A stretch of 64,000 bases of DNA from a virus (Duplodnaviria > Caudoviricetes): positions 128,001-192,000 of IMG/VR virus record IMGVR_UViG_3300043434_000734. One strand, 5' to 3'. This document shows, one piece after another, positions 1 to 64,000 of the stretch (position 1 is its first letter; every line of letters starts with the position of its first letter). The notes under the pieces are model-generated. The model made no database searches. It saw only the letters and a program-made list of their open reading frames with translations, and was not told where the DNA came from. The translations under genes were made by a program, and so were the position numbers.

Positions 1-2
1 TT

Positions 3-1301
3 TCACATCGTTATATTACGGATAGACAATTTCCTGATAAGGCAATTGATGTATTAGACGAATTAGGTTCAGAAAAACGAGTATCGAGTCGAACACCTGA
101 ATCGATTGAAAAATTAAAACGTGAAGTTGACGAAATTAAGGAGAAAAAAATACAAGTCGTAAAAAATCAAAATTATGAACAAGCGGCAAAACTTCGTGAT
201 GAAGAAAAGAAAGTAATTACCAAACTTGAAGATGAAAAATTAAAATGGGTCGATAAACAAAAGAATAATAAAACACCTGTTAGTGTCAGTGATGTTTACG
301 ATATCATTTCTGATATGACAGGGGTACCTATTACAAAATTAGACACTAAAGAAACTCAAAAGTTATTGAAATTAGAGTCTATTTTATCTACTAAAGTTAT
401 CGGTCAAAATGAAGCAATCACTTCTATTTCAAAATCAATTAGAAGAAATCGAGTTGGTATAAAAGACGGTAATAAACCAATTGGTTCATTTATCTTCATT
501 GGTTCTACCGGTGTTGGTAAAACATTTTTAGCGAAATCAATTGCGGATATTTTATTTGGGGATTCAGAAAAAATTATTCGTGTAGATATGAGTGAATTTA
601 TGGAGAAACATAATGTATCTAAATTGATTGGTTCCCCTCCAGGTTATGTTGGTTATGACGAGGGAGGACAATTAACTGAAAAAGTTAAAAACAATCCATT
701 TTCAGTAATTTTATTTGACGAGATTGAAAAGGCACATAAAGACGTTTTCAATTTATTATTACAAATTTTAGATGAGGGTCATTTGACTGATTCGTTTGGT
801 AGAAAAGTAAACTTTACCAATACAATCATTATTATGACATCTAATATTGGGGCAAAACGAGTTTCCGAATTTGGGGGAGGAGTTGGATTCTCAACTTCAT
901 CAAGCGAACAACAAAAGTATGAAGTCAAAAAAACGATGATTCAGAAATCATTAAAACAACAATTTAATCCTGAATTTTTAAATCGTATTGATGATGTTAT
1001 TTTGTTTAATTCGTTAGATACTGAAACACTTAAAAAAATAATCACAATTGAAATGAGTAAACTAAATTCTCGTTTAATTGACAAGAATTATAAAATTACC
1101 TTTGATAAAACAGTTATTAATAGAATATTCGAATTGAATAGTCAAGAAGAATATGGGGCTCGTCCACTTAAACGAATTATCCAAAATCTTTGCGAAGACT
1201 TTTTAAGTGAAGAAATATTAAAAGGTAATATTGTTGAAAATCAACTATATACCATCAAATATAAAAACGACGAATTAACGATTATTAAAAATTCTAAGTA
1301 G
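3..1301 (+). CDS. clpC: ClpC/ClpB-type AAA+ chaperone, 5'-partial (runs off window start)
   Basis: Frame open from nt 3: SHRYITDRQFPDKAIDVLDE, UVR-like KNQNYEQAAKLRDEEK, second Walker A GSTGVGKT, RVDMSEFMEKH, LIGSPPGYVGYDEGG, YGARPLKR. Confidence 0.93.
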   Translation, partial: SHRYITDRQFPDKAIDVLDELGSEKRVSSRTPESIEKLKREVDEIKEKKIQVVKNQNYEQAAKLRDEEKKVITKLEDEKLKWVDKQKNNKTPVSVSDVYDIISDMTGVPITKLDTKETQKLLKLESILSTKVIGQNEAITSISKSIRRNRVGIKDGNKPIGSFIFIGSTGVGKTFLAKSIADILFGDSEKIIRVDMSEFMEKHNVSKLIGSPPGYVGYDEGGQLTEKVKNNPFSVILFDEIEKAHKDVFNLLLQILDEGHLTDSFGRKVNFTNTIIIMTSNIGAKRVSEFGGGVGFSTSSSEQQKYEVKKTMIQKSLKQQFNPEFLNRIDDVILFNSLDTETLKKIITIEMSKLNSRLIDKNYKITFDKTVINRIFELNSQEEYGARPLKRIIQNLCEDFLSEEILKGNIVENQLYTIKYKNDELTIIKNSK

Positions 1302-1966
1302 TGAATAGTAAAAGAAATCTTTGGGTATTTGGTGATTCATTTTCGGTTCCTTTTAAAAAAATTGAAAATGAACATCCTTATGTCCCTTACAAAGGATATT
1401 GCCCAAAGATTTTTTCGAATATTTTATCCGAAGAATTGGATTTAAACTTAATGGATATGTCAATGGGTGGATGTTCAAATCAATCGATATTCCACACCTA
1501 TATAAAAAACATTAATAAGATAAATGATAATGATATTGTCATTTTTGGTTGGACTCAACCAATTAGATTTAGAATTGCATCTAAACGTAATGATTTTTAT
1601 GATGTAATAATTGCGGTTGCACCTTATATGAGGGAATTTATCGACATATCAATAGATACGTTAAATGAAATAACAATTAATAGATTAACATACTCAATCG
1701 TTTGGGACGAACTAATCGATTACATTAACATAATAGGTAAGTCATCACCCGGATCTCAAATTTTTCATTGGACGTGGGTTGAACCAACAAATAATATCGG
1801 TGTCGACATATACGAACGTAACTTCTTTGAATTATTATTACCCTTCAAAAAGTACAAAACTGTAAAAGAAGAAACTAATGGTGATGTGGACGATTTTCAC
1901 TATGGTGAAATTGGTCATCGTGAATTGGCCAATGATTTATTGATTGAAATTAAAAAAATGTCATAA
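1301..1966 (+). CDS. SGNH/GDSL-hydrolase-like protein
   Basis: VFGDSFS, GGCSN, IVIFGWT, DDFHYGEIGH motifs; GTG start overlapping the clpC stop. Confidence 0.6.
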   Translation: MNSKRNLWVFGDSFSVPFKKIENEHPYVPYKGYCPKIFSNILSEELDLNLMDMSMGGCSNQSIFHTYIKNINKINDNDIVIFGWTQPIRFRIASKRNDFYDVIIAVAPYMREFIDISIDTLNEITINRLTYSIVWDELIDYINIIGKSSPGSQIFHWTWVEPTNNIGVDIYERNFFELLLPFKKYKTVKEETNGDVDDFHYGEIGHRELANDLLIEIKKMS

Positions 1967-1994
1967 ATACTTTACTTTTTGTTAAAAATATATA

Positions 1995-2108
1995 TATTTA
2001 TATTCTCAGAGGTTCTCTTTGTCGATTACCTTTTCGTTTTTTTTCATAAGTAAGTGAAGTTGAATTCACCGAAAGACCTTAAAACCCCGACAAATCGTTG
2101 GGGTTTTT
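1995..2108 (+). ncRNA. Putative short structured leader RNA ending in an intrinsic terminator
   Basis: TATTTATA at 1995-2002; hairpin AAAACCCCGAC..GTTGGGGTTTTT at 2081-2108; TTTGTCG (2018-2024) complementary to CGACAAA (2088-2094). Confidence 0.4.
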
Positions 2109-2152
2109 ACTGCATTTTGTTTTCTCAAAATTATTTAGTATATTTACTTTAT

Positions 2153-2368
2153 ATGAAAAAAGTAACATTTATTTTGACCATTGGTGTATTATTTACATTG
2201 ATGTCTTGTGGTTCAGAGTCTACCACAACTCAAACAACTGACTCCACTACAGTTCAATCTGACACCACCACGGTATCGACTGATTCTACAGTATCGGGAG
2301 TACCGGTAGAAGCAACTGAATTACATTCAGATGTAGAAAACCCAACTTCTAATCAAGAAGTAAAATAA
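2153..2368 (+). CDS. Small Thr/Ser-rich lipoprotein
   Basis: ATG at 2153; MKKVTFILTIGVLFTLMSC lipobox; DST/DTT/DST sequons. Confidence 0.75.
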   Translation: MKKVTFILTIGVLFTLMSCGSESTTTQTTDSTTVQSDTTTVSTDSTVSGVPVEATELHSDVENPTSNQEVK

Positions 2369-2421
2369 GAATTTGGGTCGGTTAATCCGACCCTATTTTC
2401 TTTTCATTTAAATTTAAAGTA

Positions 2422-2844
2422 ATGGAAAATGTATTTACAGGAGATTTAATTTTATTAAGAGGTGTGCCTGGTTCAGGTAAAACCACATTAGCAAATGTTA
2501 TTTTACAACAACCAAATAATAATCCACAAGAAGTTTTGTCTGCGGATGATTTTTTTATAAATAAAGAAGGTGAATATATTTTTGAACCTTCAAAAATAAA
2601 AGAAGCACATAACTATTGTCAATTTAGATGTTCTGAAAGGATGAGACAGGGAATTGGTAGAATAGTCATTGCAAATACGTTCACACAAGAATGGGAAATG
2701 AAAACTTATTTTGATATGGCCGAAAGATATAATTATAGAGTCCATACGGTTGTCGTTGAAAATAGACACGGTAATAATAATGTTCACGGCGTTCCCGATT
2801 TAAAACTTCAACAAATGAAAGATAGATTTGAAATCAAATTGTAA
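2422..2844 (+). CDS. P-loop polynucleotide-kinase-like protein (AAA_33 type)
   Basis: LILLRGVPGSGKTT, SADDFF, IVIANTFTQEWEM, NVHGVP; adjacent to RNA ligase. Confidence 0.85.
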   Translation: MENVFTGDLILLRGVPGSGKTTLANVILQQPNNNPQEVLSADDFFINKEGEYIFEPSKIKEAHNYCQFRCSERMRQGIGRIVIANTFTQEWEMKTYFDMAERYNYRVHTVVVENRHGNNNVHGVPDLKLQQMKDRFEIKL

Positions 2845-2901
2845 ACGGATAATTTTATTTTAAAATCAACTCAATCATAAAAAAAACACTAATCAAATAT
2901 T

Positions 2902-3972
2902 GTGTTAACTACCTTAGAAAAATATCACAAAGATGGTTTGTTACATAAACAAACACACCCGACTCTTGATTTAACTATTTGGAATTACACCCCAAAAGTT
3001 CAGTATGAAAAATTATGGGATGAAATCACAATACAATGTCGTGGATTGGTAACTAATTCTAATGGTGACATTGTTGCTCGACCATTTAAGAAATTCTTTA
3101 ATTATGAAGAACATAAACCAGAAGAGATACCAAACGAAGAATTTGTTGTTTATGAAAAATTAGACGGTTCATTAGGTATTTTATTTAATTACCAAGGGGA
3201 ATGGATATTGTGCACTCGTGGATCATTCACATCACCCCAAGCAATTAAGGGTAAAGAGATTCTTAATAGACACGATATAAGTGCGTTAAGAAAAGATAAT
3301 ACACTTTTATTTGAAATTATTTATCCTGAAAATAGAATTGTTGTTGATTATGGTAACGAAGAAAAATTAGTGGTAATTGGTGGTATACATACTGAAACCG
3401 GCGATGAAATATCCGATGAAGGTTTATCTTTTTTACAACAAGCTGGGTTTGAAGTTGTAACAACATATAAAACTTGGGGTGAAGGTTATGATTTACTTAA
3501 AGAGGATATAAGTAAAGATAAAGAAGGATATGTAATTCGTTTTAAAAGTGGTTTTCGTATGAAAATCAAAGGAGACGAATATGTAAGACTTCATCGTATT
3601 TTAACAAACATATCTAATAGGGATATATGGGAGTATTTAAAGGACAATAGACCGTTTGATGAATTACTCGAAAAAGTACCTGATGAATTTAACGATTGGG
3701 TTAAAAAAACCGTTAGTGATTTAAGATATGGATGTTACCAATTAAGAGAACGCGCAGGTAAATTACACGATGGTTTTAGATATGGTAAATTTGGAGACAG
3801 AGAGGTCGAACCATCTAAAAAAGAATTTGCGGAATTTGTAATGAAACAACAAGAAGTCCTACACGGTATTATGTTTGCTATGTGGGACGGTAATAATAAA
3901 AAAGTAGACGAAATAATTTGGAAATTAGTGAAACCAAAATATTCAAAACCATTTAAGAAAGATGAAAATTGA
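2902..3972 (+). CDS. T4 Rnl1-like RNA ligase
   Basis: CRGLV, RPFKKFFN, motif I EKLDGSLG, TRGSF, FEII, EGYVIRF, KIKG. Confidence 0.88.
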   Translation: MLTTLEKYHKDGLLHKQTHPTLDLTIWNYTPKVQYEKLWDEITIQCRGLVTNSNGDIVARPFKKFFNYEEHKPEEIPNEEFVVYEKLDGSLGILFNYQGEWILCTRGSFTSPQAIKGKEILNRHDISALRKDNTLLFEIIYPENRIVVDYGNEEKLVVIGGIHTETGDEISDEGLSFLQQAGFEVVTTYKTWGEGYDLLKEDISKDKEGYVIRFKSGFRMKIKGDEYVRLHRILTNISNRDIWEYLKDNRPFDELLEKVPDEFNDWVKKTVSDLRYGCYQLRERAGKLHDGFRYGKFGDREVEPSKKEFAEFVMKQQEVLHGIMFAMWDGNNKKVDEIIWKLVKPKYSKPFKKDEN

Positions 3973-4441
3973 AAAAAAAAGAATATATCTCGATGATGTA
4001 AGAACACCATTACAAGATGATTGGGTAGTTGTCAGAAACTATGATGAATTTGTTAGTAAGATTCGTTTAGTGGGGTTAGAAAATATTGAGGTTATTTCAC
4101 TAGATCACGATTTAGGTGATAGTGCAATGATTGAATATTACAATAATGTAAAGGATAATTATGAATTAGACTACTCAAACATTACAGAAAAAACCGGATA
4201 CGACTGCTGTAAATTTTTAGTTAGTGAGAGTATGAGTAAAAATATCCCATTACCCCAAATTTATGTACATTCCGCAAACCCAATTGGGAGTGCAAATATG
4301 ATGGGGTACATAAATAATTATTTTATGAATTCTAAATTACCACAAACTTGTATTCGTGTCAATATTCAACACACAATTGGAGAAGAGTTTATCTTATCAC
4401 CTGAACTTAGAGAAAAAAAATGGAAAAGAAAGGATAATTAA
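3962..4441 (+). CDS. Cyclic-phosphate-processing receiver-domain protein
   Basis: IYLDDVRTP, VVRNYDEF, ISLDHDLG, TGYD, VHSANPIG; operonic with ligase. Confidence 0.8.
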   Translation: MKIEKKRIYLDDVRTPLQDDWVVVRNYDEFVSKIRLVGLENIEVISLDHDLGDSAMIEYYNNVKDNYELDYSNITEKTGYDCCKFLVSESMSKNIPLPQIYVHSANPIGSANMMGYINNYFMNSKLPQTCIRVNIQHTIGEEFILSPELREKKWKRKDN

Positions 4442-4497
4442 TTTTTTTTATTCAAAAAATGATATATTTTTGCTAACCATTTAACTAACTAAACTTT

Positions 4498-4833
4498 ATG
4501 ACTAAAATTGATAACCCAACTAAACAAAAGTACTTCAAAGAATTGAAACTGGAGGGTAAATACAAAGATTTTACGGACTTTTATGATGAAAACAAGGAAA
4601 CCATCTATAAATCAATAATCGACGTTTTTAAAGAGTTTAAAGAGACTAAAAAAACAAAATTAACCTTGAACATATCGGCTAAAATAAAAGGTCTCGAATG
4701 GGATACCGAATTTAATTTCGATAGGTCTGAAACAATAGTTTTAAAAAGAGATGTGATGCCGTATTTTGAAGAAATTGAAGATTACGAGACTTGTGGTGAA
4801 GTATTAAAATTATATGATTGCTTGACTTTTTAA
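4498..4833 (+). CDS. Hypothetical protein with C-terminal UVR-like motif
   Basis: FEEIEDYETCGEV; upstream TATTTTTG promoter-like box. Confidence 0.55.
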   Translation: MTKIDNPTKQKYFKELKLEGKYKDFTDFYDENKETIYKSIIDVFKEFKETKKTKLTLNISAKIKGLEWDTEFNFDRSETIVLKRDVMPYFEEIEDYETCGEVLKLYDCLTF

Positions 4834-5170
4834 AGAAATTTAACTATTATAGTATTGTATCAGGAGAGAGGTACATTTATTTTTGTCATATCCCCGTGGG
4901 TTTTTAATCTTCGGGGATTTTTTATGAATTAAAAATTTAATTGTACTATATAAAGAACTTCTTGTTATTATTATATTTTTCTTGGTATTCTGATATTTTT
5001 GTTGTATTTTTCTAATAGTTATATAAAAAAAATACAATATGTTAAATTTAATTATAGGTTTATTCGTCTTATGTTCCTCATTTGGAATTACACTTTCTAA
5101 AACACAAACTCATTACGGGTTTCGTAAACAACGTCAACACGTTAAACCTTTAACGTTAGATAAAGATGTG

Positions 5171-6478
5171 TTAAAGCATAACTCTTGATCCGACCAAGAA
5201 GTTACTTAACATTGGGGTATTCGGTTCGGTATTTAAATTCAATTTGTAATTAAAACTGAATCCAAAACGTTTAGTTATTTTATAATCAAAACTACTACCC
5301 AATAAAAACCCAATCTGTCTTCCTACCATAGTACCACCAGTAAAGGTGTTGTAACCTAACGGTGACCACATTGTAAAAACTTGTGGAGATATCGTTAATT
5401 TCTTATTATACTGATACGGTTTTGTCCAAAATACTACTGTGGATGTTGACAAACTAGTTGTGTAGGATTCTTCACCTTTCATTAGTAAGGTAATCAACCC
5501 AACATTATATCCGTAAGTCCCCAATTTAGGGTGAGGTTTAATCCAAGTATAACCTAAGAGACCCATATATGTTCCTTTTAAGTACGCTGAGGTAAATGAA
5601 TAACTATTTAATGAATTCAATTGTCCTTTATTTGTCAATTTCATTACAGTTACTCCCGATGAAATTGCAAATTGGTCAAATGTTGAGAAAGCCATTCCAT
5701 TTAAACTATATGATTTATCACCCATCAAAGATGATTTAGACATTCCTACGGTCATAGCTAAAGAATATGTACCGTCGGCCGATTGTGCGGTTGTTAAATC
5801 CGATGCTATTAACATAGGATTTAAATTTTGTTGTTTTCTTTTCTCTTCTTTTTTCTTTTCTTCCTCTTTTTTCTCTTCTTTCTTAGACTCGGATTTTGAC
5901 TCGTCTTTCTTCTTCTCAGTCTTACTTTCTGATTTTGATTCACTCTTACTTTCTGTTTTTGAATCGGTTTTAGATTCTGACGAAGATGAGGTGTTATTTT
6001 TATTATCCGACGATGAGGGTGGTGTTCCACTATTTGATGATGAGGTTGATGGTTGTGTACTTGTTGTTGCACTTGAACTGACGGCTGACGCAGAATTACT
6101 TGCAGCATTCGATGCTGAATTACTAGCAGCATTGGATGCGGCGGTCGATGCTGCCTGACTTGCCGCAGCAGTTGCAGCCGCTGCAACTTGTTGTGTAATT
6201 GTTTGTTGTACTACGGTATTTGTGGGACATCCCATACTATTATATGCCACATATGTTTGTTGTAACCAAACTTGTAATGAACCACCTTGTACTTGTGCTG
6301 GGGTGAATGTTTTTATTTGATTGTAAAATGAAACTACGGCATTACCATTAACATACGTTGTGGTGGCAATTTTAATCTCACCAGAACATTTATCAACAAA
6401 TGTTTGAGTCATAATTGATTGACCCTTTGTGGTAAAACTAAAAAATAATATTAGGAGAGAGATAATTATTTTTTTCAT
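5171..6478 (-). CDS. Exported protein with low-complexity linker and beta-strand-rich C-terminal domain (possible outer-membrane barrel)
   Basis: Signal peptide MKKIIISLLILFFSFTTKG; A/S-rich then K/E-rich linker; alternating aromatic/hydrophobic strands. Confidence 0.6.
   Translation of the reverse strand: MKKIIISLLILFFSFTTKGQSIMTQTFVDKCSGEIKIATTTYVNGNAVVSFYNQIKTFTPAQVQGGSLQVWLQQTYVAYNSMGCPTNTVVQQTITQQVAAAATAAASQAASTAASNAASNSASNAASNSASAVSSSATTSTQPSTSSSNSGTPPSSSDNKNNTSSSSESKTDSKTESKSESKSESKTEKKKDESKSESKKEEKKEEEKKKEEKRKQQNLNPMLIASDLTTAQSADGTYSLAMTVGMSKSSLMGDKSYSLNGMAFSTFDQFAISSGVTVMKLTNKGQLNSLNSYSFTSAYLKGTYMGLLGYTWIKPHPKLGTYGYNVGLITLLMKGEESYTTSLSTSTVVFWTKPYQYNKKLTISPQVFTMWSPLGYNTFTGGTMVGRQIGFLLGSSFDYKITKRFGFSFNYKLNLNTEPNTPMLSNFLVGSRVML
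5821..6186. repeat. Low-complexity coding repeats (ASNAASNS, ESKS/TESK, KKEE)
   Basis: Imperfect tandem codons visible in the sequence and translation. Confidence 0.8.
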
Positions 6479-6488
6479 TATGTTATTT

Positions 6489-7220
6489 CTATTCCATCAA
6501 TTTTAAGTTGTAGTCGTTTATTGTGAATGGACTATATATTGAGTATCTAACATTATTAGATATATTTTTTGTCACTTCGTGAGTGTAATTATATTTTTGA
6601 TGTTCAATTAAAATACATTTTCTAAAATCGGGTAAAAAATCAATAATACCGTTGTTAGTGTATAGCTTTAAGATTGATCCGTCGTCATAACTTCTTTTGT
6701 CGTTTAAAAAAAATAGGATAGTAAATAAACGATTTCCATCTGGATCATTATCCGTATGTTTTCTAATAAACGAACCATTTGGGTAGACGTTAATGTTACC
6801 CATTAAATTTTGTTTAAATTCTTCTTTTACTTTTTTATAAAATAAATCATTTATTATACCTTCATATACCTTTAATAAAATATCATAAATTCCCACATCT
6901 TTTAGGTATTGTATTGGGTGAGTGAGAAAAAAATTAAAATAGTCTTCATCGTAGAATCCAAACTCATCATTTAAATTCTTTAAGAATTGAAAATCGTCAT
7001 ACTTTATTCGATAATTTGAATTGATTTTATTAAATCTTGATAAATCGATTTCTTTTACTTTATTCTGTACATTATCTGACCATTGTAAGAACCCTAATGA
7101 ACTATCTATTTTATTTAAATCAATATTGAAATTATTCACCAACTCACCTAGCCGTGTAAATTCGTCAATATTAAGTAGTTCTTCTAAATTATATATTTTA
7201 TAGTCAAAATTTAAATTCAT
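6489..7220 (-). CDS. 2OG-Fe(II) oxygenase (prolyl-hydroxylase-like)
   Basis: NVYPNGSFIRKHTD, TILFFLN, HEV, RYSI facial triad and Arg. Confidence 0.8.
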   Translation of the reverse strand: MNLNFDYKIYNLEELLNIDEFTRLGELVNNFNIDLNKIDSSLGFLQWSDNVQNKVKEIDLSRFNKINSNYRIKYDDFQFLKNLNDEFGFYDEDYFNFFLTHPIQYLKDVGIYDILLKVYEGIINDLFYKKVKEEFKQNLMGNINVYPNGSFIRKHTDNDPDGNRLFTILFFLNDKRSYDDGSILKLYTNNGIIDFLPDFRKCILIEHQKYNYTHEVTKNISNNVRYSIYSPFTINDYNLKLME

Positions 7221-7282
7221 AATTATAAATATAAAAAAAGGGGTAATTAACCCCTTAATTTAATATTGTTTTAATTGTACGA

Positions 7283-8002
7283 TTATTTTGTAAAAATCCC
7301 CTTTTTAATCATTCTATCAAGAATGTTGGCACAAGCAATATCAAGTGCTTTCTTTGTTGCAATTGATATTGTTGATTGGTTAAATTTAATTGGGTCAATG
7401 GATGCGTCGGATAATAGAGTTAACTCTCTTTTTGTTGTTGCTTCACCTAAACCCGAGGCACCAAACAAAACACCAGTTTCAGCGTCGGTAAACCTAACTT
7501 GTAAACCAATACGAGTTACCATATTATCTTTAATTCCATCTTTAAGATTAATAGTTTCATCTTCAGAAATTGAATAGTCATAACATTCGATAGTCACAAA
7601 GTATTTTGCTAAATTAATTTTACCACGACCATCTAATTTATTTTCGGAAATACCTGATTGAGATGCTTGAAATTGCTTCACCATACGGTTTTTAATTTCG
7701 GTTTTATCTTCAGTAAACTTAAAACGATTTAAATTCTCTAAATACTCCATTGATATGTTGGCAACACCCAAACCAACACGCTTTTCTTTTAGTTCGGGAT
7801 ACATTTCATAAATTTCATCTGAAATACCACATTTAAGAATTTGAATGGGAATTTGTGGACCTTCGTAATCCATATATTGTGAAATGTCTTTTTTCTTCTC
7901 AAAATCGGCTTTATATTGTTCAGTTTTAGTTGACCCTATTGTTTGTGCGTTTCCTAAAAAACCAATTAGGATTAACGATAATAAAAGAAATATTTTTTTC
8001 AT
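7283..8002 (-). CDS. CsgG/HfaB-family exported protein
   Basis: Signal peptide; GLGVANI..EYLENLNRF, AKYFVT, RIGLQVRFTDAETG, C-terminal helix. Confidence 0.7.
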   Translation of the reverse strand: MKKIFLLLSLILIGFLGNAQTIGSTKTEQYKADFEKKKDISQYMDYEGPQIPIQILKCGISDEIYEMYPELKEKRVGLGVANISMEYLENLNRFKFTEDKTEIKNRMVKQFQASQSGISENKLDGRGKINLAKYFVTIECYDYSISEDETINLKDGIKDNMVTRIGLQVRFTDAETGVLFGASGLGEATTKRELTLLSDASIDPIKFNQSTISIATKKALDIACANILDRMIKKGIFTK

Positions 8003-8005
8003 AAA

Positions 8006-8236
8006 TTATTTTGTTTTTGGTTTTTCATACCAAATATTATTTGGGTTATTTTTAAATGTCCCATCTATTTTCCAAGCAATACGGTTTGAAATGTCTAAAG
8101 CTCTGTTTTCTTGATTTGTGAAGTGTAAATAAATGCCGAATCCCTGAAAGGATAGGGCAAAACCTATCCAAATAACTATTAAAATTAAATATACTTTAAA
8201 GAGTGACTCCCCGACGTTTTTTAATGATATTGTCAT
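8006..8236 (-). CDS. Small membrane protein
   Basis: One long hydrophobic segment; upstream TATTTATA on minus strand. Confidence 0.6.
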   Translation of the reverse strand: MTISLKNVGESLFKVYLILIVIWIGFALSFQGFGIYLHFTNQENRALDISNRIAWKIDGTFKNNPNNIWYEKPKTK

Positions 8237-8264
8237 AATCTATTTTATATATAAATACATCGAA

Positions 8265-8291
8265 AAAAAAAGGAGTCATTTGACTCCTTTA
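8265..8291. terminator. Bidirectional intrinsic terminator
   Basis: AAAAGGAGTCA-tt-TGACTCCTTTT. Confidence 0.7.
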
Positions 8292-8293
8292 TA

Positions 8294-8542
8294 TTAACCT
8301 TCAGTTTCTTCTTTCTTTTTATGTGAGAATTTATCCAAAGTATCGGCTCCCATCCCAATACCCGTAATTAACATTACTGCGTTTACCAATTCAGGTGACG
8401 GTGCAAAATCCGAGTGAGAGAACGAATTTAAAACCATTGTTACACATAGGAATAACGCACCTATCATTGCGATTACCGGTTTTACCGATATTGATCCTCT
8501 TTCGTCTTTGAAGAGTTCAATTAACCATTCTTTAAATTTCAT
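8294..8542 (-). CDS. Two-TM small membrane protein (holin-like topology)
   Basis: Two hydrophobic helices, basic/acidic C-tail. Confidence 0.55.
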   Translation of the reverse strand: MKFKEWLIELFKDERGSISVKPVIAMIGALFLCVTMVLNSFSHSDFAPSPELVNAVMLITGIGMGADTLDKFSHKKKEETEG

Positions 8543-8568
8543 AGTTTTTTATTTTTGTCATTTGTTTA

Positions 8569-9180
8569 TTATCCTTCCATATGTATTTCTGCGTATTCAT
8601 CTTTTACTTTACCACACTTCAAACATTCTTCACTTCCGTCACCATCTAAATCCCCCCAAACGTGTTCACATTGTCTATGAGTAAAGTATTCGTCGATTTT
8701 ACCGTCACCATCAAAGTCCAAACCATCCATTACCCCATCACCATCTTCATCAATTTCAGTACCCTTCTTTTCAATTTTTGTTGTCTCATCAATTTCTATT
8801 GTATTTTCAGTTGTCAATTCTGGTAATACTAAAGGAGATACGGACATCGGTACTATCGGATTGTTTGGTCCGTCATTAGTATTACTTAACGATATGCCAT
8901 CTTCCTCATCCATTTTTTGAACTAACATTTTATCTTTATCCGTATCACTAAACCAATAATCAATAATTTTACCGTAACTACCGATAAAGGCACCCAACAA
9001 TAATAAAAGAAGTTCTTTCCACTCTCCCTCTATTGCTGATTTATTTAAAATCGCACCAAATATCCCCATTATAATTATCATAAAACCACCCAATACGATG
9101 GCCGTGATGAACCATCTACGCTTCATCATACTACTCAATAATTCCTTAAATCCACTTGGTGGTTGTTGTTGTTCACTCAT
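8569..9180 (-). CDS. Two-TM membrane protein with DxDxDG Ca-binding-like repeats
   Basis: TM segments, then DEDGDG, DFDGDG, DLDGDG and CEH..CLKC. Confidence 0.6.
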   Translation of the reverse strand: MSEQQQPPSGFKELLSSMMKRRWFITAIVLGGFMIIIMGIFGAILNKSAIEGEWKELLLLLLGAFIGSYGKIIDYWFSDTDKDKMLVQKMDEEDGISLSNTNDGPNNPIVPMSVSPLVLPELTTENTIEIDETTKIEKKGTEIDEDGDGVMDGLDFDGDGKIDEYFTHRQCEHVWGDLDGDGSEECLKCGKVKDEYAEIHMEG

Positions 9181-9263
9181 CTTTTTTTTTGTTTTTTAAA
9201 AGTATGTCTTATTAAGAACGTTAGTGAACATATAAAGAGCACTAACGTTCGAATTTGATAAAA

Positions 9264-9578
9264 TTACCACTTAGGTGCCTCTTCCTTAAACTCATCACCC
9301 TCCTTTTTCTTAGGTTTTGGTTGAGGTTGTGTCGGCTCTGACGATTTTTCTTTAATTATTATAGTCTTTCCACCTGCAGCTTGTTGTTGAGCTTGTTGAT
9401 TTGAGTTTGTAATATTAATCACCGGCGCAGCCTGTTGTACTGGTGTTTCTTCTTTATCACCACCCGTTAATTGTGTTGTGAACCAACCACCTACACCTAG
9501 TGTAATTGTTGATACTAACCCTAATAGAATGTTCTTTAACGAACCTCCTGTACTTTCTGATTTTTCTTCTTCTGCCAT
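9264..9578 (-). CDS. Single-TM protein with Q/P/K-rich tail
   Basis: LKNILLGLVSTITLGVGGWF TM segment. Confidence 0.6.
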   Translation of the reverse strand: MAEEEKSESTGGSLKNILLGLVSTITLGVGGWFTTQLTGGDKEETPVQQAAPVINITNSNQQAQQQAAGGKTIIIKEKSSEPTQPQPKPKKKEGDEFKEEAPKW

Positions 9579-9597
9579 TGTATTTGTTTTTATATAA

Positions 9598-9978
9598 TTA
9601 TTGTATTTTATTAAAATCTGTTATTCCTAATTGTCTATTGTCGGAATTAAATAATCCAATTCTGTATGCTGATTTTGGGAGGGCATTAGTATATACCTTT
9701 AATACATTATCTCCGGCAACAACATTCATAGTTTCTTTTGAGACTACTCGATTTGCGATATCAAATATTTTAACCGTAACCGAACCAGAGGTTTCCATTT
9801 TAAGGTTCATTGCAACTTCTGAAGTTACAAATGCAGTCTGTAATTTAATACCAACTGAGTTATTAATTTTAAGTTCTTCAGATACTGATTGTGGTATTGG
9901 TACAATATCTTCTTTATAACATCCCGTTAATATTGTCGACACAAGTACCAATAAGAGAATTTTTTTCATTTTTGCCAT
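9598..9978 (-). CDS. Lipoprotein consisting of a T9SS C-terminal-domain-like Ig fold
   Basis: Lipobox LTGC followed by YKED; VTVKIFDIANRVV..GDN..TNALPKSAYRIGL. Confidence 0.6.
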   Translation of the reverse strand: MAKMKKILLLVLVSTILTGCYKEDIVPIPQSVSEELKINNSVGIKLQTAFVTSEVAMNLKMETSGSVTVKIFDIANRVVSKETMNVVAGDNVLKVYTNALPKSAYRIGLFNSDNRQLGITDFNKIQ

Positions 9979-9980
9979 TT

Positions 9981-10325
9981 TTAATTTACTATTATTGTTG
10001 TCTTTTTTAATTCTTTCCTATCCACATCTTCGAGTACCAAATATAAATATCCCTTGGGTAGTGAATTAGTGTAAATCTTCTTTACATTTTCACCATTTTG
10101 TCCAATAAATTTTTCTCGACCTATTACCTGATTTGTGTTTTTATCTATTAGTGTTAAATAATGAATAGTATTCGATGTTAAATCAAAGTGTATAGATTGA
10201 CCATTTGAAACACTACTTTCGGTTACACTAAATATATCATCTTTGGCCATAACCTTTGGGTACGGTATTTCAGGTTTAGTACACCCCCAAAGTAAAATAA
10301 CCCATATAAATAATATTCGTTTCAT
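9981..10325 (-). CDS. Lipoprotein, T9SS-CTD-like paralogue
   Basis: Lipobox LWGC; LTLIDKNTNQVI..GEN..IYTNSLPKGYLYLVL..KKTTIIVN. Confidence 0.55.
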   Translation of the reverse strand: MKRILFIWVILLWGCTKPEIPYPKVMAKDDIFSVTESSVSNGQSIHFDLTSNTIHYLTLIDKNTNQVIGREKFIGQNGENVKKIYTNSLPKGYLYLVLEDVDRKELKKTTIIVN

Positions 10326-12262
10326 TATTTTAATTTTACTTTTAACTGTGTCCCACCCTTATTTACGGCATCTGTTGTTGATATCGATGTCAACCCCAAA
10401 ATACTACTTAATCCCATTTTCGGTAGAAATGTTATTTTGTATTCCGTTGTCTTATCTAATATAGTTGAACCATCAGTAATCAATGAACCTAACGTTATAT
10501 TATCACCTTTATCGGTCCCAAAATTAGTAGGATTACCTTTTGTTGTGAATTCTATTTTTTGAAATTCTAAAGCCGCATTATCATAGTTTAATTGAAATTG
10601 TGTACCAACTAATTCTTGTTCTAATGGGTCTACCGAAAGTGTTACAATCAACTTATTACCTACATTTTCGCTCATAACTAACACATTTACTTCATTGGTG
10701 GTTGTTTTACTTACCAAACTCATAGTTCTAATCGAATTACTACCAACACTACTTACACTTTGTTGTGCGGAATGTGATAGATTTATATCCCCTAACCAAG
10801 TGCCTGATATATTAAATACATCCGTTGAATTTGTGGTATTGATATCAAATACATAAGTGTTTCCTATGTATTTTGGAAACGTATTCCAATTGGATTTACC
10901 AATTGTATTATAAGTTTGCGTTGGTACTAATTTCACTAAATTAGGAAAGGTAAATGTATCTACTATATTATTAAATCCTGTCAAATGTTGTAATAATCGA
11001 TATGTATCTGATTCATTAAAAATTCCATCTCCGTTTACGTCGGCATTCATATATTGAACGCCATTTGTGAATTCCAGTCCATTTTGATTTCCTAAGATTC
11101 CACCATTTGATAATTCTTTAAATGCCAAATACACGTCCGATACCGTCACAACACTATTATATAATGTAGATAATGAATTTGTTGTCATTATCACTGATTG
11201 TGGTTTGTATTGTTGAATTTGATTAAATGTAAATTCGGCTTTTGTTCCATACCAACCATTTTGTAAACGAAGATATGATTGATATGTGGATGACGTAATT
11301 TTAGTTGAAATATTTGGAACGATTCGGAATATCTTCCAACCGCCAGCATCTTGTACATAAGTTATTGGTCCGTCGTATATATCAAATAATTGAATTGATT
11401 TAACATCTGATGGTGAAATACCCGTACCATCAAACTCTCTCGCATCTATGTATAATCGATGTCCACCAAATGATGTGGAATACACATCTATAATTGCCCA
11501 TTCAACTGAACCTGGAGTTGTTAGTGATTTGTATCCGTTTGGTATTTTGGTAGTATCTAATGAGTTCGTAACATCCACCACACCAGTTGAACTTAATGTA
11601 GTTCCACTTACTGATAATTTTGTTTTATCTAAATTACTACCAAAATCAAAATTGATTTTTGCTTGTTTGGTTGGAACACTTGCCACATTGGTTACTTCAT
11701 TTGTCCAATATGAATATACTTGTGGTGCGGAAGGTTTTGACCAATGTAAGTAAAATGCTTCTCCACCACCATATTCCTGAAATCTTGCAACCACCGAATA
11801 TCTTCTTCCGGCAATTAAATTTATCTGACCATATTGATACCCACTTGCCCCGTGTCCACCATAATATGATGTTACCACAACCCCATCAATTAATAAATCA
11901 GAAGCATCGTCTGAATTCACACCAAAGGTATATGTTCCGGTTTCTTGTGGTATAAAAAAGAATTCAAATTTATACCCAAAGTAATCACTAGCCCAACGAG
12001 GTACATTAAATGAACCGGTTGCAATATTTTGTAAAGTGGTTTCTCCTGTTCTGAATATTGTTGTGTTTGAATTTGTTGTGTTAAACATCGTAACAAAATC
12101 GGATGAAGTATTGGCAAATGCACTATATTGATTTGTTACACCGTTTCCATTGTGGGTTTTGTAAGAAGTATAATTAACATATCCCCAACCCGATTGAGCT
12201 AAGGATATGTTATATGTTAATACCAATAATAAAAGTACAAGTAATTTTTTCATACTACTCAA
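10325..12262 (-). CDS. Exported PA14 + dockerin + cohesin-like protein
   Basis: Signal peptide; PA14 (FFIPQETGTYTFGVNSDDASDLLIDG..QEYGGG); dockerin ADVNGDGIFNESD; cohesin-like LVGTQFQLNYDNAALEF. Confidence 0.75.
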   Translation of the reverse strand: MSSMKKLLVLLLLVLTYNISLAQSGWGYVNYTSYKTHNGNGVTNQYSAFANTSSDFVTMFNTTNSNTTIFRTGETTLQNIATGSFNVPRWASDYFGYKFEFFFIPQETGTYTFGVNSDDASDLLIDGVVVTSYYGGHGASGYQYGQINLIAGRRYSVVARFQEYGGGEAFYLHWSKPSAPQVYSYWTNEVTNVASVPTKQAKINFDFGSNLDKTKLSVSGTTLSSTGVVDVTNSLDTTKIPNGYKSLTTPGSVEWAIIDVYSTSFGGHRLYIDAREFDGTGISPSDVKSIQLFDIYDGPITYVQDAGGWKIFRIVPNISTKITSSTYQSYLRLQNGWYGTKAEFTFNQIQQYKPQSVIMTTNSLSTLYNSVVTVSDVYLAFKELSNGGILGNQNGLEFTNGVQYMNADVNGDGIFNESDTYRLLQHLTGFNNIVDTFTFPNLVKLVPTQTYNTIGKSNWNTFPKYIGNTYVFDINTTNSTDVFNISGTWLGDINLSHSAQQSVSSVGSNSIRTMSLVSKTTTNEVNVLVMSENVGNKLIVTLSVDPLEQELVGTQFQLNYDNAALEFQKIEFTTKGNPTNFGTDKGDNITLGSLITDGSTILDKTTEYKITFLPKMGLSSILGLTSISTTDAVNKGGTQLKVKLK

Positions 12263-13904
12263 TTATTAAATCGACTTTATTTCCTTTTGAGTCGACAGCA
12301 TCGGATAATACAAAATAGAATAATCCGGCGGTATTTGTTAAAGATGTTTTTGGTGTAAATATTAATTTGTAAGGTGTACCAACTTTAATTCTTGATGTTT
12401 TTAATTGGTCAATGGAACCAAATGTCAATCTACCATTTTCGTGTGTTGAGAAGTTAGTGATTGTCGAACCCGAATCAAATATTACATTATCCAAAGTTAA
12501 TTTAGATTCGTCGTAATTCATTACAACTTGTAAACCCGCTAATTCCGATTTGGTTAATGTTGTTGTTAAAATAACTTTTCCATTTTCTAAGGTAGAAGTG
12601 ATACCCAATGTTACCTTCTCGAGTGATGTTGTTTTATAAGACATTGGTGAAGTGCTCATAGTTTTTAATGAATTGGTGTTTTTATTACTCACCGAATTAG
12701 TATATTGTCCGTCACTTATTTTAGTTGCAATTACTGACGGGTCGGATGAATGTGACCAATTTAAATCCCCACCCCAAGCAAAAACGGCATATACTTCTTT
12801 AATTGGAGAATCAATTATTACCTTATTTTTAACCATACCATCTAACCAACTTTGATTTAATAAACCACTATACCATCTGACCGATGTTGAGGTACTTGTT
12901 GGAATCATAGCCAATGTTGACATATCTTGACCCATTACGTGAGCAAATAAAGTATATGAATCACTTTCACCAAATGAATTACCATTTAGTGTAACCTTAC
13001 CTATCTTTTTTTCTAACTCAGGTAAAGTAAAGTAATTTCCGGTTCCACTAATATCAGTTTGTGAATGACCTAAAAATGCTTTATATGCGTCCGATACCGT
13101 CACAATATTATTCATCCAACTTTTCTGAAATGCTGCACCAACGAATACACCAACTGAATCACCCACTTTAACTTGTGTGGTAAAAAGTACTTCACCACTG
13201 GCATCTAATGGTAATTGTGCAATAGGTTGTTGTGACCAATCAATATCACCACTACCATCCGATTTTAATTTCATCAGTTGAACATTATGGTCTGTGATGT
13301 TATATCCCTGTGGATATAACACTTTTACTTTAAATTGAGAAGTGTTACCTGTCACACTATTCAAAGATGACCACCCACCACCATAAATAGTTCCCACATT
13401 TGAACCATCGATATCGGTACCTGTAGCTAAATCTATTTTGAAAATATTATTGTATGTATTTTGATCTTTTAGAATATATTTCTGAGTTGCAATCAAACCA
13501 CTAATCGAAGCATCCGCTCTTTGAACTGTTAATTGACCAACATTCCAATCTGCATTAACCACATAATTCCAAGGCGTTAAACCATATTGAACATCTAAAT
13601 CATTATCACTTGCACCACCATTGAAATTAAATTTGTAATTGTTCCAACCTGTATAAAAAGTTTGAGCGGAGGAACCTTGATTAAATGTCGTTGAAATATA
13701 TGACAGTGCTTTGTTATTGTACTGATATCTAAACCAAAGATAACGAGGATTTTTAATCACTTGTCCTTTTGATAATGTATATTTGACAGTAATCGTGTCA
13801 CCAACCTTTAATCCGGTTGTGGGTGTTAGTGATTGACTAATTGTTAATTGACCAAATGATGTTAGACTTATTAATAGTAAACATAAGGAGAGAAGTTTTT
13901 TCAT
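12255..13904 (-). CDS. Exported cohesin + degenerate dockerin + cohesin-like protein
   Basis: Signal peptide; GDTITVKY..FRYQYNNKALSY; IVTVSDAY..GESDSY; LAGLQVVMNYDESKLTL; C-terminus paralogous to the neighbouring gene. Confidence 0.65.
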   Translation of the reverse strand: MKKLLSLCLLLISLTSFGQLTISQSLTPTTGLKVGDTITVKYTLSKGQVIKNPRYLWFRYQYNNKALSYISTTFNQGSSAQTFYTGWNNYKFNFNGGASDNDLDVQYGLTPWNYVVNADWNVGQLTVQRADASISGLIATQKYILKDQNTYNNIFKIDLATGTDIDGSNVGTIYGGGWSSLNSVTGNTSQFKVKVLYPQGYNITDHNVQLMKLKSDGSGDIDWSQQPIAQLPLDASGEVLFTTQVKVGDSVGVFVGAAFQKSWMNNIVTVSDAYKAFLGHSQTDISGTGNYFTLPELEKKIGKVTLNGNSFGESDSYTLFAHVMGQDMSTLAMIPTSTSTSVRWYSGLLNQSWLDGMVKNKVIIDSPIKEVYAVFAWGGDLNWSHSSDPSVIATKISDGQYTNSVSNKNTNSLKTMSTSPMSYKTTSLEKVTLGITSTLENGKVILTTTLTKSELAGLQVVMNYDESKLTLDNVIFDSGSTITNFSTHENGRLTFGSIDQLKTSRIKVGTPYKLIFTPKTSLTNTAGLFYFVLSDAVDSKGNKVDLIIE

Positions 13905-13906
13905 TT

Positions 13907-14425
13907 TTACTTTTTGTTAAAAAATGTTTTATTAATTAACGATTCACACGTTTTTTTTATGGCAGACGATAACGCTTGTTGATTAACTTTATCACTACCC
14001 TCATCAGTAATTAACGTTGAGGTGGATATTTCCGAACTGGATTCTTCTGAGGTCGACTCTTTAAGTTTCTTACCTGTGTTATCGGTAAGAATCCCTTTCA
14101 TAATAACCAAAGTTTCCTCAACGTCTGAATGAAATACTGACACATTACGTTTTGTTCTATTAACGTCAAAGTATAAAATAACAGCACCAAATATTAAATC
14201 GGCCTGACTTTTGTCCTCCACGATGAAAAACTCCTTGTCTTGTAAAATTTCTTGAAAAATGTTTTTAACACCAAAAGCGAAGTTTCGGTTACCGGTAAAT
14301 TTACCAATTTTGATTTTGTTCTCAACCTCACCAATATATACTTTTCTCGTTTCCTGAGCATATGAAGAGAGTGCTAGGAATGAAAGTAATAAAAGGAGGA
14401 GAGAGGTTCCCTTTATTTTTGTCAT
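13907..14425 (-). CDS. Second CsgG-like exported protein
   Basis: Likely ATG at 14425, 4-5 nt after TATTTAT; signal peptide; FAFGVKNIFQEIL; C-terminal NQQALSSAIKK resembling NQSTISIATKK of 7283-8002. Confidence 0.5.
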   Translation of the reverse strand: MTKIKGTSLLLLLLSFLALSSYAQETRKVYIGEVENKIKIGKFTGNRNFAFGVKNIFQEILQDKEFFIVEDKSQADLIFGAVILYFDVNRTKRNVSVFHSDVEETLVIMKGILTDNTGKKLKESTSEESSSEISTSTLITDEGSDKVNQQALSSAIKKTCESLINKTFFNKK

Positions 14426-14535
14426 ACCAATAAATACTCCGCATTTAAGTACTGACAAAAATCATATTTAAAAAAATTACTAATATTTTGTTTTGTTATT
14501 AAAATATTGTATATTAGACATATAAACATAAAAAT

Positions 14536-15318
14536 ATGAGTAATTTTAAACATCTTACCGAATTGGAAATCCAACAAATGACATTTGATTGGAGATATAG
14601 AGGTTTCACAGTTTTGGAACTTTTAACCGAAGAAGAATGTGATGAAATAAATGATGAATTGGAAGGATTACGTCAAGCACGTATCGGTACGACTACCGAA
14701 GACGGTAAAGCTTGGGGTGAGTGGGACCCATTCGCATATCCACACAAACTATCTGATAAATTAGCAAAATTATACGTTCACCCTAAACTTATTGAGGCTT
14801 GTGAGTTTTTGATGGAAGGTGAAATCGTAGGTATGCAAAGTTGGGCATATTTTAAACCACCTGGACAATTGGGTAGAGATCAACACCAAAACGCATTTTA
14901 TACTGGATGTAAACATAATGAAATTATCAATACCGCGTTAGCTTTAGATAATCACGACGAGGGTAATGGTGCGGTTTGGAACTATGAGGGTTCACACAGA
15001 TTACCGACATTACCTATTGAGGTGGATGAAGAAAGAACGAAAACGAATCCATCGTTTTGGAGAAATGAAAGAGGTAAACCTTGTATTATGCCCGAAGGAC
15101 ACGATTTCCGTAAAGTGGAAGGTATTTTGAAAAAAGGACAAGTCGTTTTACTTCACTCACACTGTGTACACGGTTCCGAAGCTAACAATTCAAATAGAAT
15201 GAGAAGAAACTATTTGGGTGGATTTTTAAAGAAAGGGGCTTATTACAATCAAGGAAGTCATATGAAACGTGAACCAATTGACGTTTATGAATTAAGAGAT
15301 AAACATTGGGGGAAATAA
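14536..15318 (+). CDS. Phytanoyl-CoA dioxygenase (PhyH)-family 2OG-Fe(II) enzyme
   Basis: YFKPPG, HQN, ALALD, NGAV..YEGSH, LLHSHCVHGS..N.S.R.RR. Confidence 0.85.
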   Translation: MSNFKHLTELEIQQMTFDWRYRGFTVLELLTEEECDEINDELEGLRQARIGTTTEDGKAWGEWDPFAYPHKLSDKLAKLYVHPKLIEACEFLMEGEIVGMQSWAYFKPPGQLGRDQHQNAFYTGCKHNEIINTALALDNHDEGNGAVWNYEGSHRLPTLPIEVDEERTKTNPSFWRNERGKPCIMPEGHDFRKVEGILKKGQVVLLHSHCVHGSEANNSNRMRRNYLGGFLKKGAYYNQGSHMKREPIDVYELRDKHWGK

Positions 15319-15321
15319 ACT

Positions 15322-15708
15322 ATGAAAAAACCAAATGTCATAAACGTTCACGAATGTCCTGAATGTAAAGTACCCAAAGGATGGGGTGAAGAAATTATTA
15401 TTTGCAATCACGAATTATATTGTGGTAAATTAATGTGTTTCAAAAAGGGTGCAATGTTTTCAATGCACTACCATATGATTAAAGATGAGACTTGGTACGT
15501 AAACGAGGGTGAATTTTTATATCGATGGATTGATACTGAGACAGCAGTGGTAAACGAACAACATTTAAAAGTAGGTGATGTTGTGAGACAACTACCAGGA
15601 CAACCTCATCAATTAGAGGCATTAACTGACGGTGTGGTTTTTGAAGTTTCCACGGAACACTTTGATTCTGACTCATATAGAGTTTGGAAAGGAGATTCAC
15701 AAAAATAA
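15322..15708 (+). CDS. Cupin-domain protein (sugar-isomerase-like)
   Basis: PKGWG.E, FSMHYHMIKDETWYV, PGQPHQL, EVSTEHFDSDSYR. Confidence 0.8.
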   Translation: MKKPNVINVHECPECKVPKGWGEEIIICNHELYCGKLMCFKKGAMFSMHYHMIKDETWYVNEGEFLYRWIDTETAVVNEQHLKVGDVVRQLPGQPHQLEALTDGVVFEVSTEHFDSDSYRVWKGDSQK

Positions 15709-15738
15709 AATATATTTAACTTTTCTTGATTATATACA

Positions 15739-15756
15739 TATTTATATGTATCTTTG
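15739..15756 (+). promoter_or_regulatory. Overlapping TATTTATA motif and Bacteroidota -7 box (TATCTTTG) ahead of the tRNA island
   Basis: TATTTATA 15739-15746; TAnnTTTG 15749-15756. Confidence 0.65.
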
Positions 15757-15786
15757 TAAAAAGAAACAAACATTAATAAAAATTCA

Positions 15787-15885
15787 ATGAGACAATTTAC
15801 ACATACAATGTCGTTTACAATCTGTTCAAAATGGGCGGATGAAACTCGTATGTCCAATAGTCTCAGAGATATTAATCACGGTTAA
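15787..15885 (+). CDS. Putative leader peptide (32 aa, MRQFTHTMSFTICSKWADETRMSNSLRDINHG)
   Basis: Short ORF between promoter and terminator; not in the ORF track. Confidence 0.55.
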   Translation: MRQFTHTMSFTICSKWADETRMSNSLRDINHG

Positions 15886-15911
15886 ATGTAAGTTTAACTA
15901 ATAGAATTAAG

Positions 15912-15945
15912 AAACCCTGAGACTTCAAAATCTCAGGGTTTTTTG
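15912..15945 (+). terminator. Intrinsic terminator / attenuator directly before tRNA-Ala
   Basis: AAACCCTGAGA-cttcaaaa-TCTCAGGGTTT plus U-tract. Confidence 0.85.
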
Positions 15946-15950
15946 TTTAT

Positions 15951-16023
15951 GGGCCTGATGTCAACGGCAGACCATCTGATTTGCAATCAGAATGAATGGG
16001 TTCGATTCCCACAGCGTCCACCA
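15951..16023 (+). tRNA. trnA: tRNA-Ala(TGC), CCA encoded
   Basis: tctga-tttgcaa-tcaga; G3:U70; TTCGA loop; one bulge in the acceptor stem. Confidence 0.8.
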
Positions 16024-16026
16024 AAT

Positions 16027-16099
16027 TGGAATGTAGCTCAATGGTGAGAGCATCCGCCTGATACGCGGAAGGTTATAAGTTCGAGTCTTATCATTCCAA
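16027..16099 (+). tRNA. trnI: tRNA-Ile(GAT)
   Basis: tccgc-ctgatac-gcgga; full cloverleaf. Confidence 0.92.
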
Positions 16100-16104
16100 C
16101 ATTG

Positions 16105-16177
16105 GGAACTTTGGTATAGCCGGTGCGTACGTTGGACTGAAAATCCGAAGGAACAAGTTCGATTCTTGTAGGTTCCA
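16105..16177 (+). tRNA. trnF: tRNA-Phe(GAA)
   Basis: ttgga-ctgaaaa-tccga. Confidence 0.9.
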
Positions 16178-16240
16178 CAAATAAAGTAAAATTTGAACGA
16201 TAAAGTTAATCACTTTATTAAACAGAAATAACTTTATTAT

Positions 16241-16314
16241 GACCTCTTAGCTCAGTTGGTTAGAGCACCTCACTTTTAATGAGGGAGTCCCGCGTTCGAG
16301 TCGCGGAGGGGTCA
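16241..16314 (+). tRNA. trnK: tRNA-Lys(TTT)
   Basis: cctca-cttttaa-tgagg. Confidence 0.93.
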
Positions 16315-16319
16315 CACAC

Positions 16320-16392
16320 ACGGGTATGGTGAAAATGGTTATCATTTTAGTCTCCAAAACTAAAGTTCCTGATTCGAGTTCAGGTATCCGTG
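16320..16392 (+). tRNA. trnW: tRNA-Trp(CCA)
   Basis: ttagt-ctccaaa-actaa. Confidence 0.88.
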
Positions 16393-16453
16393 CAAATGTT
16401 CGATTTTTTTAGTCCGTTTCGAACTTTCGTGATATTTATAAATAAAGAACATT

Positions 16454-16993
16454 ATGAAAGAAGAAATATTAAAATTAAGAAATGAAGGTAAAACATTTAA
16501 CCAAATAAAAGAAATAATAAAATGTTCTAAATCTACAATTTCATATTATTGTAGTGAAGGGCAAAAAGAAAAAACAAAAATTAGAACTAAAAAGAGGAGA
16601 GAAAACATTATAATTGATAAATTAGAAAGATTTAAATATAGAAAATCTAAATCGAATAAAGAACGAATTAGAAAATTCAATAAAAGAGATAATCAAATGG
16701 ATGGATTAGTTAACAAAAAAATAGAAATTACATTCACATTTGAAGATGTTATCAAGAAGTTTGGTTATAGTACTGTTTGTTATCTTTCCGGAGAAAAAAT
16801 AAATTTAAATGAAAACACATACCATTTTGACCATATTTTACCATCAAGTAGAGGTGGTGATAACACATTAGAAAATTTAGGTGTTACACACGAAATTGTA
16901 AATAAAATGAAAGGGGACTTAACACCAAAGGAACTTATTCTTTGGTGTGAAAAAATTTTGAAATATAATGGATATGATGTAAATAAAATTTAA
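16454..16993 (+). CDS. HTH + HNH endonuclease (probable homing endonuclease) inside the tRNA array
   Basis: N-terminal HTH (GKTFNQIKEIIKCSKSTISYY); CYLSG..FDHILPSSRGGDNTLENL..VNKMKG; own TATTTATA at 16433. Confidence 0.85.
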   Translation: MKEEILKLRNEGKTFNQIKEIIKCSKSTISYYCSEGQKEKTKIRTKKRRENIIIDKLERFKYRKSKSNKERIRKFNKRDNQMDGLVNKKIEITFTFEDVIKKFGYSTVCYLSGEKINLNENTYHFDHILPSSRGGDNTLENLGVTHEIVNKMKGDLTPKELILWCEKILKYNGYDVNKI

Positions 16994-17039
16994 TATTATG
17001 AAAAAAGAATTCGATATGCATTAGTTAAACTAATCGCAT

Positions 17040-17243
17040 ATGACAAACAAAGAGTACAGAGTAAAGAGAATGAAACAATCACACGATTATTGTTTCATAT
17101 GTCAGAAGAGAAATGGAAGTTGGTATTATGATTGCTCCCCAACTTTTGTTCACGGAAGACACGGTAATGGGAAACCGATTGAATCTCATAAAAGAAGAGA
17201 GTATAGAAGTTGGAAGTACAACAGAAAAACTCAATGGAAGTAA
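17040..17243 (+). CDS. Small basic Cys/His-containing hypothetical protein
   Basis: ORF track; CFIC..C..H. Confidence 0.5.
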   Translation: MTNKEYRVKRMKQSHDYCFICQKRNGSWYYDCSPTFVHGRHGNGKPIESHKRREYRSWKYNRKTQWK

Positions 17244-17272
17244 TGTTTACTATTAACAGTAAACAGTAAACG

Positions 17273-17344
17273 GGTCTCTTGGTGTAACGGATAGCACGAA
17301 ACACTACGGATGTTTTAGTAAGGGTTCAAATCCTTTAGAGACCT
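17273..17344 (+). tRNA. trnR: tRNA-Arg(ACG)
   Basis: aaaca-ctacgga-tgttt. Confidence 0.88.
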
Positions 17345-17405
17345 CAATGTTCACAAATTTTTAATGTTCACGTTCCGTGAACAAACAAAAAAAGTGAACA
17401 AAAAA

Positions 17406-17476
17406 GTCAGGTTGGCCGAGCGGCTAGGTGAAGGTCTGCAAAACCTTTAAGATAGGTTCGACTCCTATACTTGACT
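17406..17476 (+). tRNA. trnC: tRNA-Cys(GCA)
   Basis: aaggt-ctgcaaa-acctt. Confidence 0.92.
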
Positions 17477-17481
17477 CTTAT

Positions 17482-17553
17482 GGTGTTTGAAGCTTTAAGG
17501 TGAAGCACGAGTTTGTGGAGCTCGGGAAGACGGTTCGATACCGTTCATACACC
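17482..17553 (+). tRNA. trnH: tRNA-His(GTG)
   Basis: cgagt-ttgtgga-gctcg; G-1:C73. Confidence 0.88.
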
Positions 17554-17558
17554 CATAT

Positions 17559-17629
17559 TGCGGGGAGGAAGGTTCCCGACCAGTCTCATAAGCTGTGTCT
17601 CCCGAGTTCGATTCTCGGCCCCGCAACCA
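17559..17629 (+). tRNA. trnM: tRNA-Met(CAT) with shortened D-arm, CCA encoded
   Basis: tgcgggg/ccccgca acceptor stem; ctcataa loop. Confidence 0.75.
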
Positions 17630-17680
17630 AAAAGTTTTAAAAATAATTTGAAATAATTTCGGATATTCGTATTTATTTCT

Positions 17681-17688
17681 TACATTTG
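17681..17688 (+). promoter_or_regulatory. Bacteroidota -7 promoter box
   Basis: TACATTTG. Confidence 0.6.
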
Positions 17689-17709
17689 TAAAACAATAAT
17701 GACAGAAAA

Positions 17710-17838
17710 ATGGCGAAAGCACCGAGAACATCGAAAAGAGTTGGTAAAGTGGCAAGTAAAGCATTAAGAAGTAAAAAAAGTAGCAAGACAACAAAAACTC
17801 TTGCGGGAAGTTCTTTGAGACAACGGAGAAAAAAGTAA
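17710..17838 (+). CDS. Small highly basic protein (42 aa, MAKAPRTSKRVGKVASKALRSKKSSKTTKTLAGSSLRQRRKK)
   Basis: Read directly from sequence; promoter upstream; not in the ORF track. Confidence 0.65.
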   Translation: MAKAPRTSKRVGKVASKALRSKKSSKTTKTLAGSSLRQRRKK

Positions 17839-17843
17839 AATAA

Positions 17844-17915
17844 GCCTCTTAAGCATTGCAGGCGATGCGCCAGATTTGTAATCTGGATAACTCGGTTCGA
17901 TTCCGGGCGGAGGCT
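17844..17915 (+). tRNA. trnT: tRNA-Thr(TGT)
   Basis: ccaga-tttgtaa-tctgg. Confidence 0.88.
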
Positions 17916-18376
17916 CAACAAGTGACGACTGTGGTGTAACCCCACGGTATATAAATCCCAAAGAACTGTCTTGATTCGCGATATCAGAGCAGTGAGGGTA
18001 GAGTTTACTATAAGCGGGGAGTAATTAACCCAATGCGAAAATGTAACCACCAAGTGTAGAGATATATTTGGTTATGATGTACAGAAGGGTACAAAAAACT
18101 TGTTAATTTATTAATTTAGATTCTGATAACTTATAACTAAAGTTTTACTTAAACAAAGGTTATGGAGCAATTTGAGAAATGTTGTTATCACTAAGAATGT
18201 AAATTAATAAAGTTTGATTACGTTAGGTATGTAGTTTAAAAAGAACAATGTCCTAATAGATGAAGGTGTGAGTAATCACCTTACTTAACGTAATTTAAAT
18301 TTAAAACTAACTCAACGAGGACTTTGTTAACCAGAGCAAGACTTGGATGGTGCAACTTAAGGTGAGTTAGAATTTT

Positions 18377-18448
18377 GGTCCTGTAGTTAATCGGCTATAA
18401 TATTGCCCTGTCACGGCAAAGTGCCGGGTTCGATTCCCGGTGGGACCG
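18377..18448 (+). tRNA. trnD: tRNA-Asp(GTC)
   Basis: ttgcc-ctgtcac-ggcaa. Confidence 0.92.
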
Positions 18449-18672
18449 CAATGAGTAAGAGATACTCAATAGTCTTTAATCCAAGACTCATTTAACAATG
18501 GATGGTGGTTTGTAGTATCAACCTTAACGACTGCATATTGGGAACAAGGATTGTGGACCTACTCTCCCCCAAGTATTAGGTTGACGTTTTAACAGAGGGA
18601 TGCCTCGCAGGTTTTTGAGACAGACAAAAAACCGAAGTAACTACTCATCAGGAATCTCAAGGTGGGGAAAAT

Positions 18673-18760
18673 GGAGAGATGGTAGAGTTGGTCTATTGCA
18701 CCTGACTTGAAATCAGGAGTACTCGTGAGGGTACCGTGGGTTCGAATCCTACTCTCTCCG
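18673..18760 (+). tRNA. trnS: tRNA-Ser(TGA) copy 1
   Basis: cctga-cttgaaa-tcagg; long variable arm; G73. Confidence 0.93.
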
Positions 18761-18876
18761 CTGTAGAGTTTGCCCGTGGTAACGGTCTGATAAGATACTT
18801 TCAGACTTCTCGCGTCAAAACCCAAAACACTGACCTACTGGTGCTTGGGCTAAATGTAGAAAAAAAACGGGATATT

Positions 18877-18964
18877 GGAGAGATGGCAGAGTTGGTCGAT
18901 TGCGTCAGACTTGAAATCTGAAGAACGGGAAACTGTTCCGTGGGTTCGAATCCTACTCTCTCCG
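18877..18964 (+). tRNA. trnS: tRNA-Ser(TGA) copy 2
   Basis: tcaga-cttgaaa-tctga; long variable arm; G73. Confidence 0.93.
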
Positions 18965-19004
18965 CGAACCAAAAGTCCAATGGGGAGGATCCACTACACG
19001 ATTA

Positions 19005-19204
19005 GCAATCGGAAGAGTAGATTAAGACTAAGGTTGCTTGACACTCCGGAAAGACGAGAAAACAATCAAGTAGAGTGGTGGTACACTCACTATGTATGCA
19101 TCGTAAGATGGACGCCTTCTTCCCGCAGAGCACATAGATATGTCGTTTAGTGATATGGAAGAACACGGGAACGATTTGTAGGTTCGAATCCTATCTTGAT
19201 TGCC
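19005..19204 (+). ncRNA. 200-nt RNA closed by a tRNA-like acceptor stem and T-arm
   Basis: GCAATCGG pairs with TTGATTGC; GTAGG-TTCGAAT-CCTAT; several internal hairpins. Confidence 0.55.
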
Positions 19205-19317
19205 TTTCCTTTCAGGGTAACGACCTGATAAATTTTGAGATACTAAAGTTGTAACACCAGGGACTCAACGAAAGAAAGTCGGAAACTAAACTTGACTGAT
19301 GGAAAGACATCAAATTT

Positions 19318-19447
19318 GGGAAGGTAGCAGAAATGGAAGATGCGTTATACGAAAGCTACGTATAAGACGCGATGACGGACACAAAAGTACAATGTGTTGA
19401 ACTAAAGATTACGCATCGTTATGGGTTCGATTCCCACTCCTGTCCCA
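19318..19447 (+). ncRNA. 130-nt tRNA-like RNA with non-canonical anticodon loop and giant variable arm
   Basis: GGGAAGG/CCTGTCCC, D-arm GCA-gaaatggaaga-TGC, TTATACG-aaagcta-CGTATAA, ATGGG-TTCGATT-CCCAC. Confidence 0.65.
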
Positions 19448-19648
19448 CAGGTCGTCTTTTTATATTGCTCAGTTTGTGGAGTTAACTTTAGAGACGTTAA
19501 ACTTAAAGTAATGAATCCAAGCCCTTTTAAAGTTGTGGTACAACTGGGTCCATTTCCTTACCGAAGGAGGTTTCCGGACCTAAAATAGAAGCCTCAAACG
19601 ACTGAAAAAAGTAGGGACATATGAGACTACCTAATCTCGTCCCGAAAT

Positions 19649-19720
19649 GGCCCTATCGACAAGCGGTTAAGTCACGTCCCTTTCACGGATGAGTCACGGG
19701 TTCGAATCCCGTTGGGGCTA
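19649..19720 (+). tRNA. trnE: tRNA-Glu(TTC)
   Basis: cgtcc-ctttcac-ggatg. Confidence 0.92.
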
Positions 19721-19735
19721 CTAAATGGTTTTACT

Positions 19736-19894
19736 ATGAAGAAGATTGTATTTTTATTGTTAGTAATGGTTACAATGAGTAGTTGTTTATATACAACATA
19801 TAGACGACCTTATTATCAACGATATCCGACTTATCAGAAACATTATCAACCAAATAAAAAATATAAACCTTACTTTAGACCAGGTCGTTGGTAA
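19736..19894 (+). CDS. Small Tyr/Pro/Arg-rich lipoprotein
   Basis: MKKIVFLLLVMVTMSSC lipobox; ATG at 19736. Confidence 0.65.
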   Translation: MKKIVFLLLVMVTMSSCLYTTYRRPYYQRYPTYQKHYQPNKKYKPYFRPGRW

Positions 19895-19948
19895 AAAATA
19901 TTTACTATTAAATTGAATTTTTATATATTTGTATATACTTATTAAGAA

Positions 19949-20053
19949 ATGAAGAACATAAATAACATATTGTCACTTAGTACTAGACCATTAAATAATG
20001 GTAACGGGTATGGTGTGCAACCCGTGAATTTATGTTCGGATACTCATATTTAG
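19949..20053 (+). CDS. Putative leader peptide (34 aa, MKNINNILSLSTRPLNNGNGYGVQPVNLCSDTHI)
   Basis: Between TATATTTG (19924-19931) and a terminator. Confidence 0.5.
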   Translation: MKNINNILSLSTRPLNNGNGYGVQPVNLCSDTHI

Positions 20054-20077
20054 AAATTTAATTAATTAAAATATAGA

Positions 20078-20111
20078 CCCGAACGACTTAAAAAATTGTT
20101 CGGGTTTTTTT
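20078..20111 (+). terminator. Intrinsic terminator / attenuator
   Basis: CCCGAAC..GTTCGGG plus T7. Confidence 0.8.
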
Positions 20112-20128
20112 ATGTTATTTTTTTTCTT

Positions 20129-20154
20129 TATATTTGAAATGTAGTTCTTTGACA
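20129..20154 (+). promoter_or_regulatory. Bacteroidota -7 box followed by boxA-like element
   Basis: TATATTTG 20129-20136; GTTCTTTGACA 20144-20154. Confidence 0.65.
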
Positions 20155-20169
20155 TTGTGGAAATGATTT

Positions 20170-20254
20170 GCTCGGGTGGTGTAATGGTAGCCACGAGGGA
20201 CTTAAAATCCCTTGGACAGAAACGTCCGTGCCGGTTCGAGTCCGGCCCCGAGTA
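20170..20254 (+). tRNA. trnL: tRNA-Leu(TAA)
   Basis: aggga-cttaaaa-tccct; long variable arm. Confidence 0.93.
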
Positions 20255-20369
20255 CAATGTAATGACTTAGAAATAAGTGACGGAACAGACGCTATGTATG
20301 AAATGGAAACGTTTGAAACATTTTAAAGATGTTGATTCGACACAAACCGTACAGACATTACATTAAATT

Positions 20370-20443
20370 GGTCCAATAGCTCAGCTGGATAGAGCAACTC
20401 TCTTCTAAAGAGTAGGTCTCAGGTTCGAATCCTGATTGGATCA
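20370..20443 (+). tRNA. trnR: tRNA-Arg(TCT)
   Basis: actct-cttctaa-agagt. Confidence 0.93.
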
Positions 20444-20588
20444 CGAAGATAATGGTTTTCACCACCTTACGGATGTCGACAATCCACGGTGGAATCTGAA
20501 AACAGCACCCTCTGCCGAGCGCTCGTAAAACTACGATTAAGCAGTTAAGATTGGAACGAGACGGGTATTCCAACATTATCTTTATTTT

Positions 20589-20661
20589 AGAGTAGTTGAC
20601 CAATCGGTAGGTCCCTTGCTTTGGGAGCAAGTGTGTGTAGGTTCGAGTCCTGTCTACTCTA
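20589..20661 (+). tRNA. trnP: tRNA-Pro(TGG)
   Basis: cttgc-tttggga-gcaag. Confidence 0.9.
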
Positions 20662-20668
20662 CAAAAAC

Positions 20669-20740
20669 GTTGGTATAGCTTAATGGTGAAGCATTCGGCT
20701 GTTAACCGAAAGACTGTAGGTTCGAGCCCTACTACCAACG
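20669..20740 (+). tRNA. trnN: tRNA-Asn(GTT)
   Basis: ttcgg-ctgttaa-ccgaa. Confidence 0.92.
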
Positions 20741-20747
20741 CAAAAAT

Positions 20748-20824
20748 ACCCGTATGGCGGAATTGGCATACGCGTCAGATTTAGGATCTGAATTTTGTAG
20801 GTTCGAGTCCTACTATGGGTACCA
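20748..20824 (+). tRNA. trnL: tRNA-Leu(TAG) lacking the long variable arm, CCA encoded
   Basis: tcaga-tttagga-tctga; 5-nt variable loop. Confidence 0.85.
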
Positions 20825-20869
20825 GGGATTGGTTGACACTAAACAACAAAACCAAAAGGAAGTGTAAAA

Positions 20870-20954
20870 TTGGAGGATGGGTGAGTGGCTAAAACCGGCA
20901 GACTGTAAATCTGCTCTCAGAACGGGTACGGGGGTTCGAATCCCTCTCCTCCAA
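20870..20954 (+). tRNA. trnY: tRNA-Tyr(GTA)
   Basis: gcaga-ctgtaaa-tctgc; long variable arm. Confidence 0.93.
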
Positions 20955-20968
20955 CAAAAACAAAAACT

Positions 20969-21616
20969 ATGGCAACATTAGAAACACAGTACAAGAATTA
21001 CTTAAAGTTGAATCCAGATTCAACATTCACATTTGAAGAATGGAAAGAAGATTTCGGTGGTAACGTGCTTAGACAAATGTCCGATATCTTAAAAGAAATC
21101 AAAACTCCTGAATATAAAGAAAGACGTATTAAGGAACACGAAGAACGTCTTAAAAATATTACAATGGATTATCAATTGGGACAATACGTTGGTGAGTACA
21201 TTGTAAGTCACAATCTTCCAACATTATCGACCGATATGATTCACTCTAATCGTGTGATTAAAGTGTCTGACGAAGAACAAACTGAATGTGAAAGATTGGA
21301 TGGTGAATATGTTAAATCATTGGAAGCCAATCAATGGAAAAATGGTGATAGTGAATTATTTGAAGCGTGGAAACAATATCGTAAGGTATTGGAAAAGAAA
21401 TATCTTCCACAAGTTTTAGAGTGTCATCTTAGTTTAATAAGAATTGATGACATAGTAAAATTTAAAGAAGGTTTATCTGATTGTCTTTGGAATTGTGATA
21501 TGTGTTCTTATGACATCAAAGAAGAAAACATCACAATTGAAAATGATTTACTTAACGGATTTACAATTATCAAATTTCAATATGATTCGAGTTGTAATGA
21601 TGAAATGAAAAAATAA
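20969..21616 (+). CDS. Hypothetical protein within the tRNA array
   Basis: 215-aa ORF with phage-like codon usage. Confidence 0.7.
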   Translation: MATLETQYKNYLKLNPDSTFTFEEWKEDFGGNVLRQMSDILKEIKTPEYKERRIKEHEERLKNITMDYQLGQYVGEYIVSHNLPTLSTDMIHSNRVIKVSDEEQTECERLDGEYVKSLEANQWKNGDSELFEAWKQYRKVLEKKYLPQVLECHLSLIRIDDIVKFKEGLSDCLWNCDMCSYDIKEENITIENDLLNGFTIIKFQYDSSCNDEMKK

Positions 21617-21667
21617 AATATCGTTTAAATATACGATATACGATTTTATCGTCTTAATAAACGATAT

Positions 21668-21741
21668 GGACTTGTAGCTCAGTAGGTTAGAGCAACTGAC
21701 TCATAATCAGTAGGTCCCTGGTTCGAGCCCAGGCTGGTCCA
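21668..21741 (+). tRNA. trnI: tRNA-CAT (probably Ile2/lysidine type)
   Basis: actga-ctcataa-tcagt; Ile2-like body. Confidence 0.8.
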
Positions 21742-21802
21742 CAAAGAGATTAGGATATTCCTTACCCGTCGCCTCGGGATGACATCGTCAGTCTCTTTAC
21801 AT

Positions 21803-21877
21803 AGAAGATTAGTTCAGTCGGTTCAGAGCATCTGTTTTACACACAGAAAGTCGGGGGTTCGAATCCCTCATCTTCTA
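21803..21877 (+). tRNA. trnV: tRNA-Val(TAC)
   Basis: tctgt-tttacac-acaga. Confidence 0.92.
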
Positions 21878-21946
21878 CAAAAAAATTGGGATTGGGTTAA
21901 TACTGATATGGAGGCAATTCCTGGTATTATCGCCGCCCAATTAAAT

Positions 21947-22022
21947 GCGAAAGTAGCTCAGTCGGTAGAGCACAACCTTGCCAAGGTTGGGGTCGCGAGT
22001 TCGAATCTCGTCTTTCGCTCCA
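21947..22022 (+). tRNA. trnG: tRNA-Gly(GCC), CCA encoded
   Basis: caacc-ttgccaa-ggttg. Confidence 0.95.
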
Positions 22023-22025
22023 TAT

Positions 22026-22098
22026 GCGAATATAGCTCAATTGGTAGAGCACTAGTTTTCCAAACTGGGGGTTGCAGGATCGTTCCCTGTTATTCGCT
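22026..22098 (+). tRNA. trnG: tRNA-Gly(TCC)
   Basis: ctagt-tttccaa-actgg; variant T-loop. Confidence 0.85.
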
Positions 22099-22192
22099 CA
22101 ACTCAAGTACCCATACCGCTAACGATGGGCTAAGTAAGATACAAATTCGTACCACATTATTGTGGAGGCGGGAAGTAGAATGCTTGAGACAC

Positions 22193-22263
22193 TGTCCTTT
22201 GGTGTAACGGTAACACAATCGTTTTTGGTGCGATTATTTTAGGTTCGAATCCTAAAGGGACAA
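22193..22263 (+). tRNA. trnQ: tRNA-Gln(TTG)
   Basis: atcgt-ttttggt-gcgat. Confidence 0.88.
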
Positions 22264-22278
22264 CTTAAATTTTTAAGT

Positions 22279-22509
22279 ATGAGTATTTTTGCAATTTACT
22301 ACGTAATATGTATTGCGTATTGTTTCTATCAATTAAATAAAAAATATAGAAACAGAGGTGTTGATTATGGAACATCACCAGAGTTAGATTCCATAATGGT
22401 TTTGGTTATGGCTTGGATTTTAGTGCCAATTGATGTGTCGATAACTTGGATACGAATGGTGAAAGAAGCAGAGGAGTCTAAAAGAAGACAAGAGAAACAA
22501 GTACTTTAA
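22279..22509 (+). CDS. Small two-TM membrane protein
   Basis: Two hydrophobic segments. Confidence 0.6.
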   Translation: MSIFAIYYVICIAYCFYQLNKKYRNRGVDYGTSPELDSIMVLVMAWILVPIDVSITWIRMVKEAEESKRRQEKQVL

Positions 22510-22570
22510 CTAGTGGGCCACGGTGGTAGGCCAAAAGAAAAATAGATGTTTTTCATCCACCAAATTTTAT

Positions 22571-22656
22571 AGAGAGTTACCCAAGTTGGTGAAGGGGCCT
22601 GTTTGCTAAACAGGTAGGATGTTAAAGTCGCAAGGGTTCGAGCCCCTTACTCTCTA
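22571..22656 (+). tRNA. trnS: tRNA-Ser(GCT)
   Basis: cctgt-ttgctaa-acagg; long variable arm. Confidence 0.9.
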
Positions 22657-22661
22657 CACAT

Positions 22662-22811
22662 TGTAGTGTGACGAAACTTGGCAGACGTGCCCTCCTGTCT
22701 CGGGGGTGTGGAACAAGAAATAGGTTAATAATATGGGGTAGACCACCAGCCGGCCGGCGAAGTGTTATTAACTGAATCTCCATTTAAGTGGTTCGAATCC
22801 CTTCACTACAG
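22662..22811 (+). ncRNA. 150-nt tRNA-like RNA with ~80-nt variable arm and pyrimidine-37 loop
   Basis: TGTAGTG/CACTACA+G; D-arm ACG-aaacttggcaga-CGT; CCCTC-ctgtctc-GGGGG; GTTAATAATAT/GTGTTATTAAC; GGTTCGAATCC. Confidence 0.7.
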
Positions 22812-22848
22812 CACTAATAAACCAATAATTATAATAAATGAAAAAGTA

Positions 22849-23310
22849 ATGAAAAAATTCAGAACTCTCCACGGAACCCCAATTCCAGATGTAATCAATT
22901 ACATTAGAGAGTATATTTCAACAAGAGAGGATGTGGAAATTCTCATAGGATCAGATTCACAATCATATTCAAACAGGAAAACTGTTTATGGTGTTGTTAT
23001 TGCCCTTTATACAAAAGGTAAGGGTGCACACGTATTATGTACACGTGAGACATTACCTATGGAATATAATGTGGCATCGAGATTACTTGGTGAAGTTTGG
23101 AAATCAATTGAGATTGCTGAATTTTTAAAAGAGAATGGTTTACCAAAACCTACTTGGATTGATATTGACTTAAATCCCGACCCAAAATACAAATCAAATA
23201 ATGTTCTTAGACAAGCAGTTGGTATGGTTGAGGGTATGGGTTATAAAGTAAGGTACAAACACGTAGGTGCGTTAATGACATATGCCGCAAATCATTTAGT
23301 TAGGTTATAA
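22849..23310 (+). CDS. YkuK/DUF458-like RNase H-fold protein
   Basis: ILIGSDSQ, YGVVIAL..KGKGAHV, RLLGEVWKS, IDIDLNPD, AANHL; ATG at 22849. Confidence 0.8.
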   Translation: MKKFRTLHGTPIPDVINYIREYISTREDVEILIGSDSQSYSNRKTVYGVVIALYTKGKGAHVLCTRETLPMEYNVASRLLGEVWKSIEIAEFLKENGLPKPTWIDIDLNPDPKYKSNNVLRQAVGMVEGMGYKVRYKHVGALMTYAANHLVRL

Positions 23311-23347
23311 TTTTGTTTTTTAAAATAATTCAATTACTTTTTATTAT

Positions 23348-23701
23348 ATGGTAAAACAACAAATTATAAATTTAACATATTCTTTAATGTTATTTTTACT
23401 CGGTTCGATAGGACATTGGTACATTATGTATTGGCAATTTAAAATGCCGAATTGGGTTAAGACCCCGTGGCCGTATTTGATATCAGTGGGTTGTACTTTT
23501 TTATGGATTACAGCATCCCATTATGGTGTTAAAGCATTCAACGGTGAAATGTGGAGTAATAGGTTTTTGTTCTTTGTAACAGGTATCATTATTGCGGCAA
23601 TGTTATATCCGTACCATTTCGGTCAACCATTTACAGTTAAAACGATGGTACAATTAATATTGGCATTTACCATAATATTAATTTCACTTTTTTGGAAATA
23701 G
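23348..23701 (+). CDS. Four-TM small membrane protein (SMR/EamA-like), paralogue of 62981-63319
   Basis: Shared AFNGEMWSNR / SFNGEIWPSR and PFTVKT / PLTLKT motifs. Confidence 0.6.
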   Translation: MVKQQIINLTYSLMLFLLGSIGHWYIMYWQFKMPNWVKTPWPYLISVGCTFLWITASHYGVKAFNGEMWSNRFLFFVTGIIIAAMLYPYHFGQPFTVKTMVQLILAFTIILISLFWK

Positions 23702-23752
23702 ATTTTTTTATTTGATTTTTATTTCTTATATTTTAATTATAAAGACAACAAT

Positions 23753-23980
23753 ATGAAATGTATTAAGGCAATTAAAGAAACTAAATCCTATTCATTAGGT
23801 GAAATTCGTAGAACTGATGACGTTGATGCTGACCAAAAAGTGGCTAGTGGTGTATGGACGTTTATTCCTAAATCAGAATGGAAAGTAAGTAAGAAAGGTA
23901 AAAAAGAAGAAGTGGAAATTACTCACGATATGGGTGGTTCTATTGAAGTAAAAAAAGAAAAGAAAAAAAATAAAAAATAA
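23753..23980 (+). CDS. Small Lys-rich hypothetical protein
   Basis: ORF track. Confidence 0.55.
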   Translation: MKCIKAIKETKSYSLGEIRRTDDVDADQKVASGVWTFIPKSEWKVSKKGKKEEVEITHDMGGSIEVKKEKKKNKK

Positions 23981-24015
23981 TTTAATTAATATTTTGTTTT
24001 TATAAAAAGTATTCG

Positions 24016-24052
24016 TACATTTGTAAAACAATAAGAGAAAAAGTTCTTTGAT
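24016..24052 (+). promoter_or_regulatory. Bacteroidota -7 box and boxA-like element
   Basis: TACATTTG 24016-24023; GTTCTTTGAT 24043-24052. Confidence 0.65.
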
Positions 24053-24060
24053 TTAAAAAT

Positions 24061-24870
24061 ATTGGCCGCCTATGGTCGATTAAAATAAACCACGAAAGTG
24101 GGATAAAGTGACGAGTCCTTGGTTGGGACAAGTTGCGGTTTCAGTAATGGAACTTGAGTAGGCAAGTGGAGTATCGTTGAACCTTAAGTACTGAGGGTAA
24201 CACTTTAGGGAAAGTGGTTTGATGACTGAGCAATCCGAGTTGTTTGGTTGAGGTGGGAACACCAATAAGAATAATCCATAGAGTTATTGTGAGAAATATG
24301 GTTATCCGACTATATGATTACGTGATTCAATATGATGGGAATCTTAAAACCGAAAGGTATGGTGAAGTACGAGTGGTGTCGTTATCATCCTTTATTAAAC
24401 TCTACCAAGGGTTTAGTTTTGAAGGGGTCCAAAAATATGGTAGCAGGGATGTTACAGAGAGTAGTTTAGTATCGAGTCGCTCAAAAGGTGGCTTGGCTAG
24501 GTGACGAACCACTACTTTCCAAATTCGGATAACTAAATTTTGTTAATTTTGGTTTAACAACTTAAAATCATACAAGAAAAAGTGTTCGTCAGTCGTTGTA
24601 GACAGGTGGCTACATAGTCGTGAGGGGTTCACGGCCACAAAGGGTCTCAAGCCCAATGTGATTTTTAAAAAAGTTCTCTAAACCCGCAAGGTTGAATCAG
24701 GGAGGCATCTTTGATGAGTAATGAGTATTAAAAGAGTATATAACGACTCAAGGATTGGTTAATCTAATTGACCGCCGCTGATTGGTACTACTCAAAAGGT
24801 AGTGGATATGGGAAGAATCAAATAATGTCCCTAAGTCAATCAAAAAATGGTGTAATCTCAGCCCTTTCTT
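24061..24870 (+). ncRNA. Large (~800 nt) structured ncRNA, GOLLD-like candidate
   Basis: G-rich, no credible ORF, many tetraloop hairpins (CCAC-GAAA-GTGG, ACC-GAAA-GGT, AGTCGC-TCAAAA-GGTGGCT, CTACT-CAAAA-GGTAG); own promoter and boxA; near the tRNA array. Confidence 0.6.
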
Positions 24871-24944
24871 TTTTCAATTTTGTGTAAAATTGAATGGTGG
24901 AATTAAGTACGATATTAAAAAACCGTGCGGCCCTCAACAAAATT

Positions 24945-24970
24945 AGTCAGGAGAAATTCTGACTTTTTTT
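24945..24970 (+). terminator. Intrinsic terminator
   Basis: AGTCAG-gagaaatt-CTGACT plus T-tract. Confidence 0.7.
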
Positions 24971-34208: not shown

Positions 34209-35294
34209 TTAGAGGTCTTTTTTTATGTAATCCAATGCTGAAGATATCACTTGATGCATATCATAATATTTATATTCTGCCAACCTTCCACCAAAATGAA
34301 TATTTTCTAACTTATCAACTTCCGATTTGTATTTTAAATATATATTATTATTAGTCTTATCGTTAACTGGATAATAAGGTTCCGTTTCGTTTACTTTATA
34401 ATCTGTCGGGTATTCAAATGTTATCCAAGTATTTTCGGTAATCACATCTTTTTCGAAATGTTTATGTTCTATTATACGAGTGTACTGAGTTTCTGAATCG
34501 GTATAATTCATAACTGCACAACCTTGATAGTTATCCGTGTCCTTTTTAAAGTGTTCAAATCGAGTTGTCTTATATTCCAATTCACCATATTTGTAGTTAA
34601 AAAACTTATCAATCGGACCAGTATATATTACTTTACTGTGTTTAGGTAATTCATCTTTAAAGTAATCCACACCTAACTTCACATCAATACCATTCAATAA
34701 TTTTTCAAATATTTGTGTATAACCACCAATTGGTATCCCTTGGTATTTGTCATTAAAATAGTTATTATCATATGTTAACCTAAAAGGTAAACGAGTAATA
34801 ATTTCTTTCGGTAGTTCTTTGGGGTCTTTCTTCCATTGTTTAGAGGTATAATGTTTAATTAATTTCTCATACACATCTTTACCCACTAATTTAATTGCCT
34901 GTTCTTCTAAATTGGTTATTTCAGTAATTTCTGAACTTTGTTCCTCAATTATTTTTTTAGCTTCATTAGGGTGAGTAACTCCCCACAATTTATTGAACGT
35001 CCACATATTAAATGGTAAAGCATAAATTTCACCTTTGTAATTGGCGACAATCCTTAAACTAAAATTATTAAATGTAACAAATTGATTTATCCATTCCCAA
35101 ACTTCATCGTTTGATGTATGAAATATATGTGGACCGTATGTGTGTATATTAATACCGTCTTTATTTTCGGTATGACAATTGCCACCAATGTGATTTCTAT
35201 TTTCAATTACACAAACCTTATAACCTTTCTTGGTCAACTCGTGTGCACATATTGAACCGTAAAGTCCCGCACCAACAATTAAATAATCGTACAT
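34209..35294 (-). CDS. glf: UDP-galactopyranose mutase
   Basis: IVGAGLYG, HIGGNC, HTYGPHIFHT, YFNDKYQGIP, EPYYP, GGRLAEYKYYDMH. Confidence 0.96.
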   Translation of the reverse strand: MYDYLIVGAGLYGSICAHELTKKGYKVCVIENRNHIGGNCHTENKDGINIHTYGPHIFHTSNDEVWEWINQFVTFNNFSLRIVANYKGEIYALPFNMWTFNKLWGVTHPNEAKKIIEEQSSEITEITNLEEQAIKLVGKDVYEKLIKHYTSKQWKKDPKELPKEIITRLPFRLTYDNNYFNDKYQGIPIGGYTQIFEKLLNGIDVKLGVDYFKDELPKHSKVIYTGPIDKFFNYKYGELEYKTTRFEHFKKDTDNYQGCAVMNYTDSETQYTRIIEHKHFEKDVITENTWITFEYPTDYKVNETEPYYPVNDKTNNNIYLKYKSEVDKLENIHFGGRLAEYKYYDMHQVISSALDYIKKDL

Positions 35295-35295
35295 A

Positions 35296-36135
35296 TTAAT
35301 TTTTTAAATGAATAAACCCATCTTTCCATATTGTAGGTATTTTAATCCAATCGTCACACCAAATATCTTTTGGGTCATCATTAACATCAGGACCAAACCA
35401 AGTTTCAGGTGAAACAACAACTTTTTTATCTGATCTTGATAGGTATGCTCCCCACCAAGAAAATGAAGAATTGGAAATAATAAAATGATCACATAACGAC
35501 AATAACCATAATGCGTCACAATCAACATAGTTTTCCACAAACACCAAGTTAGGAAACACTAAATTTTCTTTACACCAATTAATATCGTCACTTAGTACCA
35601 TAATTTTATCACAATTTGGTAAATGATTATACGCTTCATTAATATAATCTACAGTTACGACAGGATGTCTTCTTGGTTGTGTTAAATAATCACCTCTACG
35701 CACATTTATTGCCCCAACAGTCGATTTATTTAAAAATGGAAAATCAATCAATGCCCTTTTAACAAATTCTTTAGTTGGTGAAAATAAATCTCTTATCACT
35801 TCACTATAATTTTTAAAAAATTTATCACTTTGAAACCAGCCAGCATAGGCCGTTGGACAATCGTCATATGGCTTTACATTTTCATATGTGAAAGGGACCC
35901 AAACTGTTTTAGTATCTTCAGTTTGATTGGATAAGTTAATGTTAAAATCTAATTTTCTAAATAAGGTTTTTTCTAAATGACCACTAGATGATTCCGTTTT
36001 TGGTACAACAAACTGCCGATTAAATTCAATGGATTTGGCATACGCGTGTGCAATTTGAAACATCATATTACCAGTTCTTCCTTGTAATCTACTTGTTATA
36101 TAATTTGACTGTAACGTTGTACTATTTTTTATCAT
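35296..36135 (-). CDS. GT11 alpha-1,2-fucosyltransferase-like
   Basis: GRTGNMMFQ, GWFQSDKFF, NVRRGDY, LSDD, IISNSSFSWWGAYL. Confidence 0.88.
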   Translation of the reverse strand: MIKNSTTLQSNYITSRLQGRTGNMMFQIAHAYAKSIEFNRQFVVPKTESSSGHLEKTLFRKLDFNINLSNQTEDTKTVWVPFTYENVKPYDDCPTAYAGWFQSDKFFKNYSEVIRDLFSPTKEFVKRALIDFPFLNKSTVGAINVRRGDYLTQPRRHPVVTVDYINEAYNHLPNCDKIMVLSDDINWCKENLVFPNLVFVENYVDCDALWLLSLCDHFIISNSSFSWWGAYLSRSDKKVVVSPETWFGPDVNDDPKDIWCDDWIKIPTIWKDGFIHLKN

Positions 36136-36799
36136 TAATTAAATTATTTTTTTTTACAACTTCATAACTACTTTTAAAAATTTGAACATCGACACTATTA
36201 CCAGATGCGTCTAAATCACTTTTTCCGGCTCGTTGTGGGACTGCAATAGGATAAATTAAATATTTTTTAATATCGTGACGTTGACCCAACCATCCATCGA
36301 TGGCCGAATCTTGAAAAGGAACGTATTCGTCTAAAATTCGTTTTATCGCAGTTCTTCGATATCCGACTGCGTGAGTTGTTAAAACAGTTGGTGCTAACAT
36401 CAGTGTGTTAGATACGATATCAACTTCTCTAATCGGATGTCCACCAAAATATATCATATCCCAATCGGGAAATTGACTCATTTCGTTTAACCCATTTTCA
36501 CATAATGTTATACCGGGTAATTGATTAGTGTCATTATAAAAATATGCGTCATCCTCAAATATAACAACATTATCTAAACCATCATCATATATTTTTTTAA
36601 ATAATTTAAAATATGTTAAACCACAATAACCGTGTTTTTTTATTGGGTCTGGTTCGTTAATCGAATCTTCTGCGGAGACCCGCTCAAAAAATTCTTTTAA
36701 ACCATATTTTGACATTTCATTTTCAAACTCCTCACGTCTATCTGGTCGTCTATCTAAATTAATATAGTACCCCTTGGAAAAATATTTATCAATTCTCAT
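36122..36799 (-). CDS. GT25-family glycosyltransferase
   Basis: YYINLDRRPDRR, ERVSA, IFEDDA, WDMIYFGG, THAVGY, IDGW. Confidence 0.85.
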   Translation of the reverse strand: MRIDKYFSKGYYINLDRRPDRREEFENEMSKYGLKEFFERVSAEDSINEPDPIKKHGYCGLTYFKLFKKIYDDGLDNVVIFEDDAYFYNDTNQLPGITLCENGLNEMSQFPDWDMIYFGGHPIREVDIVSNTLMLAPTVLTTHAVGYRRTAIKRILDEYVPFQDSAIDGWLGQRHDIKKYLIYPIAVPQRAGKSDLDASGNSVDVQIFKSSYEVVKKNNLINDKK

Positions 36800-37472
36800 T
36801 TAATATTTTTTTACAATAATCAATAAAAACTTGTTGTTTATCCCAAACCCTTATTTGGAAATTATGAAATGTCCCACTTTCAAATTCGGTCCCATTACCG
36901 TAACCAAATGGTTTATAACCAAAGTCACCACCATATTGCCAAGTAATGTTGGTTAATGTTTTTGTGGGATATGATAATACAATTTTCCTACCTTGTTTTT
37001 CATTCTCTCTTATAAATTGTTCCGCAACATCAACCTCTGTCATATAACCATCGGGATTTGGGTAATGTGTAAATTTAAAATTTTTACAATTAGACTCCTC
37101 CCATAGTTTTCTGGTAAAACTTAGAAAACTTGGAGCTATAAATGGTGGTGTTTTATGTGGATTCACATCAAAAACGTTAGATGCTTGTGCATTACCATAT
37201 AACGTATTATTATCGGAAATGATTTGAATTGCCCTTGTAACACAATCGTGACTAATAGGTATACTATCGACATCAAAAAAAGTAATTGAATCCCAATCTT
37301 TTCTGTTTACTAAATATTCTTCAATTGCCTCAGCGTGCCTATCACTTCTCAGATTATCTTTAAATTGAATCTGTTCCAATTCAATTCCAAAAAAATCAAA
37401 TACTTTTTTTTGTAAGTTGACAATTTCAAATGGTAAATCATTACCGTAAAAACTAACTACATTGTGTTTCAT
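36789..37472 (-). CDS. Probable GT-A-fold glycosyltransferase
   Basis: FFDVD.IP DxD motif; cluster context. Confidence 0.5.
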   Translation of the reverse strand: MKHNVVSFYGNDLPFEIVNLQKKVFDFFGIELEQIQFKDNLRSDRHAEAIEEYLVNRKDWDSITFFDVDSIPISHDCVTRAIQIISDNNTLYGNAQASNVFDVNPHKTPPFIAPSFLSFTRKLWEESNCKNFKFTHYPNPDGYMTEVDVAEQFIRENEKQGRKIVLSYPTKTLTNITWQYGGDFGYKPFGYGNGTEFESGTFHNFQIRVWDKQQVFIDYCKKILNEN

Positions 37473-38654
37473 CTATAATTTACTTATTAAATCAACCCAC
37501 ATTTGGCCAATTTTATTAACATTAAAATTAGATATGATGTGATTCTTACCTCTATTTCTAATATCCTCTTTTATTTGTGGATTTGATTCCAAGAATTTTA
37601 TCTTTTCAACTATATTGTCGGTTATAGTGAATTTCCCTTCTAAATCTTTTGTTAAAGGTTCATTTTGCATTTTTTCCACATCAACCCCTTCAGGGAAATC
37701 TAACCACACACAATAGTTTTCAAAATTTTCAGGTAACGCACCTAACGGATAAGTTACAACAATTGCACCTAAAGCTATGGCTTCCGCAACAACACAAGAG
37801 AATGTGTCTTTATGTACATCTTGATATGGCGTATATAACGGGTAAATAAAATATTCACTTTCGGCGATATTTGTAAAAAGTGTCTTCTTATCTACACCAT
37901 TGTGTAAATTAAAAAAACTATCTTGGTGATGATGAGTTGCCATTAAATAATCAAAAGCGTGAAACTCACTATCCTCAAAATTTAACTTCCTAACTGCTTC
38001 TATTGAAACATTACCACCTCTAGCCCAAGCTGCGTGAAAAACAAATTTGTGTGGTTTTCTTTTTGGTTTAGAATATAAAACTTCTTGAATCATTTCATCC
38101 ATAACAGGATTAGGAATTAAAGAAATTTGTACATTTTTAATTGATGTTTCATTATTTTTTATTGAACTTGTTAAAGGACCGGTCATATTTTTTTCCCATT
38201 CGGAAATATGCACAAACCCTAACGATAAATTGTTTTGTTTTACGTAATCCTTAATATGGTCAATGCCGTATATCCATTGCATATGTGACCAATATATTAA
38301 ACCTTTAGTAACTTTGATTGGTAATTTATCATAATCCTGAAACCATAACATACTAATGAGGATATCAAACTCTTTATTTTCAATTCCGTCAAAGTTAATA
38401 TTTGTGTACTTAACACCATAAAATTCTTCTCCGGGTGTGTAAACTCTACCCTTTTCTTTATATTCAATTTCAAGTTTTTCTTCCAATTTATCGGCAACAA
38501 ATACAACATCGTGCCCTTGCTTGGATAAGTATTCAGCGACTAATACTGAACTAGTGTCAGTCCCTGAACCGCCCCCATTTCCATATCTTAAATTGTACCC
38601 ATTCAGGTAATTACTTCTTCTACTGTTACCAATTACTATTAATGCTATTCTCAT
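37473..38654 (-). CDS. GT-B (GT4-like) glycosyltransferase
   Basis: GGGSGTDTS, IPNP, DTFSCVVAEAIALG..LGALPE. Confidence 0.8.
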   Translation of the reverse strand: MRIALIVIGNSRRSNYLNGYNLRYGNGGGSGTDTSSVLVAEYLSKQGHDVVFVADKLEEKLEIEYKEKGRVYTPGEEFYGVKYTNINFDGIENKEFDILISMLWFQDYDKLPIKVTKGLIYWSHMQWIYGIDHIKDYVKQNNLSLGFVHISEWEKNMTGPLTSSIKNNETSIKNVQISLIPNPVMDEMIQEVLYSKPKRKPHKFVFHAAWARGGNVSIEAVRKLNFEDSEFHAFDYLMATHHHQDSFFNLHNGVDKKTLFTNIAESEYFIYPLYTPYQDVHKDTFSCVVAEAIALGAIVVTYPLGALPENFENYCVWLDFPEGVDVEKMQNEPLTKDLEGKFTITDNIVEKIKFLESNPQIKEDIRNRGKNHIISNFNVNKIGQMWVDLISKL

Positions 38655-39907
38655 TAGATTGTTTTTTCGTATCTGTCACTCCATTGTTTATCCTCATCAA
38701 ATAAATACATCACAATTTTATTCGGTTTTTCGATTGTTTCTAAAGTTAAAGTGGTTTTATTCATTTCTAAGTTAACATATTGTGGTTCCGATTCAATTGT
38801 AAAATCTTTACGATACAATTCAAGACCTGATAACGTATGAACAGCAAAAGTCATAAACTTAGGTTTTTTAAAGTCAAATCGTTTAAAAAATTCAACATCC
38901 CATTCTAATGATAATTCATATTTATTTTTAATAAATTGGTTTTCCCAATCCGAAGGGTTAGGTGGTTCGTTAACCTTTAATGTATAATCTTGGATTACAC
39001 ATTTTTTAAAATCAAAACCTCCATAAACTTCATAATCGTGTAATGTCCTAACCGTACCTAAACCATATTCACCCATATCAATTCCATATTCTTGGGTTCC
39101 GAATAGTTGTCTAGTTTTATTACGTGCAAAAACGTCACGTTCCCCACTCGTTTTTTTAGTTTCACTATTCACCCCGTGATCATCCCAATGTTTTACACGA
39201 TAATTTCTAGTGTATTCGTGCCACATAATCATACGGTATGGACTATAAAAATCATAACCATTAGTGAATGCTCTAACACTTAATGTCGTTTCTTCGGTAT
39301 ACCCACCAAAATAAATGTCAGGGTCGTACGGTACTTCTTTAATGAATTCACCTGAAGTAAAATAGAAGTGACCACTAATTGTTCTTGCCTTTATTACCCT
39401 ATTTCTCGACTTGTAATCTTGTATATACCAAGGCATACTCATCAATAATCTATCACCACTAAATTCATATTGTGACATTAAACAAGGTGTAGGTATCCAA
39501 GTACTTTCTTCTGATTTGGGGTCAAATGGTGTACAATATGTTGAAATAACCGGTTTTTCCGATGTCCCCAATGCTTGGTTATAATCTTCTAAAACCATAA
39601 CATCCCAATCTTGGACAAATCTATGGTGAGAGTCAATTTGTAACGTATACTCCTCATCATCGTACAATGTATTAGTGATATGACGTGCCCAACCAAGACC
39701 CTCACTTTCACTATAATGATGTTTACTTACCCTAAATTGTGGATTACCATCAAACATATCAATTGGTTCACTACTATCGTATTGCCAACAAATACCAAAC
39801 ACTAAATTTTTAGGGTTTTTAGCTTTTTTTATCATATCCTCGATTGTGGGAACCAATTCAGGATCACGATATGAGGCTATTTGTACGAAAATTTTTTCTT
39901 TCTTCAT
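38654..39907 (-). CDS. GT60/Gnt1-like GlcNAc transferase
   Basis: IFVQIASYRDPEL, GLGWAR, YTLQIDSHHRF..DWD, ISTY, SGHFYF, EVPYDP, EETTLS.RA.T.GYD. Confidence 0.8.
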   Translation of the reverse strand: MKKEKIFVQIASYRDPELVPTIEDMIKKAKNPKNLVFGICWQYDSSEPIDMFDGNPQFRVSKHHYSESEGLGWARHITNTLYDDEEYTLQIDSHHRFVQDWDVMVLEDYNQALGTSEKPVISTYCTPFDPKSEESTWIPTPCLMSQYEFSGDRLLMSMPWYIQDYKSRNRVIKARTISGHFYFTSGEFIKEVPYDPDIYFGGYTEETTLSVRAFTNGYDFYSPYRMIMWHEYTRNYRVKHWDDHGVNSETKKTSGERDVFARNKTRQLFGTQEYGIDMGEYGLGTVRTLHDYEVYGGFDFKKCVIQDYTLKVNEPPNPSDWENQFIKNKYELSLEWDVEFFKRFDFKKPKFMTFAVHTLSGLELYRKDFTIESEPQYVNLEMNKTTLTLETIEKPNKIVMYLFDEDKQWSDRYEKTI

Positions 39908-40017
39908 TTTATAGTTATTTTTTAATAATATAGTTAAAAATGACCAAATAAAAAAGACTCGATTTCGTTTTATGGATTTTTTTTGGTATATTTTATAGTA
40001 GATAATTGAGATACTTA

Positions 40018-40374
40018 ATGAGAAAAATTTACCAACCTATTGTCATCGAAAAGGCTAACGAAATTCTTTACGTGTTAGAAGAGACCAACTTCTTTAAAGA
40101 TTATGAGATTGAAAATTTTGATTTTGCAATAACTTATATAAATGACAAATTAACTGAAAAGTTTATTGACGGAAAATTAGATGAAGATTCTGAAAATTTA
40201 TTTACCGAAGATGAATTTGATGTGATATTACGTGAAATTGTTGCGGGGAGTATATTATATGAATTAAAAGAAAAAGGATATGTTAATTCTTATGAAGACG
40301 ATCAAACCGAAGAGACCTTTTTCTTAACTGAAATAGGTCGTAAAATGATAGACGAAAAAGGGACTCTTAGATAG
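40018..40374 (+). CDS. Acidic hypothetical protein
   Basis: ORF; ATG at 40018. Confidence 0.6.
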   Translation: MRKIYQPIVIEKANEILYVLEETNFFKDYEIENFDFAITYINDKLTEKFIDGKLDEDSENLFTEDEFDVILREIVAGSILYELKEKGYVNSYEDDQTEETFFLTEIGRKMIDEKGTLR

Positions 40375-40378
40375 TCCC

Positions 40379-40723
40379 TTATTTTTTCTTTTCGTCAATT
40401 GGTTGTTGTGAATATAATGTACGTTTGTGTTGTTTGATTTTTTCTTTAAGTTGGGAAATCAACTTTTGTGAATTTGATAAATCGGAGAATATTGTTGAAA
40501 TTCTACCTCCCATCATTGTTTTTAATCCTGACGGCGTAGAATCTTGCAACTTTCTTAATTCCTTAATAGTCTCATTTAAGGAATTTTGTAATTCTTCAAT
40601 TTTAAATTGTACTCTACTGAATTCATATCTGGAAACCTTAGATGATTCCTCTATTAAAATCTTACCTATAACTTCCTTTATGTGATTTTCGTTTATTAAT
40701 GGTTTTTCCATATTAGATACCAA
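40379..40723 (-). CDS. Coiled-coil hypothetical protein (putative head protein)
   Basis: LINENHIKEVIGKILIEE. Confidence 0.55.
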   Translation of the reverse strand: MVSNMEKPLINENHIKEVIGKILIEESSKVSRYEFSRVQFKIEELQNSLNETIKELRKLQDSTPSGLKTMMGGRISTIFSDLSNSQKLISQLKEKIKQHKRTLYSQQPIDEKKK

Positions 40724-40958
40724 ATTCTTTTTCTTCTCTATCTGTTAATTCACCGTCTTTTTTCATACCTTCTTTAATATACGTTCTGATTAATTTAGAA
40801 ACGGTCATATCCTTATGATTTGCCACCTTTTCAATTTCTTTAAGGTATGCCGGAACAACTCTAAATGTTAACATTTTAATAAGTTGTTTATGTTTTGGTT
40901 GGTCAGAATGTGGCTTTTCACCAGATGCCTGCAATTCTTTATAAGCCTTTGATGCCAT
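40713..40958 (-). CDS. Ribbon-helix-helix DNA-binding protein
   Basis: MLTFRV..YLKEIEKVA...TVSKLIRTYIKEG. Confidence 0.7.
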   Translation of the reverse strand: MASKAYKELQASGEKPHSDQPKHKQLIKMLTFRVVPAYLKEIEKVANHKDMTVSKLIRTYIKEGMKKDGELTDREEKEFGI

Positions 40959-41032
40959 TTTAAAATATATTTTTATATAAATATTTGGTTTATGGGTTAT
41001 TTTTATCTATATTTTAATAAATAGAATAAAAT

Positions 41033-41392
41033 ATGTCAGAAGATAGAGAACAAACAATCGACCCAATTAAAATGTGTGAGGAAAAGTATCCTGAGACAAC
41101 TAAAGAATTTAAAAAAATCCTTAAAGAACAGTATGAGGTTTTTTGTAGAAAACAAATGAATTACGGTCCCGATAATATATCTGTAGGAACACGTTTGGAG
41201 ACCCCTGAAGAGGTTAAATTATCACAAACAGGGTTGTGGTTCAGAATGAATGATAAGATACAGAGATTGAAGCAATTAGTTTTATTGGGTAAACCCGATA
41301 CGGTTGGAGAGGCAATCGAGGATACATATCAAGATTTATCCGTATATAACATCATCGCTCAAATTGTAATTCGAGGAAAGTGGGCTAAATAA
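41033..41392 (+). CDS. DUF1599 / nucleotide-modification-associated alpha-helical domain
   Basis: RKQMNYG..NI, RMNDKIQRL, EDTYQDLSVYNII. Confidence 0.75.
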   Translation: MSEDREQTIDPIKMCEEKYPETTKEFKKILKEQYEVFCRKQMNYGPDNISVGTRLETPEEVKLSQTGLWFRMNDKIQRLKQLVLLGKPDTVGEAIEDTYQDLSVYNIIAQIVIRGKWAK

Positions 41393-41494
41393 GTTGAAAT
41401 TTAGTAATAATATTAAGGGATGAAACTAATTATTTTATCCCTTTTTACATTTTATAATGATATTGACGACTATTTATTTTAAAGAAAAAAAACG

Positions 41495-41854
41495 ATGAAA
41501 GTAAACATAAACCACCCAACATTTGTGTCATTTTTAGATAATGTGACGACAAACATATTATCAAATGTCACGGTAGATAATTATTTCTCACTATCACAGG
41601 ATAAGAAATTAGGTACCCAATATATGGTATATAAATTAATGAAAAATTCTGTAAAAGTTAGAGCAAAATTAACCGACGATGAATTAAGGAGTTTTGTTGA
41701 CGTTTTATGGAAAAAAAATGAAGAATTGGAAAACTACGAATTTGCAGCAGTCCTAAACGATATTTCTAATAATTTTGATGTGGTTAATGAGGTCACTAAA
41801 CCCGTTAAAAGAACCACAAGAAGAATAAAAACAGATACTACCGAAAATGGCTAG
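41495..41854 (+). CDS. Hypothetical protein with UVR-like motif
   Basis: NEELENYEFAAVLND. Confidence 0.55.
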   Translation: MKVNINHPTFVSFLDNVTTNILSNVTVDNYFSLSQDKKLGTQYMVYKLMKNSVKVRAKLTDDELRSFVDVLWKKNEELENYEFAAVLNDISNNFDVVNEVTKPVKRTTRRIKTDTTENG

Positions 41855-42239
41855 AACTATAGACATAGAATCCAAAAAACGGTATGCCTTATTGACATTA
41901 AAGTGGTGTGAAGGGTATTTTGGACTATGTTATAGGAAAAAAAGAAAGTTACTTTTTAGATTTAGTGAAAGGAGTAGAAAAATGGACAAATTTAAAGTTT
42001 TCGGTAACTATTGTTTTTATCGAAACGAAATTGTTATTTATTTACCAAATTGCGAGACAATTCACGATATTGTCTCAACAGTAATTCACGAATATACTCA
42101 CTATTTACAAGTTCGTAGAAAGTATAGGGAATATGAGTTATCTAGATACTATTCACAAAATCCAATGGAGCGACAGGCGAAAAGAAATGAAGATAAATAC
42201 ACCAAATTATGTTTAAAAGAAATTAGGAAACTATTTTAG
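41847..42239 (+). CDS. HExxH metallopeptidase-like protein
   Basis: TVIHEYTHYLQ..NPMERQA. Confidence 0.7.
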   Translation: MARTIDIESKKRYALLTLKWCEGYFGLCYRKKRKLLFRFSERSRKMDKFKVFGNYCFYRNEIVIYLPNCETIHDIVSTVIHEYTHYLQVRRKYREYELSRYYSQNPMERQAKRNEDKYTKLCLKEIRKLF

Positions 42240-42423
42240 CTTCCCCAATTTCCCTCAAAAACAATAAAGTGCTATCATTTTGATTTCTACTTTTAATTAC
42301 AATATCACACATCCAAAAATCTTTTAAATTACTTACCGAATCTTCTTTTACTTGTGTTTGATTAACTTTACGATAAACCCAATAGAGTTTATCTTGATAA
42401 TTTATATACTCTCTGGGTAACAT
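42223..42423 (-). CDS. Small hypothetical protein
   Basis: ORF track; coupled to the upstream gene. Confidence 0.5.
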   Translation of the reverse strand: MLPREYINYQDKLYWVYRKVNQTQVKEDSVSNLKDFWMCDIVIKSRNQNDSTLLFLREIGEAKIVS

Positions 42424-43058
42424 TATTTAAATTTAATTCCTGTTAATTTTTCAATATCGACCAAATCGACCTTATTGTTATTTATCCCATCAGGATTTGA
42501 TAAATCGTTCTCAAATAAAAACGCCATCCACTCTTTAGTTTTTACTGTATAAACAACTTTCCAACATTGTTTTGGAACTGCGACCTTACCAATTCTTTTT
42601 AATTCTCCAAGATTACCGGCCCAAATATGAACAGAATCTTCTCTCGTTGATATTTCTCTAGTTAAAGTTTCCAAAGATTTCCAATCACCCGCATTTAATC
42701 TATGGTATTGTGCCGCCATATTACTAAAATAAAAACATTCGTTTTGCACTTCAGGTGTTTGGCATTGATTCGATTTTGCGGGCATTAAATGTCCTCTATC
42801 GAACCCACTTTTTACATAATCTTGATCTAAATCAGTTTCTTTTGGTAATAACGGATCAGGTTTAAAACGGTCAACTCTAGGTAGTGGTTTTTCACAAGCA
42901 ACTTTCGCTTTAGTCTCCCACCACTCAACCATTATCGGGTATTTTTTTGATTTACTATAATGTGATGTGTAATTGGTGTGTTTTAAAATTACCACGTCTT
43001 GTGCAATTGTTACAAAACTAATAATAAGTATTGTAATCAATAATAACCCTTTTTTCAT
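42423..43058 (-). CDS. Exported DNA/RNA non-specific endonuclease (NucA/EndA type)
   Basis: Signal peptide; SGFDRGHLMPA, FYFSNMAAQ...LN.G.WK.LE, VAVPKQCWKVV. Confidence 0.9.
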   Translation of the reverse strand: MKKGLLLITILIISFVTIAQDVVILKHTNYTSHYSKSKKYPIMVEWWETKAKVACEKPLPRVDRFKPDPLLPKETDLDQDYVKSGFDRGHLMPAKSNQCQTPEVQNECFYFSNMAAQYHRLNAGDWKSLETLTREISTREDSVHIWAGNLGELKRIGKVAVPKQCWKVVYTVKTKEWMAFLFENDLSNPDGINNNKVDLVDIEKLTGIKFK

Positions 43059-43609
43059 ATTTGTTTTTCTTTTATATAGTTAAATATATCCAAAGGGGTG
43101 TTTTGATTAACTTTAAACTCAATAAAATCTATGTTGTTATTTATCAATTTTTCTTTAATCTCCAAGTCAATTTGCTTCGATTCACTAAGGTTTTGAAATC
43201 TACCATTCTGATCATAAGTTTCATCGTTACGGTTTAAAAAAATGTTCAGACTATTATACTTCTTAAATAAATCCAAAATAAACTTATCGTATGATTCACC
43301 ATAAAATGTTGCAGGATACTCAGGTTGGTCGTTGTACCGTTCTTTGTACACCAAACCCAATATAATTGGGGAATCGACTATAATATATTTCACCTTACCG
43401 TACAAACGACTTATATTACGATGTTGATTCGCGGTGATATAAAATTGATCCTTTATGGCTGAAAAATTCTCCTCCCAAGCAACCACCTTAGGAAATTCAT
43501 AAGTTAACTCAACATCCATATGTTGTTTTTTCATTTCAGTAAATAAACCTGCCGATTGTGTTGATTTACCGATACCGGGCCCACCAAAAAAATTTATAAT
43601 TAAAGTCAT
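43055..43609 (-). CDS. P-loop nucleotide kinase-like protein (AAA_28/NadR type)
   Basis: FGGPGIGKST, YEFPK, IVDSP, RFQNLSESKQID. Confidence 0.75.
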   Translation of the reverse strand: MTLIINFFGGPGIGKSTQSAGLFTEMKKQHMDVELTYEFPKVVAWEENFSAIKDQFYITANQHRNISRLYGKVKYIIVDSPIILGLVYKERYNDQPEYPATFYGESYDKFILDLFKKYNSLNIFLNRNDETYDQNGRFQNLSESKQIDLEIKEKLINNNIDFIEFKVNQNTPLDIFNYIKEKQI

Positions 43610-43610
43610 T

Positions 43611-44309
43611 TTATTGTATTTTTAAATTATTAACACTTATTTTTTGATTTATATATTCAGCAATGAACCGATTACCGTCTTCGTTCGGGTGCCCGTATTG
43701 GTCACAACTAAACCCATTTTCAACCATAAAATTTAACAACCCATTAAATATAAAATTTTCACCTAAATTAAAATCTAAAAAAAAGTTAAAGTCAATTTTT
43801 TTATATATGTTTAAATCTTTGATTGAATAATCTAAACCAAAGTAATTAAAAAAATAATATTTTATGTTGTTATTTTTAAAGAATTCTTGTAACGAAAACA
43901 TATAATGTATTGTATGTTCACTCGCCATAGGTTCAAACTTAACCCCTAAGTCAACATTATCAAATAAATTAACGTAAACAACATTACCGTCAGGAGTACA
44001 ATGTTGCCTTCTATTAGGACCCGACCATTGAATAAAAACATAATCAGGTTTTTTGTTTTCATTTATTAATAGGTTAACGTTTTCTAACGTTTTATGGAAA
44101 ATATAATCATTACCGGCACCACAAACCGAATCATTTATGAATATATCACTAACACCCACTAATAAATCTGATTTTAAACCGACGAACTCAGTCCCAAATT
44201 TTTTATAATCACAACTTAGGTTATCCATTATAATATTTGACCAAACTAATTTCTTATCAGTTAAACAATGACCGTATGTGTGTGAACATCCTATTGAATA
44301 AATTACCAT
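43611..44309 (-). CDS. SGNH-like protein
   Basis: IGCSHT, GAGND, FIQWS, YGHPNEDG. Confidence 0.6.
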   Translation of the reverse strand: MVIYSIGCSHTYGHCLTDKKLVWSNIIMDNLSCDYKKFGTEFVGLKSDLLVGVSDIFINDSVCGAGNDYIFHKTLENVNLLINENKKPDYVFIQWSGPNRRQHCTPDGNVVYVNLFDNVDLGVKFEPMASEHTIHYMFSLQEFFKNNNIKYYFFNYFGLDYSIKDLNIYKKIDFNFFLDFNLGENFIFNGLLNFMVENGFSCDQYGHPNEDGNRFIAEYINQKISVNNLKIQ

Positions 44310-44528
44310 AACTACGTTTAATATAGATAAAAAAAGGGAGAATATAAAATTCTTCCCTCGTTTTTAATAATGCCCCCAACATTAAAAATAAATAACAATT
44401 ATGTTCGTAAAAACCCATATAATGTGACGACTATTTGTTTGTTTAAAATTAATTTCAGTTTATTATGTGGTAAACGTCATAAATTTTGATATTTTATTTT
44501 ATATATTAATATTTATAGAATTATTACT

Positions 44529-45161
44529 ATGGAACAACAGACAATTGAATTAATTGGCACGGTTTTGGTCGCAATGATCACAGCTTTACTCGGACCCGCA
44601 GCGGTGGAATACATTAAAATAAAAACATCTAAAAATGTTAAAGATGAATCGGATCCTGTTAAAAAAGAATTGGAACAATCTTGTGTAATAGTTGAGGAAA
44701 TTGAAGATATTAGACAACATTTAAATGCCGACCGAGTTTGGATAACGGTAATACATAATGGTGGACATTATTTACATTCCAATAAATCAATACAAAAATT
44801 TTCAGTGATGCACGAGGTTTCTAAACCTGGCGTTTCAAATATTGGGATGGTTTTTAAGAATATACCCATTTCGTTATTTAGTAAATCAGTACAAGAACAA
44901 ATTGAAGGTAAAACAATCTACATACCTGATGTTGATAACCCTAAAGTTTGTACTTTTGGGTTAAAATCGGCTTTTGAGTCTGTTGGGACCAAGGCCGCAG
45001 TTTCAAAAGGTTTAGTTGACATTGTAACAGACTCTTTAATTGGAACGATTGGTGCCGATTTTTTACAACCACATAAATTAACTAACGAAGAGTTAGAATA
45101 CTTTAAACTAAAGGCAGATAGAATGTCTGGTTACATATCAACGTTCATAAAAGATTTTTAA
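44529..45161 (+). CDS. Single-TM protein with GAF-like domain (T4 T-holin-like architecture)
   Basis: N-terminal TM; ADRVW..IHNGG..QKFSVMHE. Confidence 0.5.
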   Translation: MEQQTIELIGTVLVAMITALLGPAAVEYIKIKTSKNVKDESDPVKKELEQSCVIVEEIEDIRQHLNADRVWITVIHNGGHYLHSNKSIQKFSVMHEVSKPGVSNIGMVFKNIPISLFSKSVQEQIEGKTIYIPDVDNPKVCTFGLKSAFESVGTKAAVSKGLVDIVTDSLIGTIGADFLQPHKLTNEELEYFKLKADRMSGYISTFIKDF

Positions 45162-45175
45162 ACTATTTATACAAT

Positions 45176-45598
45176 ATGAAATATATATTTACGGAAAATC
45201 AGATTAAGAAAATCATTGATTCACAATTAAACGAACAAATCTCACCAAAAACGAAAGTTTCTGGAGCTATTAAAGACGCTGTAACAATACAAGGTAACAT
45301 CGATATAATAAAACGTTTAAAAACACAAAAAGTTAAATTAGTCGTTTTAGGTTTTCGTTCAGACGTTAACGATAGAAATTCTAAAACACCTACAGTCGTT
45401 GGTTCAATTGCCGGTACTCCGATTGATAAAAATGCTAAGGGTAAGCAATTTGACAATAACACTGTCATTACATTAAATAGTGGTTCGACATTAGTATTTG
45501 GTGTTGTTGGAGCTGAACCTCATCTTGCAATGGCAAATGGTGGTTTAACCGTAAAAAATGACAATGGTAAATTGACATTAGACTTTGCTTGGGACTAA
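45176..45598 (+). CDS. Putative head-packaged protein
   Basis: MKYIFTENQIKKIIDSQLNEQ. Confidence 0.6.
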   Translation: MKYIFTENQIKKIIDSQLNEQISPKTKVSGAIKDAVTIQGNIDIIKRLKTQKVKLVVLGFRSDVNDRNSKTPTVVGSIAGTPIDKNAKGKQFDNNTVITLNSGSTLVFGVVGAEPHLAMANGGLTVKNDNGKLTLDFAWD

Positions 45599-46164
45599 CA
45601 ATTTTTAGTTAAGTCATCAAAAATATTTAATATCTCATCCAAACACAAATAATCAAAACATTCGGAATAACCGGAAAAAGATTCTAAAATTGGTCTGTAT
45701 TTTTTTACAGACCTTTTTTTATTAAGTTTTTCTTTAATATCACTTTCTAATTTTTCGGCATTTGGAGTATCAATCCTTCTTAATATGGTTTCCACAATAT
45801 AACCTTCATAACCGTATGCTTTACTAAAACGCCTCATTATAAATCGTTTAGAAGTTATACCCACTTTCACAAATGTTTTATTTGTTATTTCCTCTTTAAT
45901 GAGTACCAAATAGAGAGATTTAGGTAGTTCATCAATTTTTTTCTTTTTATCTTGTGATTTCTTAACTAATTTTAACCCAACATAATCCTTCGCCTTCTCT
46001 AAAGACGGAAACTCTTTTAAATCTCTATAAGGGTTCATTATTGTTTTCTTAAACCTCCCAATGAAAATTGTTTTACCACTGTCTACAACATATTTCACCC
46101 CTCGACTTGTTCTTTTTAAATAAATTGAGTAGTACCCAATTTTCATAAGTAATTCATCTGACAT
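45595..46164 (-). CDS. GIY-YIG/T5orf172-like endonuclease
   Basis: LYLVLI..FVKVGITSK..RR..LESDI..GYSECF. Confidence 0.65.
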   Translation of the reverse strand: MSDELLMKIGYYSIYLKRTSRGVKYVVDSGKTIFIGRFKKTIMNPYRDLKEFPSLEKAKDYVGLKLVKKSQDKKKKIDELPKSLYLVLIKEEITNKTFVKVGITSKRFIMRRFSKAYGYEGYIVETILRRIDTPNAEKLESDIKEKLNKKRSVKKYRPILESFSGYSECFDYLCLDEILNIFDDLTKNC

Positions 46165-46257
46165 ATAATATTAATTAAGTTATACACAAATATTTTTCAC
46201 GATATTTGGAATATATTCATAATATACATACTTTTGTTCCATAAATAAATCGAAATT

Positions 46258-46608
46258 ATGATTGAAGAAAAAAACGAAAAGAAGTGTTCAGGGTGTAAGA
46301 CACTCAAACCGATGAGTCAATTTTACAAAAATAAGTTAGTTCTTGACGGTCATAGTAACTATTGTACCTCTTGTACGAAAGAAAATTCTAAGAGATATTT
46401 CCAACGAAAAAAAGAAAAAATCGCCAAGATTGAGAGTGATAATTTAATTAAAATGACCTTTTTGTCTAGTGACACGATTAAAGACGGGTCCACAAATGCC
46501 GACAATTTAATGAAAATCTTGATGATAGAAAGGATGATTAAATCTATTTCAGACGAATTAAATGACTTGAAAACGAACTTCATAAAGACCGAAAATATGA
46601 TATCTTAA
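46258..46608 (+). CDS. Zn-finger protein (HNH N-terminal-type CxxC..CxxC)
   Basis: KKCSGCK..QFYKNK..DG...YCTSC. Confidence 0.65.
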   Translation: MIEEKNEKKCSGCKTLKPMSQFYKNKLVLDGHSNYCTSCTKENSKRYFQRKKEKIAKIESDNLIKMTFLSSDTIKDGSTNADNLMKILMIERMIKSISDELNDLKTNFIKTENMIS

Positions 46609-46662
46609 GAAAATCCCACATTTTGGTATTTTCAAAAGGTATTTATTATATATTTATGTAGT

Positions 46663-48237
46663 ATGAGAATACAAGATTTGGTTTTTGACGTATTAGTTGA
46701 AGAAGTTAAGAATAAGAAACTTTTTAACTATCTATTAGAAAAATGGTATGGTAATAAACCAACCGACGAACAAATAAAACAGTGTGAAGAAATCATCGAG
46801 GATTTTAATAGATTAAAAGATGGTTTTTCAACTAAGAAGTCCCAAATACTCACATTTTTAACAATGTTTGATGGACTTCACGGGTCTGAAAAATTTGATG
46901 AGAATAATTTAAAAGATATTACCAAATACTCGTTCACACAAATTTTAGCTCTATTAGACGAATATGATGAAGATGGGGCAAACGAAGAATCCGAAGATAG
47001 TATTTTTGCAGGGTCAGATAAAAAAGCAACACCTGAAAGAATTCAAGCGTCAAAGGACCTTTGGAATGGTGATGAATATAAAATAATTGACGAAGGAGAT
47101 TTAAGAGTGTATGCCATACCTGACCAAAGAGTTTCAATGAATTTTGGTTATTATGAACAATATATTGCAAGAAAACAAGGTGGTGAACAGTGGTGTGTAA
47201 CTGGTAGAAATTCAAGTGATTCACGCTCAAATTTGTGGGGGTCATATAGAAATAGAAGAACTTTCTATTTTGTTATTGATGACACCAAAGATGAAAATAA
47301 CAAACACCACGTAAGTGCACTTCAAAAAACCGAAGGAGACAGCCCAACTGGTTTTAGATTAACCAATGCTAGAAATGATGGTGACCACCCACTTACTTGG
47401 GAAGATATTGTTACCATTTATCCAAAATTATCCGAACACCGAGATTTAATCGTCACCGTTAAATACGATGAAGAATCTGAATTGGAAAATAAAGATCTTG
47501 TTAACCGAATCAACGAAAGAGAGGGGGATAAACTTGAATTTAGAAGAATGTCAAGGCCCTATAAAAAGGCATACATTGAAAGAGGTTCGGTCATTAGTAA
47601 AGCGCGTTCTTGGGAATCTATAGACAGAACGTTGAGAAATTTATATATATTAACCACAACTGATAGAAACGCATTAGATAGATTTCAAACTTTTGAATTG
47701 ATGTCGGAAATCAAAAAAGTCGGTAGTGAATTTAATTTATTAAATAATAGATTAAAGCAAGTTGGTTTGAACGGAGTCTCGATAATTTATGACAATTTGA
47801 TGAAAACCGAATTTGATGTTGCTAGAACTAGTATCGACAACAGGGCAATCAAAATGTATAAAAGTAGAAGAACCCATAAAATGGGTTTATATAATGGTCA
47901 ACAAGCCTCTTGGGTAAATTCAAACGGTGTAACATTTGAACCACATTATTCTGAAAGTGACACGTCACTTTATGTTGATGACGCTGGAAATATGTACGTT
48001 GTTGAGACATTTACAACGGGAGGACAACCAGATAACACAAGTTTCTATTGTGTATACCCAATTGTTGAAACTAATGAATTAGCTAGCGGTCATTTCATAG
48101 ATGCTCAAATGTTCGAACAGTTAAAAACCAAATTACACCCAAAAGATGAAGGTCAAGAAGATGATGACGTTGTAAGAATATCGGATTTTAATCCCGAAAC
48201 GGATGTTAATATTAAAGAAATGAAAAAGGGACTATAA
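46663..48237 (+). CDS. Large hypothetical protein (putative virion protein; WCV motif)
   Basis: MRIQDLVFDVLVEE; GEQWCVTG; TATTTAT upstream. Confidence 0.6.
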   Translation: MRIQDLVFDVLVEEVKNKKLFNYLLEKWYGNKPTDEQIKQCEEIIEDFNRLKDGFSTKKSQILTFLTMFDGLHGSEKFDENNLKDITKYSFTQILALLDEYDEDGANEESEDSIFAGSDKKATPERIQASKDLWNGDEYKIIDEGDLRVYAIPDQRVSMNFGYYEQYIARKQGGEQWCVTGRNSSDSRSNLWGSYRNRRTFYFVIDDTKDENNKHHVSALQKTEGDSPTGFRLTNARNDGDHPLTWEDIVTIYPKLSEHRDLIVTVKYDEESELENKDLVNRINEREGDKLEFRRMSRPYKKAYIERGSVISKARSWESIDRTLRNLYILTTTDRNALDRFQTFELMSEIKKVGSEFNLLNNRLKQVGLNGVSIIYDNLMKTEFDVARTSIDNRAIKMYKSRRTHKMGLYNGQQASWVNSNGVTFEPHYSESDTSLYVDDAGNMYVVETFTTGGQPDNTSFYCVYPIVETNELASGHFIDAQMFEQLKTKLHPKDEGQEDDDVVRISDFNPETDVNIKEMKKGL

Positions 48238-48249
48238 GTCCCTTTTTTT
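48223..48249. terminator. Bidirectional terminator
   Basis: AAAAAGGGACT-ata-AGTCCCTTTTTTT. Confidence 0.8.
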
Positions 48250-49087
48250 ATGATAGTAATGAATAATATTCTTTAAAGTGTTTAATTCGGTCCGCTAACC
48301 CTATCGTCCCACCATTAACTCTTTTTGTAATTTTGGTAACTACTGTGTCGGTAGCACCCTCATCCGCCATTTTATGTAATCCATTTTTACTAAAAAACCA
48401 AGCTGCGGATAATAATGCGTAATCTGAAGCAACTTTATCAGGATTTGATAAAATATCTTCGTTTATTGACTTTCCGAATGCCGTGTAATTTTCTTTACCA
48501 GTTAATTGAATATAACCACGTCCACAGAATTTAGCACCTTCCCCTGACGATTCAGGACCATTACCCATTCTATTTCCGTAAACTCTGTTTGCAATTTTTA
48601 TTGGTTGTCTTTCATATGGTTTTGCGGCAGCCTCAGTTGGAAAGTACTTCTTAAATGTACCGGTTAATCCTTTAGCCGAATAATTGAGATTTTCCTTTGT
48701 TAGTCTAAAACCACCCGATTCGTGACCACATTGTGCTAAAAAATGTGCTAACCTTAACGGTGTATTAATTTGAAATTTTGCAGCAGTATCGGGAATTTGT
48801 CTTATAACAGCATCGGGAATGTGACCTTTTAATTTTTCCAATTTTAACCCACCGAGTGATGACACAGGTGCCGGTTCAGTGATTAATGACGATGATTCAG
48901 TTACAACTGAAAACATTTTATTCCACGTCCCATCACCAACGATTCCGTCAGGTGTTAACCCATTTGCGGATTGCCAAGATTTAACTGCGACATCCGTTTT
49001 AGGGCCAAATTTACCAATTGGGTCCACACCTAATTTAACTTGAAGTTTTTTAACATCTTCACCTTCTGATCCTAATTTAAGTAACAT
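48248..49087 (-). CDS. Endolysin: peptidoglycan-binding domain + GH19 catalytic domain
   Basis: LKLGSEGEDVKKLQ..GIVGDGTW; AHFLAQCGHESGG, FCGRGYIQLTGKENY, VNGGTIGLADR. Confidence 0.92.
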   Translation of the reverse strand: MLLKLGSEGEDVKKLQVKLGVDPIGKFGPKTDVAVKSWQSANGLTPDGIVGDGTWNKMFSVVTESSSLITEPAPVSSLGGLKLEKLKGHIPDAVIRQIPDTAAKFQINTPLRLAHFLAQCGHESGGFRLTKENLNYSAKGLTGTFKKYFPTEAAAKPYERQPIKIANRVYGNRMGNGPESSGEGAKFCGRGYIQLTGKENYTAFGKSINEDILSNPDKVASDYALLSAAWFFSKNGLHKMADEGATDTVVTKITKRVNGGTIGLADRIKHFKEYYSLLS

Positions 49088-49157
49088 ACTTTCTTTCTGT
49101 TTAATAGTTTATATATTAATAAATACAACTTATCTTTTTAAAGTATTTATATTAGAT

Positions 49158-50210
49158 ATGAAGAAATTAATATTAACGGAAGAACAACTTAAAAGAGTTA
49201 TTGATAATATTGTTACAGAACAAACGTTATCAAAAAACGGTGAAGAAACGACTCAAAATAAATGGAATTTATGTGGTTATAAGGTAATCGAAGAAGAAGG
49301 TCGTTATTTTGTTGAGGACAGGTCTGGAAGAGTAGAGATTCCGTTTTTAGACCAATTACAAGGCGTAATTAGAGGTAGAGGAAATAACGCAACGTTGGAG
49401 TTAGATGAATTAACCGAGAATGCCGTTAATGTTGGTAAACGTATGAAAGAAGGGGGTATGTGTGATAATAACCGTCCGATGCAATATAGAAATGCTGACG
49501 GTTGGATTTGTTGTGTTAATCGAAATAATAAATCATTAAGGAAAAACCCTCAAACCGGAAAAGACGAATTAATTGACGTTGGTCCATACCCTATTTATAC
49601 ATCATATTCATATAGGGGTCGATTGGGTATTGAAAGGTATCCCGATGAAAGTGTGTCACCCGCAAAAACGGTAAAACAAAAAGAGGGTTCTATCGTTCAA
49701 TATAGAAAAACAAGAACTGAAAATTTTGTTTTTGAGGTGTCTCCCGAAATAATACCGAATGCGGTGTTTATTGAAACACAACCAACGCCCTTACCACCGA
49801 CTAAAAACCCAACCGTTTTTCAATTAAATATTGAAAAACCTTTTGAATTCGATAAACTAACGTTAACTTCAGAAGCTGAAGAACAATTTAGTGAATTTAT
49901 TCAAAAAATGAAAAATGAATATCAGGGGGTAACGGGAAATGTTGAGGTAATATGTTCAGCATCTATCGATGCTGACCCCTCGAAAAAGGCCGATTACAAC
50001 AAAAAATTATCTGAAAATCGTGCATTAACGATAGTTAACAGATTAAAAAACGAAACGGGTATCACCACAATGAATTATATACCTAAAGGTATTGGGCAAA
50101 CGGACCAATTTGCTCCCGGATTAAAATGGCCCGAAGTCACCGATGAAAATAAAACGGCCCCCAATAGACGACTTATTATTAATTTACCGAAAATAATAAA
50201 AAAACAATAA
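49158..50210 (+). CDS. Putative virion protein with C-terminal OmpA-like peptidoglycan-binding domain
   Basis: MKKLILTEEQL; FEFDK, YNKKLSENRA, KGIG, NRR. Confidence 0.75.
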   Translation: MKKLILTEEQLKRVIDNIVTEQTLSKNGEETTQNKWNLCGYKVIEEEGRYFVEDRSGRVEIPFLDQLQGVIRGRGNNATLELDELTENAVNVGKRMKEGGMCDNNRPMQYRNADGWICCVNRNNKSLRKNPQTGKDELIDVGPYPIYTSYSYRGRLGIERYPDESVSPAKTVKQKEGSIVQYRKTRTENFVFEVSPEIIPNAVFIETQPTPLPPTKNPTVFQLNIEKPFEFDKLTLTSEAEEQFSEFIQKMKNEYQGVTGNVEVICSASIDADPSKKADYNKKLSENRALTIVNRLKNETGITTMNYIPKGIGQTDQFAPGLKWPEVTDENKTAPNRRLIINLPKIIKKQ

Positions 50211-50229
50211 CATACTATTAATTGGGTTT

Positions 50230-50640
50230 TTAATATATAACAAATAGTGTTATATCGTCGACATTTTTACCTGATGAGTGATATAACACTACTTTACGTT
50301 TATCCCCAACGATTGGACCGCTGAAATTTTGATAAACCTCTTTATTTAATTTACCTCCCGAATTGGAATAATAAACATACTGATATTTTTGTGTCGATAG
50401 GTATTTTGAATCCATATACCGAATTATATCTTTTTTCTCAACTCTATCACATTTTGATAAGTCAATTTTTGAAACTGACAATACAGAATCTAATAAGATT
50501 TTACCATTAGTTGTTAACACATTATTAAAGTTTTGTTCTGAATTGTTCCAATAATAAAGTTTCATTTTTATTGCTTCATTTTGGGAAAAACCCCAAAAAC
50601 TAATGAGTGATAGTAATATAGTGACAATTATTCTTTTCAT
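50230..50640 (-). CDS. Exported hypothetical protein
   Basis: Signal peptide. Confidence 0.6.
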   Translation of the reverse strand: MKRIIVTILLSLISFWGFSQNEAIKMKLYYWNNSEQNFNNVLTTNGKILLDSVLSVSKIDLSKCDRVEKKDIIRYMDSKYLSTQKYQYVYYSNSGGKLNKEVYQNFSGPIVGDKRKVVLYHSSGKNVDDITLFVIY

Positions 50641-50825
50641 AATGTTTTTTATTGTGATACAAATATCACAACTATTTTTATAATATCCAAATTAATCTTT
50701 ACATTTTTTTAAATTTTTAATATACTTATAAAAGACCTTGTGGTTGAAGTCGAAGTGTCCTTGAGACATTTGAGTTGGAATTGATACCAACGAATTCGGG
50801 TTCAAATACAAAAAAATATAAGGAA

Positions 50826-51626
50826 ATGAACAGAAGAATTTCAGTTACCACTGGTTCAGCCGTACCACAATCTTTCGTTACCAAAGGTAAACAAAGATTA
50901 AAACAGCACATTGACGCCGTATATCTTAATAACGGTGATGAGTTCGAAATCGAACTTTTTAATCCAACACACAATAAAGTTTTAGCCAAAATCGAGATGA
51001 ATGGTAATTCCATCGGTACGGGTATTATACTTCGTCCTGGTGAACGTGTATTCCTTGAAAGGTACCTTGATGAGGCAAAGAAGTTTTTGTTTGAAACGTA
51101 CACCGTAAATGGAAATAACGAGGAAGTTCAACAAGCCATCGCAAACAATGGAGATGTGACCGTTAAATTCTACGATGAAGTTATTTTACCCACACGTACA
51201 ATTTATAATGGAAATAATACCACATTAACCGTCAATAACCCATTTACATACACAACACATAATACTGGTACATATGTCCCAACAAGTTTTACTACAACAG
51301 GAACAAATGCGACTTATTTTTCCAATTCATCATTAACAAGTGGTACGTTTAGTACTTCAAATACTATCTTAAAAACTAGTTCGACAAGTCCAAAAAGACA
51401 GGTTGAGACGGGTAGAGTTGAAAGGGGTTCCAATTCTGACCAATCTTTTACATATGATAATTCATCATTCAGAAGTTATCCATCAGTAACAAATTGGTGG
51501 AAGATTAAACCTCAATCAACAAAACCTTTGGTAAGAGAAGATTTAGTGACTTACTGTACAGAGTGTGGTTCTAAAAAGAAAAAAGACACACATAAGTTCT
51601 GTCCACATTGTGGAACAAAATTTTAA
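50826..51626 (+). CDS. Hypothetical protein with Ig-like N-terminus, Thr-rich linker and C-terminal Zn ribbon
   Basis: YLNNGDEFEIELFN, ERVFLERY, YCTECG..FCPHCG; ATG at 50826. Confidence 0.7.
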   Translation: MNRRISVTTGSAVPQSFVTKGKQRLKQHIDAVYLNNGDEFEIELFNPTHNKVLAKIEMNGNSIGTGIILRPGERVFLERYLDEAKKFLFETYTVNGNNEEVQQAIANNGDVTVKFYDEVILPTRTIYNGNNTTLTVNNPFTYTTHNTGTYVPTSFTTTGTNATYFSNSSLTSGTFSTSNTILKTSSTSPKRQVETGRVERGSNSDQSFTYDNSSFRSYPSVTNWWKIKPQSTKPLVREDLVTYCTECGSKKKKDTHKFCPHCGTKF

Positions 51627-51649
51627 TAATAAACTAATCACAAGGTCAT

Positions 51650-51678
51650 AAAAGGGAAACAATTAGTTTCCCTTTTTT
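51650..51678. terminator. Bidirectional terminator
   Basis: AAAAGGGAAAC-aatta-GTTTCCCTTTT. Confidence 0.8.
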
Positions 51679-51889
51679 AATAATATCTTTTTTTTATTGA
51701 TTTACTGAAAAATACCGAAAAATCCCCCACCATTTTTTCTTTAACCTCGTGTATATGTTCGTAACATTTATCACATAATAAAACTTTAAATGAATATAAG
51801 TTAAAGTCGTTATCTAAAACCTTATAGATTTCTTTCTTTTCAAATGGGTTATTACATCCCCGAGAGTCACATATCTTTGTCATAAGCAT
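51677..51889 (-). CDS. Small Zn-binding hypothetical protein
   Basis: CDSRGC..CDKC. Confidence 0.5.
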   Translation of the reverse strand: MLMTKICDSRGCNNPFEKKEIYKVLDNDFNLYSFKVLLCDKCYEHIHEVKEKMVGDFSVFFSKSIKKRYY

Positions 51890-51924
51890 AAAAAAACCTC
51901 GATAGTACGAGGTTTAAAAAATTA

Positions 51925-52371
51925 TTAATTATGTTTCCCACACCAAGGACAAATTGGTAAAGACTTCTTTTTCTTGTGCGTTGTCTGAGTGTATAATTTT
52001 TTACAAGCTTTACACTTCAAGAATTTGGCGTCTTTATTTAAGTCATCGATGCTTTTAACTTGTTTATCTGTAAGTGAACCTAATCTAATTTCATCATTTT
52101 CTTCTAATCTATCCGTTACTTTAAATCTAAGTGGATTTGACAATCTTTCAGGTTTACTAAATAATCTTTTTTTTCGTGTAAATGCAAAACTCCGACTTCT
52201 TTCATCTATTTCTTCCTCTTTATTGACGTGTCCACATTTGTGACAAGTAAAAGAGTCGTCACCCCCGTCCGACAAGTCCCACCCCCAACCGCATTTTTCA
52301 CATTGAATCTTTTCAGATTTAATTGATTTTTTTAGAATGCCCAATTGACTCTCTGTCAAGATTATTTTCAT
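51925..52371 (-). CDS. Putative head protein with Zn ribbons
   Basis: MKIILTESQL; CEKC..CHKC; CKAC..CPWC. Confidence 0.6.
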   Translation of the reverse strand: MKIILTESQLGILKKSIKSEKIQCEKCGWGWDLSDGGDDSFTCHKCGHVNKEEEIDERSRSFAFTRKKRLFSKPERLSNPLRFKVTDRLEENDEIRLGSLTDKQVKSIDDLNKDAKFLKCKACKKLYTQTTHKKKKSLPICPWCGKHN

Positions 52372-52416
52372 ACGGATTTCTTGTTTATTATAAATATTTC
52401 AGTTATATTTAAAATT

Positions 52417-53910
52417 ATGAGTTGGAGAAAATTCGATACTATATACGTAAATGGTTGTTCCCATACCGCGGGTGGTGGTCTATATGACGTCGGCACCAAA
52501 GATTTATATAAAGAACTTTATAATTTGGAATGGGAGACTGAAAGAGAGATCAATTATCCACGATTATTATCTAACCACTTCAACTGTAGTTTAGTTGATG
52601 ATTCAAGATGTGGTTCGGGAGCGCCGAGATTGGTGAGGAAAACATTCGAATATATCTTTAAAGTTGGGTTAGAAAGGGCAAAAAAAACTTTATTTATTTT
52701 TCAAATCAACACACCAGTACATAGGTTGGAGTATTATTGTTCGGAAATTAATGACTATCTGATTGTTAACGTACAATATGAAAATGACGGATCATTCAAA
52801 TATGTTACCGCAGTTGACAGCCACTCACCAAATGAACAAATTAATAATCCTAAATTTTATGAGGGTAAAATAACTGAGAATATTAAAGAACAATTAAAGA
52901 ATTATCACAATCCATTTACGTACTTAGATAAAATACATAACGAAGTTGTTGGTCTTTTTTCTTATCTTGAATTACACGGAATTGAATATTTTTTTGGGTT
53001 CGACACTGGAAACATTATGAAGCCGGTTAATGAGGATAGAAGGATTAACATCGAGGGGGACCAAAGTATCATTGAATATTGTACTAGAAAAAAATTAAGA
53101 ATTTGTGAAGAAACGAACAATCGAAATATAGACGGTCATCCAGGGTATTTTGGTAATAAAGAATATTCTGAAAAATTAATTACGTTTTTGGAACAAAAAC
53201 TTAAACCAACCATTTGGGTATTTGGGGATTCATATTCATCACCGTCTAAACCACCTTACGATGAAACACATCATCTTTATTCAAATGATTTTAGGGTTAA
53301 GTATTCGAAAATTAAAGGTTATTACCCAAAACATTATCCTGAAATTTTATCTGAAAATTTAAATTGTGATTTAATTAATTTAGCTGTACCATCCACCTCT
53401 AATGATCAAATATTTCACAGTTACGTTGAAAACATCGACAAAATTAAACCTAACGATATTTTGATTTTTGGATGGACGTATGTGTCTAGGTATAATTTAG
53501 CAAATAGGGACAACGAATTAGAGAATATTAATATTAATAGAGAAGGTTTAAACACGATTGACGATTTCACAAGTAATCAATCTATTAATGAAATTTTATT
53601 AAATAGGGGGTCACATACCATATTTTATAAATGGGTCATTAACTACATAAAAAGTGTTAATAAAACATTTGAAAAAAATATAGTTTTACATTTTGATTTT
53701 TTTCCTCACGGTAACATAGATAATTACGTCCAAGAATATTTGAGTTTGCTAACTCCTCGTAAAAAAACATATCAAACAATATCGGATGATATTGGTAGAG
53801 GAACTGATATTCATTATTCAGAAGCTGGTCATCTTAATTTTGCTGACGACATTACTAAAGTCATTTTGGGTAAGTTAGAGACCGGTAAGAAAAGTCAAAA
53901 CATTATTTAA
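52417..53910 (+). CDS. Tandem two-domain SGNH-like protein, paralogue of 27852-29603
   Basis: NGCSHTAGGG..CGSGAPRLVRKT..DGHPG; FGDSYS..SN..FGWT..DIHYS..GH. Confidence 0.65.
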   Translation: MSWRKFDTIYVNGCSHTAGGGLYDVGTKDLYKELYNLEWETEREINYPRLLSNHFNCSLVDDSRCGSGAPRLVRKTFEYIFKVGLERAKKTLFIFQINTPVHRLEYYCSEINDYLIVNVQYENDGSFKYVTAVDSHSPNEQINNPKFYEGKITENIKEQLKNYHNPFTYLDKIHNEVVGLFSYLELHGIEYFFGFDTGNIMKPVNEDRRINIEGDQSIIEYCTRKKLRICEETNNRNIDGHPGYFGNKEYSEKLITFLEQKLKPTIWVFGDSYSSPSKPPYDETHHLYSNDFRVKYSKIKGYYPKHYPEILSENLNCDLINLAVPSTSNDQIFHSYVENIDKIKPNDILIFGWTYVSRYNLANRDNELENININREGLNTIDDFTSNQSINEILLNRGSHTIFYKWVINYIKSVNKTFEKNIVLHFDFFPHGNIDNYVQEYLSLLTPRKKTYQTISDDIGRGTDIHYSEAGHLNFADDITKVILGKLETGKKSQNII

Positions 53911-55209
53911 ATTTTTTGTGTGGTTGGTTTCATCGTATTTTAAAAATAAATCTTGATTATGTAGACATATGTCTTTAACATTTTCTAAAAATAAGATTTT
54001 TTCGCTTTTTGTTTTTTTACTGAATTTTTCTATTTCAGTTTCTATCATTTTAATTCGTTTAATGTCATTTAACTCATTGTCGTACGATTCATCAATATAC
54101 GGGTGAAACGTTTTAAAACCATAACTTTCTTTGATGTGTTTTAATGATTGTGACGGACCTGCCAATATAAACGGTTGACAATGGCCAACAGGTTTCCAAA
54201 TTTTTTCTGATAAAAATCCCGTATGAAAATCACTATCCTCTTGAAAAAAAATGGATTCAGTTACTAAACTCATATATGTGTTCAAATACATCTCCTTATC
54301 CTCAAACCCAATCCCCGATACATTAACTAAATCTTCAACATCGATATATTTTGATGTGTTAATAAGTAAATCGATAAACTCCTCATTATTATCGTGTTCT
54401 TTTAAGTCCTCAATAAATGTGTGATTGTAATAACTTTTTTCCCAAGAGACCATATTATTATCTAACCCCAATCTGTGTAATTTATTCAATAAAAAAATAC
54501 GATGTTTTTTCCAATGTCTAGTCAATAACAAAAAATCTTTTTTTTCTGACCCGAGTCTATTGATGAATTCATCTTTTGTTACAATTGTGGAATTATTGTC
54601 ATTTTTTAAGATTGTTTTGTTAAATTCGTGTGATTTATAACGTAGGTAAAAATTATAGTCCATAACATTATAATTGACACCCATTTTTTTTAAATTATCT
54701 TTTAATTTAAAATCAGAAAAAATTAAATAAACTTTCTCATCAGGTATATCATTTTGACGAGTAAAGTTGATTAAGGTATTAAAATTTTCGGTGTTTATAC
54801 CCAACCCTCCATCTATTACGTAATTAATTAATAATTTACCGTTAAAATTTACAATTTCATTTATAGCACTTTCGGATATAAAATTCATAATAAATTTATT
54901 GTGAATCGGGTGTTTACCAAAAAATAAGTCAAAACCTGAATGTGGTTCAATAATATAAAACCAATCGTAATTTATGTTTTTTTCCCTATCTTTTATTATC
55001 TCATATATTGATTTATTAATTGATATGTTTCCATATTCACGACTATTAAACACCGCATAATCAACCCCCCATTCTTTTGTGAAGTCTTGACCACATTTTG
55101 AATAGTTAAATTTTGACGATTCGTACAATGAAGGTAAAAATTTTGGGTCTAAACAATTCGGTATGACCCCGTTTGCAGTGACAATATCGTAACCAAAAAT
55201 TATTTTCAT
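53875..55209 (-). CDS. Probable glycosyltransferase (GT-B-like)
   Basis: FLLLTRHWKKHR, SLVTES, LSEKIWKP...QPFILAG, GFKTF..IDESYD. Confidence 0.55.
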   Translation of the reverse strand: MKIIFGYDIVTANGVIPNCLDPKFLPSLYESSKFNYSKCGQDFTKEWGVDYAVFNSREYGNISINKSIYEIIKDREKNINYDWFYIIEPHSGFDLFFGKHPIHNKFIMNFISESAINEIVNFNGKLLINYVIDGGLGINTENFNTLINFTRQNDIPDEKVYLIFSDFKLKDNLKKMGVNYNVMDYNFYLRYKSHEFNKTILKNDNNSTIVTKDEFINRLGSEKKDFLLLTRHWKKHRIFLLNKLHRLGLDNNMVSWEKSYYNHTFIEDLKEHDNNEEFIDLLINTSKYIDVEDLVNVSGIGFEDKEMYLNTYMSLVTESIFFQEDSDFHTGFLSEKIWKPVGHCQPFILAGPSQSLKHIKESYGFKTFHPYIDESYDNELNDIKRIKMIETEIEKFSKKTKSEKILFLENVKDICLHNQDLFLKYDETNHTKNLNNVLTFLTGL

Positions 55210-55269
55210 ATCTAAGTAAAAGTAAGTATAAACTATTTCTTTTTAAAGATTTAAATTCTATATTTTAAT

Positions 55270-56061
55270 ATGAAAATAACTGTAATTGGAGAATTATGTA
55301 CTGACATTTTCGTTTATGGTGAAACTAAACGATTAAGTCCTGAGGCACCCGTACCCGTGTTCAATCCATTATTTACCGAAGAAAATCCAGGTATGGCAGG
55401 TAATGTGGTTGAAAATCTAAAACCGATGGGTTTGGATGTTCAAATCAATTTCATTCACCAAACTAAAAACATAACTAAAACTCGTTATGTTGACTATAAG
55501 TCAAATCATATGTTTATCAGGGTTGATGATGGGGAAGATTCTATTGATGAATTAATTTTAACAGACGAAATCATTCGACAGATAAAAGATTCTGATGCCG
55601 TAATTGTGAGTGATTATAATAAAGGGTTTTTAACTGAGAAAACACTAAGATTGATTACGGACAATTCTAAGTTTTCCATAATGGACACTAAGAAGAAAAT
55701 AACCACCGATATATTAGAGTATTTTGATTTTGTCAAATTAAACGAATCGGAATTTAATAAACACGATTTTAACCGACATTGGTTAAATCGTATAATTGTA
55801 ACATTAGGTTCTAAAGGGGCAAAATATATTGATGAGATTTTCCCTTCGCCCGACCCTAAAGAAACAATTGATGTTAGTGGTGCCGGTGATACATTTACAG
55901 CATCATTCACATTAAAATACTTAGAAACTAAAGACATAAAACAATCAATAATTTATGCTAATAAAATGGCATCTATTGTTGTATCAAAAAGAGGAGTAAC
56001 AACACCGTGGAAAAAGCAATTATCACTGGAACAAAGGGATTTGTTGCCAAAAATTTATTAA
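55270..56061 (+). CDS. rfaE: D-glycero-D-manno-heptose-7-phosphate kinase (RfaE/HldE kinase domain, PfkB)
   Basis: RLSPEAPVPV, GMAGNV..NL, TKTRY, SDYNKG, DVSGAGDTF. Confidence 0.9.
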   Translation: MKITVIGELCTDIFVYGETKRLSPEAPVPVFNPLFTEENPGMAGNVVENLKPMGLDVQINFIHQTKNITKTRYVDYKSNHMFIRVDDGEDSIDELILTDEIIRQIKDSDAVIVSDYNKGFLTEKTLRLITDNSKFSIMDTKKKITTDILEYFDFVKLNESEFNKHDFNRHWLNRIIVTLGSKGAKYIDEIFPSPDPKETIDVSGAGDTFTASFTLKYLETKDIKQSIIYANKMASIVVSKRGVTTPWKKQLSLEQRDLLPKIY

Positions 56062-56822
56062 ACGAAATAAAAGATAAATTCGAAGTTTTAGAAATTAACG
56101 AAGATATTTTTGATAATCCGAAATGGTACGATGAAATTTTATTCATACTAAATGAGTTTCTACCGGATGTGATATTTCACGTCGGGGCTTGTTCTGATAC
56201 GTTAGAAACCGACGTTAACTATATGATGACGAGGAATTACGAATTTACTCGTTGTTTGTCCGAGTGGTCGAATTCACTTAATAAAAAATTAATTTACTCA
56301 TCATCAGCCGCCAACTACGGTATCAACGGTGTTTATCCATCTAATCTTTATGGATGGAGTAAATATGTTGCGGAACAATTGGTTATTAAAAATGGCGGAA
56401 TCGGATTAAGATACTTCAATGTGTACGGTCCATTAGAGGACCATAAAGGTAGAATGGCCTCGGTTGCGTATCAAATGTTAGAAAAACAAAAAAAAGGTCA
56501 GGAAATCAAACTATACCCCCTTAAACCACACCGCGATTTTGTTTACGTGAAAGATGTTGTCGATGCTAATCTTTTTGCTTATGAATTCTACAACCAACAT
56601 TCAGGTGATTGGTATGAAGTGGGTAGTGGGGAATCAAGAACATTTGAGGATGTTTTGGATATTTTAAAAATTGATTACACCTACTTTGATGAAAAAGACA
56701 TCCCTAAAGGTTATCAGTTTAACACTAAAAGCAAGTCAATGCATTGGATGTTGGAGTGGGAGCCGAAATGGAATTTAGAAAATGGGTTGAGGGATTATAT
56801 GGATTTTCTACGAACCAAATAA
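56007..56822 (+). CDS. hldD: ADP-L-glycero-D-manno-heptose 6-epimerase
   Basis: ITGTKGFVA, FHVGACSDT, YSSSAANYG, P.NLYGWSK, LRYFNVYGP.E.HKGRMASV, RDFVYVKD. Confidence 0.88.
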   Translation: MEKAIITGTKGFVAKNLLNEIKDKFEVLEINEDIFDNPKWYDEILFILNEFLPDVIFHVGACSDTLETDVNYMMTRNYEFTRCLSEWSNSLNKKLIYSSSAANYGINGVYPSNLYGWSKYVAEQLVIKNGGIGLRYFNVYGPLEDHKGRMASVAYQMLEKQKKGQEIKLYPLKPHRDFVYVKDVVDANLFAYEFYNQHSGDWYEVGSGESRTFEDVLDILKIDYTYFDEKDIPKGYQFNTKSKSMHWMLEWEPKWNLENGLRDYMDFLRTK

Positions 56823-57425
56823 ATTAAGTTCGTCGGATCTTCTTTTAACTAACCCTTGTGAAATACCACTACCGTCCATTCTAAATTCAGACCAATTTCT
56901 TCTTAATGATTTAAGATTACCCGAATTTATATCTTCTAAAAGTTTTGAATTAATAAATCGTTTTCTACCAATGTTGTATATTAACGACACTAATGCATCA
57001 AATTCATTTTGAGTTAGTGGTACTTTGACATATTCGTTTATTGCACTTACGGCAATTTTATTTATATCGTTTTTTAATATTTGTAAAGCGGTTGGTTCAC
57101 TCACTCGTTTGTTCTCTAATTCGGGGTGAAAATCAATTCTAGTGCCATAACCAATTGTTTTCTTACCACTTGGACATATATATGTGGTTGGGCTAAACTT
57201 CTCAAATTTCTTAATCATATCAACGGCTCTTTGACTAAACGTCTTAGCACTTCTAATTGGGTTTTTATCCAACTGTAAACCTTGTCTTGCACGTTGATTT
57301 CTTTCGAATTCACCACCTTTACCTAAATAATCACTTTTGGGTACATTATCCACTGGTGGGACATACTTAAACTGCTGCTCCTTTATTATTTTTTTTAATT
57401 GATTTTCCGTGATTATGATATTCAT
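56808..57425 (-). CDS. GH24 lysozyme with head-protein-type N-terminus
   Basis: MNIIITENQL; IKKFE.F...YICPSGKKTIGYG, QNEFDALVS..YNIG, GLVKRR.DE. Confidence 0.9.
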   Translation of the reverse strand: MNIIITENQLKKIIKEQQFKYVPPVDNVPKSDYLGKGGEFERNQRARQGLQLDKNPIRSAKTFSQRAVDMIKKFEKFSPTTYICPSGKKTIGYGTRIDFHPELENKRVSEPTALQILKNDINKIAVSAINEYVKVPLTQNEFDALVSLIYNIGRKRFINSKLLEDINSGNLKSLRRNWSEFRMDGSGISQGLVKRRSDELNLFGS

Positions 57426-57444
57426 ACCTTAATAAATACCAATA

Positions 57445-57693
57445 TTATTCAAATGGGACGTAAAGGTTTTTGATTTTTTGGAAAAAGACCAATTCATAAC
57501 CATCAGGATTATCCGATTTCATTTTAAATTGCAATTGTCCGTTTTCGTTTTTGTACATTCCGATAAACCCTAAACCATCGCAAGCAATGTCTGATGTGTC
57601 ACCAGGTCTCATATTATGTGAAACCTCTTTAATTTCAAACGACGGTTCAACGTCGGAACCTGTCCACTCTTTGTATTCTAATGAAAATGCCAT
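57445..57693 (-). CDS. Hypothetical protein, tandem paralogue B
   Basis: SLEYKEWTG..EVS.N..CDG.GF..GQL..KMKS. Confidence 0.65.
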   Translation of the reverse strand: MAFSLEYKEWTGSDVEPSFEIKEVSHNMRPGDTSDIACDGLGFIGMYKNENGQLQFKMKSDNPDGYELVFFQKIKNLYVPFE

Positions 57694-57764
57694 AATGTGT
57701 TTTTTTAAAACATAAACAAAAAACCCCTCATTGTGGAGGGGTTTTTAAAATTAGTATGTTTTTT

Positions 57765-58031
57765 TTATTCAGTAGGAGGTGTAACGCTGTGTACGTTGTA
57801 CTTCGATAAAATATCAAAATAGGATACAATTTCACTTGGCTCACCGTTAATAGATTTCATTTTAGCTTTTAATTGACCATCTGAGTCCTTCAACAATGCA
57901 ACGAAACCGATTCCGTCACAAGTAAATTCTTTTTCCATATCAGGTCCTAAATTTGAAGAAACTTCAGTAATTGAAAATTCAACATCGACATTCTCTCCTG
58001 TCCATTCTTTGTATTCTAATGAGTATCCCAT
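57765..58031 (-). CDS. Hypothetical protein, tandem paralogue A
   Basis: Same motifs as 57445-57693. Confidence 0.65.
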   Translation of the reverse strand: MGYSLEYKEWTGENVDVEFSITEVSSNLGPDMEKEFTCDGIGFVALLKDSDGQLKAKMKSINGEPSEIVSYFDILSKYNVHSVTPPTE

Positions 58032-58072
58032 AGTATTTTGTTTTTATATAAATATCAAGATAATGTGGAAAA

Positions 58073-59296
58073 TTAATATTTTAAACTTTTCTTTTGGGTG
58101 ACAGCATCATCAAAATTATAAAACAAGTCCCACCAATTGTTAATTTTAGTTGACCCATCAACAATATCATTATTAAAACCTGGTACCGACTGCCACCAAA
58201 AAATAAACCATTTAGTTTGTGAATCTGTTGAATAATCCACATTACCGGTTAATCCGGCACTTGGGGATATCATACTAATTTTAGTCTCAAATTGGTATTT
58301 TTTATTTAACCACGTATCTACATTTACGTCGACATAGGTCCCACCCGAAGGTTTCCAAGTCATAATATCCGACTTCGCGGGTATTTTATTTGAATAGTCG
58401 TAATCTTTTGTTGAATTAGGACACCAATGTGTATTGCCACCCCTACCTACTTTTGCAAATTGATTACTCCAAGTTGAGTTATCGAAAAACATCATTTGTC
58501 TCTCCAATTGATGACCTCTATTATGTAAATCGGTATCGACCCCTCTCCAACCATTATCACCATACACCACATACGTTTTATTGTATCTTGGTAAATCGGT
58601 CATTTCACCACCACCGTTTGACACGTCGTAATAACTTGCCCCTTTTTTTGGTGACATATTGGATTCAGGTACATTGTAACTAAGGTACCCGTGTTCTCTT
58701 GGAAATGATGTGAACCACACTTCTTTTACCCCTAAAGAGTCAACGTATTTTTCTAAACCGACTCTCCCCATCAATTCATTAAAATCGATATTCCACCAAT
58801 CTCTTTTATAATTCGGACTAATTCCAATATAGTTATATTTGACGTCATATACGTTAATGTACGCTACCACATCAATTGTTACATATTGTTTTACGGTGTT
58901 CGTGGCATAATCTCTAAATTTAGTCCCCTCCTCGATTGCGTTTTTCTCAATTATTTTATCTTTGAGTATTTTTTCTTTTGCTCTTTCTAATGTGTAATAA
59001 GGACCCGTCATATTTTGACCAACAGAGTCTTGTGTCCTATTTCTATCTAATTCGATACCGTCTTTAGTTGGTAAATAATTTATAATAACAATCGGTACCA
59101 CTATTTTACCAACATCTAATGATGCCTTTAATCTTGAATCAATCGGAACAATTTCAACACCGGTCGGTATCTTAGGCACTATCGGATTTGAACTTACCGT
59201 ATCAATTTTCCCAACAACCACAGGTTGTGGTTCAATAACCTCCTTAGTACAACCGAATAATAGTATAGATAATACGAGACACTTAAAATTTGTCAT
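58073..59296 (-). CDS. Lipoprotein with degenerate zincin-like motif
   Basis: LFGC lipobox; VKEVW; HNRGHQLE; upstream TATCTTTG on minus strand. Confidence 0.6.
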   Translation of the reverse strand: MTNFKCLVLSILLFGCTKEVIEPQPVVVGKIDTVSSNPIVPKIPTGVEIVPIDSRLKASLDVGKIVVPIVIINYLPTKDGIELDRNRTQDSVGQNMTGPYYTLERAKEKILKDKIIEKNAIEEGTKFRDYATNTVKQYVTIDVVAYINVYDVKYNYIGISPNYKRDWWNIDFNELMGRVGLEKYVDSLGVKEVWFTSFPREHGYLSYNVPESNMSPKKGASYYDVSNGGGEMTDLPRYNKTYVVYGDNGWRGVDTDLHNRGHQLERQMMFFDNSTWSNQFAKVGRGGNTHWCPNSTKDYDYSNKIPAKSDIMTWKPSGGTYVDVNVDTWLNKKYQFETKISMISPSAGLTGNVDYSTDSQTKWFIFWWQSVPGFNNDIVDGSTKINNWWDLFYNFDDAVTQKKSLKY

Positions 59297-59398
59297 AATT
59301 TTTTATTTATAGGACAAAGATATATGTATATTTAGAATATACCAAAAATATTTTAGTATTTTTTTTATAAATTTTAAAATATATTGAAAATCAGTAAG

Positions 59399-60955
59399 TT
59401 ACATTCTAATGTCCCCTAAATAATCATTAAGGATTTCATTAAAATAATCTTCGTTTACGTCAGGTGTCCACCTATCATCAACTCGGAAATTGGGCTTACC
59501 GTAATAATCACCCATTAATTCATCAAATACACATTCGTAACTATCGTCGCACCTCTCGAAGTAATCATCTAAATCATCTAAATCATCCTCACTAACTCCG
59601 TGACCATCAATTATTGTCTGTAAATTAATTTTAATGGTTACACCTTCGTCATTTAATTGAGTTACTTCACCATATTCTTCAAGTGCATTTCTTAGTGAAT
59701 TTTTATAGTATACATAATATGAATCATTTTCAGCTGAGGATAATGCATTACCTAAGGCGCTTCTTATTTCATAATTATTATCAAATTCCTGAATTAGTTC
59801 ATTTAAAGATTTACCCTCAATCTCATCTGGATTTGTAAACCCCTTTATTAAATCCCAAATAATTTGAATATTCTCATCGTCGGCGTAATATTCTAAAGCC
59901 AAACTCCATTCACCATTACCCTCAAACAAATCAAAATAATCACCACTTAATAACGTTTCAAACATTCCTGTAGATCGTTGATTACCACGACTATCTTTCC
60001 ATTTTCTTACCGTCCAATCACCATCAACATAACGTGAAATATATGACGGCTCAATATGTAAATCAAAATACATTTCTTCTTTAGATCTATTGGCAACTAA
60101 ACCAATCTTTTGTAGTGCACGTCTACCTTTTCTACCTTCAAATAAATCAGGTTTCTCTTCGTATATTTCTTTAATCTTTTCCTCGGGTAAATCAGTTAAT
60201 TGAAAATCTTCTTCGGACGCATATTCTGAACCAAACTTCTCAACAATATCACTCATTATAAATGGAATGATATAAGGGTGAGTTTCCGATGTTGGTTTCT
60301 TATTACGTGGACCCTTCATTTGTAAAAGTACACCGTCATCATTAACTGATGCAGTAACAAAACTTCTATTCTTAGTGAATTTGGTATTTTCTATAGGTGA
60401 GGTAAACCTCAATGAATAAAGATTACCCGAACTTCTACCACAATGACCCATTCTTTTGGATTCTTCATCACAATCTCTAGTTTCAAGATCCACCCAATAA
60501 TAACCAAATCCTTTATCGTTTCTAAAATCAACAACAACAGGATGTTCTTCTTTGTAATCTATTGTAGAATCCCCCACACCTAATTCATCGTGCCATTTTT
60601 TAGATTCGGCAACTAGTTGGTCAAATGTTAAATTTTGATATGGTTTAACATTACCATTTAATCCTACACGAATCCAATCCATAACAGATGTAATGTGTTG
60701 TCTTGATGTTTGTAATGTATAACCTTGATTTAAATAATTGATTGTATCTTGTCTACTTGTTTCCAACCCTTCTCTTTGTTTTGAGAATTGTATGTGTACA
60801 ATGTCAATTAATTTATTTGCCATAAAAACGGAAAGAGGTCCACATAACGATGTTAAAAAGTCGGCATTCTTCTCACTTAATCCCAACTTTTCAATTAGAA
60901 CATCTTTTTTACTGGCTTCAACAATTAAATTATATAGTATGTTGTTAAATTTCAT
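59399..60955 (-). CDS. Large acidic hypothetical protein (PcfJ-like segment; putative virion protein)
   Basis: MKFNNILYNLIVEA; EESKRMGHC..YSLR..VTA..LLQMKGPRN. Confidence 0.55.
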   Translation of the reverse strand: MKFNNILYNLIVEASKKDVLIEKLGLSEKNADFLTSLCGPLSVFMANKLIDIVHIQFSKQREGLETSRQDTINYLNQGYTLQTSRQHITSVMDWIRVGLNGNVKPYQNLTFDQLVAESKKWHDELGVGDSTIDYKEEHPVVVDFRNDKGFGYYWVDLETRDCDEESKRMGHCGRSSGNLYSLRFTSPIENTKFTKNRSFVTASVNDDGVLLQMKGPRNKKPTSETHPYIIPFIMSDIVEKFGSEYASEEDFQLTDLPEEKIKEIYEEKPDLFEGRKGRRALQKIGLVANRSKEEMYFDLHIEPSYISRYVDGDWTVRKWKDSRGNQRSTGMFETLLSGDYFDLFEGNGEWSLALEYYADDENIQIIWDLIKGFTNPDEIEGKSLNELIQEFDNNYEIRSALGNALSSAENDSYYVYYKNSLRNALEEYGEVTQLNDEGVTIKINLQTIIDGHGVSEDDLDDLDDYFERCDDSYECVFDELMGDYYGKPNFRVDDRWTPDVNEDYFNEILNDYLGDIRM

Positions 60956-61060
60956 ATTCTATAAATATCAAAAAAAAGGATATGAGTAGCGAATTCATAT
61001 CCTCAAACGGGAAAAGTAACTAGTCCCGGTCCTAAGCAGGGTCTTCAAACCCTGGGTATC

Positions 61061-61393
61061 TTATAAAAATCTATTAAATTCAGATTTTATTTTATTAACT
61101 GATTCATTGATTTCGTATTCAACACTTTCATCAAATTCAACATCAACGGACTCATTGTCGTTTGAAACTTCCTCACCGTTGGTTGATAATTTATTTGAAA
61201 GGTCAACCATTAACTTATCGATTAACTCTTGATTGTCACCAACCAATTCTTTGAATTGACTAACGAAACTATCTGTCATTCTTTCGGCCTCACTAGCAAC
61301 ATCCATTGGTTCAACACCGTCGGCTTGTTCATTAAGATTTTTAGTCATAATTCTTTTTAATTGTTCTTCGGTGATTTTAAGTTTCTTTGACAT
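61061..61393 (-). CDS. Acidic putative head/scaffold protein
   Basis: KLKITEEQLKRI..LNEQ; C-terminal INESVNKIK. Confidence 0.6.
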   Translation of the reverse strand: MSKKLKITEEQLKRIMTKNLNEQADGVEPMDVASEAERMTDSFVSQFKELVGDNQELIDKLMVDLSNKLSTNGEEVSNDNESVDVEFDESVEYEINESVNKIKSEFNRFL

Positions 61394-61467
61394 TTTTGTG
61401 TATTTGTATATAAATATCGGTTATTTATTTAAAACGTTTTATTTACCGTTAATTAGTTATATTCTCA

Positions 61468-61581
61468 TTACTTCTTCAATAACTTTTTTAAGATTGCAAG
61501 ATTACTTTTATATAATTCCATTTTCTTTCTTCCTGAACGTACACTTCTCATTGCACGTGGTTTTTTTAATTTTGTCCCCAT
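61468..61581 (-). CDS. Small basic protein (37 aa, MGTKLKKPRAMRSVRSGRKKMELYKSNLAILKKLLKK)
   Basis: Read directly; TATTTAT upstream. Confidence 0.5.
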   Translation of the reverse strand: MGTKLKKPRAMRSVRSGRKKMELYKSNLAILKKLLKK

Positions 61582-61681
61582 AATAAATGTCTTTTATATA
61601 AATACATAAAATCCCACAAATTTCAACGGGGGTTCCGGCGTGCGAAAACAAAACCGTGAAAGGGGCTTCCGGTCATCAAAA

Positions 61682-61915
61682 TTATACGGGAAGAACACAT
61701 AAACGTTCAAACTCATCATTTCTTAACGCAAATGTTTGTTCGTGATTACCACCATCCGATTTAAGATGAACCAAATATAGACCCAAGTTTGTTTTCTCCA
61801 CGTCGATTTTTTGTCCGGGTATAAATCCCATATCCATCAACCTTAATCTTAGACAAGGTTTACAGTTATAACAGGGATTATTCTCAATGACGTCCGATAT
61901 TTCGTAGTGTTTCAT
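61682..61915 (-). CDS. FeoA-like SH3 protein
   Basis: LRLRLMDMGFIPGQKI..FALRNDE. Confidence 0.75.
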   Translation of the reverse strand: MKHYEISDVIENNPCYNCKPCLRLRLMDMGFIPGQKIDVEKTNLGLYLVHLKSDGGNHEQTFALRNDEFERLCVLPV

Positions 61916-61916
61916 A

Positions 61917-62648
61917 CTAAGGTTGTTTATCGTACCACTTCTTTAACGACTCAATATAACTGGCGGTCATATGGTCCTTAATTGTCTTTCCCGTCACCAC
62001 AGATTTAATATAATTCCAGACACGTTCCCAATCAATCATATACTTCTTAATATTACCCTCGTAGTCGATTCGTAACATATGGTTAACGTGATAGTATCCA
62101 ATGTTCGGAGAACGTGTCACCAGGTCGTTATTATGGACGATTCTGAGGGTTTTAATGTTCATCTTATCATAGTTATCCTTAAAGGTCTTATTACCAACTC
62201 TGGGACTCCCTATGGTACAACATTCAATAGGTGTATTTGTAAACACGTGTGAAAGATTATATGCACACAAGGTAGCAACCGCAGCACCAAGACTATGACC
62301 ACACACAACAATCTTATCATACCCACTCATCTTAGTGATATCTTTAAGAACGATGTTCTTAACGGCATCCCAAGAAGATAGGAAACCAATATGTACTTTA
62401 TCACCAGGATTTATGAATGGAACCTTATCGATTGATGCATCGTTCTGAGCATCCTTCTTGGATGACGTTCCTCTGAAGACCACATAGAGTGACTTCCCTT
62501 TCATTGCAACAAATCCCTGTGTATCGGTTTTCTTATCATCAACCCATTTAACAGACGTTAGTCCGTATTCACCGAAGTCAATGTCTTTTTGGTCTTTGTA
62601 TACAACGTCACATAAGTGGACATTGTAGAGTATGTCGTCTTTTGTCAT
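61917..62648 (-). CDS. Class 3 lipase
   Basis: VVFRGT, VHIGF, CGHSLGAAVA, IGSPRVGN, VHNNDLV.R.P, DH. Confidence 0.92.
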   Translation of the reverse strand: MTKDDILYNVHLCDVVYKDQKDIDFGEYGLTSVKWVDDKKTDTQGFVAMKGKSLYVVFRGTSSKKDAQNDASIDKVPFINPGDKVHIGFLSSWDAVKNIVLKDITKMSGYDKIVVCGHSLGAAVATLCAYNLSHVFTNTPIECCTIGSPRVGNKTFKDNYDKMNIKTLRIVHNNDLVTRSPNIGYYHVNHMLRIDYEGNIKKYMIDWERVWNYIKSVVTGKTIKDHMTASYIESLKKWYDKQP

Positions 62649-62652
62649 ATGT

Positions 62653-62964
62653 TTAAATCGGTCTATTACCACGGAACGCACGTTCCACGTCGTGTTTGGT
62701 GCAACCAAACCATTTGGCAATGTCCCTCATCATTGGGTACAATGCCTTATCGGATAGATGTGTTGGTCTACATTGGTCCTTAACATAGTCAGGAGGACAC
62801 AGTTTAATCCCATCAGTTGATTCCGTATAGTAACAACCCATATGTTTCATTGACCACGCAATAAGTTTCTTAACCTCCTTACTTGAGTGTTTGTCTTCGT
62901 TGAGGGTTTCAGTAGTGTTAGATATTAAAGTCCTTAATTGTTCTTCTGTTATAAGAATGTTCAT
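62653..62964 (-). CDS. Putative head-packaged small protein
   Basis: MNILITEEQL..TLNE. Confidence 0.6.
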   Translation of the reverse strand: MNILITEEQLRTLISNTTETLNEDKHSSKEVKKLIAWSMKHMGCYYTESTDGIKLCPPDYVKDQCRPTHLSDKALYPMMRDIAKWFGCTKHDVERAFRGNRPI

Positions 62965-62980
62965 AACATATAAATATATT

Positions 62981-63319
62981 CTAACGCCAAAGAATTTGAA
63001 TTCCGAGAATCACCATACCGAGTATAAGACACACAACGGTTTTTAATGTTAACGGTTCTTTGAAGATATAATAACTCATTAGACCAAAGACAATAATACC
63101 TATGGAGAACCCTATTAGACGACTTGGCCATATCTCACCGTTAAAGGATTTAACAAGATATTCTACCGATTTGAGAAACATATAACTAAGTGGTATTGAT
63201 GACAATAATGTTAGTATTGGGTATTTTTGTAAAAATCCCCATTTAACATTCCCCTGTAGTTGAAGAAAGGTTAATATTTGTGCTGCAATTCCATATAGTA
63301 TTCCGATTATTAAGTCCAT
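62981..63319 (-). CDS. Four-TM small membrane protein
   Basis: Paralogue of 23348-23701. Confidence 0.6.
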   Translation of the reverse strand: MDLIIGILYGIAAQILTFLQLQGNVKWGFLQKYPILTLLSSIPLSYMFLKSVEYLVKSFNGEIWPSRLIGFSIGIIVFGLMSYYIFKEPLTLKTVVCLILGMVILGIQILWR

Positions 63320-63350
63320 AGAATAGAATATACGAAATATAGTTGAAATA

Positions 63351-63376
63351 AAAAACCCTCCATTAGGAGGGTTTTT
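63351..63376. terminator. Bidirectional terminator
   Basis: AAAAACCCTCC-atta-GGAGGGTTTTT. Confidence 0.8.
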
Positions 63377-63383
63377 GTATTAT

Positions 63384-63998
63384 TTAGTTTAATCTCTCGT
63401 TGTAAAATTGGAAGAATTCCTGAAGATGTTTCTCTGACATTATACTTTTACCTTTTGGGATATTTTCACCTCTCATAAACGCATCAAAACAATATAGAGC
63501 TGTAGTACATATAACATTCTTTGCTATATTATAACAATCCGCTTTTGACCATATCTCTGAATATCTACCATATAATGTGGTATACACATAACTAACCCCA
63601 TCAATTACCTTATCGTTATTTATTTGAGTTATACCATTTTTAAAATTTTGGTACATTAAATCAAAACGTTTGTGGTTTACCCCATATTTTTTACCCACCA
63701 TTAATAAACAACCAAACATAACGGGACTATATCTCGTATCGGGATTTTGTTTTTTTGTGTTTTGGATACCCATTTTATCAATATGTGTGATAACATCCCA
63801 ATAGTATGGTAATTGTATATCCTCAAAACTTGAAGTCTGTAGGTAATTTCCTTTGTCGTCGTTACCATATCTACACGCAATTTCAACTGCTCTCTTGTAT
63901 TTTCCATCCTTTATAACCGGACTTTGTGGAACGTAGTCTTTATATCTGTGAATTCCTGTAATCTTTTCATTTGACTTTTCAACTGAATTATGACTATC
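63384..63998 (-). CDS. Hypothetical protein, 5'-partial (runs off window end)
   Basis: Frame of the 63384-63773 ORF stays open to the window edge (DSHNSVEKSNEK..YYWDVITHIDKMGIQ). Confidence 0.7.
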   Translation of the reverse strand, partial: DSHNSVEKSNEKITGIHRYKDYVPQSPVIKDGKYKRAVEIACRYGNDDKGNYLQTSSFEDIQLPYYWDVITHIDKMGIQNTKKQNPDTRYSPVMFGCLLMVGKKYGVNHKRFDLMYQNFKNGITQINNDKVIDGVSYVYTTLYGRYSEIWSKADCYNIAKNVICTTALYCFDAFMRGENIPKGKSIMSEKHLQEFFQFYNERLN

Positions 63999-64000
63999 AA

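What the first reader, a model, noticed from the sequence alone, without database searches (positions are those of the whole stretch)
24016..24970. About 800-nt ornate non-coding RNA with its own promoter, boxA and terminator
Seen: a G-rich island with many GNRA-like and CAAAA-loop hairpins and only short, non-credible ORFs. Known: GOLLD (about 800 nt) and ROOL RNAs occur in phages near tRNA genes and have no established function. Inference: a GOLLD-family member or a new large RNA class in a Bacteroidota phage.
Basis: partly seen in the sequence, partly recalled or inferred. Interest (0 to 1): 0.7.

Follow-up and report, generated by a model that had tools for sequence, protein, structure and literature searches.

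The report
GOLLD giant RNA gene in phage
This stretch is a full-length copy of GOLLD, a known 800-base phage RNA that builds hollow RNA cages and whose function is unknown; the one less ordinary point is that it is made behind the same leader signal that host bacteria use for ribosomal RNA.

Summary
Window 24457-24864 (+) matches Rfam GOLLD (RF02032) over the whole model at 314 bits (cut-off 150). There is no ROOL match.

- **5' domain:** 24064-24456 is the 5' domain of the same RNA. It is shared with two 635-642 kb uncultured phages and about 20 viral contigs.
- **Structure:** over the full length, 134 of 185 predicted pairs show compensatory changes.
- **Coding:** ORF 24244-24504 is not conserved and is not coding.
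- **Transcription unit:** it runs from a Bacteroidota-type -7 box (24016-24023), through a leader with GTTCTTTGA (24043-24051) and the roughly 800-nt GOLLD body, to a clade-specific 3' tail and an intrinsic terminator (24945-24970).
- **Leader signal:** the 9-mer is present in 20 of 21 related GOLLD leaders. It also lies upstream of 16S rRNA in 10 of 12 genomes sampled from the phylum of a MAG titled Bacteroidetes. It is therefore an rrn-type boxA.
- **Expression:** metatranscriptome contigs of 774 and 797 nt cover the GOLLD body but not the flanking ORFs.

Verdict: a new member of a known family. The boxA-GOLLD link is absent from the searchable literature, but this scan noted it before on another phage (e1-5339394). 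GOLLD's function remains unknown.

The parts
23993..23996 (+). TTTG, a candidate -33 element of a Bacteroidota-type promoter, 19 nt before the -7 box
   Evidence: Pattern match. Not above chance on its own.
24016..24023 (+). -7 box TACATTTG (TAnnTTTG); the transcript should start near 24029
   Evidence: A TAnnTTTG box lies 24-66 nt upstream of boxA in 19 of 21 related GOLLD loci. The start site is inferred, not mapped.
24043..24051 (+). boxA-like leader element GTTCTTTGA
   Evidence: Exact 9-mer in 20 of 21 related leaders, against a background of 0.025 per kb. The same or a one-off motif follows a TAnnTTTG box before tRNA-Leu 20170 and tmRNA 27436. The same motif lies 85-217 nt upstream of 16S in 10 of 12 sampled genomes of the phylum of a Bacteroidetes MAG.
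24064..24456 (+). GOLLD 5' domain (cap domain), about 393 nt. It includes a near-invariant CCGAAAGG hairpin at 24349-24358, read here as L11a.
   Evidence: nhmmer hits in 25 loci and alignment A2. RNAalifold gives 102 pairs, 72 with compensatory change.
24234..24239 (+). Hairpin loop of the 5' domain (UCCGAG) that pairs with 24524-24529 at the start of the linker
   Evidence: Three covarying variants among 22 sequences: CCGA/UCGG, GUGG/CCAC and GUAG/CUAC.
24457..24864 (+). GOLLD conserved 3' domain (P13/P14 to P27)
   Evidence: Rfam RF02032, 314.2 bits, cut-off 150, model 1-416 of 416. The helices covary.
24520..24580 (+). Variable single-stranded linker (J13/15) with no tRNA inside. It is closed by helix 24503-24513 / 24581-24590.
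   Evidence: The linker is poorly conserved and of variable length. The closing helix has 10 bp, 6 of them compensatory. ARAGORN finds no tRNA here.
24681..24693 (+). P21a hairpin. Its loop holds the self-complementary dinucleotide GC (24686-24687), the site of the symmetric kissing bridge B8 in the solved structure.
   Evidence: The window and most relatives have GC, L001 and L002 have CG, and four loci have AU; all are self-complementary. The feature is described in PMC12286853.
24865..24944 (+). Clade-specific 3' tail: a U-rich run, an A/U hairpin (24875-24892), a conserved RUGGUGGAAU (24894-24903), a covarying hairpin (24907-24911 / 24924-24928), then GGCCC
   Evidence: Shared by the window, L082/L060, L036, L090, L099 and L014. 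The second hairpin has six different stem sequences. Other relatives have tRNA-Met at this place.
24945..24970 (+). Intrinsic terminator: an 8-bp hairpin and a T-run. The next ORF's ATG is at 24971.

Best explanation
This is a stand-alone gene for a full-length GOLLD RNA of a large freshwater phage that infects Bacteroidota.

**Shown**
- The 3' domain fits the curated GOLLD model end to end.
- A 393-nt 5' domain, shared with many phage contigs, is heavily supported by compensatory base changes.
- The stretch is not protein-coding.
- RNA-derived contigs of about 0.8 kb cover the GOLLD body.

**Inferred**
1. Host RNA polymerase starts at a TAnnTTTG promoter near 24029.
2. The leader's GTTCTTTGA, identical to the boxA in 16S leaders of the host phylum, recruits NusB/NusE and the rRNA-type antitermination complex. 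This protects a long untranslated transcript from Rho and helps it fold as it is made (odds about 0.6).
3. Leader and 3' tail are trimmed off, leaving about 800 nt (24064-24864; odds about 0.5).
4. The RNA assembles with copies of itself into a closed cage like the 14-mer solved for GOLLD env-38. It keeps the elements that set that form apart (P11a, P21a with a self-complementary loop dinucleotide, P21b; odds about 0.7).
5. The cage serves the phage's translation take-over. It is placed and signalled like the phage's 24 tRNA genes and tmRNA (odds about 0.3; no function of GOLLD is known).

The confidence given is for the core claim, an expressed, full-length GOLLD gene with its own transcription unit. 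The inferred steps carry their own odds.
For: - **Family match:** Rfam RF02032 at 314.2 bits, E 1e-90, full model. The same hit occurs in 2 huge phages and in all 17 viral contigs tested.
- **5' domain:** homologues in 25 loci; 72 of 102 pairs are compensatory.
- **Full length:** 134 of 185 pairs are compensatory; 96% of cells are paired, against about 40% when partners are slid.
- **Coding:** the ORF is not conserved.
- **Leader:** the -7 box and boxA are conserved in 19 and 20 of 21 loci. The boxA 9-mer is in the 16S leaders of 10 of 12 sampled genomes. The same promoter-plus-boxA layout precedes tRNA-Leu and tmRNA in the window.
- **Terminator:**
- **RNA runs (four studies):** a 774-nt contig covers 24109-24882 with 1 mismatch. 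A 797-nt contig runs from the equivalent of 24065 to 24863. No contig covers 24922-25697.
- **Structural features of the env-38 type:**, with PMC12286853 and PMC12990946.
Against: - No function of GOLLD is established, so step 5 is a guess from neighbourhood.
- Contigs cannot show true RNA ends, strand or level, and the runs were chosen because they hold this stretch.
- NusB/NusE binding was not tested. The window lacks the hairpin that sits between the -7 box and boxA in most relatives.
- Ten GOLLD loci of another subtype lack the motif, so boxA is not general to GOLLD.
- The published L20 to J13/15 kissing pair could not be found clearly here.
- Oligomer number varies among GOLLDs from 10 to 14 (PMC12990946) and cannot be read from sequence.
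Confidence: 0.93

Rival explanations
1. A new class of large structured RNA unrelated to GOLLD.
For: The Rfam model covers only 24457-24864. The 5' 393 nt match no Rfam family.
Against: The 3' half is a full-length GOLLD match at twice the cut-off. GOLLD is defined as a conserved 3' domain plus a variable 5' domain (PMC12286853). The 5' domain is always joined to a GOLLD 3' domain in relatives.
Confidence: 0.01
2. The stretch encodes a small protein (86 aa, 24244-24504), and the hairpins are incidental.
For: An open frame with a TTG start exists.
Against: Relatives have lengths that are not multiples of three and 1-9 stops in that frame, and the other two frames carry stops as well. There is no third-position excess of change. 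The changes that occur keep base pairs instead.
Confidence: 0.01
3. GTTCTTTGA is not a Nus-factor site. It is instead a processing site or the site of a phage-encoded factor shared by the phage's stable-RNA genes.
For: The motif lies close to the mature 5' end in the window's clade (12 nt). RNA contigs do not include the leader. The boxB-like hairpin is missing in the window.
Against: The identical 9-mer sits in the 16S leaders of 10 of 12 sampled genomes of the host phylum. It fits the known boxA core: the gamma-proteobacterial consensus is GYTCTTTAANA (PMC5725501), and the tmRNA copy GTTCTTTAACA matches it perfectly. Its distance to GOLLD varies from 12 to about 90 nt, which argues against a fixed cleavage site.
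Confidence: 0.2
4. A decaying, non-functional GOLLD copy.
For: The window lacks the tRNA-Met that follows GOLLD in several relatives, and it lacks the leader hairpin.
Against: Its score of 314 bits is within the range of its relatives (280-323 bits). All helices are intact. Near-identical RNA-derived contigs exist (1 mismatch in 774 nt).
Confidence: 0.03

Closest known systems
GOLLD RNA (Rfam RF02032; Weinberg et al. 2009, cited from memory; env-38 14-mer cage, PDB 9MEE, Kretsch et al. 2025, PMC12286853)
   Same: - Size: about 801 nt against 833 nt.
- Two-domain plan: 393 + 408 nt against 420 + 413 nt.
- Full-length match of the 3' domain.
- A single-stranded variable linker.
- P11a with a GAAA loop, P21a with a self-complementary dinucleotide, and P21b.
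- A phage location beside tRNA genes.
   Different: - It has its own promoter with an rrn-type boxA leader. The searched library of papers (PubMed Central open-access papers and bioRxiv preprints) holds no paper linking GOLLD and boxA.
- There is no tRNA in the linker and none directly after the RNA. A clade-specific two-hairpin tail and a terminator stand there instead.
- The host phylum is Bacteroidota, and the carrier is a very large phage.
- Oligomer state is untested.
GOLLD of Streptococcus agalactiae (12-mer, PDB 9L0R; reviewed in PMC12990946)
   Same: The same family and the same 3' domain core.
   Different: The Streptococcus RNA lacks P9, P11a-c and P21b. The window's RNA has P11a and P21b, so it is nearer to the env-38 type.
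Bacterial rrn operon leader (boxB-boxA-boxC; NusB/NusE/NusA/NusG/SuhB antitermination complex)
   Same: The same 9-mer as in 16S leaders of the host phylum, placed shortly after the promoter of a long untranslated structured RNA. Most relatives also have a hairpin just before it.
   Different: It drives a phage RNA, not rRNA. The window has no boxB-like hairpin. Binding and antitermination were not tested.
ROOL RNA (the other cage-forming phage RNA)
   Same: Large, ornate, phage-borne, near tRNA genes, and forms RNA-only cages (PMC12286853).
   Different: No Rfam ROOL match anywhere in the window. Its sequence and fold are unrelated.

Membership tests
GOLLD RNA (RF02032) | Match to the curated covariance model above its gathering score, over the whole model | tested here: met
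   314.2 bits against 150, E 1e-90, model 1-416 of 416, no truncation.
GOLLD RNA (RF02032) | Conserved 3' domain helices supported by covariation | tested here: met
   Most helices between 24457 and 24830 have compensatory pairs. Examples: 9 of 9 in 24473-24481/24487-24495 and 9 of 10 in 24591-24600/24739-24748.
GOLLD RNA (RF02032) | Structured but less conserved 5' domain of about 400 nt, joined to the 3' domain; total about 800 nt | tested here: met
   393 nt; 102 pairs, 72 compensatory; always contiguous with a GOLLD 3' domain in 20 relatives. Total 801 nt.
GOLLD RNA (RF02032) | Variable single-stranded linker (J13/15) after the first 3'-domain hairpin | tested here: met
   24520-24580 is A/U-rich, unalignable and of variable length. 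It is closed by a covarying helix.
GOLLD RNA (RF02032) | Self-complementary dinucleotide in loop L21a (symmetric kissing bridge B8) | tested here: met
   GC in the window; CG and AU in relatives; all self-complementary. Feature taken from PMC12286853.
GOLLD RNA (RF02032) | Kissing pair between L20 and J13/15 (bridge B7) | tested here: inconclusive
   Only 4-5 nt matches that partly overlap stem bases were found. The linker cannot be aligned.
GOLLD RNA (RF02032) | Phage or prophage location near tRNA genes | tested here: met
   24 tRNA genes at 16027-22657 and a tmRNA at 27436-27839, on the same strand. Relatives are on viral contigs and in 635-642 kb phages.
GOLLD RNA (RF02032) | Assembly into an RNA-only homo-oligomeric cage | not testable with these tools
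   Needs mass photometry or cryo-EM of the transcript.
ROOL RNA | Match to the Rfam ROOL model | tested here: not met
   No hit at the gathering score in the window, nor at E up to 1 in 23700-25300.
rrn-type boxA antitermination signal | Sequence identical to the boxA of rrn leaders of the host group, in the 5' leader after the promoter | tested here: met
   GTTCTTTGA lies 19 nt after the -7 box. The same motif lies 85-217 nt upstream of 16S in 10 of 12 sampled genomes, one of them as GTTCTTTAA. That these genomes are Bacteroidota rests on the record title of L122.
rrn-type boxA antitermination signal | Binding of NusB-NusE and read-through of terminators | not testable with these tools
   Needs gel-shift and reporter assays.

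The most novel reading that the evidence does not exclude
In large Bacteroidota phages, GOLLD belongs to a phage 'stable-RNA regulon' with the tRNA blocks and tmRNA. Each unit starts with a host-type promoter and an rrn boxA. The host's rRNA antitermination and chaperone complex would then be needed to fold and assemble the GOLLD cage as it is transcribed, and the cage would act in the phage's take-over of translation. This would give the first experimental handle on how GOLLD is made and, through its co-regulated partners, on what it does.
Probability: 0.4. Interest if true: 0.55.

Novelty: new member of a known kind. Interest (0 to 1): 0.3.

Why it matters
GOLLD is one of the largest bacterial or phage non-coding RNAs, and its function is still unknown 17 years after its description, despite the cage structures solved in 2025. 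This copy adds no new kind of RNA.

It does show three things. The env-38-type GOLLD is carried by very large freshwater phages of Bacteroidota. It appears as RNA contigs of about 0.8 kb in lake metatranscriptomes. In this subfamily it is transcribed behind the host's rRNA-type boxA, like the phage's tRNA and tmRNA units.

That link is testable in Flavobacterium-type hosts, and it ties GOLLD biogenesis to a known machine. It is not in the searchable literature, although this scan had already noted it on another phage.

Tried and rejected
- **ROOL or any other Rfam family over 23700-25300:** nothing besides GOLLD.
- **Whole genome of the window:** none is held.
- **Near-identical phage records:** megablast of 20 kb found only tRNA-sized matches.
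- **Host assignment through prophage copies:** the 22-base 5'-domain pattern hit only three short MAG contigs of 0.5-5.9 kb in 185,579 genomes. These are probably phage fragments binned with bacteria, so they give no host. The Bacteroidetes MAG holds no full GOLLD.
- **Pfam and PHROGs on nine flanking and ten large ORFs:** an RNaseH-like domain, a metallophosphoesterase and glycosyltransferases, but no phage hallmark protein.
- **The 3' tail as a decayed tRNA:** ARAGORN finds none. The resemblance to the tRNA-like gene of LR756502 in the MAFFT alignment is a short A/T-rich run. Rejected as unsupported.
- **RNAalifold on the tail:** it failed because MAFFT misaligns the variable hairpins. Single-sequence folds and reading by eye show them.
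- **L20 to J13/15 kissing pair:** not resolved.
- **A 5'-GGC / 3'-GCC closing pair (24064-24066 with 24861-24864):** proposed by RNAalifold, but it is invariant and competes with the model's last hairpin. Not counted.
- **boxA in ten GOLLD loci of another subtype:** absent.
- **Parts of the laid stretch without RNA contigs:** these are not evidence of silence.

Full report
**What is there.** The stretch stands out from its A/T-rich surroundings. It has 37-39% G+C and a strong excess of G over C, against 19-28% G+C in the flanks. It holds only short ORFs. A scan of the whole window against Rfam gives one large hit: GOLLD (RF02032) at 24457-24864 on the + strand. The hit scores 314.2 bits against a gathering score of 150, with E 1e-90, and covers model positions 1-416 of 416. 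A permissive scan of 23700-25300 finds nothing else, and there is no ROOL match. The same scan finds 25 tRNA hits upstream, all on the + strand, and a tmRNA at 27436-27839. ARAGORN tRNA genes at 16027-22657.

**The 5' half.** The Rfam model covers only the conserved 3' domain of GOLLD. The 393 nt before it (24064-24456) match, by blastn, two uncultured phages of 642 and 635 kb, LR756502 and LR745206. Each of these has a full-length GOLLD hit directly after the matching part. An exact-word scan of viral contigs, followed by nhmmer, gave about 20 further distinct loci with both domains. These include contigs of 250-300 kb. All 17 that I passed through Rfam are full-length GOLLD at 198-323 bits. 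The window's RNA is 85-86% identical to its nearest relatives and 58% identical to the two huge phages.

**Structure.**
- On 21 aligned 5' domains, RNAalifold predicts 102 pairs, and 72 of them keep pairing through changes on both sides.
- On 22 full-length sequences it predicts 185 pairs, 134 of them compensatory. 96% of cells are paired, against 37-43% when the 3' partners are slid by 1-3 columns.
- The helix 24503-24513 / 24581-24590 (6 compensatory pairs) closes the unalignable A/U-rich linker 24520-24580. This is the J13/15 of the literature, and here it holds no tRNA.
- A hairpin loop of the 5' domain (24234-24239) covaries with the first bases of the linker (24524-24529) in three variants. 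I could not tell whether this pairing lies within one chain or between chains, nor whether it has been described.

**Comparison with the solved structures.** The references are Kretsch et al. 2025 (PMC12286853) and the review PMC12990946.
- The window has a near-invariant CCGAAAGG hairpin at 24349-24358, which I read as L11a.
- It has both P21a and P21b.
- The L21a loop holds GC. Relatives have CG or AU at that position. All are self-complementary, as the symmetric kissing bridge B8 requires.
- These are traits of the env-38 type, which forms a 14-mer. They are not traits of the reduced Streptococcus type, which forms a 12-mer.
- The L20 to J13/15 kissing pair could not be confirmed.

**Not coding.** The longest ORF (24244-24504, 86 aa) is not kept in relatives. 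Their homologous stretches differ in length by amounts that are not multiples of three. They carry stops in all three frames, and diversity is no higher at third codon positions.

**The transcription unit.** Upstream lies TTTG (23993-23996), then 19 nt, then TACATTTG (24016-24023). This is the -33/-7 pattern of Bacteroidota promoters (pattern recalled from my own knowledge; match). Such matches are not rarer than chance in this window, so the support comes from comparison. 19 of 21 related loci have a TAnnTTTG box 24-66 nt upstream of an exact GTTCTTTGA, and 20 of 21 have that 9-mer within 200 nt of the GOLLD start. The background is 0.025 per kb.

In the window, the same two elements also precede tRNA-Leu (20170) and, as GTTCTTTAA, the tmRNA (27436). 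An exact copy also lies before tRNA-Thr at 17844.

To test the 'boxA' reading I used a MAG titled 'uncultured Bacteroidetes bacterium', which holds a fragment of this GOLLD subtype. I sampled 20 genomes of its phylum and read the 16S leaders of the 12 that have a 16S gene. Ten of the 12 have GTTCTTTGA, one of them as GTTCTTTAA, 85-217 nt upstream of the 16S 5' end. The motif also fits the known boxA core: the gamma-proteobacterial consensus is GYTCTTTAANA (PMC5725501).

So the leader carries the rrn-type boxA of the host phylum. Most relatives also have a small hairpin between the -7 box and boxA; the window does not. Ten GOLLD loci of another subtype lack the motif.

**The 3' end.** After the last GOLLD hairpin comes, in order:
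- a U-rich run;
- an A/U hairpin (24875-24892);
- a conserved RUGGUGGAAU;
- a second hairpin (24907-24911 / 24924-24928), whose stem has six different sequences in six relatives;
- GGCCC;
- an intrinsic terminator (24945-24964 plus a T-run).

This tail is particular to the window's clade. In five other relatives a tRNA-Met gene follows GOLLD within 10-20 nt, and LR756502 has an aberrant tRNA-like gene there.

**Expression.** Twenty public runs hold the stretch. Six of them are freshwater metatranscriptomes from different studies. I laid the contigs of four RNA runs on 22400-28200.
- One run has a 774-nt contig on 24109-24882 with a single mismatch.
- Another has a 797-nt contig of a close relative. 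It starts at the equivalent of 24065 and ends at 24863, which is the GOLLD body without leader or tail.
- Contigs also lie on the tmRNA and on 22594-22787.
- The ORFs in between have none, or only low-depth pieces.
- Contigs cannot prove ends, strand or level, and the runs were found with this stretch. I take this only as support that an RNA of about 0.8 kb exists, with a weak hint that leader and tail are removed.

**Host and carrier.** No whole genome is held for the window, and flanking proteins are uninformative. The phage reading rests on the viral contigs and huge phages that carry the same subtype, and on the tRNA array with a tmRNA. The Bacteroidota reading rests on the promoter type and on Al-Shayeb et al. 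2020, who predict Bacteroidetes hosts for their >634 kb phages (PMC7162821).

**How it most likely works.** See Best explanation. Membership, structure, non-coding nature and an RNA product are shown. The promoter start site, Nus-factor use, end trimming, cage formation and a role in translation take-over are inferred, with falling odds in that order.

**Novelty.** GOLLD, its phage location and its association with tRNA arrays are all known. This is a new member of the family. No paper in the searchable library links GOLLD and boxA; the four hits for both words are plant papers. The scan itself had already reported the link on another lake phage (e1-5339394) and on this genome (e1-5404976, e1-5404993). 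I reached it independently and tested it.

Noticed in passing
window 27380-27839: The tmRNA (27436-27839, tag GNVYNNMEIAGLLATSKVAA) has its own terminator-promoter-boxA leader: TACCTTTG, 7 nt, then GTTCTTTAACA, a perfect match to the gamma-proteobacterial boxA consensus. A tmRNA lies within about 3 kb of GOLLD in seven loci (window, L090, L060, L014, L033, L083, L118). It is on the same strand in four and convergent in three.
   Followed up: partly
L118 1523-1597, L085 4748-4822, L033 2348-2421, L083 8271-8343, L039 1505-1577; L001 3820-3893: In five related phage contigs a tRNA-Met (CAT) gene follows the GOLLD 3' end within 10-20 nt on the same strand. LR756502 has a tRNA-like gene with an abnormal anticodon loop at that place. 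The window has a two-hairpin tail there instead.
   Followed up: partly
window 17810-17818: A fourth exact GTTCTTTGA lies 26 nt before tRNA-Thr (17844), with no recognisable TAnnTTTG box in the 70 nt upstream.
   Followed up: no
L027 837-912: A Pistol ribozyme (RF02679, 69 bits) lies about 360 nt from a GOLLD of the other subtype, on the same strand.
   Followed up: no
window 22594-22787: RNA-run contigs pile up on the end of the tRNA array, over tRNA-Ser 22571-22657 and the stretch after it.
   Followed up: no
window 22762-23310: An ORF with an RNaseH-like domain (PF04308, E 1e-17) lies between the tRNA array and GOLLD. The ORF right after the GOLLD terminator (24971-25624, 217 aa, 19-28% G+C) matches no family.
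   Followed up: no
L121 (CAYTMO010000047.1), L123 (JALRFG010000313.1): Fragments of this phage GOLLD subtype sit on short contigs binned into a Saccharibacteria MAG and a Methylocystis MAG. These are probably binning errors.
   Followed up: no
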